Below, piece after piece: positions 1-64,000 of a stretch of 64,000 bases of DNA; within the stretch, counting starts at the first letter, position 1; each line of letters opens with the position of its first letter. The notes beneath the pieces were generated by a model. It was not told where the DNA came from. It made no database searches and saw only the letters and a program-made list of their open reading frames with translations. The stretch is taken from assembly GCA_965246715.1 (NCBI GenBank), contig CBDFFH010000020.1:128001-192000 (forward strand), given 5' to 3'. This stretch comes from Chamaesiphon sp. (GTDB lineage: Bacteria; Cyanobacteriota; Cyanobacteriia; Cyanobacteriales; Chamaesiphonaceae). The position numbers and the translations under genes were made by a program.

Positions 1-308
1 TTTTAGGTGTATACCGTTGGCTGCTTCTGAGCTTTATTAGTTTTGTACTCACCCACTGGGTCTATTTATCCTCAAACGTAAGCCTTCCGCCTGAGTGGAG
101 ACAGGAATCTGAGCTGGCACTTCAACAGTTAATGCCACAGATCGCAGTGAGTTTACTTTTAGTAGAAATCGATCGGAAGCGAGACTTTCTGCTCTCGCAG
201 GGTCTTGCCTTGGAATTAGTCTCGATCTAAATCTAGTACTTATATTCTGGTGCAAGATGTGAGATCGCCCATCAAATTTGAATTGTAAATATTATCCGAA
301 GAAAACCA

Positions 309-1319
309 ATGAACCATAACAATTTAACCGCTGCCGAACAAGCCGCAGCGACCGATACTATCTTAGATATCGATCGAGACGTTCAAGCTAAAAAGGGGCC
401 AGATCTGCGAAAAGATCATCCCAAAAGTCATGGCTTAGTTTGGGGAGAATTTATCATTGCAGATAATATTCCTGACTCGTTCAAAGTAGGTATCTTTTCC
501 CAGCCGAAACCCTATCCAATTTGGGTGCGGTTTTCCAATGCTTCCGATGCCGAAAAACGCGGCAAACTCAAATCGGATCTCGAACCTGATGTTCGGGCAG
601 TTGCCATCAAACTTCTAGAAGTAGCAGGTGAAAAAGTCATCGATGACGAGCCGGAAAGCCAAGATTTCCTACTCATCAATCATCCGGTTTTTTTCGTCCG
701 CGATGCCCAAGGTTTTGCCACCCTAACCAAAGCCACAGTCGGGAAAGCAAATGAGGAAGAGCTACAATCCCTAGCACCCACATTTGAAGTCCTCCAAGCC
801 ATTAGCAGTAAAAAGGTGGCAAATCCACTGCTGATTCAATACTGGAGTACAACGCCCTATCAGTTGGGAGATCGAGCCATTAAGTACACCATCAAACCTC
901 ATCAGCAAGAGGCTCCGACCGTAATTCCCGACATTGAGAATTACCTGCGAGTAGCCACGATCGATTATCTCTCACAGGGCGATGCCACCTTCGACTTCTT
1001 GGTGCAGCTTTACGTCGATGAAGAGAAAACCCCGATCGAAAATCCGATGCAGGAGTGGCGGGAGGAGGATTCACCGTTTATCAAACTTGCGACGATCTCT
1101 ATCCCCGCGCAGAAATTCGATTTTGACGAGCGGAAGCGATTGGATGAGGGATTGTCCTTCAATCCCTGGCATACATTACCAGCACACGCACCGCTCGGAA
1201 GTGTCAATTTAGCTCGCAAGCATGTTTATCAGGAAATGGCTAAAGCGCGACGGGGCTATATCCAACACCGCATCGAGCATCCGAGATCGCATGGTTCGAT
1301 CTTAGACGATCCTGCTTGA
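309..1319 (+). CDS. Catalase-related (small catalase-like heme) protein
   Basis: 336 aa; HPKSHG distal-His motif, VRFSN, and RKHVY (RxxxY) proximal Tyr motif near the C-terminus. Confidence 0.75.
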   Translation: MNHNNLTAAEQAAATDTILDIDRDVQAKKGPDLRKDHPKSHGLVWGEFIIADNIPDSFKVGIFSQPKPYPIWVRFSNASDAEKRGKLKSDLEPDVRAVAIKLLEVAGEKVIDDEPESQDFLLINHPVFFVRDAQGFATLTKATVGKANEEELQSLAPTFEVLQAISSKKVANPLLIQYWSTTPYQLGDRAIKYTIKPHQQEAPTVIPDIENYLRVATIDYLSQGDATFDFLVQLYVDEEKTPIENPMQEWREEDSPFIKLATISIPAQKFDFDERKRLDEGLSFNPWHTLPAHAPLGSVNLARKHVYQEMAKARRGYIQHRIEHPRSHGSILDDPA

Positions 1320-1357
1320 AGATTTCATGAGTGTCACGTTACACGAGGAAAATTTTT

Positions 1358-2074
1358 ATGTCGCTCAAAGATAAACATATCGTGCTGATTGGGGCAAGTT
1401 CGGGGATGGGATTAGCCACGGCTAAAGCGGCGGCTGAAGCTGGCGCAAAGGTAACATTGGTATCGCGAAAGCCAGATGCACTCGAACGCGCCGTCACCAA
1501 AGTGGGAGCGGGAGCGCAAGGGATTGTCGCCGACATTGGCGACGAACGGGCGATCGAGTCGTTATTTGCCCAAGTCGAGACGGTAGATCATCTAGTTACG
1601 GCTGCTGCTAATTTGACCTTCTCGCCCGTCCAGCAGCTCGCTGGTGCTGCTGCCAAGCAAATCGTCGCGAGTAAGATTCTCGGCCCCTTCTACGCTGTCA
1701 AACATGGGACATCTCGCTTGAATGAGAACGGTTCGATCGTATTTATATCCGGCTTTTCAGCCTGGAAGCCCGTTCCCGGTACCGCATTGATTGCGGCTGT
1801 GGATAGCGCACTCGCTGGCTTCTGTCGATCGCTCGCCGTCGAGCTGGCTCCGATTCGAGTCAATGTCATGGCACCAGGCGTAGTTGAAACGTTGATGTGG
1901 GAAGGCGTACCGGAGGCTGAACGCAAAGCATTTTTTGCAACTATCAGCGAACAGTTACCCGTTAAGCGGATGGGTACCTTAACGGATATGGCAGATGCAG
2001 TTCTGTATCTGATGCAAAACAGTTTCATCACGGGAACGGTACTTCATGTTGATGGGGGACATCAACTCATTTAA
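1358..2074 (+). CDS. SDR family oxidoreductase
   Basis: GASSGMG Rossmann motif, IRVNVMAPG, VDGG C-terminus; ATG at 1358 follows GAGG. Confidence 0.85.
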   Translation: MSLKDKHIVLIGASSGMGLATAKAAAEAGAKVTLVSRKPDALERAVTKVGAGAQGIVADIGDERAIESLFAQVETVDHLVTAAANLTFSPVQQLAGAAAKQIVASKILGPFYAVKHGTSRLNENGSIVFISGFSAWKPVPGTALIAAVDSALAGFCRSLAVELAPIRVNVMAPGVVETLMWEGVPEAERKAFFATISEQLPVKRMGTLTDMADAVLYLMQNSFITGTVLHVDGGHQLI

Positions 2075-2107
2075 TTCACCACTAACACGAGATCGGGAGA
2101 AAAAATC

Positions 2108-3667
2108 ATGACTCAATACGATTACATTATCATCGGTGCGGGTTCGGCAGGCTGCGTGGTTGCGAACCGTTTGACTGAAGATAACAACACAACAGTTCTA
2201 TTACTCGAAGCTGGTAATCCAGATACAAAGCCAGAGATTCAAACCCCATTAGAAGGGATGAAGCTACTAGGCTCTGAGGTGGATTGGAGCTATTTCTCCG
2301 AACCAGAACCATACCTAAATAACCGCAAAATCTTTTGTCCTCGTGGCAAAGTTCTGGGTGGTAGTAGCTCGATTAATTTCATGGTTTATATCCGAGGCAA
2401 TCATCGCGATTACGATCGGTGGCAGTCATTGGGCAATCCTGGTTGGAGTTATCAGGATCTGTTGCCATATTTCAAGAAATCCGAGCATCAACAACGCGGA
2501 GCTGACGCATACCACAGTGTGGATGGGGAATTGAGCGTTACGGATCTGATTTCCCCCACTGTAACATCCCAATTATTTGTCGAAGCAGCGATCGAAATGG
2601 GATATCCCTATAATCCCGACTTCAACGGTATCCACCAAGAAGGTGCGGGCATCTACCAGATGACAATTAAGGATGGTAAGCGTCACAGTGCCGCTGCTGC
2701 ATTTCTCCAACCCATTCTCCAGCGTCCCAATTTGACGATAACGACAGGCGCATTGGTGACTCGGTTGTTATTTGAGGGCAACCGTACCGTTGGGGTGGAA
2801 TACTTGCACGAGGGCACGCTACACCAAATCCGAGTTAACCAGGAAGTTATTCTAAGTGCTGGCGCATTCGACTCGCCCAAACTGCTGATGCTCTCAGGCA
2901 TTGGCAATGCCGAACACCTGCGCTCGTTGAGTATCCCCGTCGTAGTCGATTTGCCAGGTGTCGGTCAAAATCTCCAAGATCATCCGATCGTGCCTGTAGC
3001 ACATCAGATCGATCGGGATATACACCCAGCAATTACTAGTAATGGCATCGCTGAAGCCGCATTGTTTTTGCATAGCGAGAATAACCTTGATGCTGCACCA
3101 GATTTGAACTTTTTCTCATGTCCCGTATTTTTAGCACCCCCTAACTATGCCCCTGCTGGTACGGGATTTGTTGGTTTAGTCTGTTTGACTCATCCCGAAA
3201 GTCGGGGTAGTGTCAGCTTACGTTCGTCCGATCCCCAAGATCCGCCGAGTATTTTGATGAACTATCTCCAAAGTAGTTCCGATCTGCAAAAGGTAGTTGT
3301 TGGGGTTAAACTCATCCGCCAACTATTTCAAACCACTGCTTTCGATGAGTTTCGCGGTGAGGAAGTCGCTCCTGGCGATAATGTTCAAAGCGACGAAGCG
3401 ATCGAATCCCATATCCGAGCATCTTGCACTACTTTATATCATCCAGTCGGCACCTGCAAAATGGGCACAGATCCAATGGCGGTTGTAGATCCCGAAGTAC
3501 GGGTACATGGGGTGCGGGGATTGCGAGTGGTAGATGCTTCAATTATGCCAACTTTAACTACTGGCAATACTAGCGCGCCGACGATCGCGATCGGCGAAAA
3601 AGCTGCCGATTTAATTAAAGAGGCAAGTGGCGTTTTACATCAAGTACCTGCCACAGTTTTCAATTAA
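2108..3667 (+). CDS. GMC (choline dehydrogenase-like) oxidoreductase, paralog 1
   Basis: GAGSAG, RGKVLGGSSSIN, GQNLQDH, HPVGTC, LRVVDAS motifs. Confidence 0.9.
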   Translation: MTQYDYIIIGAGSAGCVVANRLTEDNNTTVLLLEAGNPDTKPEIQTPLEGMKLLGSEVDWSYFSEPEPYLNNRKIFCPRGKVLGGSSSINFMVYIRGNHRDYDRWQSLGNPGWSYQDLLPYFKKSEHQQRGADAYHSVDGELSVTDLISPTVTSQLFVEAAIEMGYPYNPDFNGIHQEGAGIYQMTIKDGKRHSAAAAFLQPILQRPNLTITTGALVTRLLFEGNRTVGVEYLHEGTLHQIRVNQEVILSAGAFDSPKLLMLSGIGNAEHLRSLSIPVVVDLPGVGQNLQDHPIVPVAHQIDRDIHPAITSNGIAEAALFLHSENNLDAAPDLNFFSCPVFLAPPNYAPAGTGFVGLVCLTHPESRGSVSLRSSDPQDPPSILMNYLQSSSDLQKVVVGVKLIRQLFQTTAFDEFRGEEVAPGDNVQSDEAIESHIRASCTTLYHPVGTCKMGTDPMAVVDPEVRVHGVRGLRVVDASIMPTLTTGNTSAPTIAIGEKAADLIKEASGVLHQVPATVFN

Positions 3668-3691
3668 CAAATGTGCGTGGCTCGAATATTT

Positions 3692-3723
3692 ACTGTGGGT
3701 TGAACGTAGTTTCACCCCACAGT
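3692..3723. terminator. Hairpin between convergent genes
   Basis: ACTGTGGGTTGAA...TTCACCCCACAGT imperfect inverted repeat. Confidence 0.45.
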
Positions 3724-3804
3724 CTGGATTAAAATAAGTGCCAATTTAAGGGCATTTTCGATAGTCATCATTTTACTCCTACGTTTGTGTAATGGTATCG
3801 ATCG

Positions 3805-4695
3805 TTAAAAAGCAGCCGCAAATTCTTTGGCAAAATCTGCCAGCTTTACTTTGCCCATCACCATTGGTTTATTGCGATAATAATCTTCTGCCAATAAACC
3901 GCTATGAAGACTGGCATACATTTCAACTAAACCAGCAGCAATTTGTGGATTCATTCCAGCAGATTCTAAATCACTGAGCATTTGTGCGTTGCCAATAATT
4001 ATCCATTGTAGATCGGGTTTGCCAATTGCCGCACCTAAAATACGCGCAGTTTCGTTACCTGTAAGTTCCTCACTTGCTACATACCGCACCTTTCTACCAA
4101 CCAGCGGTATTGCTATTTCTTCAGCAATTACCGCCGCAATATCGATTGGCGAAACCCAAGGGATTTTGTCATCTGCACCGTAGTTGGCGGCGATCCCACC
4201 CACCGCTTTTATCGTCTCCACATAGCCAAATAAATTATAGTAGAAAGAAGTAGGACGCAGATGAGTAATGGCTACATCTGATGATAATTTGTTGAGAATC
4301 TGCTCTACATCGTGAGCACCAAGTAAAATCCCCGATCCTTGCTCTAAATGAGCACCAATGCTACTTAGGTTCACCACCCGTTTTACGCCTGATTGCCTGA
4401 TGGCTCGTGCGTAGTTATTGCCGAGTCGGCGATAATATGCCAACAGATCGAGAGTAAGATCGAAGTAGTTGTTTGGCGGCACCATACAATAAACGGCATC
4501 TGCACCTGTAAAGGTGGACACCAAGAAATCGACATCTTCTAATGAGCCAATGGCGGCGGTGGCTCCCAATGCTTCAATGTCTGTTTGTCTTTGCTCATTG
4601 CTACTTATTACCGTTACGTGATGTCCTTTTTGCACCAATTCTTTTGTCAGTGGCTTGCTGATGTTTCCGAGTGAACCTGTAACGATAACTTTCAT
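3805..4695 (-). CDS. NmrA-like NAD(P)H-binding protein
   Basis: N-terminal VTGSLGNIS, VVNLSSIGA, LRPTSF, DIA motifs. Confidence 0.8.
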   Translation of the reverse strand: MKVIVTGSLGNISKPLTKELVQKGHHVTVISSNEQRQTDIEALGATAAIGSLEDVDFLVSTFTGADAVYCMVPPNNYFDLTLDLLAYYRRLGNNYARAIRQSGVKRVVNLSSIGAHLEQGSGILLGAHDVEQILNKLSSDVAITHLRPTSFYYNLFGYVETIKAVGGIAANYGADDKIPWVSPIDIAAVIAEEIAIPLVGRKVRYVASEELTGNETARILGAAIGKPDLQWIIIGNAQMLSDLESAGMNPQIAAGLVEMYASLHSGLLAEDYYRNKPMVMGKVKLADFAKEFAAAF

Positions 4696-4746
4696 GAGTA
4701 CCTCATTTGGTATGGTTTGATCGGTTGGAGGGTTAACTATCCAGAA

Positions 4747-5481
4747 CTACCACAGGCTCTCTCCTGTTTCTGGGCTGTTGTCATCACTCAAAAACTTTCC
4801 GGTCGGGCCGTCCGCTTCGATGGTGGCATATTTCACCAACCGCGCGGCGGCATCTTCTACAGTCCCAGGGCCACTGTGCTGGTTAAAATCTGTGGCAGTA
4901 TATCCGGGATCGACAGCATTGACTTTAAACGGTGTATCCCGCAATTCGGAAGCCAGAACGATCGTGTACATATTAAGTGCCGCTTTTGATGAGTTATAAA
5001 CAGCCGCTTTAACGTTGTAATACTTCCAATTAGGGTCGTTGTGTAGGGTGAGCGAACCCAAACCTGAGGTTACATTCACGATGCGGGGTTGGGTAGACTT
5101 TTGCAGCAAATCTATGAAAGCCTGGGTAACTCTCACAACACCAAACAAATTCGTATCAAACACCTGCTTAAAAACAGCTATGTCTGTACTTGTTGTCTGA
5201 GGCATACCACCACTAATACCCGCGTTATTAATCAGTACATCCAATACTTTGGTTTTTTTGCCGATTTCGACTCTTGCCGCTTTTACTGATTCATCATTGC
5301 TGACATCTATTTGGATGGCTTCGAGATTATTCAAGCTTTCGGCTTTGAGCTTTTCGACAGCTTCTAGACCATTCTCTAAATTACGGCTGCCTAAATAAAT
5401 GTAATATCCCTGTTGCAACAGTTGACGGGCGGTTTCAAAACCAATACTTTTATTGGCTCCAGTGATTAGTGCTGTTTTCAT
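4747..5481 (-). CDS. SDR family (carbonyl reductase-like) oxidoreductase
   Basis: TGANKSIG, NNAG, YNSSK, VDPGYTATD. Confidence 0.88.
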   Translation of the reverse strand: MKTALITGANKSIGFETARQLLQQGYYIYLGSRNLENGLEAVEKLKAESLNNLEAIQIDVSNDESVKAARVEIGKKTKVLDVLINNAGISGGMPQTTSTDIAVFKQVFDTNLFGVVRVTQAFIDLLQKSTQPRIVNVTSGLGSLTLHNDPNWKYYNVKAAVYNSSKAALNMYTIVLASELRDTPFKVNAVDPGYTATDFNQHSGPGTVEDAAARLVKYATIEADGPTGKFLSDDNSPETGESLW

Positions 5482-5573
5482 TTTGATTGTTCTCCCGATA
5501 TTTTTAGATAAATTTTGAATTCATTGACCGATACAAGATCGATTGCTTTCGGATCTCCTCGTTGCTGAAGCCG

Positions 5574-6626
5574 CTATTGCCAGCCTCGAACGATCGTGCC
5601 GCCGAAGATACTGCGATTTATTTCTGGGGTGAAAATGCTGTAGGGAAATCCTGGATCGATCGCACTGCTCTCATCCATAGTCTTTAGCTGTTCTGGGGTA
5701 AGGCGGATTTCTAGTGAGGACAAGTTATCGTGCAACTGCTCCAGCTTGCTGGCTCCCAAGATCGGTGCGGTCATCCCTGGTTGTGCCGAAACCCAGGCGA
5801 GGGCAACCTGTGCTAGCGGACGCTCGATCTGCGCCGCTACCGTCCGCAGGGTATCGAGAACGCGCCAGTTGCGATCTGTAAACATCATATTCCCGAACGG
5901 ATTGGAGCCAATCAGCCGACCTTCACCGCTTGCCCCATCGCTCTCGCGCTGATACTTACCCGTCAGGAAGCCTGCTGCCAACGGACTCCAGGGGCAGATG
6001 CCCAGACCGCATTCACGGGCGGCGGGGAGATGTTCGCGCTCGATATTACGCTCGACGAGTGAATACGCCAGTTGCATGGCAATTGGACTGGGGAGATTAT
6101 GCGCTGCTGCTAGTGTGGCAGACTTAGTGGCGTACCAAGCGGGGATATCTGAGAAACCAAAGTAGCGAATCTTGCCAGCGCGTACTAGGTCGCCGAGGGT
6201 CTGAAGCACCTCTTCGACGGGCGTGACCATATCCCAAACGTGCATCCAATACAGGTCTACATAGTCGGTATTGAGACGGCGCAGCGATCCCTCCAGCGCA
6301 CGGTGGATGTTCTTGCGACCGTTGCCACCAGTATTCGGGTTGCCAGATTCGCCGCCATGAAAACCGCATTTGGTGGCGAGTACCAATCGATCGCGCAAAT
6401 TGCGATCGGTAATATAGCCACCGATGAGTTCTTCGCTCCGACCGTTTGCATACACGTCGGCGGTATCGATGAAGTTACCACCTGCCTCGACGTAGGCGTG
6501 GAAGATTGACTCGGAAACGTCATCGGGCGAACCCCATCGCTGGGTACCAAAGGTCATAGTGCCCAGACCTAATGGACTAACAATCAGTCCAGAGCGACCG
6601 AGAGTGCGGTAGGATGTGAGGCTCAT
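5574..6626 (-). CDS. Aldo/keto reductase
   Basis: LGLGTMTFG, FIDTADVY, LATK, DLYWMH, WSPLAAG. Confidence 0.9.
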   Translation of the reverse strand: MSLTSYRTLGRSGLIVSPLGLGTMTFGTQRWGSPDDVSESIFHAYVEAGGNFIDTADVYANGRSEELIGGYITDRNLRDRLVLATKCGFHGGESGNPNTGGNGRKNIHRALEGSLRRLNTDYVDLYWMHVWDMVTPVEEVLQTLGDLVRAGKIRYFGFSDIPAWYATKSATLAAAHNLPSPIAMQLAYSLVERNIEREHLPAARECGLGICPWSPLAAGFLTGKYQRESDGASGEGRLIGSNPFGNMMFTDRNWRVLDTLRTVAAQIERPLAQVALAWVSAQPGMTAPILGASKLEQLHDNLSSLEIRLTPEQLKTMDESSAIDPGFPYSIFTPEINRSIFGGTIVRGWQ

Positions 6627-6693
6627 TGGATTCTTTCCTGGTTAGAATAAAGTCGGTGGTAGTGGCGGATCTCGCTTTCGTCGCGTTCGATGC

Positions 6694-7428
6694 CTAGTAT
6701 GCGCTGGCTGTGGAACGGACGATGATTTCATTGATATCGATATCCTCTGGCTGCGAAACAGCATATAAAACCGCTTTGGCGATCGCCTCTGAACTTAATG
6801 CGGTTTTACGGAGTTCCTTCAAAAAGCCCTGTGATACCTCATCCGTGATGTCAGAGCCAAGTTCGGTTTCAGTTACGCCTGGAGATATAATCGTCACGCG
6901 AATGTTCTTGGATTCCTGCCGTAATCCATCCGAGATCGCCCAAACAGCATATTTGGTTGCCGAATAGACTGCACTAGTCGGCCCCACCGTATGGGCGGCG
7001 ATCGAAGCATTATTAATAATCTGTCCGCCACCTTGGGCTGTCATGATTGGTAGCACCGCTGCAATGCCATTCAAGACACCGTGAATATTCACATCAATCA
7101 TCTTGTCCCACTCATCAACTTTAAGATCTTTCATCAGGGACAAGGGCATCACTCCGGCATTATTAAAGATGACATCAATTCGTCCAAACTTATCTTTGGC
7201 AAATTGGACGATCTCGGCGAATTGACTGCGTTGGGTCACATCGAGAGCTTGGTATTCAGCGATACCACCCTCAGCATGAATCTCTTTGACAATTGTTTCT
7301 AATCGCTCGATCCGCCGTGCGCCCAAAACTACTTTCGCGCCATTTTTAGCCAGCAACTTGGCAGTAGCTTCACCAATTCCGCTACTAGCTCCAGTAATAA
7401 TAACAACTTTATTTTCTACGTTTAACAT
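6694..7428 (-). CDS. SDR family oxidoreductase
   Basis: TGASSGIG, NNAG, YSATK. Confidence 0.9.
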   Translation of the reverse strand: MLNVENKVVIITGASSGIGEATAKLLAKNGAKVVLGARRIERLETIVKEIHAEGGIAEYQALDVTQRSQFAEIVQFAKDKFGRIDVIFNNAGVMPLSLMKDLKVDEWDKMIDVNIHGVLNGIAAVLPIMTAQGGGQIINNASIAAHTVGPTSAVYSATKYAVWAISDGLRQESKNIRVTIISPGVTETELGSDITDEVSQGFLKELRKTALSSEAIAKAVLYAVSQPEDIDINEIIVRSTASAY

Positions 7429-7601
7429 GGTTGTCTTTTCTGTTTGATGCCGATGAATTCATAGTAAAAGCAGCAGCCCCAGTTTTAAATACACAGACCT
7501 CGCTGTTTATTGCCTAATCCTCCAAGTCAAGCTTTTGGGCAGAGATTAGATACGTTAGAATGCTCGAAAGGAAACGAGCGAATCCTGACGGAGTAACTAG
7601 C

Positions 7602-8525
7602 ATGACGATAGGCATACTCAACCACAGTCCGATCTCGGAGCGATGTCTCGAACTAGCAACACTCGTAACCCGACACACCGACGGCAAGGGGAACGGTTTT
7701 CATCAGACAGGGATCGATCGATTAGAGTTTCAGCGGGAATCTGCTGCGCCAGTCTGCCTCCACGGTGTCAGCACACCGATCTTTGCCATCCTCTTACAGG
7801 GCAAAAAGCAAGTATTACTGGGGGAGGAAACCTATAGTTACGGTGCGTCTCAATATCTGGTTGTCTCGATCGATCTACCGATGAGCGGATTTGTAGTCGA
7901 GGCAACTCCAGATCGGCCTTATTTAGGCTTCAAGTTAGACTTAGATTTGCATCAACTTTGCGATATTATTACCGCTCAAACCAAGCCAAGTGCGAGTAAG
8001 CCAGAGAATTCTGTGAGAGGATTGTTTGTCAGCACCGCCGACACCACCTTACTCGATTGCGCCCTCAGACTGACAAGACTATTGGATACACCTCAAGATA
8101 TCCCGATCGTGGCTCCGCTGATTATCCACGAAATTTACTATCGTCTGTTAATGGGCGAACAAGGTGAAGCTGTCCGTCAGATTGCCACATCGGGTAGTAA
8201 GATGCAACGGATCGCCGAAGTGATTCAAGTTATTAAGACCGATCTGAATCGAGCGATGCGAGTTGAGGATTTAGCAGATCGAGCGAATATGTCGGCTTCA
8301 TCTTTTCATCATCATTTCAAGCAAGTGACATCGATGAGTCCGTTGCAATATCAAAAGCAATTAAGGCTACTCGAAGCCCGTCGCCTGATGCTGGCTGAAA
8401 ATTCCACTGCGACGATTGCGGCAGATCGAGTAGGCTATGAGAGCACTTCACAATTTAGTCGTGAATATTCCCGCATGTTTGGTGCGCCGCCGATGGGAGA
8501 TATCAAACGTTTACGGATAGCTTGA
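7602..8525 (+). CDS. AraC family regulator (YqhC-like), divergent from the reductase cluster
   Basis: C-terminal HTH: SPLQYQKQLRL...VGYESTSQFSREYSRMFG; start could be 7560. Confidence 0.88.
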   Translation: MTIGILNHSPISERCLELATLVTRHTDGKGNGFHQTGIDRLEFQRESAAPVCLHGVSTPIFAILLQGKKQVLLGEETYSYGASQYLVVSIDLPMSGFVVEATPDRPYLGFKLDLDLHQLCDIITAQTKPSASKPENSVRGLFVSTADTTLLDCALRLTRLLDTPQDIPIVAPLIIHEIYYRLLMGEQGEAVRQIATSGSKMQRIAEVIQVIKTDLNRAMRVEDLADRANMSASSFHHHFKQVTSMSPLQYQKQLRLLEARRLMLAENSTATIAADRVGYESTSQFSREYSRMFGAPPMGDIKRLRIA

Positions 8526-8550
8526 AGATAGACTATTCGGTGCGCCATTT

Positions 8551-8579
8551 GATCGGGCGTTGACTTTCAACGCCCGATC
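8551..8579. terminator. Perfect hairpin after AraC gene
   Basis: GATCGGGCGTTGA-CTT-TCAACGCCCGATC, 13-bp stem. Confidence 0.5.
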
Positions 8580-8614
8580 GAGTTTATGGATTCCTTTGAA
8601 AATATCTCGACAAC

Positions 8615-8686
8615 TTACTACTCGTCAAGCGGCATTTCCCAAGTGAGATAAACATTTTCATTTAATCCTAACGGAAAATTATCTGT
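8615..8686 (+). repeat. Dispersed ~70-bp intergenic repeat, copy 1 (others ~41986-42059 and ~46472-46543)
   Basis: ATTTAATCCTAACGGAAAATTATCTGT identical at 8660-8686 and 46517-46543, with similar upstream sequence. Confidence 0.7.
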
Positions 8687-8719
8687 TGCTCGCTCAACGC
8701 GCCCTAACCCTTATCTCTC

Positions 8720-9708
8720 ATGAACCCACTCAGCCCAACCGATTTAATTCGCGAGCGTTATGGCAGCAACGCCTTCAATCCAGAACACCTCTGGAATGAG
8801 ACGTTAGCAACGCTGCTGTCTCACCGCTCGGTACGTGCCTATTTACCAGACGCATTACCATCTCAAACCCTGGAAACTCTGATTGCGGCTGCCCAAGCAG
8901 CGGCAACATCTTCTAATCTGCAAACCTGGAGCGTCGTAGCGATCGAAGATCCGGCACGGAAAAGCACTTTAGCTCAACTAGCAGGCAATCAGGAGCAGAT
9001 CGACCAGTGTCCTTTATTTCTAGTTTGGTTAGCCGATCTAGCACGGCTGGATTACCTCGCCGCCCAGCGGGAGCTGCCCGCTGCTGGGTTGGATTACCTG
9101 GAGATGTTTGTTACTGCCCATATTCCGCACTTCGGAAAAGTAGTATGAAAAAAGCCTGATTTTACGTTGCGGCGATCGACAAGCTACTAGCATTTACAAT
9201 CAGTAACATGGCTAAAATGTCGAGTCTTCGTATATTACTCTTCGATCGGAAATCGAAGTGCGGAATGTGGGTTACTGCCGTCATTGATGCCTCACTGGCT
9301 GCCCAGAATGCCACGCTCGCGGCTGAGTCTCTAGGGCTGGGCACGGTCTACATTGGTGGCATCCGCAACCAGCCCGAACAAGTTGCCAAGACGCTGAAAC
9401 TGCCGCCCCACCTGTTTGCGGTGTTTGGGTTGTGTGTGGGCTATCCCGATCTGGCAAAATTGGCAGCGGTTAAACCCCGATTACCTCAAGCGGCTGTACT
9501 CCATCGCGAAACGTACAATCTCGCCCAGCAAGATGCGGCGATTACTGAGTACAACGAGGTGATGCGACAGTTCTACGAGTCTCAACAGATGAATGTTGCT
9601 GGAGACTGGGTGGAGCATTCCCTCAAACGAGTCGCGACAGCACAGGCATTGAGTGGGCGCGATCGGTTGAGGGAACAGTTACACCGACTTGGATTCCCGC
9701 TGCTGTGA
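8720..9708 (+). pseudogene. NfsA/Frp-like NADPH-dependent nitroreductase interrupted by a MITE
   Basis: N-part HRSVRAY/ATSSNLQ and C-part AAQNA..AESLGLG..KPRLP; removing the insert and one duplication restores MFVTAVIDA. Confidence 0.88.
9118..9270. mobile_element. 153-bp MITE
   Basis: Ends CCATATTCCGCACTTCG / CGAAGTGCGGAATGTGG (16/17 inverted match); flanking direct repeat GTTACTGC(C) at 9110 and 9271. Confidence 0.88.
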
Positions 9709-10117
9709 TGGTATTTTCTAACTACTTATCCCTGCTGCGAAGAAGTATTTTTACGCCATTCGGCATTTAAAAATTAGTAATTTATTGTCACTAAAAATTT
9801 GGATTTTGGTATGAGCTAATCGTCAAACAGTAACGCAATTTTGGCCACCTTTTGTCACTATAAAAGGCTAGATCTGCTGGCTGCTCGCATCGATTTGAGT
9901 CAATCAAACGGACGGCGACAAAGCTGCTTAGCTTTGTACTTAATGCGAGCGATCGAGTCTGTCTAAAGAGAGATGAAATTTTACTCCAGTAGACATTATC
10001 ATATCCCAAAGCGACTCGCCGTTTAAAAATTCCAAACTACCAATCGGATTCTAGTTCGCACGATCGGATAGTGATGTCTAAGCCGCGCCTAATTGAGAGC
10101 GGTTAACAATTCAAATT

Positions 10118-11474
10118 ATGGAAACAGTAGATGCGATTGTAATTGGCAGCGGTCAGGGTGGCGTTCCGTTTGCAGTTGACTTGGCAACCGCCGGAAAAAA
10201 CGTCATCCTGTTCGAGCGCGATGCTCTGGGCGGGAGTTGTATCAATTATGGTTGCACGCCCTCTAAAGCATTTTTAGCCGCCGCTCATGCCGCAGGTCGC
10301 GCACGAATAGCCCAAATGCTCGGCATCCACGCCCAAATTACAGTCGATTTTGCCGCCGTGATGGAACGGGTGCGGGGGGATTCGCAGCGAGTTTAATCAG
10401 GGGGTCGAGCGGCGGCTGGCAGATGCAGGCGTGAAAGTTGTCTGTGCTCAAGCTGCTTTTACGGACGATCGCACGGTTAGCGGTGGTGGTGTTACTGTTC
10501 AGGCTCCGCTGGTGGTAATTAACACGGGGACTTCCTCGCTCCTGCCTGACATCCCTGGTTTAGCTGGCACGCCTTATTTAACTAATCGCAATTTCTTCGA
10601 TCTGCAACAGCTCCCGCCGCGCTTGCTGGTGATTGGCGGTGGGTATATTGCGCTGGAATTGGGACAGGGGATGGCGCGATTGGGCAGTCAAACCGAATTA
10701 ATCGTGCGGGGAGATCGCTTGCTCGACCGCGAAGACGCGGATGTGAGTGAGGTCATGGCTGAGGCATTGCAACGAGACGGGATCGAACTGCATTTTAATA
10801 CAAAAGTCGATCGGGTGAATTATGCCAACGGCGTATTTACGCTGACATTAGACAATGGTAAATCCCTAGATGGAGAAGCGTTGCTAATTGCGATCGGTCG
10901 TCAACCGAATACCCAGGTATTGAATGTTGGTTCGACAGGCGTGGCATTAGACGATCGCGGTTATGTCAAGATCGACGATCGGTTTGAGACTACCTGCCCT
11001 GGCATTTATGCCATCGGGGACGTGGCCAATCAACCTGCCTTTACACATGTCTCTTGGGAGGACTATCGCCGATTGAAGGCGATCCTCGATGGCCAACAGC
11101 GGACGCGACACGATCGGGTGTTGGGCTATGCCACTTATACAGAGCCGCAAGTCGGTCGCGTCGGCATGACTTTAGCGCAGGCACACCAACAGGGGATTAC
11201 AACTGCTCGCGAAGTCACCTTGCCGATGTCTCAAATCGCTCGTGCCACTGAATGGGGTCACGATCTGGGCTTTTATCGGCTGGTCGTCGATACCCATACA
11301 AATTTAATTTTAGGCGCAACGCTGGTAGGATACGAAACTGCGGAGATCGTGCATGTATTTTTATCGCTGATGGAAGCTGGCGCAACCTGGCAGCTCCTCG
11401 AACGATCGGTTCACATTCATCCCACCTACGGCGAAGCCTTGCCTAGTCTGGCACGGCTACTAATGTCAGATTAA
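10118..11474 (+). pseudogene. Pyridine nucleotide-disulfide oxidoreductase (MerA/Lpd-like), frameshifted
   Basis: GSGQGG and GGSCINYGCTPSK in ORF 10118-10396; remainder with HPTYGE in another frame; G6 run at 10374-10379, G5 would join them. Confidence 0.75.
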
Positions 11475-11494
11475 AGTATCTCCCAACGACAAAA

Positions 11495-13776
11495 ATGCAG
11501 TTACATCGCCGTAATTTCCTGAGCTTGCTTGTCAAATCGGAACCAGGACGACCTGCGATCGCCAATGGCGTGCGGGCTGTCTTATGCTTGGGGGTGCCGA
11601 TGGTCGTCGGGCAACTGCTCGATCGCCGCGAACTGGGCTTATTTTTTGGTTTAATTGCTTTTTTTGTCAACTTAGCCAACGTGGGCGGTTCCTACCAGAT
11701 TAAAGCCAAAGCGATGCTGGCCGCCACAGTGGGGATCGCGCTCTCAGTCTTGGTGGGCAAGCTCGTCAGTAGCGTCCCCGTGCTAGCTGTAATCCTAATC
11801 TTTGGCTGGGGAGTTGCCGCTGGACTAGCCTCGCTATACGGCAATGCAGGCTCTCAAGTCGGTTTGGTCGTCGGCCTCTCCTTCATCGTCTCGCTCGCCC
11901 AACCAGGGGACATCCACACGGCTGGAGCGCAATCGCTATTAGCCCTGCTGGCAGGCGGCTGGGCGATGCTACTGTCCCTGATCTTATGGCCATTTCAACC
12001 CGATCGATTGCTCCGATTTGCGATCGCTGAATGCTTCAATGCGATTGCCAGCTATGTTCGGGCAGTTCGAGATGAAGTCGATACCACAGAATACCTCATC
12101 GCCACTAGCACCGCATTAGAAAAAGCGCGGATCGATCTCGGTACCGTCCGGATCGGACAGTCAGCCCAAAGCTGGATGGACGAGCGGTTATTGGTGTTAA
12201 TTCAGGATGGAGATCGCGTGCTCGGTTCGGCGATCGCGCTGACAGATTTACTCACAACTTACGCCCAACACCAGGAATATCCCCAGGTTCGACCCTTAAT
12301 CGATGAAGCCCTCGACCAATTCTCACTCGTGCTGCAATCGATCGGTAGTGTCATCGCGGGCAAATCTGCCAGCATCGATCTCACACAACTAGATCGAATT
12401 GCTGAAGCACTCAAGGAACGCGAACGCCAACAGCGACAAGCAATTGGGAGTAAAAGTAATGATACCCCGCTCGTCGCCCTCAATCATTTGGTACGGACGA
12501 TCGACAAACTCATTAAACAACTACAGTACACGTCACAGTCAGCGACAGATCTAAGCAAACGCTGCCAAAAAATTCATCACCGCGATGTCGATTTACTGCT
12601 GTTGGTGAAAGACGAGTCGCAATCCCCGATCGATTTACTGCGCGACAACTTGACCTTCGACTCGGCGATCTTTTGCCATGCGCTCCGGCTGGGCATCACT
12701 CTGAGTATCGGTTTCATCTGCTATCGCCTGACAAATCTACCGATGGGTTATTGGATTACGCTGTCAATTATGTTTGTCCTCAAACCGAACTTAGGGGGGA
12801 CTTTTGTGCGTTTTTTCCAGCGCGTGGGCGGGACGCTTTTAGGTGCGGCGATTGCCGCGATCTTGTTAGCTACGATCGCCAGTAAGCCGATTTTAGACAT
12901 CATTATCATTCTGAACGTGTTTTTTGGCGTTGCCCTGATTGCGGTTAACTATGGATCTTCAGTGGTGTTCTTTTCGATCTTTGTCCTCCTAATTGCCGAC
13001 ATGACCGATCTAAATGATGCGATGGGCTGGCAATTTGCTATTTTGCGGATTGTGAATACCTTAATTGGCGCGGGAATGGCGTTTGGCACTCATTACTTAC
13101 TGTGGCCAAATTGGGAATGCGCTCGATTGCCCAGTCAACTCGCTACTGCCCTTCAAGCCGCTGCTACTTACTTTGGAGATGTGATGGCTGTTTATCAGGG
13201 GCAAGGGAATATGATTCGACTATTATCGGTCGCCGCCGCCAAACCGGACTGGCAATTGGCAATGCCCAAGCTTCATTTCAAGGATTGCTCCGCGAGCCGA
13301 AACTGTCCGAGGAATTAGTCGAACCAGTAATGACACTACTCGTCTACGTGGGGCGCTTTACCAGTGCCGTAACTGTTTTAGCCGAACATCTCGAACGTTG
13401 TCGATCGATCGTCCCACTGCCAACACTCGCCACCTTCGATCGGCAAATTTCCCTAGTCCTAGAGCAGCTAGCTGATGCCGTCGCCGAGCGAACGATCCCA
13501 CCACCTCTACCCGATTTAGAAGCAACCCTATCCAGCATCCAGCCACAGCTCCAAGCACGAAGGACAGATTCGCCAGCCCTGAGTGTTGTTGGCTTCAATG
13601 CTGCTACTGTAAATCGATCGCAGCAACCTACTCCTCAGATTTCAATTCTCCAGGGGAGCGGGCTTTCTGCCAACGACTATAGTATTCTCGATGTGGAAAT
13701 CGACCAGATCGTGCGGCGGGTAACGGCGATGCACTCAGCGATCGTCCGACTGAAATTGAATAGCAAATTAAGATAG
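11495..13776 (+). pseudogene. FUSC/YccS family membrane protein, frameshifted
   Basis: HALRL, GYWI, QRVGGTLLG, RIVNTLIG motifs; C-terminus continues in ORF 13102-13776 after G4 run at 13198-13201. Confidence 0.7.
13647..13673 (-). mobile_element. Degenerate 27-nt double-hairpin mini-element
   Basis: Reverse complement TTGGCAGAAAGCCCGCTCCCCTGGAGA resembles the 19125 copy; removal gives in-frame ISIDY at a CAAT^CG site. Confidence 0.5.
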
Positions 13777-13879
13777 CCCATTGCCATCGAATAATTATGT
13801 GAATTGCTGTTGTTGGAAAATCGTGATGAGTCTTCTATAGTTTAAAGTATGCTACCTCATACTTCTCCAGAGAGGTTCT

Positions 13880-16800
13880 ATGATTGCTCTAGCTGGTATT
13901 GCTATCCAAGACAAGATCTACGAAAGTGCGAATTCTCTGGTGTATCGGGGTATCACCGACGATGGGCTAGCGATCGTCATCAAAATGCTCAAGCAAGATT
14001 ATCCCTCTCCCCCAGAACTGACTCGCTACAGACAAGAATATCAAATCACCCGCTCCCTTAACCTAGAAGGAGTCGTTAAGGTATACAGCCAGCGGGACTA
14101 CCAACGCACACTCGTCATGCTCTTAGAAGACTTTGGTGGAGAGTCCTTAGAGCAATGGATGCGGCAGCGTTCAGACTTCTACCCTATGCCCTTAGCCACT
14201 TTTATCCGGCTGGCGATCGATCTCACAGATATTCTGGGTAGAATTCATGCCGCTGGTGTCATTCACAAGGATATCAACCCTGGAAACATCGTCCTGAATC
14301 TGGAGACTGGCGTTGTCAAAATTATTGACTTTGGGATTGCTACCCAATTTAGCCGCACAAATCCGACGTTCAAAAGCCCGCATGGGTTAGAAGGAACACT
14401 TGCCTACCTGTCGCCAGAACAAACCGGACGGATGAATCGATCGATCGATTACCGTACCGATTTCTATTCGCTTGGTGTGACATTTTACGAACTGATAACT
14501 GGACATCTGCCGTTTCCCACCACAGATCTGCTAGAGCTAGTCCATTGTCATATTGCCAAACCACCCGTGCCACCTCACGAACTGAATGCAGCGATCCCCA
14601 AACCCATTTCAGAGATCGTGCTGAAACTGATGGCAAAAAATGCCGAGGCTCGCTATCAGAGTGCTTGGGGGATTAAAGCAGATTTAGAACTTTGCGATCG
14701 CCAATTAGCAGAAATCGGTCGTATCGATCGGTTTCAATTAGCACTTCAAGACGTTGCCGATCGATTTCAAATCCCGCAAAAACTGTATGGACGAGATAAA
14801 GAAGTTGCACTGCTACTGTCAGCTTTCGACCGCGTAGCGTGTCCAGCCGACGACAATTCAGAACCAAGATTCAAAGTCGAAATGATGCTGGTGTCTGGCT
14901 ATGCTGGCATTGGCAAATCGGCGTTAGTGCAAGAACTCTACAAACCCATCACGGCAAAGCGTGGCTATTTTATCTCTGGTAAATTCGACCAATTTGGGCG
15001 GAATATTCCCTATAGCGCGATCGTCGATGCCTTGCGAAAATTGATGCAGCAACTGCTCGGTGAATCAGAAGATCGGGTGCAATACTGGCGATCGAACCTG
15101 CTCACAGCGTTGGGTAGCAACGGACAATTGATTATTGATGTGCTCCCGGAAGTTGAATCGATCGTGGGTAAGCAGCCACCATTACCCGAAGTTGGATCGA
15201 CTGAGGCACAAAATCGATTTAACCTTGTCTTTCAGAAATTCATTCGCGCCTGCTGTTCCGATGAGCATCCTTTGGTCATTTTTTTAGATGATTTGCAATG
15301 GGTAGACTCCGCTACGCTCAAGTTCATTGAGTTAATCCTGAGCGATCGTGAGATGCAATCCCTGCTTTTAATTGGTGCTTATCGGGATAACGAAGTCACC
15401 GCAGCGCATCCGCTGATGGCAACCCTAGAAAAGCTAAAGCAGGAAACTGTTGCGATTAATCGAATCATGTTGGCTCCGCTAGAACTGGGGGCAGTGGCTC
15501 AACTAATTGCTGAAACCTTGCACATGCCTACTGAGTCGATCGAGTCTTTAGCAGAGTTGGTATGGCGTAAAGCAAACGGCAATCCCTATTTTACGAATGA
15601 ATTTCTCAAGACGTTATACACCGAAGATTTCATAGTCTTCAACATGGATCGACGATGTTGGCAATGGGATGTTGCTCAAATTAGAGCTACAAATATTACC
15701 GACAATGTAGTGGAGTCGATCTTCGGGAAGTTGAAGCAACTACCGGAGCAAACTCAGCAGGTTTTACGTTTAGCAGCTTGTATCGGTGCTGAGTTCGATT
15801 TAGCAGCACTCTCAACCATTTGCGAACGACCAGCGGTTGAAATTTTTGCAGAACTGACAACAACGCTTCAGTCGGAATTGATTCTAGCTACGTCAGAGTT
15901 AGATGAGAACCTGTTGATTCAGAACTACAAGTTTTCGCACGATCGGGTGCAGCAATCTGCTTATGTACTAATTGCCCAAGAGCAACAACAAGCGGTTCAC
16001 TTGCAAATTGGTTATCTCCTGCTGCAAAGTAATCAGTCTGAAACTGCACCAAATAACTTATTTGAGGTAGTTGACCACCTGAATCTAGGCCGCAATCTTA
16101 TCCTTGAGCAAGACGAACGCGATCGATTAGCCAGATTGAATCTAATCGCAGGTCAAAAAGCAAAAATGACATCAGCGTACAGTGCTGCACTGCAATATTT
16201 GAATGTAGGAATAGAATTGCTAGTAATTGATAGTTGGCAGGTTCAGTACCCGGTAACTTTGGCACTGTATGAGGAAGTGACAGAAGTAGCTTACCTGTAT
16301 GGCGACTTTCAGCAAATGGAACAATGGGCGATTGTTGTGCTAAAACAGGCAAATACAGTTCTAGATAAAATCAAAGTTTATGAAACTAAAATTCAAGCTT
16401 GGATGGCGCAAGGTAGACAATTAGAGGCAATTAAGATTGGCTTAGAAGTTTTAGAATTACTGGGGATAGCTTTGCCACAGACACCAACAGAAGTTGATGT
16501 TCACAGGAAATTAACAGAAACAGTAGATTACTTTAATGCCATCAATATAGAGGATTTGCTGGAGCTACCATTGATGAGAGAGCCAGCTAAACTGGCTGCT
16601 ATGCAAATCTTATCAGGCTTAGTTGCAGCTACCTTTGAAGCTGCTCCTTCACTACTACCGTTAATTGTGTGCGAGCAGATAAATTTATCTGCTCGTTATG
16701 GCAATACTTCCTCCTCAACTTTTGCCTATGCTACCTACGGTGGGCTAATTCTCAATGGCATAATCCGAGATTTTGAAAGAGCTTATCAATTTGGTAAGTT

Positions 16801-19800
16801 GGCATTGAACTTGACTGAAAAATTAGATTCTAAAAGACTTAAGTCAAGGGTAATTCAGATTGTCACAGGGCATCTCATGCATTGTAAAGATCGGATCGAT
16901 CGAACCTTATCCTTGCTTCATGAGGGATACGAGACTGCGCTAGAAACCGGAGATTTAGTATATTGTGGATACTGTGCACTATTTGATTGTTTGCATTTGT
17001 ATTTTGCTGGCTCAGAACTAAGCAAGATTGAATCTAAAATTAAGTTTTACAGTAATATTTTGGCTCCACTTAAACAGGAAAATACTTTAAATTATCTTGG
17101 CAAATTGCAGCAGGTTATCTACAACTTAATAGAGCAGTTAGAAAATCCAGGTTGTCTACTTGGTAATAATTATAGCGAACAGCAACTCTTGCCAAGTTAT
17201 CTTGCAGCAAACGATCGATGTAATCTCTACCATTTATACCTAGACAAGCTGATCCTTAGCTATTTATTTGCAGATGCCCCACAAGCCGTAGAGTATGCTG
17301 CTCAAGCTGAACTTTATTTAGATGGAGCATTAGGAACTTTTTCAACACCTGTATTTTATTTCTACGATTCTTTAGTGCAGATGAAAGTATACCAGTCTGT
17401 TTCGCTCTCAGAGCAGGAGCTTCTGCTGCGTAAAATAATCAGCAATCAGGAAAAGATGCAGAGATGGGCAGATTCCGCTCCAACAAATTTTCAACATAAA
17501 TACGATCTGATTGCAGCAGAAAAAGCGCGAATCTTAGGGCGTACAGATGAAGCAATGAGCCTGTATGAGCGGGCAATTGCAGGAGCAAAAGACAACCAAT
17601 TTATTCAAGAAGAGGCGTTAGCATCTGAATTGGCAGCTAAGTTTTACCTGGTGCGTGGGTTGGCGAGAATTGCTCAAATTTACATCAAAGAAGCGCACTA
17701 CTGCTATAGACGCTGGGGAGCGACTGCGAAGGTCAAAGATTTAGAAACTCGTTACCCACAGTTCTTTCCTCAATCGTCGGGCATGGCTAACACGCCAATC
17801 CACGCTACTGCTGAAACCACTTCTAATCACTCACCCACTGCCTTCGATTTAGCTACAGTGATGAAAGCATCTCAAGCGATTTCGAGCGAAATTGAACTGG
17901 AGCAGTTACTCACTTCTTTGATGCAGATCTTAATCGAGAATGCTGGCGCACAAACCGGATTTCTGATTCTGGAAAACGCAGGTGAATGGACGATCGAAGC
18001 TGCTTGTGAACTCAATGATGGCGATCGGGTCTGCGCTACGCGAGTACTACAATCGCTTCCAATGGCAAATCGCTTGCCCGAATCAGTGATTCAGTATGTC
18101 ATCCGAACTCATGAATCTGTCATCTTGAATGATGCAACTTGTGAAGGTAATTTTATTAATGAGCCATATATTCAACACAATCAAACTCGATCGCTGCTGT
18201 GTTTGCCACTGCTGAATCAAAGTAAGCTGGTTGGCGTGTTGTATCTGGAGAATCAATTAGCAACTGGAGCATTTACACCCGATCGAATGCAAGTTTTGAA
18301 GCTATTATCAACCCAGGCAGCGATCTCGATCGAAAATGCTAAACTCTACTCAAAGTTGCGCGCTAGCGAAAGCAAAATGACTCAATTCCTGGAAGCCATT
18401 CCGGTGGGAGTTGGGATCGTTGATGCGAATGGTCGCCCTTACTATGCCAATCAACGTGGTATTCAGCTTATGGGCAAAGGGATCGATCCTGCCGTAGCCA
18501 CAGAGCAAATCGCCGAGGTTTACCAATTTTATGTGACGGGAACGGATCGAATCTATGCGACTGAAAACATGCCAATTATCCGAGCGTTGAGCGGCGAATG
18601 CACCACGGTTGACGATGTAGATATTCGCCAGAACAATGCAACCATTCCAATTGAGGTATGGGGAACTCCCATCTTTGATGAACAGGGCAAGGTGGTTTAT
18701 GCGATCGCAGCTTTTCAAGACATCACCGAGCGCAAACGAACAGAACACCTCTTAGCCAATTACAATCGCACCTTAGAGCAACAGGTGGTGGAACGAACGG
18801 CGGCATTACAGAAAAGTGAAGCGACACTGCGCGATCGAGAACAGCAATTACGACTGATTGCTGACGCTCTACCAGCTCTGATTGGCTATGTGGATGCCAA
18901 TCGATGCCATCAATTTATCAACCGCACCTATGAGGTTTGGTTTAGTCGTAGTTGTGATGAGATTTTGGGTAATTCTGTTCGAGAACTCCTTGGTGAAACA
19001 GTTTATCAAAAGATTGAGCCGTATATCGATCGAGTGTTTGCAGGTCAAACTGTAACTATGGAGACAGAAATTCCCTTTGAACTTGGTAAAAGATCCATCA
19101 GTTCTACCTTCATCCCCGATTTCGTTGGCGGAGCCTCTTCCCTGGAGAATCGCCACGATCGAGTCAGAGGATTCTACAGTTTAATCACAGACATTAGCGA
19201 TCGCAAACAATCAGAAGAGGTGTTGCGCCAGTCCGAGGCTCAGTTTCGGGAACAGGCAATCCTTTCCGCTTTTCGCGCCGAGTTAGACAATGCCCTTGCT
19301 CAAAGTGATGATTTGCCATCAATGCTGCATCGCTGTGCGGAAGCCGTCGTTAAGTACTTTAATGCAGCATTTGCTCGGATTTGGACGCTAAATAAAGACA
19401 AAATTGTTTTGGAGTTACAGGCCAGTGCAGGGATGTATACCCGTCTTGACGGCACCTACAGTCGAGTTCCTGTAGGTAGCTTCAAAGTTGGACGAATTGC
19501 TGAGGATCGCTGCCCTCTGTTGACCAACAATGTGTTTGATGAGTCAATTATCGATCGAGAATGGGCAGAACGAGAAGGCATGGTGGCATTTGCGGGCTAT
19601 CCCATACTGCTAGATGAGCAGCTTGTTGGAGTTATCGCGATGTTTACTCGCCACCCCATTCCGCTGTCCAACTTTGAGGCGTTGGAGTTTGCAGCTCGCG
19701 AGATTGGATTGGGAATTAAACGCAAACAGGCAGAAGTAGCGTTGCAAGCTTCTGAAGCAGAACTTCGTGCACTCTTTTCAGCAATGCCCGATCCTCTCTT

Positions 19801-20722
19801 AGTGGTGGATGCAGAAGGGCGTGTTGTGAGAGCAAACCTCATCGAGTCAGAGAATTTATCCAAACCGATTGACGAACAGGTGGGTCGAACATTACACGAA
19901 ATTTTTGAGAGATCGCAAGCCGATACATTTCTTGGCTATATTCGGCAAGCATTGAGCACTCAGCAGCCTCTAATGGTTGAGTATAGATTGATGATGGGAG
20001 GGTGGGAAACCTGGTTTGCAGCTAGCATTTCACCCATCTCAGAACATTCGGTCATTTGGCTGGCAAGAGACATCACCGATCGCAAACTTGCTGAAGCAGC
20101 CTCAATCCTAGAAGAGCGCAACCGGATGGCAAGAGAAATTCACGATACGCTCGCCCAATCTTTCACAGGTATTATCATTCATGCTAGAGCCGCTGGTAGT
20201 AAGCTAACGGTAGACCCAGCAAAAGCTCAGGACTACTTAGCTCAAGCCCAAAACTTAGCTCGAACTGGACTCGAAGAGGCACGCCGCTCTGTAGAGGCGT
20301 TGCGCCGCCCATACTTACTAGAAAATAACGATCTACCCAGTGCTTTCAGGCATCTGATCGGCCAGCTAGAATCATCCACTAACACCATCATTGTCTGTGA
20401 AGCCATCGGTATTCCCGATCCGCTACCCTCTGAGGTGGAGAATAATCTGCTGAGGATCGGCCAGGAAGCATTGACTAATGCACTAAAATATGCCGAAGCG
20501 AGTGAAATTCGTGTCGAACTAATTTACCAGTCCCCGCAGTGTATCCTCCGAATTAAGGATGATGGACGAGGATTTACGCTCGATCGGACTCGTCACAATG
20601 GGTTTGGTTTATTAGGCATGGCAGAACGTGCCGAGCGGATTGGGGCACAGATCCAGATCCAGAGTGCCCCCGGACAAGGAACAGAAATTACGGTATCCGT
20701 GAATCAGGAAAACCCATCATGA
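13880..20722 (+). CDS. Hybrid Ser/Thr kinase-AAA ATPase-GAF-PAS-GAF-PAS-HisKA_3 sensor kinase
   Basis: HKDINPGN, DFG, GYAGIGKS P-loop, LDDLQW, GAF (LYLEN), PAS, ERNRMAREIHD, DDGRGF, GLLGM. Confidence 0.92.
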   Translation: MIALAGIAIQDKIYESANSLVYRGITDDGLAIVIKMLKQDYPSPPELTRYRQEYQITRSLNLEGVVKVYSQRDYQRTLVMLLEDFGGESLEQWMRQRSDFYPMPLATFIRLAIDLTDILGRIHAAGVIHKDINPGNIVLNLETGVVKIIDFGIATQFSRTNPTFKSPHGLEGTLAYLSPEQTGRMNRSIDYRTDFYSLGVTFYELITGHLPFPTTDLLELVHCHIAKPPVPPHELNAAIPKPISEIVLKLMAKNAEARYQSAWGIKADLELCDRQLAEIGRIDRFQLALQDVADRFQIPQKLYGRDKEVALLLSAFDRVACPADDNSEPRFKVEMMLVSGYAGIGKSALVQELYKPITAKRGYFISGKFDQFGRNIPYSAIVDALRKLMQQLLGESEDRVQYWRSNLLTALGSNGQLIIDVLPEVESIVGKQPPLPEVGSTEAQNRFNLVFQKFIRACCSDEHPLVIFLDDLQWVDSATLKFIELILSDREMQSLLLIGAYRDNEVTAAHPLMATLEKLKQETVAINRIMLAPLELGAVAQLIAETLHMPTESIESLAELVWRKANGNPYFTNEFLKTLYTEDFIVFNMDRRCWQWDVAQIRATNITDNVVESIFGKLKQLPEQTQQVLRLAACIGAEFDLAALSTICERPAVEIFAELTTTLQSELILATSELDENLLIQNYKFSHDRVQQSAYVLIAQEQQQAVHLQIGYLLLQSNQSETAPNNLFEVVDHLNLGRNLILEQDERDRLARLNLIAGQKAKMTSAYSAALQYLNVGIELLVIDSWQVQYPVTLALYEEVTEVAYLYGDFQQMEQWAIVVLKQANTVLDKIKVYETKIQAWMAQGRQLEAIKIGLEVLELLGIALPQTPTEVDVHRKLTETVDYFNAINIEDLLELPLMREPAKLAAMQILSGLVAATFEAAPSLLPLIVCEQINLSARYGNTSSSTFAYATYGGLILNGIIRDFERAYQFGKLALNLTEKLDSKRLKSRVIQIVTGHLMHCKDRIDRTLSLLHEGYETALETGDLVYCGYCALFDCLHLYFAGSELSKIESKIKFYSNILAPLKQENTLNYLGKLQQVIYNLIEQLENPGCLLGNNYSEQQLLPSYLAANDRCNLYHLYLDKLILSYLFADAPQAVEYAAQAELYLDGALGTFSTPVFYFYDSLVQMKVYQSVSLSEQELLLRKIISNQEKMQRWADSAPTNFQHKYDLIAAEKARILGRTDEAMSLYERAIAGAKDNQFIQEEALASELAAKFYLVRGLARIAQIYIKEAHYCYRRWGATAKVKDLETRYPQFFPQSSGMANTPIHATAETTSNHSPTAFDLATVMKASQAISSEIELEQLLTSLMQILIENAGAQTGFLILENAGEWTIEAACELNDGDRVCATRVLQSLPMANRLPESVIQYVIRTHESVILNDATCEGNFINEPYIQHNQTRSLLCLPLLNQSKLVGVLYLENQLATGAFTPDRMQVLKLLSTQAAISIENAKLYSKLRASESKMTQFLEAIPVGVGIVDANGRPYYANQRGIQLMGKGIDPAVATEQIAEVYQFYVTGTDRIYATENMPIIRALSGECTTVDDVDIRQNNATIPIEVWGTPIFDEQGKVVYAIAAFQDITERKRTEHLLANYNRTLEQQVVERTAALQKSEATLRDREQQLRLIADALPALIGYVDANRCHQFINRTYEVWFSRSCDEILGNSVRELLGETVYQKIEPYIDRVFAGQTVTMETEIPFELGKRSISSTFIPDFVGGASSLENRHDRVRGFYSLITDISDRKQSEEVLRQSEAQFREQAILSAFRAELDNALAQSDDLPSMLHRCAEAVVKYFNAAFARIWTLNKDKIVLELQASAGMYTRLDGTYSRVPVGSFKVGRIAEDRCPLLTNNVFDESIIDREWAEREGMVAFAGYPILLDEQLVGVIAMFTRHPIPLSNFEALEFAAREIGLGIKRKQAEVALQASEAELRALFSAMPDPLLVVDAEGRVVRANLIESENLSKPIDEQVGRTLHEIFERSQADTFLGYIRQALSTQQPLMVEYRLMMGGWETWFAASISPISEHSVIWLARDITDRKLAEAASILEERNRMAREIHDTLAQSFTGIIIHARAAGSKLTVDPAKAQDYLAQAQNLARTGLEEARRSVEALRRPYLLENNDLPSAFRHLIGQLESSTNTIIVCEAIGIPDPLPSEVENNLLRIGQEALTNALKYAEASEIRVELIYQSPQCILRIKDDGRGFTLDRTRHNGFGLLGMAERAERIGAQIQIQSAPGQGTEITVSVNQENPS
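19125..19148 (+). mobile_element. 24-nt double-hairpin mini-element, in frame in a kinase PAS domain
   Basis: CG^[TTGGCGGAGCCTCTTCCCTGGAGA]ATCG; DF-VGGASSLEN-RH reverts to DFDRH. Confidence 0.8.
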
Positions 20723-21348
20723 GCCAACCCAAACCCATTCATGTTCTGGTTGTAGACGATCACCCTGTTGTGCGTCAGGGTTTGGTCGCGATGTTGGAAG
20801 AAGTGCCAGATATTCTGGTCGTCGGACAAGTTGGGAATGGTCGTGAAGCAATTGCTGTCTTTCGTCAACAGCAGCCAGATGTGACTTTGATGGATTTACG
20901 AATGCCTGAGATGGATGGAGTTGCGGCGATTACGGCCATCTGCGCTGAGTTTCCTGCTGCTAGGATTATCGTGTTAACGACTTACGACGGCGATGAAGAC
21001 ATTTATCAAGGATTGCGGGCTGGAGCCAAAGGGTATTTGCTCAAGGATGCAGAGCCAGAAGAATTGCTGTCCGCGATTCGCGCCGTTTACAAAGGACAGA
21101 AACACATTCCACCCCATGTCGGTGCCAAACTCGTAGAGCGGATGGCGAGTTCAGAATTGAGCGATCGCGAGTTAGAGGTGCTTCAGCTCATTACAACGGG
21201 CAAGAGTACCCAAGCTGTTAGCAAGGCTCTAAATATTACCGAACGCACGGTCAACTTTCATATCAATCATATTTTAAGCAAGCTGGGCGTGGAAGATCGC
21301 ACTCAAGCTGTGATCGTTGCCTTGAGACGCGGCATTGTTAGCTTGTAG
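20719..21348 (+). CDS. NarL/FixJ family response regulator
   Basis: VVDDHP, LMDLRMP, GYLLK, LuxR HTH; overlaps kinase stop. Confidence 0.93.
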   Translation: MSQPKPIHVLVVDDHPVVRQGLVAMLEEVPDILVVGQVGNGREAIAVFRQQQPDVTLMDLRMPEMDGVAAITAICAEFPAARIIVLTTYDGDEDIYQGLRAGAKGYLLKDAEPEELLSAIRAVYKGQKHIPPHVGAKLVERMASSELSDRELEVLQLITTGKSTQAVSKALNITERTVNFHINHILSKLGVEDRTQAVIVALRRGIVSL

Positions 21349-21351
21349 CAC

Positions 21352-21513
21352 CATACCTGTCAAATTTGTCAGCTTATTTTCTGAGATCTTTCTCAGCGAC
21401 AAAATCGACTGAACTCTCTAAATTAAGACTATGCAACGGATAACGCAGCGATATGGGCTTGTCCCACTGTGAAAGAGGTTTTAAAGCGATCGGCGGTCTT
21501 TATCTGCTGCATT
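21352..21513 (+). promoter_or_regulatory. Duplicated leader with palindromic boxes, copy 1
   Basis: CTGTCAAATTTGTCAG (21357-21372) and CTGAGATCTTTCTCAG (21381-21396); block repeated at ~26414-26600. Confidence 0.6.
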
Positions 21514-22646
21514 CTCAGTCTCATCTTTCATATCCGAAGTGTCGCCGCAACCAAGGCACGATCTTGTCTTCTCAAGATTGGCAGAAGTTGATGCAAGCTG
21601 GAGTATTGGATGACGACTTTGGCGATCGCGATACCTACGAACAGTCGAGCGAACGATCGAGTCTGGACGATTGCACTGTCAGCCGATTATTAAGCGGTGA
21701 AGTCAAAGTTGATAAGCGGACACTTAAAAATGAAACTCAATGACCCAGAAACTTGGCTCAAGGCAGATGCGACACTGGAAATTGACGAGCATCCACAACT
21801 AGGGCAAGTCAGAGTCCAACAATGGCAGGACTTACATTTCTATCGGGCGGCTGGTCATCTGGTCAATTTGATTCTGATTGAAAGAATCAAACCCATGTCC
21901 AACGGTCAGCCCTTTCCGCCCTTGTGGTTAGCTTGGGTGGGTGCTAGAACCTTACCCTTAGAAACTGTTTGGTTTAAGTATTTGCGTCGCTTTGGGGTGG
22001 ATCATTGGTATCGGTTTGCGAAACAACGATTGCACTGGACATTGCCGAATTTGAGAACTCCTGAGCAATCTGAGCGATGGAGCGATTTGATGCCATTGAT
22101 GAGTTGGCAACTCTGGTTGGCTAAAGATCTCGTAGTGGAAACTAGACTGCCATGGCAACCTGCTACTATTAATTTAACCCCTGGACGTGTTGCCCAATCT
22201 ATGTTTTCAGTTTTGGTGGCGATTGGAACTCCGGCTCAAACACCCAAACCACGCGGAAAATCCCCTGGCTGGACTAAAGGAAACACCCGTACTAAGCCAC
22301 CTCGTTATCAGACTGTTAAAAAACGGGTTTCTCGACCTAAAAAAGTCCCGAAAGTCGCTGCTTAATCTTCCGTCTCTTCCCTTTTTTGCCAACACTTTGT
22401 CTTCAATTGACGGCACCCATTTTTTCTGCACCCATTTTTTAGTCTAAACTCCAGCCATTGACAGTTCGCGAGTTAGAGGTATTGCAACTGATTGTTGACG
22501 GACACGATAATTCTGCGATCTCTAGGAAGCTCTACATCACTACAGGTACGGTGAAGACCCACGTGCGCGGTGCTTTGAGAAAACTCTGTGCAAACAATCG
22601 TACTCAGGCAGCGATTCGCGCACTCCGCTCTGGTCTTGTTCGCTAA
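21453..22646 (+). pseudogene. LuxR-type regulator broken by an IS fragment
   Basis: N-part (DWQKL..VSRLL..VDKRTL) to ~21729; C-terminal LuxR HTH PLTVRELEVLQL..TVKTHV..RTQAAIRAL at 22455-22646. Confidence 0.6.
21730..22454 (+). mobile_element. Truncated IS (C-terminal part of a DDE transposase, IS701-like) with putative right end
   Basis: LWLAW, YLRRFGVDHWYRFAKQRLHW, basic tail PRGKSPGW; ORF ends 22365; LuxR remnant resumes after GTCTAAACTCCAG. Confidence 0.7.
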
Positions 22647-22956
22647 ACAAGGTATCGAACATCAACACGATCGCTATTGAGAAGATCTCGATTTCTTCAG
22701 CAATTTACCCAAGATCGCCAAATTCATATTGTCTCAGGAACGGATGAGGAAATCGATCGAGCGCAACAGGTTCTAAAGAACGCAGAGCTTGAAATCGATC
22801 GAGCAGTTGCGGCCTAATAATGAGTCGAGGATTTTCGATCGTTGGCACAGGAGGCTCAATTGTGAATCTCGTGAGGACGATCGATCGAACGGTAAATGTG
22901 TAGTTTTAAGCATCAAGAAGCAAAATTTAACCCCTACTATCATCTTGGAGGAAAAA

Positions 22957-24846
22957 ATGGCAAAAGTTGTTGGCATCGATCTAGGAACCACAAATTCCTG
23001 TATTGCAGTAATCGAAGGCGGACAACCGCTGGTCATTGCAAACGCAGAAGGACAACGGACTACCCCTTCAGTTGTTGCCTATACAAAAATAGGCGATCGC
23101 CTTGTGGGTCAAATCGCGCGGCGGCAAGGCGTGATGAACCCTGAAAACACATTCTATTCTGTGAAACGATTCATCGGTCGGAAGTACGAGGAAGTCGAGC
23201 AGGGAGCTAGCGAGGTTTCCTACAAGGTGTTGCGGGATAGCACTGGGAACGTCAAAATTGATTGTCCCGCGCTCAAAAAACAGTTTGCACCCGAAGAAAT
23301 TTCGGCACAGATTCTGCGGAAATTGGTAGACGATGCCAGTCAATATCTGGGCGAGAAAGTGACTGAAGCCGTCATCACCGTTCCCGCTTATTTCAACGAC
23401 TCGCAGCGGCAAGCAACTCAAGATGCAGGCAAAATTGCCGGATTAGAAGTGCGTCGCATTATCAACGAACCGACTGCTGCTGCACTGGCATACGGTTTAG
23501 ATAAAAAAAGCAACGAGACGATTCTCGTATTTGACTTAGGGGGTGGAACCTTCGACGTATCCGTACTCGAAGTGGGCGATGGGGTGTTTGAAGTCCGAGC
23601 GACTAGTGGCGATACGCACTTAGGCGGCGATGACTTTGATAAAAAAGTTGTCGATTGGATCGCAGGCGAATTTCAGCGGAACGAAGGCATCGATCTCCGC
23701 AAGGATAAGCAAGCCTTACAACGGTTAACTGAAGCGGCTGAGAAAGCCAAAATCGAGCTTTCCAGCACCACGCAAACCACGATTAATCTCCCCTTTGTGA
23801 CTGCGACGCAAGCAGGCCCGAAGCACCTCGACTTAACGTTAACCAGAGGTCAGTTCGAGCAGATGTGTGAAGATTTGCTCGATCGTTGCCGCCTTCCAGT
23901 CGAACAAGCCCTTAAAGATGCCAATCTCACCAGTGCGGCTCTCGATGAAGTGATTTTAGTCGGTGGATCGACTCGGATTCCGGCGGTACAACAACTCGTG
24001 CGGCGGATGACTGGCAAAGAACCAAATCAGGGGGTGAATCCCGATGAAGTGGTGGCAGTCGGAGCGGCGATTCAAGCCGGAGTGCTCGCGGGTGAAGTGA
24101 AAGATATCTTGCTACTAGATGTCACGCCGCTTTCTCTAGGCGTGGAAACAATGGGCGGTGTGATGACGAAAATTATTCCCCGCAACACGACGATCCCCGC
24201 TAAAAAATCAGAAACGTTCTCGACGGCAGTAGATGCTCAACCGAATGTCGAAATTCACGTTTTACAAGGGGAGCGGGAACTCGCTAACGACGACAAGAGC
24301 CTGGGCACGTTCCGACTGGATGGCATCCCACCTGCTCCGCGCGGAGTGCCACAAATCGAGGTGACGTTTGATATTGATGCCAATGGACTGTTGGCGGTAA
24401 CGGCGAAAGATCGGGCATCGGGTAAAGAACAATCGATTACGATTACAGGTGCTTCTACGCTGGATAAAAGCGACGTGGAACGCATGGTGCGAGATGCTGA
24501 AACTCACGCGGAAGCAGATCGCCGTCGGCGAGAGCAAATCGATACCAAGAACAACGCGGATGCACTCGCTTATCAAGCCGAAAAACAACTGCAAGACTTA
24601 AACGGAAAGGTTTCGGATGCCGATAAGCATCGGGCGCAAGCATTGATTCACAGTCTGCGTGAAGCGATCGATCGAGAGGACTACGATCGCATGAGCGTGC
24701 TGACTCAGGATTTGCAACAAGCTTTGATGCAAATTGGTAGCTCTGTTTACGCTCATGCAAACGCCACAGGTACTCCAGATTCTGCTCCTCAAAGCACCAC
24801 TAGCGGAAATAGTGACGATGTAATCGATGCTGATTTTTTGCTATAA
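22957..24846 (+). CDS. dnaK: Chaperone DnaK
   Basis: [36 protein letters not shown] 22957 after GGAGG. Confidence 0.96.
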
Positions 24847-24939
24847 CATCAAATCTTCCGACCGAGTATGGGCTTGCATTCCGCACTCGGACTCAATCGT
24901 TAACCTAGCGGCTCGTAACTCGCGATCGAGAGACCAGTA

Positions 24940-25908
24940 ATGCCAACTGCAACAGATTTTAAAGACTACTACGCCACTTTGGGAGTCAGCAAAACCGCAA
25001 CTCCCAAAGAAATCAAGCTGGCTTACCGCAAGCTGGCTCGTAAGCATCATCCTGACCTCAATCCCGACAATAAGGATGCAGAGGCAAAGTTCAAGGACTT
25101 AAATGAAGCGAATGAGGTGCTTTCCGACCCAGAGAAGCGACAAAAGTACGATCGGTTCGGTCAATACTGGAATCAGGCAGATCGGGGCGAAACTTCGCCA
25201 TCTAGCCAGAATTATCGGGCTACCTCTGAAGACTTCGATCGGTATACCGACTTTGATTCATTTATCAACGATCTGCTGGGTGGGCTAGGCAATCGAGGGC
25301 AATCGACACGCAGAACCTACAGCGATCGAACTGAGCCAGGAGCAGCTTGGGACGGATTCCGCACTCAAGCTCCCTCAGATACGGAAGCTGCGATCGCGCT
25401 CACTTTTTCTGAAGCCTTTCACGGTGTTCAAAAGCATCTGCAACTAGACGATGAAACTATTAAGGTTCGGATTCCCGCAGGTGCAAAACCAGGGAGTCGC
25501 ATTCGGATTAAGGGTAAGGGTCGTCTTAGCCCATTTTCGCAGCAGCGCGGCGATTTGTATTTGACGATCGACCTCTTGCCGCATCCCTTCTTCCGCTTTG
25601 AAGGAGATGACCTCGTTTGCGATCTGCCGATTCGACCCGATGAGGCAGTTTTAGGGGCGAACATTAGCGTCCCCATCCCCGATGGCAGCGTGAGTGTCAG
25701 AGTGCCCAAAGGTACGCGATCCGGTCAATCGCTAAGACTGCGCGGCAAAGGCTGGGTCGTACCAAACGGGAAACGAGGTGATTTATTTGCCAAACTTCAA
25801 ATCGTCACTCCTAAGGATCTCAGCCCGATCGAGCAGGAATACTACGAGAAAATTCAGTCAACGACCAGCTTTAACCCGCGTGCTTCATTGGAGGAAATCA
25901 AGCTATGA
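24940..25908 (+). CDS. cbpA: CbpA-like class II J-domain protein
   Basis: KDYY..HPD J domain plus DnaJ C-terminal domain, no Zn finger. Confidence 0.85.
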
Positions 25909-26189
25909 CTTTCAGGCTTTCCAGGATTGTCGTTTCGCATGAGGGCGATCCACTCTACAGCTTTGAATATGCTGCATCGCTCGCCGAAACTTCCATCACA
26001 GTGGTGGAAGCTTGTATTGAACTAGGCGCGATCGAAGCGGTCGGCTCGATGCTACATGCTCGCGAAATTACTCGCATCGCTCAGATTCAGCGGTTGCGTC
26101 AAGACTTGGGATTAAACCTAGTTGGAGCAGCAATGGTGCTAGATATGGCACAGGAAATTGCTCGATTACGGGCACGACTCAAGGTGTGA
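25905..26189 (+). CDS. cbpM: Chaperone modulator CbpM-like
   Basis: [12 protein letters not shown] motif; overlaps cbpA stop. Confidence 0.8.
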
Positions 26190-26413
26190 AGTGACTCTCT
26201 TCCTCGAACCTAAAATCTAAGTTTTTCTAACCGTAACCAGCCAGTTAATTTCCCAAAAATAACTGGCTGGTTATCGTGCCTTGCAAACGCAAATCGAACA
26301 ACTGATTCATCAAATTTAGACGCTTCCCTCAGAATTAGATGTGTTTGATGAAATTTGGTTCTTAACAACATGGAAGAAATTCTTGTGACATTTAATGTGG
26401 GTAAAGTGGCAGT

Positions 26414-26600
26414 CATACCTGTCAAATTTGTCAGTCGATCGGTTGTTGAATTTGTCAGCTTATTTTCTGAGATCTTTCTCAGCGACAAAATCAACTGAAC
26501 CCTCTAAATTAAGAGTATGCAACAGACAACAGAACGATATGGGTTTACCCAACTGTGAAAGAAGTTTTACAGAAATCGTCGGTCTCCACCTGATGCATTC
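26414..26600 (+). promoter_or_regulatory. Duplicated leader, copy 2, with three boxes at 24-bp spacing
   Basis: Boxes start at 26419, 26443 and 26467; near-identical to 21352-21513. Confidence 0.6.
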
Positions 26601-26618
26601 CTTTCATCGGAGGTGCCT

Positions 26619-27155
26619 ATGAATCTCAGCGATCGCGATCGACTGTTTGTCCCGATTTCAGCACGAGATCGCCTTCAAGGATTGATGGATGCTTCCGTGG
26701 CACTCGTTGAATATGGTGACTACCAATGTCCCACTTGTGGCGAAGTGTACCGATTAATCGAGGCGATCCAGCAACAGGTTACTGACTTGTGTTTTGTCTT
26801 TCGTCATTTTCCACAGTCACAAATACATCTCTATGCTCTCCGCGCCGCCGAAGCGGCTGAAGCGGCGGCAGCACAAGGTCGATTTTGGCAGATGCACGAT
26901 GTTTTATTCGCCCATCAACAAGCGTTGGGAAATGATTATCTGGTAGAATATGCCGATCGAATCGGACTCGATATTTCTCAATTTTTGCAAGATATATCCA
27001 GTCAATTACATATCGATCGCATTAATAAAGATATTGAAAGTGGTTTACAAAGTGGCGTAACAATTGCCCCAGCATTGTTTATTAATGGCATCCGCTATCG
27101 CGATCTCTGGAGCATCAATCGGTTGATGGCAGCCATTGTCCCCCTAAGTCATTAA
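26619..27155 (+). CDS. DsbA family thioredoxin-fold protein
   Basis: EYGDYQCPTC, FRHFP, QGRFWQMHD, FING. Confidence 0.85.
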   Translation: MNLSDRDRLFVPISARDRLQGLMDASVALVEYGDYQCPTCGEVYRLIEAIQQQVTDLCFVFRHFPQSQIHLYALRAAEAAEAAAAQGRFWQMHDVLFAHQQALGNDYLVEYADRIGLDISQFLQDISSQLHIDRINKDIESGLQSGVTIAPALFINGIRYRDLWSINRLMAAIVPLSH

Positions 27156-27284
27156 ACTGCTTGCTCTCCATCCCCAATTAACCAAGAAACTCTACACGAT
27201 CGATCTCACTCAAGCAGCAATTCGAGCATTTCGCGTCAGGATTGTTAGCTAGATCGGCTCAATTAATTCAGCAAAAATGCAGAG

Positions 27285-28115
27285 GTGTTAACAGTGGTAG
27301 TTTTTACATATAAAAAAGTTCGCAGACGGTTGCTGTTGCTACTCGCATTCAGCGTTTTAGTTGGTGTATTGATGCGTTCCGAAGTAGCCATTTCAACGCA
27401 ATTATCCCAAATTTCTAACTCTAAGCCTTCGATCGTGCTCGTGCATGGTGCCTATGCTGATGCGACATCCTGGCAACACGTCATTCCACTGTTGGAACGG
27501 GATGGCTATAACGTCTCCGCCGTGCAGATTCCGCTCACCTCACTTGCTGATGATGTTACAACGACGAAACGGATGATTGATGCTCAGAAGGGTTCTGTCG
27601 TAGTGGTTGGACATTCCTATGGTGGAAATGTGATTACGGGTGCGGCGGCTGGCAATTCGCGGGTGAAGGCATTAGTTTATGTCAATGCTTTCGCACCGGA
27701 TGCAGGTGAAAAGACGAGCGATTTGAATGGCAGATACGCAGCACCTCCGATTAGCAAGGCAATTGTGTCCGATCCGGCCAACTTTCTCTATGTCGATCGG
27801 CAGAAGTTTCACAATCTTTTTGCCCAGGACGTATCGGAGACTGAGGCGCGGGTGATGGCAGCAACTCAAAAGCCGATCGCTAGCGCAGCTTTCGACCAAT
27901 CAGTGAATGCCATCGCCTGGAAGACAATTCCTTCCTGGTACCTCGTGACTCAAAGCGATCGAGCCATCAACCCTAAGCTTCAGCGATTTATGGCTCAACG
28001 AATTGGTGCTAAGACAACTGAAGTCAACTCCAGTCATGTTCCGTTTATATCTCATCCAAAAGAGGTTACTAAACTGATCGAAGCGGCTGCAACTGCCCCT
28101 GTAAAGAAGTCCTAG
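27285..28115 (+). CDS. Alpha/beta hydrolase with hydrophobic N-terminal leader
   Basis: LVHGA, GHSYGG, SSHVP. Confidence 0.85.
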   Translation: MLTVVVFTYKKVRRRLLLLLAFSVLVGVLMRSEVAISTQLSQISNSKPSIVLVHGAYADATSWQHVIPLLERDGYNVSAVQIPLTSLADDVTTTKRMIDAQKGSVVVVGHSYGGNVITGAAAGNSRVKALVYVNAFAPDAGEKTSDLNGRYAAPPISKAIVSDPANFLYVDRQKFHNLFAQDVSETEARVMAATQKPIASAAFDQSVNAIAWKTIPSWYLVTQSDRAINPKLQRFMAQRIGAKTTEVNSSHVPFISHPKEVTKLIEAAATAPVKKS

Positions 28116-28307
28116 CCGAAAATTAATCGATGGTGTTGAGTCGATCTCGATCTGCCATGCCGACACTTACAAACATCACTTATTCCAGGAGGTAGGATCG
28201 TGCCGATTCAAAATACCAACAAAATTACTAAAGTTGATGGCTCTCAGCCCTTGCTGCATCAGCATGGACATGAAATTCAGCAGTATGGCAAACTGCGAGA
28301 TCTGCCG

Positions 28308-28331
28308 TTCGCGAAGCGTCTCGGAACGAGA
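28308..28331 (+). mobile_element. 24-nt double-hairpin mini-element (dps #1)
   Basis: CG^[TTCGCGAAGCGTCTCGGAACGAGA]ATCG; LP-FAKRLGTR-IAL. Confidence 0.85.
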
Positions 28332-28505
28332 ATCGCGCTCGACCCTAATGCCCGCACCGAAAGCTGTACGTTAGTCAACCAAATTTTGGCAGACACCATC
28401 ATTCTCTACCACCTCTACAAAAAGCATCATTGGTTGATGCGCGGACACACGTTTTATCAACTGCATCTGTTACTTGACAAACATGCCAGCGAACAGCTTG
28501 AATCG

Positions 28506-28530
28506 TTAGCGTAGCCTCTCGCTTGCGAGA
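28506..28530 (+). mobile_element. 25-nt double-hairpin mini-element (dps #2), adds stop and frameshift
   Basis: CG^[TTAGCGTAGCCTCTCGCTTGCGAGA]ATCG. Confidence 0.85.
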
Positions 28531-28577
28531 ATCGATGCAATGGGAGAACGGGTACAAACACTTGGAGGAGTGGCGAT

Positions 28578-28601
28578 TCCCCTTCAGGGAGGCTTCGCCA
28601 A
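28578..28601 (-). mobile_element. 24-nt double-hairpin mini-element (dps #3) in a full HIP1 site
   Basis: GCGAT^[TCCCCTTCAGGGAGGCTTCGCCAA]CGC. Confidence 0.85.
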
Positions 28602-28611
28602 CGCCGACCCG

Positions 28612-29150
28612 TGTCACTTGCAGCATAAAATGGCGGAAAAAGCCAGGTTATGCTTCACAGAGCGAAGTACCTTGGGGAGTAAAGATAGAAGTGGAAGTAG
28701 TTCACAGAAAGAATTTTAGCCAAATGGATTGTGTTCTTCATCTTCCTGATTGAGACTTTCAGGCGATCGATCGCTTAAATAAACCAGCCCTGCTAAAAGC
28801 AAAAGTTGGGATGAGCACAACAAATAGATGTAATCAGTTCAATAACTGTTTATCTTTAAAAAATCTTGCACAGCAAGGGTTTGAGTTATTTTGCATCAGA
28901 ACGATTTAATTTTATCTTGATAAAATGAATCATATATTGTCTGAGAGTTCTCAGAAATAGCTGCTTTTTAGTGAGATTTTGTACCCAATTCGCTAAAAGA
29001 ACTCATCGCCTTGTTATGCTTCATTTTTAGAACTCAACGCCAATTTATGATACAAAACTCGATCGAATCGATCGCCTAGAATGACCTGTTTTCGTTTCTA
29101 GACCGCCAAGTTATGATTCACAAATCCGCCATTTTATGCTGCAAGTGACA
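28612..29150. mobile_element. 539-bp non-autonomous Tn7/Tn5053-like mini-transposon
   Basis: Perfect 26-bp TIR TGTCACTTGCAGCATAAAATGGCGGA; 5-bp duplication ACCCG (28607-28611, 29151-29155); repeated internal 17-bp boxes; no transposase. Confidence 0.9.
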
Positions 29151-29277
29151 ACCCGCGCCATGTAGCAGAAGTTACCAAGATTAAGCGTCCTCCCAATGGC
29201 GTTGAAGAAGTGCCCGTGATGCTATCGCGCTTGCTCGAAGCACATGAATTAATTATTGGAGAACTCAGGGATGCGAT

Positions 29278-29301
29278 TCTCGTTCCGAGACGCTTCGCGA
29301 A
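29278..29301 (-). mobile_element. 24-nt double-hairpin mini-element (dps #4)
   Basis: CGAT^[TCTCGTTCCGAGACGCTTCGCGAA]CG; exact reverse complement of 28308-28331. Confidence 0.85.
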
Positions 29302-29491
29302 CGACAAAACCGCAGCGAATCGAGATAGCGGCACGAATGATTTGTTGGTGAGTCAAGTGCTACGCATGAATGAGCTACAGGTTTGGTTTCTAGCAGAACA
29401 TTTGGTAGATACACCGCTGGTACACAGCTAGTTTCGATCGTTCAGGATCGGCTCTCCAGCAGTTATGGTGATAAGCAAGATTTATTGAAAG

Positions 29492-29526
29492 GGGGAAAGG
29501 TTAATGGGTAAAGGGTAAAGGGGAAG
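29492..29526 (+). repeat. Short tandem heptamer (STRR-like) repeat
   Basis: GGGGAAA GGTTAAT GGGTAAA GGGTAAA GGGGAAG. Confidence 0.5.
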
Positions 29527-29665
29527 AAGGCGCGCTCGATTGACATGTAATTTGGCCATTTTCCTCAAAATCGCAGGAGAGCCACCCGCGAACGAGAACT
29601 TAGTAAAAGCTTAATTGTCTGCTATTCCGATTTTTCCATCCATCACGACGAGAGAGGGGATCGAC

Positions 29666-31114
29666 ATGACAACAACGACCGATTTCGATTTTGCTGCCCG
29701 CGAGGCACTACGCCTGCTCGGTTCCGATCCCGAAAACTGGGTACCCGATCGCCCTGGCATCGATCGCAATGTCACGATTATCGGTGGCAGCGGCAGCGGT
29801 AGCACCTTTGGATTTGCGCTGCGGCGTGCTGGGATCGGTCGCGTGACGGAGATCGATGCAGCAGAGGACGAGGCTCATGCTGGCGTGTGGCTGACGCGAG
29901 CGCGGATGAGAACGCTCCGCACGCCGAAACATCTGCCTGGGCCAGAACTAGGCATCCCAGAATTGTCATTTCAAGCCTGGTACGAGGCGCGGCATGGCGC
30001 GGCAGCCTACGCACAGATCGATCGGATCGAGCGAGTGGCTTGGGCTGAGTACCTCAGTTGGTATCGGCATTTCCTGGGTATCCAGGTTCGTTACCGGACG
30101 AAGTTGTTACGGATTGAGCCAGCCACAGGTTTCTTCCGCCTACACCTTGAGGTAAACGGTGCCTCGCAGGTAGAGACTACGCGCAAAATTATCTTCGCCA
30201 ATGGCGTGGCTGGCACGGGTGGTGCATACATACCTCCAGTACTGGCTGACTTACCCCGCACGCTGTACGCCCATACCGCCGATGCCATCGATTTTGAAGC
30301 CCTACGCGGTAAGACTGTGGCGGTGCTGGGTGCGGCGGCTTCCGCTTTCGATGCCGCCGCCGTGGCACTGGAATCGGGAGCCAAGGCAGTACACCTATTT
30401 GTCCGGCGATCGGCGATCGCATCTCTGTCAGTGCTGCGGATTCGGGACTATCCTGGTGCTTACGACAACTATCCCCAACTACCCGATGCAGCCCGCTGGT
30501 TCCAGGCTTGGCAGTTTCATCGAGCGGGCACCGCGCCACCTCCGAATTCGATTAAGCGAGCGATCGCCTTCCCGAACTTTTACATTCACCTATCTGCACC
30601 TTGGAAATCGGTATGGAAAATGGGCGATCGTCTTGCCATCCAGGTGAACGATGATGTTTTCGAGTTTGATTTTGCGATCGCTGGCACTGGTTACTTCGTT
30701 GACCCAACAAAGCGTCCCGAACTCGCCGACTTTGCCCAGCATATTGCCCTCTGGCGCGATCGCTACGAGCCACCAGAAGACTTGCGCGACGATGGTTTGG
30801 GGATGCACCCTTATCTTGGCAGTGCTCACGAATACCAAGAAAAAGTACCTGGCACTGCCCCCTATCTGAAAGACATTCACGTCTTTAATCCTGCTGGTTT
30901 GGTCAGCTTTGGCTTGCCAGTTGGTGACATCCATAGCATCCGCCGCGACGTACCTGCAATCGTATCGCGCATCAGTCACGACTTGTTCTTTCAGGACTGG
31001 GCGCATCATGAGGCAAGGATCGCAGGTGATGTCGCCCCCGATTTTGAGAACTCGCTCTATGCTGCTGCGGTGTGGAAACAATCGATTCGCTGCCGCGACT
31101 CGCTAGGTCGGTAA
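29666..31114 (+). CDS. FAD/NAD(P)-dependent flavoprotein monooxygenase
   Basis: IGGSGSG, RMRTLRTPK, VLGAAASAFD, IAGTGY. Confidence 0.8.
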   Translation: MTTTTDFDFAAREALRLLGSDPENWVPDRPGIDRNVTIIGGSGSGSTFGFALRRAGIGRVTEIDAAEDEAHAGVWLTRARMRTLRTPKHLPGPELGIPELSFQAWYEARHGAAAYAQIDRIERVAWAEYLSWYRHFLGIQVRYRTKLLRIEPATGFFRLHLEVNGASQVETTRKIIFANGVAGTGGAYIPPVLADLPRTLYAHTADAIDFEALRGKTVAVLGAAASAFDAAAVALESGAKAVHLFVRRSAIASLSVLRIRDYPGAYDNYPQLPDAARWFQAWQFHRAGTAPPPNSIKRAIAFPNFYIHLSAPWKSVWKMGDRLAIQVNDDVFEFDFAIAGTGYFVDPTKRPELADFAQHIALWRDRYEPPEDLRDDGLGMHPYLGSAHEYQEKVPGTAPYLKDIHVFNPAGLVSFGLPVGDIHSIRRDVPAIVSRISHDLFFQDWAHHEARIAGDVAPDFENSLYAAAVWKQSIRCRDSLGR

Positions 31115-31265
31115 CGCTGAGTTGGCAGCAGTTCGGTCGCTTTTTATTCAAGCTGCCGCCCAAATGAAGAAATATCTGCAATAGGTCGCGATCGTTTCTT
31201 GCCTTTTTAAAACAATTTCATGTGGCGCGATCGAGACTAATAAGATTCATTAATAGGAGATTAAT

Positions 31266-31820
31266 ATGAGCTTTACAGAGTCAGAAGCAGATACGCCTGT
31301 TGTTCGATCTGGATGGTTAGTGGCGATCGCGATTTTCACGATCGGATTAGGCATCGTTGCAATTTCATTTCCCTTTTTTGCCACTGTTGCTTCGACCTTA
31401 GTATTTGGTTGGATCTTTATCATTGCTGGAATTGCTCAAATCGTTTATGCCGTTCAATCCAAAGGGGTGGGTCAAGTTGTCTGGAAGCTAATTCTAGGTC
31501 TTCTATATCTCGTGGCAGGAATGTTTGTGCTGGCGAATCCACTTGAAGGTGTGCTTGCCTTCACGTTGGTGTTAGGAATTACTCTTTTTGTCCAAGGCAT
31601 CATTCAAGTGTCGATGGCGTTTCAAACCCGCCGAGTTTCACCGAATTGGGGATGGATGTTGGCGAGCGGCATCGCTGGAATTATTCTGGGGATTTACATT
31701 TGGTCGAATGTTCCAGCTAGTGCGACATGGCTGCTGGGAACCTCGATCGGAGTCAATCTACTGTTCGATGGTACTTGGATGCTGACGCTACATTCAGGAC
31801 AGCGACGCGCTTTACCTTAG
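31266..31820 (+). CDS. HdeD/DUF308 family membrane protein
   Basis: Six hydrophobic segments, FGW..IAG, WGWML..G, G.NLLFDG. Confidence 0.8.
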   Translation: MSFTESEADTPVVRSGWLVAIAIFTIGLGIVAISFPFFATVASTLVFGWIFIIAGIAQIVYAVQSKGVGQVVWKLILGLLYLVAGMFVLANPLEGVLAFTLVLGITLFVQGIIQVSMAFQTRRVSPNWGWMLASGIAGIILGIYIWSNVPASATWLLGTSIGVNLLFDGTWMLTLHSGQRRALP

Positions 31821-31883
31821 AAGATTGAGAGCCAATTGCTAGGCATGACGGAACGATCTACAGAAACAGCGCAGGAGAAAGTT

Positions 31884-33455
31884 ATGACTCAATATGACTA
31901 TATAGTAATCGGTGCGGGTTCGGCAGGCTGCGTGGTCGCCAACCGTCTGACTGAAGATCGCGAAACTACAGTGTTGTTGCTCGAAGCGGGCAACCCCGAT
32001 ACGAAACCAGAGATTCAAGTTCCGGCACAGTGTATCAGCTTACTAGGTTCTGAAGTGGACTGGAGCTATTTTTCCGAACCAGAACCAGGTCTAAATAACC
32101 GTAAGATGTTTTGTTCTCGTGGCAAAGTCTTGGGCGGCAGCAGTTCGATTAATTTCATGATGTATGTCCGAGGCAATCCTCACGATTATGACCATTGGCA
32201 GGAATTGGGGAATCCTGGTTGGAGCTACCAGGATATGTTGCCCTATTTCAAGAAATCCGAGCACCAACAGCGCGGAGCCGACGCATACCACGGGGTTGAT
32301 GGCGAGTTGAGCATCACCGATATTATGTCCCCTGCTGTGGTATCCCAGCGGTTTGTCGATGCCTGTGTATCGATGGGATCTGACTACAATCCTGATTTCA
32401 ACGGTACACAGCAGACAGGGGTGGGGTTCTATCAATTAACAGTCAAAGATGGCAAACGGCACAGTGCTGCGGCGGCTTTCTTGGTACCCATTCTCGAACG
32501 TCCCAATTTGACGATAACGACAGGCGCATTGGTGACTCGGTTGCTGTTTGAGGGCAACCGCGCCGTTGGAGTGGAATATCTGCATGATGGCACACTGCAC
32601 CAAGTCCGAGTTAACAAAGAAGTGGTGTTAAGTGCGGGTGCGTTCGATTCGCCTAAACTGCTGCTCCTGTCAGGGATTGGGGATGCAGAATACCTGCGAT
32701 CGATGGGGATTGCTGTCGTGGCTAATTTACCAGGTGTCGGTCAAAATCTCCAAGACCACCTGCTGGTGACGGTAGTTCGCGCCAGCACTCAAGATATTCA
32801 CCCAGCGATAACGAGTAATGGGATTGAAGCCGGATTATTTGCACACAGTGAGGGGAATCGGGATGTGGCACCTGACTTACAGTTCTTCGCTGGCCCCATT
32901 CTCTTCGCGCCTCCTGGCTATCCCCTCCCTGATTCGGGATTCACGGGTGCCGTCTCTTTGACTCGGCTTCAAAACGTTGGCAGTGTCAGTTTAAAGTCGA
33001 TCGATCCCCAAGATGCGCCAATAATGCGGATGAACTATCTCCAAAGTCAAGCCGATGTGCAAAAGCTGGTTGAGGGAATTAAACTCATCCGTCAATTGTT
33101 CGAGCATAGTGCTTTTGATGAGTTTCGCGGTGAGGAAATCGCCCCAGGTGCCAACGTAACTAGCGATGAAGCGATCGAAACATACGTCCGCGATGGTTGT
33201 AGCACTGTCTGGCATCCAGTCGGCACTTGCAAGATGGGTAACGACTCAATGGCAGTTGTAGACCCCGAACTACGGGTACATGGAATTGAGGGGCTGCGGG
33301 TCGTGGATGCCTCGATTATGCCAACAATTACGACAGGTAATACGAATGCACCGACGATCGCCATCGGCGAAAAAGCCGCCGATTTAATTAGAGCAGAGCG
33401 TACCTCACAAAGCATTGCCAATAAACTTAATCTTCAAGTTCCATCGTATCCCTAG
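31884..33455 (+). CDS. GMC oxidoreductase, paralog 2
   Basis: Same motifs as, and closely similar to, 2108-3667. Confidence 0.9.
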   Translation: MTQYDYIVIGAGSAGCVVANRLTEDRETTVLLLEAGNPDTKPEIQVPAQCISLLGSEVDWSYFSEPEPGLNNRKMFCSRGKVLGGSSSINFMMYVRGNPHDYDHWQELGNPGWSYQDMLPYFKKSEHQQRGADAYHGVDGELSITDIMSPAVVSQRFVDACVSMGSDYNPDFNGTQQTGVGFYQLTVKDGKRHSAAAAFLVPILERPNLTITTGALVTRLLFEGNRAVGVEYLHDGTLHQVRVNKEVVLSAGAFDSPKLLLLSGIGDAEYLRSMGIAVVANLPGVGQNLQDHLLVTVVRASTQDIHPAITSNGIEAGLFAHSEGNRDVAPDLQFFAGPILFAPPGYPLPDSGFTGAVSLTRLQNVGSVSLKSIDPQDAPIMRMNYLQSQADVQKLVEGIKLIRQLFEHSAFDEFRGEEIAPGANVTSDEAIETYVRDGCSTVWHPVGTCKMGNDSMAVVDPELRVHGIEGLRVVDASIMPTITTGNTNAPTIAIGEKAADLIRAERTSQSIANKLNLQVPSYP

Positions 33456-33535
33456 CGAAATTGGCGACGAAATTCTGGGTGTACCTGGAGATCTCTTTTA
33501 GAGGGCGTTATCACTTAAAAGGAAAACTAAAAACT

Positions 33536-34048
33536 ATGAATTCACAAACAGCTCAGACCATTACTGCTGACGAGTCGGCAATCCGTGATTTCCATCGCCA
33601 GATGATTGATGCTTGGAATCGAGGTAGCGGCGAAGGTTTCGCTGCCCCGTTCAGCGAAACTGCCGATTTCATCACGTTCGAGGGCACGCATCTCAAGGGT
33701 CGAAAAGAAATCGCTGCATTTCATCAGCAAGCGTTCGACACGGTTGTCAAAGGAACGCGCTTGGAGGGTGATGTGAATTTTGTCCGCCTCGTGAACTCGC
33801 AACTCGCGCTCATGCTCGTAGAGATCCGGGTAATACTGCCCGGACAAACCGAAACTTCACCGTCACGAGATTCGCTACCGCTATACGTCGCAACGAAACG
33901 CGACGAAGGTTGGCAGATCGAAGGGTTGCTCAATACCCGGAAGTTAACGCTAGAACGTCAATTCTTCTTAGATGACTTTGACTCACTGAGCGCAGAGGCT
34001 CAACGTCAAGTGACCGACATCGTTGCAGATCTCAAGCAGAGTCATTAA
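33536..34048 (+). CDS. SgcJ/EcaC (NTF2-like) family protein
   Basis: DAWNRGSGEGFAAPFSETADFITFEG..GRKEI. Confidence 0.75.
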   Translation: MNSQTAQTITADESAIRDFHRQMIDAWNRGSGEGFAAPFSETADFITFEGTHLKGRKEIAAFHQQAFDTVVKGTRLEGDVNFVRLVNSQLALMLVEIRVILPGQTETSPSRDSLPLYVATKRDEGWQIEGLLNTRKLTLERQFFLDDFDSLSAEAQRQVTDIVADLKQSH

Positions 34049-34079
34049 GCAGATCGTTTGTAATGTCAGGAAGACGCTT

Positions 34080-34991
34080 ATGAAACTGATTACGACACAA
34101 TTTGGGCGGCATTCCACTGCCGCTGAGGTAGTAGCAGGCATCGATCTCTTCAGCAAGCGGGCGATTGTCACCGGAGCGGCATCGGGCATCGGTGTAGAGA
34201 CGGCGCGGGCACTGGCTCACACTGGGGCTGATGTGACACTGGCGGTGCGGAACACTGACGCTGGAACGCAGACAGCGGCTGATATCACCGCGACCACTGG
34301 GAACCAGAACATTCATGTCGCCCCACTCGATCTAACCGATCGAGCCTCGATCGCCAAATTCGTCGCCGCATGGCATGAACCGCTGCATATCCTCGTCAAC
34401 AACGCGGGGGTAATGGCATCACCCGAACAGCACACGCCTGAGGGGTGGGAAATGCAGTTTGCCACCAACCACCTCGGACACTTTGCCCTAGCACTCGGAC
34501 TCCACGACGCGCTGGCTGCGGACGGTGCCGCCCGGATCGTGTCCGTCAGTTCTAGCGGACACATGCTCTCGCCGATCGTATTTGATGATATCCACTTCGC
34601 GTTTCGCGCCTACGACCCGTGGCTGGCATACGGGCAGTCCAAAACAGCGAATGTGCTGTTCGCCGTCGGTGCCACCAAACGTTGGTTTGGGGATGGTATC
34701 ACTGCTAATGCGCTGATGCCTGGTGCGATCGCCACCAACCTCCAACGTTATATCGGCGTTATTCAAACCCCGCCAGAGCGGAGGAAGACACCGGAACAAG
34801 GTGCTGCTACTTCCGTTCTACTGGCAACCTCCCCACTGCTGGAAGGCATCGGCGGTCGTTATTTCGCGGACTGCAATGAAGCCGCGATCGTGCCCCAGCG
34901 AACCAAAGACTACAGCGGTGTTGCCCCCTACGCCCTCAACCCAGACAACGCCGAGCGGCTCTGGGAGGACTCGTTACACCTGCTCGCCTAA
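34080..34991 (+). CDS. SDR (retinol dehydrogenase-like) oxidoreductase
   Basis: TGAASGIG, NNAGVM, FATNHLGHF, YGQSK. Confidence 0.88.
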   Translation: MKLITTQFGRHSTAAEVVAGIDLFSKRAIVTGAASGIGVETARALAHTGADVTLAVRNTDAGTQTAADITATTGNQNIHVAPLDLTDRASIAKFVAAWHEPLHILVNNAGVMASPEQHTPEGWEMQFATNHLGHFALALGLHDALAADGAARIVSVSSSGHMLSPIVFDDIHFAFRAYDPWLAYGQSKTANVLFAVGATKRWFGDGITANALMPGAIATNLQRYIGVIQTPPERRKTPEQGAATSVLLATSPLLEGIGGRYFADCNEAAIVPQRTKDYSGVAPYALNPDNAERLWEDSLHLLA

Positions 34992-35025
34992 CAATCGAAT
35001 GCCCTTCAAAACTTGGGATCTAAAA

Positions 35026-35676
35026 ATGAAACTCATCTCTGTCAATGTCGGACTACCGCGTGAAGTGACCTGGAAAGGAAAAACCGTTAGCACTGGAATT
35101 TTCAAACAGCCAGTCAACGAACGGGTGATGGTGCGATCGCTCAATTTAGACGGCGACGGACAGGCAGATCTCACCGTTCATGGGGGATTAGACAAAGCAG
35201 TCTACGTCTATCCGTTCGAGCATTACGATTACTGGCGAGGTGAATTGCCTCAGACTGAGCTGCCGCTGGGCATCTTTGGTGAAAATTTCACCACCACTGG
35301 ACTCACAGAAGCGGACGTGAATATTGGCGATCGATTTGGGATCGGCACTGTCAAATTGATGGTGACACAACCGCGTCTGCCCTGCTACAAACTGGGGATT
35401 CGGTTTGGACGACCCGATATGGTGAAACGCTTTCTCGCTAGTCGTCGTACCGGATTTTACTTCCGTGTGTTAGAAGAGGGCGAAGTCGGAGTTGGGGATA
35501 CTCTAGAGCTGGAGAGCCGAGACGAGAATAAGATCGCGGTTGCCGATATTACTCAACTTTATGTGCGTGAGGAAGACAATCCAGAGCTACTTCACCGCGC
35601 TGCTCGACTTGAAGCATTACCTACAAGTTGGCGTGACTACTTCCAGGAACAAAGTCGTCGTCAGGATGCGAGCTAA
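35026..35676 (+). CDS. MOSC domain protein (YiiM-like)
   Basis: [33 protein letters not shown]. Confidence 0.85.
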
Positions 35677-35734
35677 ATTAACCAGCCATCAAACGCTGCC
35701 ATTTTACCTTTATAAACTTACAAGGAGCCAAGTT

Positions 35735-36604
35735 ATGACTACATTTCATACCGTTTCGATCGATGGTTTAGATATTTTCTACCGAGAAGCTGGTTCCCGT
35801 AGTAATCCCACGATTCTGCTGTTGCACGGCTTCCCAACTTCCTCTCACATGTTCCGCAACTTGATACCAGCACTTGCCGATAAATTCCATCTGGTTGCCC
35901 CCGACTATCCTGGCTTTGGTAATAGCTCGATGCCAAGTGTGAACGAGTTTGACTACACATTCGATCGGCTGGCTGAGATCGTGGAGAAATTCATTACCGC
36001 GATCGACCTCAAGAAATACAGCCTTTACGTAATGGATTACGGTGCGCCCATTGGCTACCGGATTGCAGCAAAATATCCCGAACGAGTGCAAGCATTAATT
36101 GTGCAAAATGGCAATGCCTACGAGGAAGGTCTGCGCGAATTTTGGGAGCCGATCGAGGCATATTGGCAAGATCGATCGCCTGAAAATGCTAGCAAGCTCG
36201 CTCACCTTGTCACCCTAGAAGCTACTAAGTGGCAGTATACTAACGGCGTTCGCAATCTGGAATCGATTAGCCCTGACACCTGGAATATGGATCAACCCTT
36301 ACTCGATCGCCCTGGCAACGATGAGATTCAACTGGCACTGCTGTATAGCTATGGCACGAATCCACCGTTATACCCGCAATGGCAAGAGTATTTCCGCAAA
36401 TATCAGCCACCCACCCTGATTGTTTGGGGCAAGAACGACTATATCTTCCCTGCCGAAGGTGCTTATCCCTACCAGCACGACTTGAAAGACGTTGAGTTTC
36501 ATTTACTCGATACCGGACACTTTGCACTGGAAGAAGATGGGGATGCGATCGCTAACTACATCGGTCAATTTCTCACCTCACGACTACAACCTATCCCTGT
36601 CTAA
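35735..36604 (+). CDS. Alpha/beta hydrolase (epoxide hydrolase/dehalogenase-like)
   Basis: [20 protein letters not shown]. Confidence 0.88.
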
Positions 36605-36699
36605 GGAGTAACTCCATGACTATATTTCGCACAGTTGCGATCGATCTACGAAGATATCTAGATCGTCGCCACCAGCAACGATCTAGATACTGTCAATGG

Positions 36700-36723
36700 T
36701 GGATTAGGGCAATGCCTAATCCA
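36700..36723. repeat. Intergenic hairpin
   Basis: TGGATTAGG-GCAATG-CCTAATCCA. Confidence 0.45.
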
Positions 36724-36805
36724 CACCAGGCAATCTATTAAGCCAGTTAGATTGACAGTGCCATTTCAACAGATTATTTACGATCCATCAACCACAGGAG
36801 AACTT

Positions 36806-37801
36806 ATGATTGCTCAAGCAACCTCTCAAGCAGTGAAAGTTTTGGAAGTCGCAGACGATCCGCGTCTTTCCAAAGAAGTGAAGGCATTTTTGGCATTATT
36901 GAATTCTGGGGGCGTGCCTTTAGAGACATTAACTCCAGTCGAAGCGCGTCAAGTGCTAGTGGATGCACAAGCTTCCGTCAAAGTGGATCTTTCAGGCATT
37001 GACGAGTCCGAACAGATGATTACCGCTGACGGTTATCCGATTACACTCAATATTGTGCGACCTGAAGGTGTCAAAGGCACATTGCCTGTGTTCATCTTTA
37101 TTCACGGCGGCGGTTGGGTGCTGGGCGATTACCCAACGCACAAACGCATGGTGCGCGATCTCGTCGTACTCTCAGGTTTTGCGGCTGTCTTTGTCAACTA
37201 CACTCGCACCCCAGATGCTCGGTATCCCCAGGCAATTAATGAGATCTATGCCGCGACCAAATGGGTCGCCGAGCATGGTGAGGAGATTGATGTTGACGGC
37301 AAAAATCTGGCTGTTGTCGGCAACAGTGTCGGCGGTAACATGACGGCTGTAACCGCTTTGATGGCGAAAACCAAAGGGGGGCCGCACATTAAGTTGCAAA
37401 TTATGATGTGGCCGATCGTCGCCGCTAATTTTGACACGGATTCTTATCAACAATTTGGCGAGCAACGGTACCTAACCACACCCTTGATGAAGTGGATGTA
37501 TGACATGTACATCGCCGACCCAGAAAAACGCCAAGACATCTATGCCTCTCCCCTCCAGGCTACGATCGAGCAACTCAAAGGATTGCCGCCAGCGTTAATT
37601 CAGGTAGCGGAAAGCGATGTCCTGCGGGATGGAGGCGAAGCGTATGGACGCAAGCTGGATGAAGCTGGGGTAAAAGTGACAACCGTGCGTTACAACGGCA
37701 TGATTCATGACTTTGGACTGCTGAATGGTTTAGCTGAGGTTCCGGCGGTTCGGTCTCTTTTTGTCCAAGCAGCCGCCGAACTGAAGAAGTATCTGCAATA
37801 G
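36806..37801 (+). CDS. HSL-family esterase/lipase
   Basis: HGGGW, GNSVGG, DVLRD, HDF. Confidence 0.88.
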   Translation: MIAQATSQAVKVLEVADDPRLSKEVKAFLALLNSGGVPLETLTPVEARQVLVDAQASVKVDLSGIDESEQMITADGYPITLNIVRPEGVKGTLPVFIFIHGGGWVLGDYPTHKRMVRDLVVLSGFAAVFVNYTRTPDARYPQAINEIYAATKWVAEHGEEIDVDGKNLAVVGNSVGGNMTAVTALMAKTKGGPHIKLQIMMWPIVAANFDTDSYQQFGEQRYLTTPLMKWMYDMYIADPEKRQDIYASPLQATIEQLKGLPPALIQVAESDVLRDGGEAYGRKLDEAGVKVTTVRYNGMIHDFGLLNGLAEVPAVRSLFVQAAAELKKYLQ

Positions 37802-37810
37802 GGCACGACG

Positions 37811-37948
37811 CAATACATTTCGGTTAAGTCTAAATCTCGATCGTTTTTAGTCCGCGTTCGCGGACTTTGCCTCACAAGCGGCGGTTTGCGTCGCGCTATC
37901 GTCGGGTTTCTCGATGGTTTAGCGCGACTGACTACCCGAACTTTATTG
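37811..37948. repeat. Degenerate MITE-like element with nested hairpins
   Basis: Ends CAATACATTTCGG / CCGAACTTTATTG (11/13 inverted); internal GTCCGC..GCGGAC and GTCGCGCTA..TAGCGCGAC stems. Confidence 0.45.
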
Positions 37949-37974
37949 ACACCACTCTGAGGTACCTAACCGCC

Positions 37975-38406
37975 ATGACCGACCATACCCCATTCGCCAC
38001 CAGTGCCTCTGCCCAAAGTGCCAAGGATATTCGCGGCGCATCACCGTTAATCGCGATCGACAACGAAGCACCCGCCAAGCTGATTGTCGATCCACCGTTG
38101 CCCGAACCACTCGCTCAGGGTCGCGTGTTTATCCAGTATCGGACGGAAAACCTGCGCGTGTTGCCCGTATTCGGCAAAGGTGCCCTCGAAGTATCGCCCC
38201 GCATCGGTCATATCCACATTACCGTTGACGATGCACCGTGGCATTTTGTTGACGCTAGCGGCGAAACGATCATCCTGGTGGGACTGGAACCTGGCTCGCA
38301 CCAAGTGCGGATCGAACTAGCCGACCCCACCCACCAAGTAATCGCCAGTGAAACGGTGAGGTTCGTGCTGCCCAATCCTCAGCAAGGAGAGAACCGTGGA
38401 CACTGA
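37975..38406 (+). CDS. Conserved hypothetical protein (DUF6130-like)
   Basis: SPRIGHIHITVDD..WH..LADPTH; family name recalled, not verified. Confidence 0.6.
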   Translation: MTDHTPFATSASAQSAKDIRGASPLIAIDNEAPAKLIVDPPLPEPLAQGRVFIQYRTENLRVLPVFGKGALEVSPRIGHIHITVDDAPWHFVDASGETIILVGLEPGSHQVRIELADPTHQVIASETVRFVLPNPQQGENRGH

Positions 38407-39784
38407 ATACTATGACGACATTATTATCAGTGGCGGCAAAGCCGGAAAAACCTTGGCACCCGTGCTGGTAGCTAAAGGACGGAAAACCGCTCTCGTCGAA
38501 CGCAGTTTAAGCACGATTGGAGGCGGGTGCATCAATCTTGCCTGTATTCCTACCAAAACAATGGTAGCCAGCGCGGAGATCGCCAACACTGTGCGACACA
38601 GCGCAGCTTATGGGATCGATACGACACCGCCTACCGTCGATCTAGCAACAGTAATTCAACGCAAACGATCGGTTGTCGAATCGGCACGCGCAACGAATTT
38701 GCACAATCTAGAAACGGCTCTCGATCGCGATCTCATTATTGGCACAGCGCGGTTTGTGGCTCCTAAAACCATTGAAGCGATCGCGACGGATGGCACCACT
38801 CGCTTACTCACCGCCGAACGATTGTTTATCAATACAGGTACGCGACCCCTAATTCCAGCCATACCTGGACTCAAAGAGATCGGGTTCTTGACGAGTGAGT
38901 CGATGATGGAGCTAGCACAATTGCCCGAACACCTCATCGTGCTCGGTAGTGGCTATATTGGGTTAGAGTTTGCTCAGATGTTCCGTCGCTTTGGCTGTCG
39001 CGTTACCGTAATTGGGCAAAGCGATCGAATTCTGTCATCTCAAGATCCCGATCTGGCGATCGCCGTTCAATCGCTGCTAGAACGTGAAGGAATTGAATTC
39101 TTGCTCGCTGCGAAGGTGTTGAGGGTCGTTCGCGTTGGCAATGAAACCAGCCTGCAAATTCAGGTAGGCGATCGTCAGATAAGTCTTCAGGGTTCGCATT
39201 TGCTCGTTGCTGTGGGTCGCGCAGCTACTACCGATACCTTAAACTTAACGGCTGCGGGGATAGCAACCGACGCATTTGGATTTATTCGAGTCAACGAGCG
39301 ATTAGAGACCAACATACCGGGGATTTGGGCATTAGGCGACATCAATGGCGGCCCCCAATATACCCATGTGTCGCTCGACGATTATCGGATTATCAAAGCG
39401 AATCTAATCGACGGTGGCAACCGCAGTACACGCGATCGTCCGATTCCCTCCTGTCTGTTCATCGATCCAGAACTGGCTCATGTGGGGCTGACCGAAACCG
39501 AAGCGCAGCAACAAGGGTATACCATCCGCGTGGCGAAAATATGTGCCTCAGCCATTCCCAGAGCGCAAACACTGGGTCGAACCGATGGACTGCTCAAAGC
39601 GATCGTGGATGCTAAGACAGGACATATCCTCGGTTGTTCGCTCTTGTGCCACTCAGCGGGTGAAATGATTTCAACCGTGCAGATGGTGATGCAGGCGCAG
39701 ATGCCCTACACCGTTTTACGCGATGGCGTGTTGACGCATCCCACCATGACCGAAGGATTAAATTTGCTGTTCTCAAAGTTGTAA
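38396..39784 (+). CDS. Pyridine nucleotide-disulfide oxidoreductase (RclA/MerA-like)
   Basis: GGGCINLACIPTK, GSGYIGLE, GDINGG, HPTMTE; no C-terminal Cys pair. Confidence 0.88.
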   Translation: MDTEYYDDIIISGGKAGKTLAPVLVAKGRKTALVERSLSTIGGGCINLACIPTKTMVASAEIANTVRHSAAYGIDTTPPTVDLATVIQRKRSVVESARATNLHNLETALDRDLIIGTARFVAPKTIEAIATDGTTRLLTAERLFINTGTRPLIPAIPGLKEIGFLTSESMMELAQLPEHLIVLGSGYIGLEFAQMFRRFGCRVTVIGQSDRILSSQDPDLAIAVQSLLEREGIEFLLAAKVLRVVRVGNETSLQIQVGDRQISLQGSHLLVAVGRAATTDTLNLTAAGIATDAFGFIRVNERLETNIPGIWALGDINGGPQYTHVSLDDYRIIKANLIDGGNRSTRDRPIPSCLFIDPELAHVGLTETEAQQQGYTIRVAKICASAIPRAQTLGRTDGLLKAIVDAKTGHILGCSLLCHSAGEMISTVQMVMQAQMPYTVLRDGVLTHPTMTEGLNLLFSKL

Positions 39785-39883
39785 GGCAGCAAGAGCAGAC
39801 ACCTCACGATCGGTTTTTTAGCAATGTGGTCGCAACCGTTGCAGATGAATCTTTCAAACTCAATAACTACAGGACTTATCATC

Positions 39884-40633
39884 ATGAACAAACTAGACGG
39901 AAAAATCGCGCTGGTCACTGGCGGCACTAGCGGCATTGGTCTTGCCACCGCCAAGCGTTTCGTGTCTGAAGGAGCATATGTCTTCATCACGGGTCGTCGT
40001 CAAACTGAACTGGATGCCGCCGTAACAGAGATTGGCAAAAATGTCACGGGTGTGCAGAGCGATGTCTCTAATCTAGCAGATCTCGATCGCCTGTTCGCCA
40101 AGATCGAGCAAGCGCAAGGACACCTTGATGTAGTCTTCGCCAATGCTGGCGGTGGAGAAATCGCCCCACTTGGCTCGATTACTGAAGAACACTTTGACAA
40201 AACGTTCGACACCAACGTCAAAGGGTTACTGTTTACCGTCCAAAAGGCACTGCCGCTGCTGCGAGAGGGTGCTGCGATCATCCTGAACGCCTCGACTGCT
40301 TCTACGGTAGGTACCCCAGCCTTCAGCATCTACAGCGCGACCAAAGCCGCAGTGAGATCGTTTGCCCGTAATTGGACACTCGACCTTAAAGATCGCCAGA
40401 TCCGGGTTAACGCCATTAGTCCTGGCGTGGTGCCGACTCCTGGCTACAATCTTCTAGGACTGAGTGATGAGCAGGTGCAGGAATTCGTAGACAGCCAAGC
40501 CAGCACTATCCCACTGGGAAGAGTTGGTACGCCCGATGAGATCGCCAAAGCAGTGGTCTTTCTCGCTTCAGACGACAGCAGCTTTGTGAATGGGATCGAG
40601 CTGTTTGTCGATGGTGGTATGGCACAGATTTGA
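39884..40633 (+). CDS. SDR family oxidoreductase
   Basis: [21 protein letters not shown]. Confidence 0.9.
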
Positions 40634-40746
40634 AACGTTCACTTTTCGCCCAGCTTAGAGTGCTCAAAGGGGCGATCGCAAAGACCAGCCTTGTCACGAG
40701 TGGATCGCCCTTTGCCCGACTGAATATTAACGAAGGAGAAACTGAA

Positions 40747-41198
40747 ATGGACACGAACAATGAACGAGCAATTCGCCACCTCTACCATGTGGCAGAAGCT
40801 GAGTACGAGGATCTGAAGGCTTTTGTTGCCTGTTTCACAGCGGACGGAAATTTATCGATATGTCATCGGGCATCACCCTTCACGGCCCGGACGAGTTGTG
40901 AAAGTCAGTCGCTGTGATGTCGAAGGCTTTTCCCGACATACAGCGGGAAATCCACCACCTGCACGTCGTGGGTGATGTTGTCATCGTCGAGCTGACGTTG
41001 CAGGGAACGCATACGGGGCCACTTACCTTGCCTATCGGGACTATCCCTGCTTCAGGCAAGACGATGCACGCGCCGTGCTGCGATATATTTCGGCTTGTAA
41101 ATGGGAAAGTCAAGTTTTTCGATTGCTACAACGAAATGTCAGTCATCTTGGCTCAGCTCGGCGTGCTATCGAATCTGCAAGGCGCGCTGGTGCCTTGA
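40747..41198 (+). pseudogene. SnoaL-like/ester cyclase pseudogene
   Basis: AFPDI..GTHTGPL..SGK; frameshift near 40848 plus in-frame TGA at 40899-40901. Confidence 0.75.
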
Positions 41199-41238
41199 GC
41201 ATCGACTCACTAAATTCACTCACTTTAGAGGTAATTAA

Positions 41239-41952
41239 ATGGTTACTATAGCTATCCACACAATTCACGACCGCAATCTCCGAGGACATAGTAAAATCGG
41301 CTGGCTCGATAGCTGGCAAACCTTTTCATTTAGTGGTTTTCAAGATCCCAATCGGATGGGTTTTCGATCGCTGCGGGTAATTAATGACGATCGCGTGACT
41401 CCAGGTGCTGGTTTTGGCACCCACGGGCACAAAGACATGGAGATTCTCACCTATGTTTTAGAAGGTGAATTGGCACATAAAGACAGTCTGGGCACTGGCT
41501 CGGTCATTCGCCCTGGCGATGTCCAAATTATGAGTGCAGGGACGGGGATTCAACACAGTGAATTTAATAATTCCGAGTCCAATCCCGTCCATTTTCTCCA
41601 AATTTGGATGTTACCCGATCGCAATAATATTACCCCACGCTACGACCAAAAGGATTTTCCCCTAGCCGAAAAACAGGGCAAACTCCGGCTAGTTGGTTCC
41701 AAAGATGGGCGAGATGGTTCGGTAATAATTAATCAAGATATCGATCTCTATGTCTCGGTGCTATCAGCAGGCGATCTGGTGAAGTTTGATGTAGCCCAAA
41801 ATCGGTTTGCTTGGATTCAAGTCGCACGCGGTATGGCAACGCTCAACGGCGAATCATTGCGTGAAGGTGATGGGGTGCAAATCAACAGTCCAGAATTGCT
41901 GGAACTAAGCACCGAATCTAATGCTGAAATTTTGTTATTCGACTTGTCTTGA
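41239..41952 (+). CDS. Pirin family protein, copy 1 (no insert)
   Basis: LRVINDD, HGHKDMEI, AGTGIQHSE, QIW. Confidence 0.92.
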   Translation: MVTIAIHTIHDRNLRGHSKIGWLDSWQTFSFSGFQDPNRMGFRSLRVINDDRVTPGAGFGTHGHKDMEILTYVLEGELAHKDSLGTGSVIRPGDVQIMSAGTGIQHSEFNNSESNPVHFLQIWMLPDRNNITPRYDQKDFPLAEKQGKLRLVGSKDGRDGSVIINQDIDLYVSVLSAGDLVKFDVAQNRFAWIQVARGMATLNGESLREGDGVQINSPELLELSTESNAEILLFDLS

Positions 41953-41998
41953 AACTTACTTTTGTGGACATTCTGAAGGATGCCATTACTACTTGTCG

Positions 41999-42022
41999 TT
42001 CGCGTAGCGTCCGCTTTGCGGA
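41999..42022 (+). mobile_element. 24-nt double-hairpin mini-element (intergenic)
   Basis: CG^[TTCGCGTAGCGTCCGCTTTGCGGA]ATCG; absent from the paralogous segment near 46481-46490. Confidence 0.85.
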
Positions 42023-42078
42023 ATCGGCATGTCTCAAGTAAGGTAAACAGTTTAATTTACACATGAGGAAGTTTCGAT

Positions 42079-43020
42079 ATGGTCATTTCCACTGGCAATC
42101 TACCTGCTACAAACCTATTTCCTAGTTTGCCTCTATCATCATGGCAGGATACTTATACTGTCCTGCACCTCTGGACTCAGATCGTTGGCAAAATTCGGCT
42201 GGCACTGTCTCCCAACGTTAATCACTGGTGGCACTCGACCCTCTACGTGACCCCACGCGGACTGACAACTGGGACAATTCCCTACAAAACTCGCATTATA
42301 GAGATCCGGTTTGACTTTATTGATCGCCAGTTGCACATTGAATCGAGCGATGGCGCAAGCCAGACCGTTGAACTGATGCCGCGATCTGTAGCGAATTTCT
42401 ACCAAGCCGTGATGACAGCCTTGAAAGAAATCGATATTGAAGTGCGGATTTGGACGATGCCCCAAGAAATCGCCAATCCCATCCCCTTCGAGCGAGATAA
42501 CGAACATGCTACTTACGATCCAGAATCTGCCCAGCGATTTTGGCAGATTTTGGTACAAACCGATCGCATTCTGAGCACCTTTCGATCGAACTTCATTGGC
42601 AAATCCAGTCCAGTCCATTTTTTCTGGGGGAGTTTCGATCTCGCCATCACCCGTTTCTCTGGACGAACCGCGCCCCAGCATCCCGGCGGGGTGCCAGGAA
42701 TGGCGGATTGGGTGACGCGAGAAGCTTACTCCCATGAGGTCAGTAGCTGCGGTTTCTGGGCGGGAGATAAAGCTGTGACGGAGGCGGTTTTTTACGCCTA
42801 CGCTTATCCCGAACCGTCCGCCTTTCAAACCTATCCGATTCAGCCCAAGGAGGCGTTTTACAATGCCCAGATGCGAGAGTTTGTCTTGCCCTATGAGACA
42901 GTACGGCAAGCAGCCGATCCAGAAGCAATGCTACTAACGTTTCTGCAAAGCACCTATGAGGCGGCGGCAAATTCAGCCCATTGGGAGCGAGGATTGCTAG
43001 AGCGATCTCCAGGCTCATAA
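42079..43020 (+). CDS. Conserved hypothetical protein (DUF5996-like)
   Basis: LHLWTQIVGK, NHWWH, PVHFFWGSFDLA, EAYSHE, FYAYAYP. Confidence 0.7.
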   Translation: MVISTGNLPATNLFPSLPLSSWQDTYTVLHLWTQIVGKIRLALSPNVNHWWHSTLYVTPRGLTTGTIPYKTRIIEIRFDFIDRQLHIESSDGASQTVELMPRSVANFYQAVMTALKEIDIEVRIWTMPQEIANPIPFERDNEHATYDPESAQRFWQILVQTDRILSTFRSNFIGKSSPVHFFWGSFDLAITRFSGRTAPQHPGGVPGMADWVTREAYSHEVSSCGFWAGDKAVTEAVFYAYAYPEPSAFQTYPIQPKEAFYNAQMREFVLPYETVRQAADPEAMLLTFLQSTYEAAANSAHWERGLLERSPGS

Positions 43021-43217
43021 ATAGAAAGGAAAAAGAATTACAAACGTTTTAACTGTGTAACATAAGATAGCTACCGGATAAATGTCAAAACCTGCTTTGG
43101 TAGTTGGTGTATTGGATTCTGATAGACAATCCTCACTGTTTTTATTCAGACAAATCGTTTTTGATTAAAAATAAAAGATAAATTTTTGTGAGTAAAAATA
43201 GATTGAGAACAGCAAAA

Positions 43218-44207
43218 ATGACAACTCAAACTCCTGCACGAGATCGACTTCGATGGATCGATACAGATTTACCCAAGATCGATGATGGTAGCGACGTAAT
43301 TCAGGGATTGACCCAAACCCCTAAAACCCTTCCATGTAAATACTTCTATGACGATCGCGGCTCCGAACTATTCGAGCAAATTACCGATTTGCCTGAATAC
43401 TATCCCACCCGCACTGAACAAGCAATTCTCGAAACCTACGTCTCGGAAATCATCGCCCTCACTGGATCTTGCGAACTGATCGAACTCGGCAGTGGTAGCT
43501 CCCGCAAAACTCACACGTTGCTCACAGCCTATAGCCAGCTCCCAGACCCTCTACATTACTATCCGATCGATGTTAGCGCAGGAATTCTCCGTTCCACCGC
43601 CCTCGATCTACTCGCCACCTATTCTCAGCTCAATGTCTGCGGTGTCGCAGGTACCTACGAACGCGCCCTCGAAAATCTCCCACCCCGCATCATCGAAAAT
43701 CGGCTATTGATGTTCCTGGGTAGCACGATGGGCAATCTTGACGATCGATCTAGAAATATCTTCCTCACTCAAGTCCAGCAGGCTCTTCAACCTGGGGAAT
43801 TCTTTCTTTTGGGTGTAGACCTCCAAAAACCGATCGACGTTATGGAAGCAGCTTACAACGATGCTCAAGGAGTAACGGCGGCTTTTAATTTAAACGTATT
43901 GCAGCATCTGAACGAGCGATTCGATGGTAATTTTAATCTCGATAACTTCGAGCATTTAGCCTTCTTTAATTCCACTGCCAGCCAAATCGAAATGCACCTC
44001 AAGAGTTTGAGCGATCGAACCGTCAAATTGAAAGCTCTGGATCTAGAAATAAGCTTCAAAGCTGGTGAAACTATTCACACCGAAATCTCGCGGAAGTTTG
44101 ATATTCCGACGTTAACTGATATTCTGGCAAATCATGCACTCCATCCTCTAAAAGTCTGGACAGATCCTCAATCCTGGTTTGGTTTAGTTCTTTGTCAACG
44201 ACAATAG
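43218..44207 (+). CDS. egtD: L-histidine N-alpha-methyltransferase
   Basis: KYFYDDRGSELF, EYYPTRTE, ELGSG, AYNDAQGVTAAFN, TEISRKF. Confidence 0.88.
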   Translation: MTTQTPARDRLRWIDTDLPKIDDGSDVIQGLTQTPKTLPCKYFYDDRGSELFEQITDLPEYYPTRTEQAILETYVSEIIALTGSCELIELGSGSSRKTHTLLTAYSQLPDPLHYYPIDVSAGILRSTALDLLATYSQLNVCGVAGTYERALENLPPRIIENRLLMFLGSTMGNLDDRSRNIFLTQVQQALQPGEFFLLGVDLQKPIDVMEAAYNDAQGVTAAFNLNVLQHLNERFDGNFNLDNFEHLAFFNSTASQIEMHLKSLSDRTVKLKALDLEISFKAGETIHTEISRKFDIPTLTDILANHALHPLKVWTDPQSWFGLVLCQRQ

Positions 44208-44264
44208 ACCTCCTGCGAAAGTCCTACCGCGAACGATAAATTACCTAAAATATCGGAAAAACAA

Positions 44265-44948
44265 ATGCTTAATACCTTAGATAAAACCGATACAGAAATC
44301 AAGAATGATGTGCTGTCCGAACTCAAATATGAGCCAAGTATCAAAGTCACAGACATCGGTGTATTAGTAAAAGATGACATAGTGACACTCACTGGTTATA
44401 CCACCAGTTTTAACGATAAATTGACAGCCGTCCACGCTGTTAAACGGGTTGCCGGAGTAATCGCAATCGCCGACAACATCGAACTTCATATTCCTGATGC
44501 CAACCACCGCACCGACGGCGAGATCGCCGCCGCCGCTGCCCACCAAATTGAATGGTCTACCACAATCCCCGCTGAAACCGTCGGGATAACTATTCGGAAC
44601 GGTTGGGTCATCCTAGAGGGTGAAGTGGAGTGGTGGTATCAAAAGAATGCAGCAGAAGTCGCCGTGCGGCACCTATCGGGCGTTCGTGGGGTGTCTAATT
44701 CAATTTCGATTAAATCCACCGATAAAATCCCCGCAGTCGGTATCGATATTGAAGCAGCATTCGCTCGTAATGCTCTTTTAGATGCCAAACAGATCCGCAT
44801 CGAGATTGAGGGCAGTAAGGTAATGCTCCACGGCACAGTTCGGACTCTCGCCGAACGAGAAGAAGCCGAACGAGTCGCTTGGGCTGCTCAGGGGGTATTG
44901 TCAGTGGAGGATCATCTCGACGTAAAGTGGTCTAGTTTTGCCGAGTAG
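44265..44948 (+). CDS. BON domain (OsmY-like) protein
   Basis: Three BON-like repeats (VTLTG, VILEGEV, VMLHGTV..V.D.L). Confidence 0.85.
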   Translation: MLNTLDKTDTEIKNDVLSELKYEPSIKVTDIGVLVKDDIVTLTGYTTSFNDKLTAVHAVKRVAGVIAIADNIELHIPDANHRTDGEIAAAAAHQIEWSTTIPAETVGITIRNGWVILEGEVEWWYQKNAAEVAVRHLSGVRGVSNSISIKSTDKIPAVGIDIEAAFARNALLDAKQIRIEIEGSKVMLHGTVRTLAEREEAERVAWAAQGVLSVEDHLDVKWSSFAE

Positions 44949-44993
44949 CAATAGCAGTATGGATGTAGTCGTCACCAACAGGAGCGCGTCGAG

Positions 44994-45566
44994 ATGGAGA
45001 AAGGGAGATTAACAGCATTCAGTGATGGTGTCATCGCCATTATCATCACGATTATGGTGTTGGAATTGAAAGTGCCTCACGGAGATAATTTAGCCGCATT
45101 GCGTCCGCTAATTCCCGTATTTGTGAGCTATGTCCTGAGCTTTATCTATTTGGGAATTTATTGGAATAATCATCACCATTTATTTCAGGTAGTGCAGTAC
45201 GTCAATGGTCGAGTTTTGTGGGCCAATCTGCATCTATTATTCTGGCTGTCACTGATTCCCTTTGTCACTGCCTGGATGGGTGAAAACTATTTCACTGCCG
45301 TACCAGTTACCTTGTATGGTGGTGTACTGTTGTTTGCCGCAATTGCTTATTCGATCCTGATTGTGACTCTCATTGCCCATCATGGCAAAGATTCGACGAT
45401 CGCGACTGCGATCGGGAGAGACTTTAAGGGTAAAGTATCGTTAGCGATCTATACCATCGCAATTCCGCTTGCCTTTGCTAATTCATGGTTAGCTTTTAGC
45501 CTCTATATATTGGTAGCAATTATATGGTTAATTCCAGATCGTCGGATTGAAAGATCGATGATCTGA
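44994..45566 (+). CDS. TMEM175 family K+ channel
   Basis: RLTAFSDGVIAIIITIMVL signature, YWNNHHH. Confidence 0.9.
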   Translation: MEKGRLTAFSDGVIAIIITIMVLELKVPHGDNLAALRPLIPVFVSYVLSFIYLGIYWNNHHHLFQVVQYVNGRVLWANLHLLFWLSLIPFVTAWMGENYFTAVPVTLYGGVLLFAAIAYSILIVTLIAHHGKDSTIATAIGRDFKGKVSLAIYTIAIPLAFANSWLAFSLYILVAIIWLIPDRRIERSMI

Positions 45567-45625
45567 TCGAAGTATCACCAGACCGCTATCTACGCCAGTA
45601 ACTCGAACTATTTACAATTGGATCG

Positions 45626-45649
45626 TTCACAAAGTGTGGGCTTTGCCCA
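45626..45649 (+). mobile_element. 24-nt double-hairpin mini-element (intergenic)
   Basis: CG^[TT CAC-AAA-GTG TGGGC-TTT-GCCCA]ATCG. Confidence 0.75.
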
Positions 45650-45692
45650 ATCGCATAGACTTACTAAATTCACTCACATCAGAGGTAATTAA

Positions 45693-46430
45693 ATGATTAC
45701 TACAGCTATCCACACAATTCACGATTCTCCTTCGGAGAGGCTACACCAACGCAATCTCCGAGGACATAGCAAAATCGGCTGGCTCGATAGCTGGCACACC
45801 TTTTCATTCAGTGGTTTTCAAGATCCCAATCGGATGGGTTTTCGTTCGCTGCGAGTAATTAATGACGACCGAGTGATTCCTGGTGCGGGATTTGGCACAC
45901 ACTCACACCGCGATATGGAAATTCTCACCTACGTTTTAGAAGGAGAATTAGCACATAAAGATAGCCTGGGCACTGGCTCGGTCATTTTCCCTGGCGACGT
46001 GCAAATTATGAGTGCGGGGACGGGAATTCAACACAGCGAATTTAATAATTCCGATAGCGAACCCGTCCATTTTCTGCAAATTTGGATGTTACCAGATCGG
46101 CAGAATATCACTCCACGTTACGATCAACGCAATTTTCCATTAGCCGAAAAACAGGGGAAATTACGGCTGGTTGGTTCCAAAGATGGACGAGATGGTTCGG
46201 TGGTAATCAATCAAGATATTAACCTCTATGTCTCGGTACTGTCGGCAGGCGATGCAATCGAGTTTGAGGTAAAGCCTAATCGTTTTGCCTGGGTTCAAGT
46301 CGCACGGGGTATCGCAACACTCAATGGCGAATCATTACGTGAAGGTGATGGGGTACAAATTAACAGTCCAGAATTGCTAGAAATAACTACCGAATCTAAC
46401 GCTGAAATTTTATTATTCGATCTGTCCTAA
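45693..46430 (+). CDS. Pirin family protein, copy 2 (8-aa insert)
   Basis: Close paralog of 41239-41952 with extra SPSERLHQ. Confidence 0.9.
   Translation: MITTAIHTIHDSPSERLHQRNLRGHSKIGWLDSWHTFSFSGFQDPNRMGFRSLRVINDDRVIPGAGFGTHSHRDMEILTYVLEGELAHKDSLGTGSVIFPGDVQIMSAGTGIQHSEFNNSDSEPVHFLQIWMLPDRQNITPRYDQRNFPLAEKQGKLRLVGSKDGRDGSVVINQDINLYVSVLSAGDAIEFEVKPNRFAWVQVARGIATLNGESLREGDGVQINSPELLEITTESNAEILLFDLS
45726..45749 (-). mobile_element. 24-nt double-hairpin mini-element in pirin copy 2
   Basis: CGAT^[TCTCCTTCGGAGAGGCTACACCAA]CG; absent in paralog. Confidence 0.9.
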
Positions 46431-46582
46431 AACTCGATTTCATAGACATTATCGAGATCCCGATCGATGAATTGTTACTCGTCAATCGGCATGTTTCGAG
46501 TGAGGTAAACATTTTAATTTAATCCTAACGGAAAATTATCTGTCGATAAGCCATCACCAAAACGATCGAGGAGTCCATTGTT

Positions 46583-46969
46583 ATGAATGCAACCAACGGC
46601 ATTATCACCCAGCCTAGCCCCTACTCAGTGGCTGAAACCATCGATCGATTAGCAGCCGTCCTTGAGGCAAAAGGCATCACCATTTTTGCCCGCATCGACC
46701 AACAGGCTGAAGCCGAAAAAGTCGGACTTAAGCTGAGTCCGACACAGTTGTTATTGTTTGGCAGCCCTCAAGCCGGAACGCCGCTGATGGTGGCGGAACC
46801 GACGATCGCGCTAGATTTACCCCTGAAAGTACTGGCATGGGCAGCGACCGATGGCAAAGTGTGGCTGAGTTACAACGATCCCAACTATTTACAGCAGCGG
46901 TTCTCGCTCTCGGATGAGTTGGTGAAGAACATCGCTGTCATCGCGCCTTTAATCGATTACCTCCGGTAG
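46583..46969 (+). CDS. DUF302 domain protein, C-terminus clipped by a mini-element
   Basis: IFARID, FGSPQAGTPLM, LDLPLK. Confidence 0.8.
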   Translation: MNATNGIITQPSPYSVAETIDRLAAVLEAKGITIFARIDQQAEAEKVGLKLSPTQLLLFGSPQAGTPLMVAEPTIALDLPLKVLAWAATDGKVWLSYNDPNYLQQRFSLSDELVKNIAVIAPLIDYLR

Positions 46970-46979
46970 GCTACGCCAA
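46958..46979 (-). mobile_element. 22-nt double-hairpin mini-element
   Basis: CGAT^[TACCTCCGGTAGGCTACGCCAA]CG; supplies the TAG stop. Confidence 0.8.
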
Positions 46980-47068
46980 CGAGCACTAAGCAACTCACAC
47001 TGAGATGACTGGTGGAATTGCACGCTTGATCGTCGATATCCCTCTATTACTGCTAGGAAAGATAAAAA

Positions 47069-48097
47069 ATGCAAATCGGATTTATTGGACTTGGGCGGAT
47101 GGGCGCGAACATGGTGCGACGATTGCTGCACCATGGACAGGAGTGCGTGGTGTACAACCGCTCACCTGAAAAAGTGAACCAACTGACCGCAGAAGGCGCA
47201 ACTGGCGTTTCGAGCTTGGACGAACTCGTCGAGCGACTCAACCCACCGCGAGCCATCTGGCTGATGGTTCCGGCTGGCGATCCCACCGAACAGATAGTCG
47301 AACAGCTCGCCCAAAGGCTAGAGCCTGGAGATATCTTAATCGACGGCGGTAACTCTTACTACGTTGACGATCTGCGGCGTGCTCAAGCAGTTGCCGATCG
47401 CGGAATTCACTATCTGGATGTGGGCACTAGTGGCGGGGTGTGGGGACGAGAGCGCGGCTACTGCATGATGATTGGCGGCAAAGCAGAGGCTGTCAAACAC
47501 CTCGATCCTGTCTTTAAAGCACTCGCGCCAGGAGTAGGCACGATCGATCGCACGCCGGGGCGGGATAAAGTAGGTGGCACGCCCGAAGAAGGCTATCTCC
47601 ACTGTGGCACCAGCGGCGCGGGGCACTTCGTTAAAATGGTACATAACGGCATCGAGTACGGCATGATGGCGGCTTATGCCGAGGGACTCAATATTCTGCA
47701 TCAAGCCAATGTGGGGAAGCGATCGCGCGAGTTTGATGCTGAAACCGCACCGATGCGCGACCCAGAACACTATCAGTATGACTTTAACCTGCCAGACATT
47801 ACCGAAGTGTGGCGACGGGGCAGTGTGATTTCATCGTGGCTATTAGATCTAACCGCGATCGCCCTACTCGAACAACCCGACTTAGCCAAGTATACAGGGC
47901 GAGTGTCAGATTCTGGGGAGGGGCGTTGGACATTAATTGCCGCCATTGATGAAGGCGTTCCGGCTCCCGTGCTCAATGCCGCCGTCAATCAACGATTTGC
48001 TTCACGCGGTGCCGAAGACTTTGCCAACAAATTACTCTCGGCGATGCGGATGCAGTTTGGCGGACACGAGGAACAACATACGGAGATTAGATCGTGA
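47069..48097 (+). CDS. gnd: 6-phosphogluconate dehydrogenase (short, YqeC-type)
   Basis: [44 protein letters not shown]. Confidence 0.92.
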
Positions 48098-48212
48098 CAA
48101 ATCCTCTAAAACTGTCCAATCTCTGGATCGTGGCGATCGCTGTGTGAGTTTTGCCGCCTGAATTTAGGCGAACCCTACTTCGATTCATCCAACTAATTTG
48201 GAGCTTTAAACT

Positions 48213-49511
48213 TTGAATGAGACTCGATATCCGACGGTGATGCTAGGTGGCGGCTTCGTCGGATTGTTTGCCGCCCTGCATCTACATCATCAACGCTATT
48301 CAGTGCCGACGCTCTTAATCGATTCTCCAGAGGAGAGGCTCCGCCAACGAGAATGGAATTTTACCTTCAAACCGCTACTATATGAATTCCTCAGCGGCGA
48401 AATGAACGATCGACTGATTCGGCTGCGTTACGATGACTTGCTCAAGCATACGGGAATTGCCTTTGTCAAAGATGAAATCGTTCAAATCGATCTGCACCAG
48501 CAGCAAATTTACCTGGCATCTGGCTTGCACTATCGATATGAAAATTTAGTGCTCGCTTTGGGCAGCGTCACCAATTATCTCAATGTGCCTGGAGCGCAAG
48601 ACAATACCATTGCGTTTCGGACGGACGGGGATGCGATGACCCTCGGACAACATTTGCGCGATCGTCTCCAGCAAGCCAGCCAAACTCAAGATCCCGACCT
48701 GCGGCGACAGATGCTCACGGTCGCAATTTTAGGCGCGGGACGATCTGGTGTCGAACTCGCAGGCACATTGGCGGATTTACTGCCAGAATGGTACGCGCCG
48801 TTGGGTGGAATGGTAGCAGAAATCCGCCTGACGCTCGTCCAGCGCGGGCAGGACATTCTCAAAGGCGATCCCGAACAACTGCGGAAAGTAGCAGAAGTAG
48901 CATTGCAGCACCGAGCCATTCCAGTAGAATTATGCTTGGAATCAGAAGTCAAATCGGTACGTGCTGGTGAAGTCGAGCTAATCCGGCACGATTCTCTTCT
49001 AGAGACGCTCCGCGATCGAGTCGAAACGCTGACCGCTGGCACCATCATCTGGACGACAGGCACGACTCCCCACCCCCTAATTAAAACATTGCCGATTGCC
49101 AACGAGCATCGCGATCGTGCCGCTCGACTGCACGTTACTCCGACATTGCAGCTTCCTGATTTTCCCAATGTGTTTGCAGCAGGCGATTGTGTCACCAATC
49201 CAGAACATCCGCTGCCAACTATCGCCCAAGTCGCTTACCAACAAGGAGCAGCAATTGCCTACAATCTCCAAGCTCTAGCGGAAAACCGCTCGCTCGTCCC
49301 TGCTAAAGTGCAGCTACGGGGCACTTTGATGAAGCTAGGGCTTGCCGAAAGTGTGGCGGAGATCTTCGATCGGATCGAAGTCAAGGGCAATCTCGGTCAT
49401 TTGCTCAGACAAGCGACCTATATCGAAATGCTTCCTACGCCTGCCCGCAATTTTAAAGCAACGGCAGAATGGCTCTCGGATGGAGTCTTCGACCGCATCA
49501 CTGGAACTTAA
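48213..49511 (+). CDS. Type II NADH dehydrogenase-like flavoprotein with two 8-aa inserts
   Basis: GGGFVG, FKPLLYE, GAGRSGVELA, FAAGD, AQVAYQQG; TTG start after GGAG. Confidence 0.82.
   Translation: MNETRYPTVMLGGGFVGLFAALHLHHQRYSVPTLLIDSPEERLRQREWNFTFKPLLYEFLSGEMNDRLIRLRYDDLLKHTGIAFVKDEIVQIDLHQQQIYLASGLHYRYENLVLALGSVTNYLNVPGAQDNTIAFRTDGDAMTLGQHLRDRLQQASQTQDPDLRRQMLTVAILGAGRSGVELAGTLADLLPEWYAPLGGMVAEIRLTLVQRGQDILKGDPEQLRKVAEVALQHRAIPVELCLESEVKSVRAGEVELIRHDSLLETLRDRVETLTAGTIIWTTGTTPHPLIKTLPIANEHRDRAARLHVTPTLQLPDFPNVFAAGDCVTNPEHPLPTIAQVAYQQGAAIAYNLQALAENRSLVPAKVQLRGTLMKLGLAESVAEIFDRIEVKGNLGHLLRQATYIEMLPTPARNFKATAEWLSDGVFDRITGT
48324..48347 (-). mobile_element. 24-nt double-hairpin mini-element
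   Basis: CGAT^[TCTCCAGAGGAGAGGCTCCGCCAA]CG; LID-SPEERLRQ-RE. Confidence 0.85.
48993..49016 (-). mobile_element. 24-nt double-hairpin mini-element
   Basis: CGAT^[TCTCTTCTAGAGACGCTCCGCGAT]CG; HD-SLLETLRD-RV. Confidence 0.78.
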
Positions 49512-49585
49512 TCCCAGATCGGCAGCGATCGAACTTTTGGCATCAAACAACCGATCGCAATCTCAATCCATCAGCGGTAACGAAG

Positions 49586-50395
49586 ATGACAAACTCACCC
49601 AAACGGAGATCGCTACACTGGGCAGAATACGCCGCCGAAGGGTTAGGAACTGGATTATTAGTCTTTGTCGGACTCAGTGCTGTCGTGTTTAACTTTGGCA
49701 AAGGGCTACCGATGGAAAGCTGGGTTCCAGATCTGAGTATGCGTCGTCTATTGACTGGGCTGATGTTTTCGGGCACGGGTTCGCTGATTGCGATTTCGCC
49801 GCTGGGCAAGCTCAGTGGTGCTCACATTAATCCATCGCTATCGTTAGCATTCTGGCTGCAAGGAAAAATGCAGCATCAGGATTTGGTCGGCTATATTATC
49901 GCTCAATGTGTGGGCGCGATCGTCGGTGCAGTGCTACTGGTGAGGGTTTGGGGAGTATATGCCGCCAGCGTGAATAATGGGATGACTCTGCCTGGGAACA
50001 ACTATACCTTGGGGACGGTATTTCTAGCAGAAGTCAGTATGACCTGGTTATTGGTATTGCTGATTTTTTGGTTTGTCAGTAATCCTCGCTTGTTGCGGTG
50101 GACTCCCGTGATGACTTGGATTGTGGTTGCCGTAATGGTGTGGCTAGAATCGCCCATTTCAGGGACAAGCCTCAATTCCGCTCGAAGTCTCGGCCCCGCC
50201 TTGGTCAGTCACAACTGGAGCGATTGGTGGATTTATGCGATCGCGCCGCTGTGTGGAGCCACGATCGCGGTGGTCGTCTTTCGCTACTTCGAGCGCGATG
50301 TGCTCACAGGTAAGCTGTTTCATGTATCTCACTATCGGAGCATTTTCAAAAATGTCACAGCTCCATGTCTACAGAATGGTCGCCTCAGTCGTTAA
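49586..50395 (+). CDS. MIP/aquaporin family channel
   Basis: AEGLGT, SGAHINPS, SGTSLNSARSLGP, WIY..P. Confidence 0.88.
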   Translation: MTNSPKRRSLHWAEYAAEGLGTGLLVFVGLSAVVFNFGKGLPMESWVPDLSMRRLLTGLMFSGTGSLIAISPLGKLSGAHINPSLSLAFWLQGKMQHQDLVGYIIAQCVGAIVGAVLLVRVWGVYAASVNNGMTLPGNNYTLGTVFLAEVSMTWLLVLLIFWFVSNPRLLRWTPVMTWIVVAVMVWLESPISGTSLNSARSLGPALVSHNWSDWWIYAIAPLCGATIAVVVFRYFERDVLTGKLFHVSHYRSIFKNVTAPCLQNGRLSR

Positions 50396-50416
50396 ATTTG
50401 GTTAGGAGAATACAGC

Positions 50417-51208
50417 GTGAAGTTAGCCGAAAAAGTCGCATTAGTAACGGGTAGTAGTGGAGGCATCGGACAAGCGATCGCCATTCGACTAGCCGAAGAA
50501 GGAGCCGATATCGTCATTGACTATCGATCGCACCCCGATGGTGCCGCCGAGACTAAATCGCAAGTTGAAGCCACCGGACGCAAAGGGCATATCGTTCGCG
50601 CCGATTTAGGCGAGGTTGAAGATGTTTTCAAACTGATTGCCGAAGCTATTCACACCTTTGGCAAACTGGATATTCTCGTCAATAATGCGGGGCTTGAGCA
50701 AAAAGCCGATTTTTGGGATGTGACCGAAGCCGATTACGTTGGTCGAAGACCTGCCTTCGGCAATCGCGTGATTAATGTCAATCTCAAAGGTGTATTTTTT
50801 GCCACCCAAGCGATCGTTAAACATCTCAAAGAAACCAACCGTCCTGGCAAAATTGTTAACATTAGTTCCGTACATGAAGAGTTGCCATTTCCACATTTTA
50901 CGTCCTACTGTATCAGTAAAGGCGGCGTAAAAATGATGATGCGAAATTTAGCAGTCGAACTCGGATCGCTGGGCATCAATATTAATAATGTGGCACCAGG
51001 GGCGATCGAAACTCCCCTCAATACTGAGTTGCTCAACAATCCCGCCCAATTGAATGCCGTGCTAAAAAATATTCCCCTGGGGCGATTGGGAAAACCCGAA
51101 GATGTCGCCGCATTGGTGTCATTCCTAGCTTCATCGGATGCAGACTACATCACCGGATCGACGTTTTATGTGGATGGCGGACTGCTCTGGAACTATCAAG
51201 AACAGTAA
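50417..51208 (+). CDS. Glucose 1-dehydrogenase-like SDR with 8-aa insert
   Basis: [31 protein letters not shown]. Confidence 0.82.
50739..50762 (+). mobile_element. 24-nt double-hairpin mini-element
   Basis: CG^[TT GGTC-GAA-GACC TGCC-TTC-GGCA][17 protein letters not shown] reverts to DYDRV. Confidence 0.85.
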
Positions 51209-51233
51209 TCGAAAAAATTATTGCAGGGTGGAT

Positions 51234-53900
51234 ATGACTGCTGAAGAACAAAGATTAGCCCAGGATCTCGAACGCACAACTTACTGGAAACGTTGGGGGC
51301 CTTACTTGAGCGAACGTCAATGGGGCACCGTGCGCGAAGATTATAGTGCTACTGGAGATGCGTGGCAGTACTTTTCACACGACCAAGCGCGATCGCGTGC
51401 CTATCGTTGGGGCGAAGATGGGATTGGCGGAATTTCGGACAATCATCAACGATTGTGTTTGGCGATCGCACTGTGGAACGAGCGCGATCCGATTCTCAAA
51501 GAGCGAATGTTTGGCTTGACGGGCAATGAAGGCAATCACGGCGAAGATGTTAAAGAATACTATTTTTTTCTTGACAATACGCCGACTCATACTTATATGA
51601 AAATGCTCTATAAGTATCCACAATCTGCATTTCCCTATACCCAACTCGTTGAGGAAAATCAACGGCGTGGTAAACAAGATCCAGAGTTTGAACTGCTCGA
51701 TACTGGGATATTTAATGAAGATCGTTATTTCGATATTGCGATCGAATATGCCAAAGCTGCGCCCGAAGATATTTTAATTCAATACACCATTAGCAATCGT
51801 GGCTCTGAAGCAAAACCCCTGCATTTTCTACCGACGCTGTGGTTTCGGAATACGTGGTCTTGGGGAAACCAGAATGAAGCAAAGCCCGTCTTAAAAGTCT
51901 TGAAATCCGCTGAAAACCTGAGTGTCATCGAAGCTGCTCATCCCAGCTTAGGAACGCGGTGGCTGTACTGTGATGCGGCTCCCGAACTACTATTTACCGA
52001 AAATGAAACCAACTTCGAGCGGCTGTTTCAAATGGACAATCCGACTCCCTATGTCAAAGATGCCATCCATGAATATTTAATTCACGATCGCCAAGCTGCC
52101 GTCAATCCAAATCGGATGGGTACGAAAGTTACCGCCCATTATTCGCTGTGGTTAGCAGCAGGTGAAACCAAAACGATTCGACTCAGATTAACCGACTCCC
52201 CAACACAGCCCGATCCGTTTGGTGCAGAATTTGCGACGGTATTTCGCGATCGCATCTGTGAAGCCGACGAATTCTATCAGCGCATCACCCCAACGTCACT
52301 CTCTGAGGACTTAAGATTGATTCAGCGGCAAGCCTTTGCGGGAATGCTCTGGAGCAAGCAGTTTTATCTCTACGTGGTCGAAGATTGGCTCAAGGGCGAT
52401 CCAGGCACCTCGACTCCACCTGCTTCCCGTGCCGATATCAGAAACCAAGATTGGGTGCATCTGTATAGCGATGATGTCCTGTCGATGCCCGATACCTGGG
52501 AATATCCGTGGTTTGCCGCGTGGGATTTAGCCTTTCATGTAGTACCCTTAGCGACGATCGATCCCGACTTTGCCAAGCGGCAGCTAAGTCGCCTGACGCG
52601 GGAATGGTATATGCATCCGAATGGACAACTTCCGGCGTATGAATGGGCGTTCAGCGATGTCAATCCCCCTGTTCATGCCTGGGCGGCTTGGCAAGTCTAT
52701 CAAATCGAACAAAAACTCTACGGACGAGCGGACAAACTGTTTTTAGAGCGGGTCTTTCAAAAATTACTGCTCAACTTTACGTGGTGGGTAAATCGGAAAG
52801 ATCTGACCGGAAACAATATCTTTCAAGGCGGCTTTCTCGGTTTGGATAATATTGGGGTGTTCGATCGCAGTGCGCCCCTGCCAAATGGTGGCTATCTGGA
52901 GCAGGCGGATGGCACGAGCTGGATGGCAATGTATTGTGTCAATATGCTGACGATCGCCATCGAACTGGCTCAAGACAGCCCCGCTTATGAAGATATCGCC
53001 AGTAAGTTCTTTGAACACTTTCTGCGGATTACCAGTGCGATGGATGGTGTGGGTAAAGATGAAATTTCGCTCTGGGATGCAGAGGATCGATTTTACTACG
53101 ATGCGGTACTATTTCCCGATGGTCGGCACGAATTGATGAAAGTGAGATCGCTCGTCGGACTGATTCCGCTACTCGCCGTCGGCACGATCTCAGCCGAGCA
53201 ATTAGAACGGCTACCAGGCTTTCGTAGCCGGACTGAATGGTTTATTCACAACCGTCCCGACTTAACCAATGGCATCGCCTGTATGCACACAGCAGGTCAA
53301 GCTGGACGTACCTTACTCGCTTTACTCGATCGACACAAGCTACCCCAAATCCTCAGCCGATTACTCGATCAAACTGAGTTTCTGAGTGACTACGGCATTC
53401 GCTCCGTATCGAAATTTCATGCCAAACATCCATACGCGATCGTTCTCAACAGCCACGACTATCGCGTCGATTACGAACCCGCAGAATCGACGAGTGGATT
53501 ATTCGGTGGTAACTCAAATTGGCGCGGCCCGATCTGGTTTCCAGTCAATTATTTAATCGTCGAAGCATTGCTAACGTTCCATCACTATTTAGGCGACGAA
53601 TCGAAAATCGAGTGCCCAACGGGTTCGGGACAGTGGCTGACATTTGAAGAAGTAGCGATCGAGTTAGCCCAGCGGCTGATGCGGATCTTTCTCCCCGCTG
53701 CTAAGGGTCGTCGCCCCGTATTTGGCGGCATCGAAACCCTCCAAACCAATCCCCACTGGCGCGATCTAATTTTGTTTCATGAATACTTTCATGGCGATAA
53801 TGGAGCCGGATTGGGCGCAAGCCATCAAACGGGTTGGACAGGGACGATTGCTGCTTTAATCGATCGATTTGGCGCAGATCGATCGCGCTCAGGAAAATAA
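51234..53900 (+). CDS. GH63-like (MGH1-like) glucosidase
   Basis: [52 protein letters not shown]. Confidence 0.88.
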
Positions 53901-54016
53901 CAGTAGTGAGCTAAATGGGTTACTGAGATCTTTGCCTGATGATGCCCCACAACCACTCATGAATAAAGTTCGCAATCGTTAAACTAAAGCATGAAACGAT
54001 CGAGCGAGGAAGTCTT

Positions 54017-54952
54017 ATGAACTCTCTATTTGCCAAATCTACCAAACGTCACCGTCCTCGTCGCGTCCAAATTCGCGTCCGGGATGGCCGCTTTGAAATT
54101 GTGGGGTTGAACGCATGGCACTCCCATTGGCGCGATCCTTATCATTTGATTCTGACCATCCCGTGGCAAGGTTTTACAGCTTTGGTCGTTGGCACTTATT
54201 TCGGTGCGAATGTGCTGTTTGCCCTGTTGTATCTAGCGGGGGGCGATTGTGTTGCTAACGCGGCTCCAGGTTCGTTTTGGGATCGCTTCTTTTTTAGCGT
54301 GCAAACATTTGGGTCGATCGGCTATGGTACCATGTATCCCAAGACGGCTTATGCCAATTGGACGGTGACAATCGAGTCGCTGTTGAGCTTAGTTGGGATT
54401 GCGATGTTAACTGGATTAGCCTTCGCGCGATTTTCCAACCCGACTGCCCGCGTGGCATTTAGCGACGTTGCCACGATCTCACCGCACGAATCGGTGCCCA
54501 CTTTAAGTTTTCGGATGGCAAATCAGCGCAGCAATCAAATTTTAGAAGCACAACTCAAGGTGTTTTTACTGCGGGATGAGCTGACTGCCGAAGGACAATA
54601 TATTCGCCGGATTCATGACTTGCCGCTGGTTCGCAACCAGTCCCCCAGTTTTGCCTTATCGTGGCTGGCACTGCACCCGATCGATAAATCTAGCCCGTTG
54701 TATGGGATGACACCCGCAACGTTGGTAGACACCAATAGTACGGTCGTGGTCACGCTCAGTGGTGTAGATGAAACCGTTACGCAGATGATGTATGCCCGTC
54801 ATACCTATGCGCCCCAAGACATTCTCTGGAATTATCGCTTTATCGATTTGTTGTCTAGATCTACTAATGGCGATCGATACTTGGACTACAAACATTTCCA
54901 CGATGTCATACCAGTTGAGGTAGCTGCCGAATCTCGATCGGTGACAAATTGA
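54017..54952 (+). CDS. KirBac-type inward rectifier K+ channel
   Basis: DPYH, FFFSVQT..SIGYG, GLAFARFS, FRMAN. Confidence 0.88.
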   Translation: MNSLFAKSTKRHRPRRVQIRVRDGRFEIVGLNAWHSHWRDPYHLILTIPWQGFTALVVGTYFGANVLFALLYLAGGDCVANAAPGSFWDRFFFSVQTFGSIGYGTMYPKTAYANWTVTIESLLSLVGIAMLTGLAFARFSNPTARVAFSDVATISPHESVPTLSFRMANQRSNQILEAQLKVFLLRDELTAEGQYIRRIHDLPLVRNQSPSFALSWLALHPIDKSSPLYGMTPATLVDTNSTVVVTLSGVDETVTQMMYARHTYAPQDILWNYRFIDLLSRSTNGDRYLDYKHFHDVIPVEVAAESRSVTN

Positions 54953-55187
54953 ATCGGCTGGTAGTTTAGACATGCAACATCGAGATGTAGATGGCCTGCC
55001 ATCTGAAAATCCCCAGCGCGTACCAGCAATTCGGATGAACTTTTTACAGCGAGATTTAGATGGGCTGATTAGGGGTGGTGGTCGAGTACTTTAACTTAAA
55101 TGGATTCGACAAAATTCATTGTCGCGCTCTTAGTTTGCGCTAGAATAGGTGTTTGAGTAGCAAGTAAAGTCGCTCTCTGCCTTGCCT

Positions 55188-56156
55188 ATGAGTTCCCTGC
55201 GAATTCCCGTATCCAAACCCATTCCAGTACCCAAATCACCTGAAGTCACTCGTTCTTCAGACCTTCTTGCTGACTTCCTCCGACTAAAAATTTCTGCCAA
55301 TACCAGGCGAAACTACAGCAAGGCGATTGCTGATTTTTGTCGTCGTAACTATGACAGCGAAGTATCCACCGACCTTCTCACTCAATTCCTTTCCTTACAT
55401 CAGCCAGAAGCCGTCTATCAAGTCCTCCAGTACCGACAACTGCTGATTGAGGCTAAATTAGCCCCAAGTACAATTAACATCCGGCTATCAGCCCTAAAAT
55501 CTTTCGTAGACTATGCCCTTCAAGCAGAACAGTGTACTTTCAATCTCGCTGATGTTAGCTGCTTGAAAGTAGAAAGTTATAGTGATACGACAGGAATTGC
55601 TGTGGCTGGGTTCAGAGAAATTCTGCAAATTCCAGACCGCAGCACCATCAAAGGGATCAGAGATTATGCCATTCTGAGATTGCTTTGGGACAATGCCTTG
55701 CGCCGCAATGAAATCTGTAGCTTGGATGTGGGTGATTTCGACAAATCTGGGCGGTTATCGATTTTGGGGAAGGGGAAGATCCAAAAAAGCCAGATCGATC
55801 TATCGCCAGCAACGACAATCGCGATCTCACAATGGTTGACTGCCAGAGACAACTATCAAGCGTCCGCTCCTCTATTCACGAGCCTAGATCGCCGCAGCAA
55901 GGGGCATCGACTCGATGGGAGCACTATTTATCGCTTGGTGCGAGAGTTTAGTGCAGCAGCGGGGATCGATAAGATAGTTTCTCCCCATCGGATTCGGCAC
56001 AGTGCCATCACCGCCTACCTCGATGCCAGCAATGGTAATATTCGCGCCGCTCAATCGTTGAGTCGTCATGCCAATCTCAATACACTCAATCGGTACGATG
56101 ATAATCGCCATAAATATCAAGCGATTGCTACTAACATTTTGGCAGATTTAGTTTAG
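55188..56156 (+). CDS. Tyrosine recombinase 1
   Basis: RDYA, LRRNE (R), GKG, HRIRH, RH, RY catalytic pattern. Confidence 0.9.
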   Translation: MSSLRIPVSKPIPVPKSPEVTRSSDLLADFLRLKISANTRRNYSKAIADFCRRNYDSEVSTDLLTQFLSLHQPEAVYQVLQYRQLLIEAKLAPSTINIRLSALKSFVDYALQAEQCTFNLADVSCLKVESYSDTTGIAVAGFREILQIPDRSTIKGIRDYAILRLLWDNALRRNEICSLDVGDFDKSGRLSILGKGKIQKSQIDLSPATTIAISQWLTARDNYQASAPLFTSLDRRSKGHRLDGSTIYRLVREFSAAAGIDKIVSPHRIRHSAITAYLDASNGNIRAAQSLSRHANLNTLNRYDDNRHKYQAIATNILADLV

Positions 56157-56291
56157 ATTTACCACATTCCTGATTGTCATATTAGTTTTCTACCTCTCGA
56201 CATTGAGGTGGATCTATTCGCTTTTCGATCGAAAACCTCAAAAATTTAGAATCAACTCTAAGCATTGTCTGGTATAAACTACAGAAAAAGC

Positions 56292-56321
56292 ATATACCGC
56301 TAATAGCAATTAGCGGTATAT
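56292..56321. other. Candidate tyrosine-recombinase crossover site
   Basis: ATATACCGCTAA-TAGCAA-TTAGCGGTATAT palindrome between the two recombinase genes. Confidence 0.55.
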
Positions 56322-56435
56322 TAAAATAGAGATAGAAATAATCGACGATTTATTAACTATTTATTTCCAGATTCAACTCACCCCCGATGCCTAATTAATT
56401 ATGCCCAACCACTGTATGCCTTTTGTCATAATTCA

Positions 56436-57458
56436 ATGGAGCAACCCACCCGCACTACCACTACTGCTACCACTTTTGTCCTCGATGCCAATGCCTTAAT
56501 TTCAGCATTTACCAGTTTTATCCAATTCGATGTAGCTGCTGGCGGTGCTAGTGGCGAAACCATTCGTACCTATTGGTGCGAAGCGAAACAATACTTGCTC
56601 TGGTGTGAAGTCAATCAACTCCAACCCCTGGCTGTGACACGGGATGCGATTAAAATCTACCGTCACCATTTAGTCCAACAGCAATACAAACCTGCCACCA
56701 TTGCCCTCAAATTAGTCGCTGTGAGTCGGATGTACGATGCGGCGATGGAATATGGTCTCCTTTCGCATAACCCCGTCTGGGGGGTCAAAGCACCCAAACA
56801 ACGGGGCGATCCGGCTGATTCAATTACTTATTTGACTGCTAGTGAGGCGGAGACATTCCTCCAGGCTCCACTGGCTAAATCCACTCCCCTGAAAATCCTC
56901 CGCGACCGCTTCTTATTGGGGTTGATGACGCTCGAAGGAGTCAGGTCGATGGAAGCGCATCGGGCTAATGTGGGGGATATTCGCCGCGACCCGACGGGGG
57001 TGGGGATTACGGTAACTAGCAAGCGACAGCAACGGGTGGTGCCGCTGATTCCTGAATTGGTGGATTTGCTCGATCGTTATTTACTCGCCCGCAGAAGTGC
57101 GAAATTTAGTACTGCGGCTAATACGCCGCTATTTATTAACGTCCATCATCCGCGCCATCAGATCGACCCCGACCGTGAGGATCGTCGCCTGTCGCGGCGA
57201 GGGATTAGATTTATTGTCGATAGCTATCTCGAAGCTCTCGACCTCAAACATGGGCAAGGGAGGACTTTATCAGCCCACTCCTTGCGACATACGGCGGGGA
57301 CTTTAGCGATTCAGAATGGGGCCTCTTTACGGCAAGTCCAGGATTTATTGGGTCATGCCGATCCGAAGACTACGGCGATTTATACTCATGTGGGTGACAG
57401 GTGGGTTAATAATCCGGCTCTCAAGTTGGGAATTAACCTCAATCCTGAGCGATCGTAG
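56436..57458 (+). CDS. Tyrosine recombinase 2 (XerC/D-like)
   Basis: RDR, GVRSME, HSLRH, LGH, IY catalytic pattern. Confidence 0.92.
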   Translation: MEQPTRTTTTATTFVLDANALISAFTSFIQFDVAAGGASGETIRTYWCEAKQYLLWCEVNQLQPLAVTRDAIKIYRHHLVQQQYKPATIALKLVAVSRMYDAAMEYGLLSHNPVWGVKAPKQRGDPADSITYLTASEAETFLQAPLAKSTPLKILRDRFLLGLMTLEGVRSMEAHRANVGDIRRDPTGVGITVTSKRQQRVVPLIPELVDLLDRYLLARRSAKFSTAANTPLFINVHHPRHQIDPDREDRRLSRRGIRFIVDSYLEALDLKHGQGRTLSAHSLRHTAGTLAIQNGASLRQVQDLLGHADPKTTAIYTHVGDRWVNNPALKLGINLNPERS

Positions 57459-57746
57459 GTCGATGTCACTAAAAGATTAAGAATTGTAGCGCAAAACCAA
57501 CTCACCAAACCTATGAATAGCGGCAAACGGACAGTTTGGGGCGAAATTTTTGTCGAACTAGTACTCGGAATATGCTAAAGTTTTAGGCAACCTGAACTTT
57601 ATTCCAAATCTTGAGAAAACTGCAAGATCTAGGATCGTTCTGGGTACCATAGATATACTGTCTTAAAAAATAATCTTGCCGGAGGTTCTCGATCGAAATA
57701 CAGTTCTCATACTGTGACCCCAATTACTTATCTATATAGGGCAACC

Positions 57747-57778
57747 AAAAAAGCTCGGAACGAGATCCCAAGCTTTTT
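57747..57778. terminator. Bidirectional terminator-like hairpin in the rep leader
   Basis: AAAAAAGCTCGGA..TCCCAAGCTTTTT, A and T tracts on both sides. Confidence 0.45.
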
Positions 57779-58427
57779 ATCGGTACAATTATACTATTTG
57801 CCTTGAAATGAAACTCGTTTGGCGACCTGTTTCATTTCTACTTTATCATGCGGTTCGACACTTAGGAAGGGTTTCTTGAAAATTATTAACCGCTCGATTG
57901 TCAAACGTTTACTGTATCCCACTTGTGCCAATTATTAATTTTTTTGAGGCTTGAGGAAACCACCATGTCAGATCGTTTTCGATCGTACTGGATTACTAGT
58001 TGCTGACTGTGCCAACCCGTTCGCAACCAGATCCAGACAATTTGGGATCGAGTCTAACTTCGTGTCATCTATTTCTACCGCTCAGTAGGCTTAATTTCAC
58101 CAAACGACTTGTCATCTCAATGTAAAAATCGAAATTCAATCGATGGGGTTTTAGAGGAGTATTTGTAGACACGAACCGCCCTGTGGGTTTGCGATCGTCC
58201 CCAGACGACGCGAAAGTCCTGGGATCTGTGGATGTTAGTGCTAGAAGTAACCGAGGTTGAAATCATCAAAAATGGCTAGAGATAAAATTCTCTCCTAACT
58301 CGATTTTTTGCATTTCAGATCGCTACTCTATAGCTATCCACATCCTACCACATAGATAAAGTAGAACCGCGACCGCCTTGGCAAATAGTATCGAGTATGC
58401 CCTAGTTATTCACCCTAACTAGCAACT

Positions 58428-60587
58428 ATGATACTTCCCCCCCACCTGCTCCAACTGACTAAACTCTTCCACATCGGCTTTAACTTCATCACCGCCGATA
58501 ATATTCCCGAACCGAACTGGCGGACAAATCGTAAATATCCACTCAATAAAGGCGAATTTCTCAAATTTTACACAGATCCCCTCAGCCTATTGGGAGTTAG
58601 CTTTGGCGATACAACCCGCTATGTTATGTTGGATATCGATATCGATAGTCCCTACCATCCGAGTAACGATCCCCAGGCATATGCCCGACTCTTATTGGTC
58701 TTAGAGCGGATCGAATTAGTATACCCAGTGCCGATCCGTAGTTCCCATAGTGGCGGCATCCACATCTATTACTTCTTCCCCCGTGCCGTTCCCACCTTCC
58801 GCATCGCTGCGTTGATTCGCGTCACGCTAATTAACGCTAAATTCCCGATCAAAAACGGACAGATCGAAATTTTCCCCAATACCAAAGCTTACAGCGAAGA
58901 TAAACAGAAGCCATCTTATTATAAAGCCCACCGCCTCCCGCTTCAAGCCGAAAGTGGAGCCTGTTTATTAGACCAATGGGGTGACGAAATAATTTGTGCT
59001 GCCAACCTCACCGATGAGGGAAAACTGGGCATGTTCCTCGCCCAAGCCGAAAGATCGGCTGCTGCCAACGATCTTAAATGGATTGAGAGTAAATTTGAAT
59101 GGGCTTACGAGCTATTCAAGAAATACATCGCCAAATACCAACATCACTCCAGCGACTACTCCGAAGTTGCCCAAGAATGGAAAGAGAACCTCGAACTCAC
59201 CATCGATATTGGTTGGACAGATTATCATCAAACCAACGAATTACTACCTCTATTCGTCTGCTACGGCATCGTCTTTGAAGGACTAGAAGACAAACAAGAA
59301 TTATTTGACTGGGTACATCAAAAAGCGATCGCTACCAGAGGATATCACGAATACTGCCGCCACCAACACGAGATCGAGCGCAAAATTCGAGACTGGGTAA
59401 ACAGCACCATCGATAATCAGTACTATATCAAATACTGTGGATTCCCCCCCAGATGTGGCATCACCCCCCATCAACTCGTGGCTCGTCTCAACCCTAATAG
59501 CGCAGGAATTAACCTGCACAACCAAAACCTCGTCGAGCGGACTAAGCAACGGTTAAATGACATTCTAGCCGCTTTAGAGGAACTGCCTCAGAAGATCGGC
59601 GAGCGACTGAGCGTAATTCAAGCTAAATGCCGCGAGCTATTTGGTGAAGGCATCAGCCGCAATACATTGTATAAAAATGATTACAAAGAGCTGTGGGCGG
59701 GAAGTAAACAGGGTAAAATTCTAGAAAATCCCATACCCCCTGCCCCTATTACTCAAACTGTCGTTCTAACTGAATCTCAGCCGATTTCAGATGAAATAGA
59801 TCGAGAAATTGAAATCCATCAAATCCAGTCTGTGACTAAATTGTCCCATACCCCCCCACTATATGAAGCTTTTATAACTGAATTTCTGTCCCCCCCAGAT
59901 TTATCCCTCGATCCAGTTCCTGAAATCCCAGTTCCTCTAGACTTACCAAAATTTTCACACTCATCTGACGAGAATCTATCTACCTCACTTTCAGATCTCC
60001 CAAGATCGGGATTAGAATTAGAGTTAATTCAATCAGGTTTAGAACTACAGTCAGAGCCAGTGCAGCAATTCGTAAGTACTACTAGCGAATTACACAATGA
60101 GCCGCTCGAAACCGTTCCAACTACAAAAACTCACCGTTCCGTAGTTGAGGTTGCCCGTGACGTGAGGGCGAGTATTGTGGCGATTGATGACGAGCTACTG
60201 TTGGAATTTTTGCACCATCCCCAGAGTGAAGCGATCGAATTGACGATCGAATTAGCCAATCGACTAGTTGCTGCTCGGACTCCCGATTTAGTTCGGGCGA
60301 TGGTGGCGGATCTTTCTCGTCACCAGAAAATCGATCTGTGGCAGGTATTGGGGGTTGACGAGCGGGCGGCGATTGAGGCTTTGATGGGGTTAAAACCTGC
60401 TGCTCCAGCAAGTCCTGCCGCGATCGAGCGAGAATTCACCAGCGGCACCATTGTCACTACCTTGACTGGGTTGTTAGGTGTGGTTAAGTATGTCTTTAAG
60501 TCTGTTGCCAAGCCGTTTGTCGTCTATCACGAGGAAATTAACAGAACTATTTGCTATGCGCTCGACGATCTGCGCTTGGAGAGTTAA
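58428..60587 (+). CDS. Putative plasmid replication protein with N-terminal AEP primase-like domain
   Basis: MLDIDID (DxD) and RSSHSGGIHIY (SxxGxH) motifs; low-complexity linker; next to recombinases and a long non-coding leader. Confidence 0.6.
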   Translation: MILPPHLLQLTKLFHIGFNFITADNIPEPNWRTNRKYPLNKGEFLKFYTDPLSLLGVSFGDTTRYVMLDIDIDSPYHPSNDPQAYARLLLVLERIELVYPVPIRSSHSGGIHIYYFFPRAVPTFRIAALIRVTLINAKFPIKNGQIEIFPNTKAYSEDKQKPSYYKAHRLPLQAESGACLLDQWGDEIICAANLTDEGKLGMFLAQAERSAAANDLKWIESKFEWAYELFKKYIAKYQHHSSDYSEVAQEWKENLELTIDIGWTDYHQTNELLPLFVCYGIVFEGLEDKQELFDWVHQKAIATRGYHEYCRHQHEIERKIRDWVNSTIDNQYYIKYCGFPPRCGITPHQLVARLNPNSAGINLHNQNLVERTKQRLNDILAALEELPQKIGERLSVIQAKCRELFGEGISRNTLYKNDYKELWAGSKQGKILENPIPPAPITQTVVLTESQPISDEIDREIEIHQIQSVTKLSHTPPLYEAFITEFLSPPDLSLDPVPEIPVPLDLPKFSHSSDENLSTSLSDLPRSGLELELIQSGLELQSEPVQQFVSTTSELHNEPLETVPTTKTHRSVVEVARDVRASIVAIDDELLLEFLHHPQSEAIELTIELANRLVAARTPDLVRAMVADLSRHQKIDLWQVLGVDERAAIEALMGLKPAAPASPAAIEREFTSGTIVTTLTGLLGVVKYVFKSVAKPFVVYHEEINRTICYALDDLRLES

Positions 60588-60698
60588 GATACTAACTTAA
60601 ATTTGAAAATTGCTGATAGTTAAAACTTTACTGTTTGGTATACTTAGAACAGGATCGGTATAAATTCAAGATAATTGAAATGCGATCGGAGGGTCGAG

Positions 60699-61397
60699 AT
60701 GGCAGATCGAGCTAAGAAAGCGAACGTATTAAAGATTATTAAGAATGAGGAAATCCCGATCGTGCCAGAGGTAAAAGCTGTTGCTAATAAGTCTAAGCGA
60801 TCGTCTATTAAAAATAAGGTAAATACCAGTGAAGAAGTGACGATATCAACAGTGAGATTGTTATCGCTACTATCGGAAGAAGAAAAATTAGTAGTTCCAG
60901 CAGAAAAATTAGTTAATGAGTCAAAGAAATCGACTGCTGCAACTAAGGAAAATAACAGCGATCGAGTAGTATTGGTTACAGATGAGAACCAATCCCTAAC
61001 CCAGGAAAAAGTCAAAAAAATACTACCGCCAATCCCGTTGAGAACTCCAGAAGAGTGGCAATCTGCCATTTCTAACTATGACAAAGAGTCGAGAGCTTCT
61101 TTACCACAAAGCATTCCAGCGATGGTCGGAACTGTTGCAGCTAATCTTAGTCAAGAAGGTCGTCCTAAATTATATCCTCGTCAGGCGAGGCGGGTTTCAA
61201 AGCATGTAATTCAAAAACTATTGTCTGACCCTTCGCTAGCTATACCAACTTGGGAAGTGCTGATCGATAACGATCTTTCGATCGGGAAAAAAGCTAAACA
61301 ATTACAAGCACTTGGTTGGGAATTAGAAGTCATTCCTGTCAAAGGCTTCCGAGAAATATGTCTACTAGCTCAAATCCTTACTAATGGTGTTGACTAG
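60699..61397 (+). CDS. Hypothetical protein
   Basis: 232-aa ORF with GGAGG upstream of ATG; no motif recognised. Confidence 0.55.
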   Translation: MADRAKKANVLKIIKNEEIPIVPEVKAVANKSKRSSIKNKVNTSEEVTISTVRLLSLLSEEEKLVVPAEKLVNESKKSTAATKENNSDRVVLVTDENQSLTQEKVKKILPPIPLRTPEEWQSAISNYDKESRASLPQSIPAMVGTVAANLSQEGRPKLYPRQARRVSKHVIQKLLSDPSLAIPTWEVLIDNDLSIGKKAKQLQALGWELEVIPVKGFREICLLAQILTNGVD

Positions 61398-61529
61398 GAA
61401 AACGGTTGAAACGAGCGTAAAGATTAAAGATAATGTTAAAATTGTGGGCGATTTTGGGTATAATGTATGATAAGCAAAGCTAAAAATTGAAATAATCTAG
61501 ATTATTTATTAATACTATAGGTGAAAATC

Positions 61530-61700
61530 ATGCGTAAAGGATTGTTTCTCAAAGTCGAAGAAAACTTTCAGAAAAAGCAAAAAGGCGCAAAAGAAGAGTC
61601 GAGAATTATGGCTTTGCAGTTACAGTCGAAGTTAAATGCAGAGGGAGTAGAATCCGTGATAACTGAGAAAGATGGATTGTATCGAGTCAAGGTGATGTAA
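61530..61700 (+). CDS. Small hypothetical protein (56 aa), below ORF-track cut-off
   Basis: AGGTG RBS; MRKGLFLKVEENFQKKQKGAKEESRIMALQLQSKLNAEGVESVITEKDGLYRVKVM. Confidence 0.45.
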   Translation: MRKGLFLKVEENFQKKQKGAKEESRIMALQLQSKLNAEGVESVITEKDGLYRVKVM

Positions 61701-61950
61701 CCGGAACGAAGGTGACTGTTCGGATATTTTCTTGACTTAAATTACGCCAGATTGCACTGATGTTCTGCGGAATCTGTTGCTAAGATCGGAGTTGATGAAT
61801 AGAGGTGGTAGTTGTGAGTGATATTAACGAGCCAAGAGTTTTTGAAATTGATTTTGGCTGTTTGCTGAAACCAGATGATTTTTTGAGCTATTATGCAAAC
61901 GGAATGCTCGTTCCAACAGATCGAGAAATTTTTTTGAATGAGCTTTCTGA

Positions 61951-62855
61951 GAGGATGTTTGAAAAGTCAGTTGGTAAAAAAGCTCACTCGGTATAGACTA
62001 CAGATAGATAATGAGTAGTGCTAAGTGAGCAGAATGAGTAAAGCATATCCTAGTAACCTGACCACAGACCAATTTGAATTAATTAGTGGGATGATTCCAG
62101 CACCAAAGCCAGGTGGTCGTCCACGAGAGGTGGAGATCGCAGAGGTAATCAACGCAATCTTCTATCTACTGTGTGAAGGATGTCGTTGGCGAGCGTTACC
62201 AGGAGATTTCCCAGCATGGCAGACGGTATATACTTATTTTCGAGACTGGCGCAAGGATGGAACATGGGTCAAAATCCACGATCGGTTGAGAGCATGGGTA
62301 AGAATAGAACAAGAGCGTCAACCCAGCCCATCAGAGGCTGCAATCGATAGCCAAAGTGTCAAAAGTGCCGCAATGGTCAGTGAGGCAGTTGGTTATGATG
62401 CAGGTAAGCAAATCAAGGGCAGAAAGCGGTTTGTGACAGTAGACACACTCGGCTTAGTCTTACGGGTATGGGTGACAGCAGCCAATATCACTGAACGAGA
62501 TGGTGGCATCCAAGTGTTGAAAAAAGTCAAACAAATGGGTCAATCGGTATCTCGACTGCATACAATTTGGGTGGATGGTGGTTTTAGTGGTGAGAATTTT
62601 CTGCACTTGGTAATGGATGTCTGTCATTGGCTGGTGCAGGTCGTGCTGCGACCAAAAGAACATAAAGGATTTGTGCTATTACCTAAGCGTTGGGTTGTCG
62701 AACGTACCTTTGGTTGGTTAATGAACTGTCGGCGATTGACCAGAGATTATGAGAAACTACCTGAAACATCCGAGACATTTATTTATCTGGTGATGATCCG
62801 TATAATGGTGCGGCGTTTAGCATAAAATTTGACCAGAAACTTTTCAAACATCCTC
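61951..62855 (+). mobile_element. Complete IS5-family element (IS1031-like), 905 bp
   Basis: Perfect 17-bp TIR GAGGATGTTTGAAAAGT; 3-bp duplication TGA (61948-61950, 62856-62858). Confidence 0.92.
62034..62825 (+). CDS. IS5 family transposase
   Basis: YPSNL, GCRWRALP, IDSQSVK, KGRKR, VDGG, RWVVERTFGW. Confidence 0.93.
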   Translation: MSKAYPSNLTTDQFELISGMIPAPKPGGRPREVEIAEVINAIFYLLCEGCRWRALPGDFPAWQTVYTYFRDWRKDGTWVKIHDRLRAWVRIEQERQPSPSEAAIDSQSVKSAAMVSEAVGYDAGKQIKGRKRFVTVDTLGLVLRVWVTAANITERDGGIQVLKKVKQMGQSVSRLHTIWVDGGFSGENFLHLVMDVCHWLVQVVLRPKEHKGFVLLPKRWVVERTFGWLMNCRRLTRDYEKLPETSETFIYLVMIRIMVRRLA

Positions 62856-63065
62856 TGAGTATAGAGCTGATATTGCTCTGTTTTTTTTGAGTTTCATCGC
62901 TGGATCGTAATTATCATTTACTGCGAGTGCATCGATCGCATAGTCCCGTCCCTCTTCCTGCTTCAGTTCCTGTTTTTGGGTTATTACAGATAGAAGTTTG
63001 CTTTCTTGACTCGGAGATTTAACTTTTTTTGCTCAAAGGAAGTGATTTTAGCTCTAACTCGATTT

Positions 63066-64000
63066 TTAATCTCTGTCAAACCGGGCGATCGCTTCCTGAT
63101 ATAGCTCTAGTTCTGAAAGCGATCGACCGCGCTGGCGTTCGTATTCAACCAGCCGACGCACCCGCTCCAGATCTCCCTGTGCTTTGCGTAAAAGTTTTTC
63201 TTTCAAAACATCCAATTCACTCTGGAGATTTTGGCGATAAGTCGAGCGAAGTTCGTTCGTATAGCGATTCGCAAATTCGTACTCAGCATCAGTCAGATAG
63301 CCCAAGCGATGCCCAGGACGATATTCATTGCCAGCGAAAGATCGTTTGTATCCCGCTAAAAATACGTCACCAAATCCACAGATAAACATACACAGATCGG
63401 TGTCGCGCTCGTTGAGTTCAAAATTCGGCTGGCGGATGCCGCGATTTTCCAAAATATAGTGACAGACTTCATGGGCTAAAATCGCTCGCGCTGCTGGTAA
63501 ATCCCGCTCGAAATCGAGACTGACGCGAATCGTCACCCAACCCTCTTCATCTACTTCAAACTGTCCCGCAGCAGCAGGCACGGATTCGATCGCCACGCGC
63601 GGCACCATCATTGGCACCGCAAACCCTGGTGCTACCCGTCTGGCACGATCGAGTAAAGCTTTTACCACTCGATCGAGTGGAGCCAAATCGGACAACTCAC
63701 GCGGATCGAGTGTAAAGCTGGCAGACCACGAAGACTCCTCCAAAAGCCAGCCTAACTGAGCCAGCCCATCTAAACTAGATTTAATGTGGTCGAAATCCGC
63801 TGAAGCTTTCGGTGTGGCTGAGACTGAAGCTTTCGGTGTTGCTGACTTGCTGCTCGGTGCGATCTCGATCCAAACCACGAAATCTCCACGATCGAAGGGA
63901 GAAACCCGTTTGCTTACGCCGCGCCCAGGGAAGGTGAGGAAACTGCGGTTTTGGCTTCCTGGCGGGATCTGGAGATCGATGTCGCCATCCAGGGTGCGAA
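63066..64000 (-). CDS. DnaJ C-terminal-domain plus HEXXH protein (start lies outside window)
   Basis: Frame open to window edge: RTLDGDIDLQIPPGSQ..FPGRG..RGDFVV, then AILAHEVCH. Confidence 0.65.
   Translation of the reverse strand, partial: RTLDGDIDLQIPPGSQNRSFLTFPGRGVSKRVSPFDRGDFVVWIEIAPSSKSATPKASVSATPKASADFDHIKSSLDGLAQLGWLLEESSWSASFTLDPRELSDLAPLDRVVKALLDRARRVAPGFAVPMMVPRVAIESVPAAAGQFEVDEEGWVTIRVSLDFERDLPAARAILAHEVCHYILENRGIRQPNFELNERDTDLCMFICGFGDVFLAGYKRSFAGNEYRPGHRLGYLTDAEYEFANRYTNELRSTYRQNLQSELDVLKEKLLRKAQGDLERVRRLVEYERQRGRSLSELELYQEAIARFDRD

What the first reader, a model, noticed from the sequence alone, without database searches (positions are those of the whole stretch)
28200..29431. 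dps gene as an insertion hotspot: five inserts in ~590 bp of coding sequence
Seen: removing four mini-elements and the mini-transposon with one duplication yields an open Dps-like frame. Three inserts are in frame, one (25 nt) adds a stop and frameshift, and the transposon sits 10 bp after element #3. No intact CGATCG is evident in the remaining coding part, whereas neighbouring genes keep many empty sites. Inference: either relaxed selection after the first knockout reveals a high insertion rate, or locus-specific targeting. Reversible inactivation is possible but unsupported.
Basis: partly seen in the sequence, partly recalled or inferred. Interest (0 to 1): 0.7.

Follow-up and report, generated by a model that had tools for sequence, protein, structure and literature searches.

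The report
Dps gene filled with tiny inserts
A horizontally shared stress-protection gene (dps) in a cyanobacterium has all four of its CGATCG sites filled by 24-25-base hairpin inserts and is also split by a 539-base mini-transposon; relatives carry partial versions, so the inserts likely piled up step by step in a dispensable gene rather than forming a reversible switch.

Summary
Observation confirmed. Removing four 24-25-nt elements and a 539-bp TGT...ACA mini-transposon (5-bp duplication) gives an open 196-aa Dps. All 4 of its CGATCG sites are filled, against 109 of 21,922 in coding and 79 of 6,627 in non-coding DNA genome-wide. It is the only run of four filled sites. The elements are SDR5-like double hairpins, present in 27 of 27 genomes of the genus; the mini-transposon resembles Tn5541. 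Public alleles form a ladder (#2-#4 absent; #1+#3 in an open frame; #2+#3+#4 without transposon; all five), so in-frame inserts came before the frameshift and the transposon came last. 'Knockout first, then sink' does not hold in its simple form. Elements cluster in accessory DNA, neighbouring copies are often identical (#1 = #4), and dps alleles are mosaic. The neighbouring hydrolase also carries a recurrent insert (2 of 21 close homologues; dps 6 of 19; p about 0.13), so dps-specific targeting is not shown. I found no evidence of reversibility. The mobilising enzyme was not found. Earlier notes of this scan report this element type on other DNA.

The parts
28200..29431 (+). Interrupted dps gene (196 codons once the five inserts are removed); closest solved structure PDB 4CYB
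   Evidence: (intact homologue P0008 vs 4CYB, E 6e-77)
28308..28331 (+). Element #1, 24 nt, in frame (+8 aa after Pro36), inserted at CG|ATCG
   Evidence: same 8-aa insert in P0001-P0004 and P0135
28506..28530 (+). Element #2, 25 nt; brings a stop (28512-28514) and a frameshift
   Evidence: also in run X5 next to #3
28578..28601 (-). Element #3, 24 nt, in frame, inside the palindrome GGCGATCGCC
   Evidence: same insert in P0001
28607..28611 (.). Left copy of the 5-bp target duplication (ACCCG)
28612..29150 (.). 539-bp non-autonomous Tn7-like (Tn5541-like) mini-transposon: TGT...ACA ends, 26-bp terminal inverted repeats, repeated TnsB-site-like motifs, no transposase
29151..29155 (.). Right copy of the 5-bp target duplication
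29278..29301 (-). Element #4, 24 nt, in frame; exact reverse complement of #1
   Evidence: same site filled in P0015 (same peptide) and P0004 (one residue different)

Best explanation
This dps gene has been filled by four SDR5-like double-hairpin mini-elements and then a Tn5541-like mini-transposon, most likely step by step, because it is a dispensable, horizontally shared gene in which inserts persist and get stacked by local copying and recombination between alleles. Shown: the inserts and their target; genus-wide abundance of the element; alleles with subsets of the inserts; clustering of elements in accessory DNA; excess of identical neighbours; mosaic dps alleles. Inferred: in-frame #1 and #3 were near neutral and came first; one of the identical pair #1/#4 was copied from the other; #2 ended the frame; the transposon came last. 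Also inferred: the element moves as single-stranded DNA (its GCGNAGC arm is a DNA mini-hairpin motif) by an enzyme not identified here.
For: Allele ladder: X2 has a near-identical allele lacking #2, #3 and the transposon (joint 28505-29153) and lacking #4 (record 13, 24-nt gap, 5 differences). P0001 has #1+#3 only. X5 has #2+#3 and #3+#4 without the transposon. Accessory gene: 8 of 24 other genomes of the genus had any match at E<=1e-30 and only G002 a close one. The surrounding cluster recurs in Nostoc, Pseudanabaena, Phormidium and Allocoleopsis loci at about 65-91% DNA identity. Two other Dps genes remain in the genome. Clustering: 28 neighbour pairs under 1 kb vs 6.2 expected; 216 of 329 20-kb bins are empty; the dense stretches I sampled hold many IS transposases, a broken topA and a MobF relaxase. 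Local copying: 6 of 54 neighbours within 3 kb are identical vs 0.66 in shuffles; the #1/#4 variant occurs only 3 times in the genome. Mosaicism: 70 of 231 pairs of informative residues fail the four-gamete test in 21 close Dps sequences, and filled and empty #1 alleles sit on identical backbones (P0002/P0064). Structure: compensatory pairs in both stems and a G-N-A loop in 88 of 103 distinct 24-mers. GCGNAGC is a very stable DNA mini-hairpin, and the tetraloop RNA counterpart tested was much less stable (PMC13037366).
Against: Even the overdispersed genome model expects only 0.002 blocks of 4/4, and all 43 sites within 5 kb are empty, so accessory status alone does not explain the full load. 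The same B-BC loop is hit independently by a different 27-nt element in Nostoc loci L094/L015, by another 24-nt variant in G014 and by the transposon, which hints at a site preference or at selection. The ladder is pieced together from short unphased metagenome contigs and single proteins. Amino-acid homoplasy can mimic recombination. The identical-neighbour excess comes largely from one cluster of self-similar DNA (C2:234-248 kb). The element detector was trained on hairpin-like sequences, which inflates stem conservation. The whole element with flanks folds no better than shuffles (z -0.95 to +0.55 for the four window elements). Tolerance of the in-frame inserts is untested.
Confidence: 0.55

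Rival explanations
1. True locus-specific targeting: dps DNA is more accessible to the insertion machinery, for example through stress-induced transcription, single-strandedness or the extended palindrome GGCGATCGCC.
For: 4 of 4 filled vs 0 of 43 nearby. Four independent events of three element types fall within about 15 bp of the GGVAIADPR loop across taxa. Insert-bearing homologues: 6 of 137 Dps vs 1 of 120 hydrolase in the first searches.
Against: The Dps queries themselves carried inserts, which favours retrieving such alleles. With cluster members added, the close-homologue counts are 6 of 19 vs 2 of 21, p about 0.13. Among fetched dps-family loci only 1 of 159 dps sites vs 5 of 1,013 flanking sites held this element family (duplicates and non-cyanobacteria not removed, other element families not detected). 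Element orientation is unbiased relative to the gene (53 vs 56). No expression data were available.
Confidence: 0.2
2. Selection for loss of this acquired Dps: successive inserts weaken and finally remove a protein that is costly in this host.
For: Independent disruptions in other taxa: an in-frame stop from the 27-nt element in L094/L015, and #4 late in a predicted helix. Two other Dps genes remain.
Against: The rebuilt frame has no point stop or frameshift and dN/dS 0.13 vs L093. The tblastn survey of fetched loci and the ten relatives' hits showed no excess of ordinary knockouts. Inserts added after the frameshift (at least the transposon) gain nothing.
Confidence: 0.1
3. Pseudogene sink: one early knockout removed constraint and a high background insertion rate filled the rest.
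For: Decaying stretches reach 14-50% occupancy, for example the broken topA 3 of 14 and the C2 cluster 8 of 29. The transposon did arrive after the frameshift. An in-frame insert could itself be the functional knockout.
Against: Open-frame alleles with #1, #1+#3, #1+#4 or #4 exist. Non-coding occupancy is 1.2%. No other decay has accumulated in the gene.
Confidence: 0.12
4. Programmed reversible inactivation: elements excise precisely under stress and restore Dps.
For: Insertion without duplication would allow scarless loss. Filled and empty #1 alleles share identical backbones. Run X1 holds alleles with and without the transposon at similar depth, 7.2 and 6.2.
Against: Restoration needs at least two unrelated precise excisions. 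No transposase of this type was found in the genome by tblastn. The transposon-free allele in X1 and X5 is most simply the pre-insertion state.
Confidence: 0.03

Closest known systems
SDR5 (small dispersed repeat 5) of Nostocaceae, Elhai et al. 2008 (paper not held; known from passages in PMC4390886, PMC5861425, PMC13756078)
   Same: Very small dispersed element inserted precisely between the third and fourth base of HIP1 (CG|ATCG); function and mobiliser unknown.
   Different: Here 22-25 nt (125 of 188 are 24 nt) rather than 21 nt. It uses the CGATCG core with any flanks (11 of 188 sit in a full GCGATCGC). The host is outside Nostocaceae, where PMC5861425 says none had been found. Sequence could not be compared with SDR5.
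Tn5541-type Tn7-like elements (TnsAB fusion + TnsC, no TniQ), as described in PMC9881144
   Same: TGT...ACA ends, 5-bp duplication, repeated end motifs. The ends are 72-85% like those of elements in G020, among them 4.5-kb TnsAB+TnsC elements with 5-bp duplications.
   Different: The window copy is a 539-bp non-autonomous miniature. Its exact autonomous partner was not found, and no TnsAB homologue was found in G000.
Dps of PDB 4CYB (recalled as Streptomyces coelicolor DpsC; the name comes from no call)
   Same: Homologue P0008 matches 4CYB at E 6e-77 over residues 26-196; the His/Trp/Asp/Glu columns recalled as the ferroxidase site are invariant in 70 homologues.
   Different: The window allele is broken; the cyanobacterial subfamily scores below the curated cut-off of NCBIfam PRK09448 (89 vs 114 bits).
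REP/REPIN elements moved by HUH (Y1) transposases
   Same: Short hairpin DNA without coding capacity; Y1 genes are present in the genome (6 matches).
   Different: The elements do not flank the Y1 genes as ends. One 22-mer lies about 310 bp from the C34 match and none was scored in the other five loci. No link was shown.

Membership tests
SDR5 | Insertion between third and fourth nucleotide of HIP1 (CG|ATCG) | tested here: met
   All four window elements and 188 genome-wide; 0 such flanks among high-scoring hits in the reversed-genome control.
SDR5 | Confined to the full octamer GCGATCGC | tested here: not met
   11 of 188 have G...C flanks; T-flanked sites dominate.
SDR5 | Length 21 nt (PMC13756078) | tested here: not met
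   125 x 24, 40 x 22, 13 x 25, 9 x 23, 1 x 26 nt.
SDR5 | Sequence and structure match to the published SDR5 consensus | not testable with these tools
   Elhai 2008 not held.
SDR5 | Mobility (filled and empty orthologous sites) | tested here: met
   Empty sites 1-3 in L093; P0002 vs P0064; X2.
Tn5541-like Tn7 family element | TGT...ACA ends with terminal inverted repeats and 5-bp target duplication | tested here: met
Tn5541-like Tn7 family element | Encodes TnsAB and TnsC without TniQ | tested here: not met
   No gene in 539 bp; only relatives in G020 encode them. It is a non-autonomous derivative.
Tn5541-like Tn7 family element | Mobilised by a cognate TnsAB | tested here: inconclusive
   100% identical copy elsewhere in G020, but no cognate transposase was found; the Pfam Mu-C search rang nowhere, controls included.
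Dps (mini-ferritin) | Ferritin-like domain with Dps ferroxidase residues | tested here: met
   Pfam PF00210 above cut-off on both halves; alignment to 4CYB; invariant columns.
Dps (mini-ferritin) | Dodecamer assembly and peroxide protection | not testable with these tools
   Needs experiment; both structure models were low confidence.
HUH-mobilised (IS200/IS605 or RAYT) element | Element flanks or forms the ends of a Y1 transposase gene | tested here: not met

The most novel reading that the evidence does not exclude
The 24-nt elements spread between diverged alleles of the same gene by a homing-like, very short-patch conversion of empty CGATCG sites, moving as nuclease-resistant single-stranded DNA mini-hairpins. 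The same rare variant sits at site #1 in six alleles up to about 12% apart, the same peptide sits at one hydrolase site in three alleles of 70-97% identity to the window's protein, and filling removes the methylation/restriction site. A frequently transferred gene such as this dps would then be driven to full occupancy, and the locus would be a ready assay for how SDR5-type elements move.
Probability: 0.2. Interest if true: 0.75.

Novelty: new variant of a known kind. Interest (0 to 1): 0.42.

Why it matters
SDR5-type elements are among the smallest mobile DNAs described and their mobilisation is still unexplained (PMC13756078 calls SDR5's function unknown). This locus gives four target sites in 0.6 kb with a natural series of alleles from nearly empty to fully filled, so insertion order, local copying, allele conversion and protein tolerance of 8-residue inserts can be tested in one amplicon. 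The conserved GCGNAGC arm points to a single-stranded DNA intermediate. As a dps story alone it is an ordinary pseudogene of an accessory paralogue.

Tried and rejected
Elhai 2008 could not be read, so SDR5 sequence membership is untested; its supplements were not seen. Rfam: no match over 27500-30000. Plasmid collection: no match to the mini-transposon. tblastn with G020 TnsAB/TnsC against G000: no hit at 1e-5. Six Y1 transposase loci: no element-defined ends. Reverse transcriptases are present (22 matches), but no link was tested. Both AlphaFold models were low confidence (mean pLDDT 37.7 and 44.1) and are not used as evidence of insert tolerance. Whole-element folding was not better than shuffles. 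No RNA holder listed. The split dps in G517 is only two overlapping contig ends with an intact frame. X1 may be the source sample and is not counted as independent support. Assembly chimera was considered and rejected for #2-#4, since X5 from another study shows the same adjacencies; the transposon-in-dps junction was seen only in X1. Four paper searches listed no paper on dps as an insertion hotspot or on this element in this genus; the library lacks most subscription journals.

Full report
Observation. The interval 28200-29431 holds two Ferritin-domain fragments. Four short inserts (28308-28331 +, 28506-28530 +, 28578-28601 -, 29278-29301 -) each split CG|ATCG without duplication, and a 539-bp element (28612-29150) has TGT...ACA ends, 26-bp inverted repeats and a 5-bp duplication. 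Removing them gives 591 nt, one open 196-codon frame, gap-free against L093 at 90.8% protein identity with dN/dS 0.13. All 4 CGATCG sites of that frame are filled. An intact homologue matches PDB 4CYB at E 6e-77.

Background. G000 (6.12 Mb) has 28,367 intact CGATCG. A profile-plus-hairpin scan gave 292 elements, 188 of them with exact CG|ATCG flanks; the reversed genome gave none with such flanks. Occupancy is 109 of 21,922 sites in ORFs of at least 100 codons and 79 of 6,627 outside. In ORFs 83 of 109 are multiples of three and 79 of those add no stop, against 42 of 79 outside, so frame-breaking copies are purged. Around dps, 0 of 43 sites within 5 kb and 10 of 421 within 50 kb are filled. 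dps is the only window of four consecutive filled sites; a beta-binomial fit to the other 7,115 blocks expects 0.002. The locus is a real outlier, with the caveats that it was chosen for standing out and that #1 and #4 are identical.

The element. In 103 distinct 24-mers, positions 3-5 pair with 9-11 around a three-base loop that is G-N-A in 88, and positions 12-16 pair with 20-24. Pairs 3-11, 13-23, 14-22, 15-21 and 16-20 covary, with 0 of 2,000 shuffles reaching the observed pairing (related copies and a hairpin-weighted detector inflate this). GCGNAGC is described as an unusually stable DNA mini-hairpin, with the tested RNA counterpart much less stable (PMC13037366, abstract start and passages). 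From this I infer a single-stranded DNA intermediate. A degenerate pattern matched 27 of 27 genomes of the genus (11-130 copies, control 0) and 27 of 301 genomes across the phylum, at 1-7 copies outside the genus. The genus is likely Chamaesiphon: TCGATCGA is the commonest flank class, as Elhai 2015 reports for that genus (PMC4390886 passages), and the element occurs beside dps in loci titled Chamaesiphon (L123, L131). The target is the one reported for SDR5, but length, flank tolerance and host range differ (passages of PMC13756078 and PMC5861425). The original paper was not held, so I file it as SDR5-like, not SDR5. Earlier AI notes of this scan describe the same kind of element in other genomes. 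No mobiliser was identified.

The mini-transposon. It is single-copy in G000, 100% identical to a copy inside a tnpB-like gene of G020, and close variants are present in several metagenomes, at higher depth than dps in X5, X6 and X8. Its ends are 72-85% like those of elements in G020, among them 4.5-kb elements encoding a TnsAB fusion and TnsC with 5-bp duplications, the layout given for Tn5541 (PMC9881144 passages). No such transposase was found in G000.

Order of events. Of 137 Dps homologues examined, 6 carry in-frame inserts at the same sites: P0001 (#1+#3, 99% identical to the rebuilt gene), P0002, P0003, P0135 (#1), P0004 (#1+#4 variant) and P0015 (#4) (the queries carried inserts, which favours such hits). 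Eight of 20 listed runs were laid. X2 has a near-identical allele without #2, #3, the transposon and #4; X1, possibly the source, has alleles with and without the transposon. X5 has #2+#3 and #3+#4 without the transposon. The simplest order is in-frame #1/#3, then #2 and #4, then the transposon. These pieces are unphased.

Why here. The gene is accessory: 8 of 24 other genus genomes had any match and one a close one; the cluster recurs in distant cyanobacteria; two other Dps genes remain. Elements cluster (28 pairs under 1 kb vs 6.2 expected), and the dense stretches I fetched (76 proteins scanned: 75 of 128 ORFs plus one Dps homologue) include many IS transposases, a broken topA and a relaxase, with 14-50% occupancy. 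Near neighbours are identical more often than chance (6 of 54 vs 0.66), and the #1/#4 variant occurs three times in the genome, which suggests local copying. Close Dps alleles are mosaic (70 of 231 incompatible pairs) and #1 is present or absent on identical backbones, so recombination can stack inserts.

Results against a simple reading. The neighbouring hydrolase has one recurrent insert, in P0253, P0268 and P0269. Among close homologues the counts are 6 of 19 for dps (own sequence and one duplicate dropped) and 2 of 21 for the hydrolase (at least 85% identical, own copy dropped); Fisher's test, run on 2 of 20, gave p = 0.13. In fetched dps-family loci this element family filled 1 of 159 dps sites and 5 of 1,013 flanking sites. 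So dps-specific targeting is not shown. On the other side, the loop at site #3 was hit independently by a different 27-nt element that adds a stop in Nostoc-type loci L094 and L015, by another 24-nt variant in G014 and by the transposon, so a site preference or selection for loss remains open. Structure models were too weak to judge tolerance.

Verdict. A real, extreme case of stepwise filling of an accessory dps by an SDR5-like element, capped by a Tn5541-like miniature. It is a new variant of a known kind and useful as an assay locus. Reversibility is unsupported. Interest 0.42.

Noticed in passing
L094:4325-4351 (approx.) and L015: A different 27-nt element sits at the same GCG|ATCGC site (#3) of dps in Nostoc-type loci and adds an in-frame stop; the second dps copy of the same titled Nostoc genome (L099) is intact.
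   Followed up: partly
G020:C1:1961084-1961622 (L174, L200): The mini-transposon is 100% identical in another species of the genus, inside a tnpB-like gene, but its flanks there do not form a 5-bp duplication.
   Followed up: partly
window 27285-28115 homologues P0253, P0268, P0269: The same 8-residue insert at one site of the hydrolase in alleles of 70%, 90% and 97% identity to the window's protein.
   Followed up: partly
G000:C2:236499-245077 (L202): Cluster of 11 elements, mostly a 22-nt frame-breaking subfamily (40 strict copies genome-wide), all on the + strand, in self-similar IS-rich DNA.
   Followed up: partly
G000:C14:59238, C16:21835, C22:152578 and others: About a dozen copies of a REPIN-like repeat carry the element at a non-standard CG|CACT site; the repeat is about 80% like the repeats flanking the Y1 transposase at C9:115803.
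   Followed up: partly
G000:C9:96192-100940 (L206): A MobF relaxase and its two neighbours carry five in-frame elements; part of the block appears duplicated at C9:10095-13939.
   Followed up: no
G000:C36:130277-132220 (L203): A topA copy broken into three ORFs carries several elements.
   Followed up: no
window 29447-29523: Short repeat downstream of dps (purine-rich heptamers) with very high summed depth in the metagenomes laid; about 15 matches in the genome.
   Followed up: no
window 19125, 41999, 45726, 46958, 48324, 48993: Further elements of the same family in the window, two of them in frame in one oxidoreductase gene.
   Followed up: no
G000: Three copies of a variant with a four-base first loop (GCGNNAGC type) that the profile scan largely missed, so the element counts are lower bounds.
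   Followed up: no
G000: 22 reverse-transcriptase matches, several identical in multiple copies.
   Followed up: no
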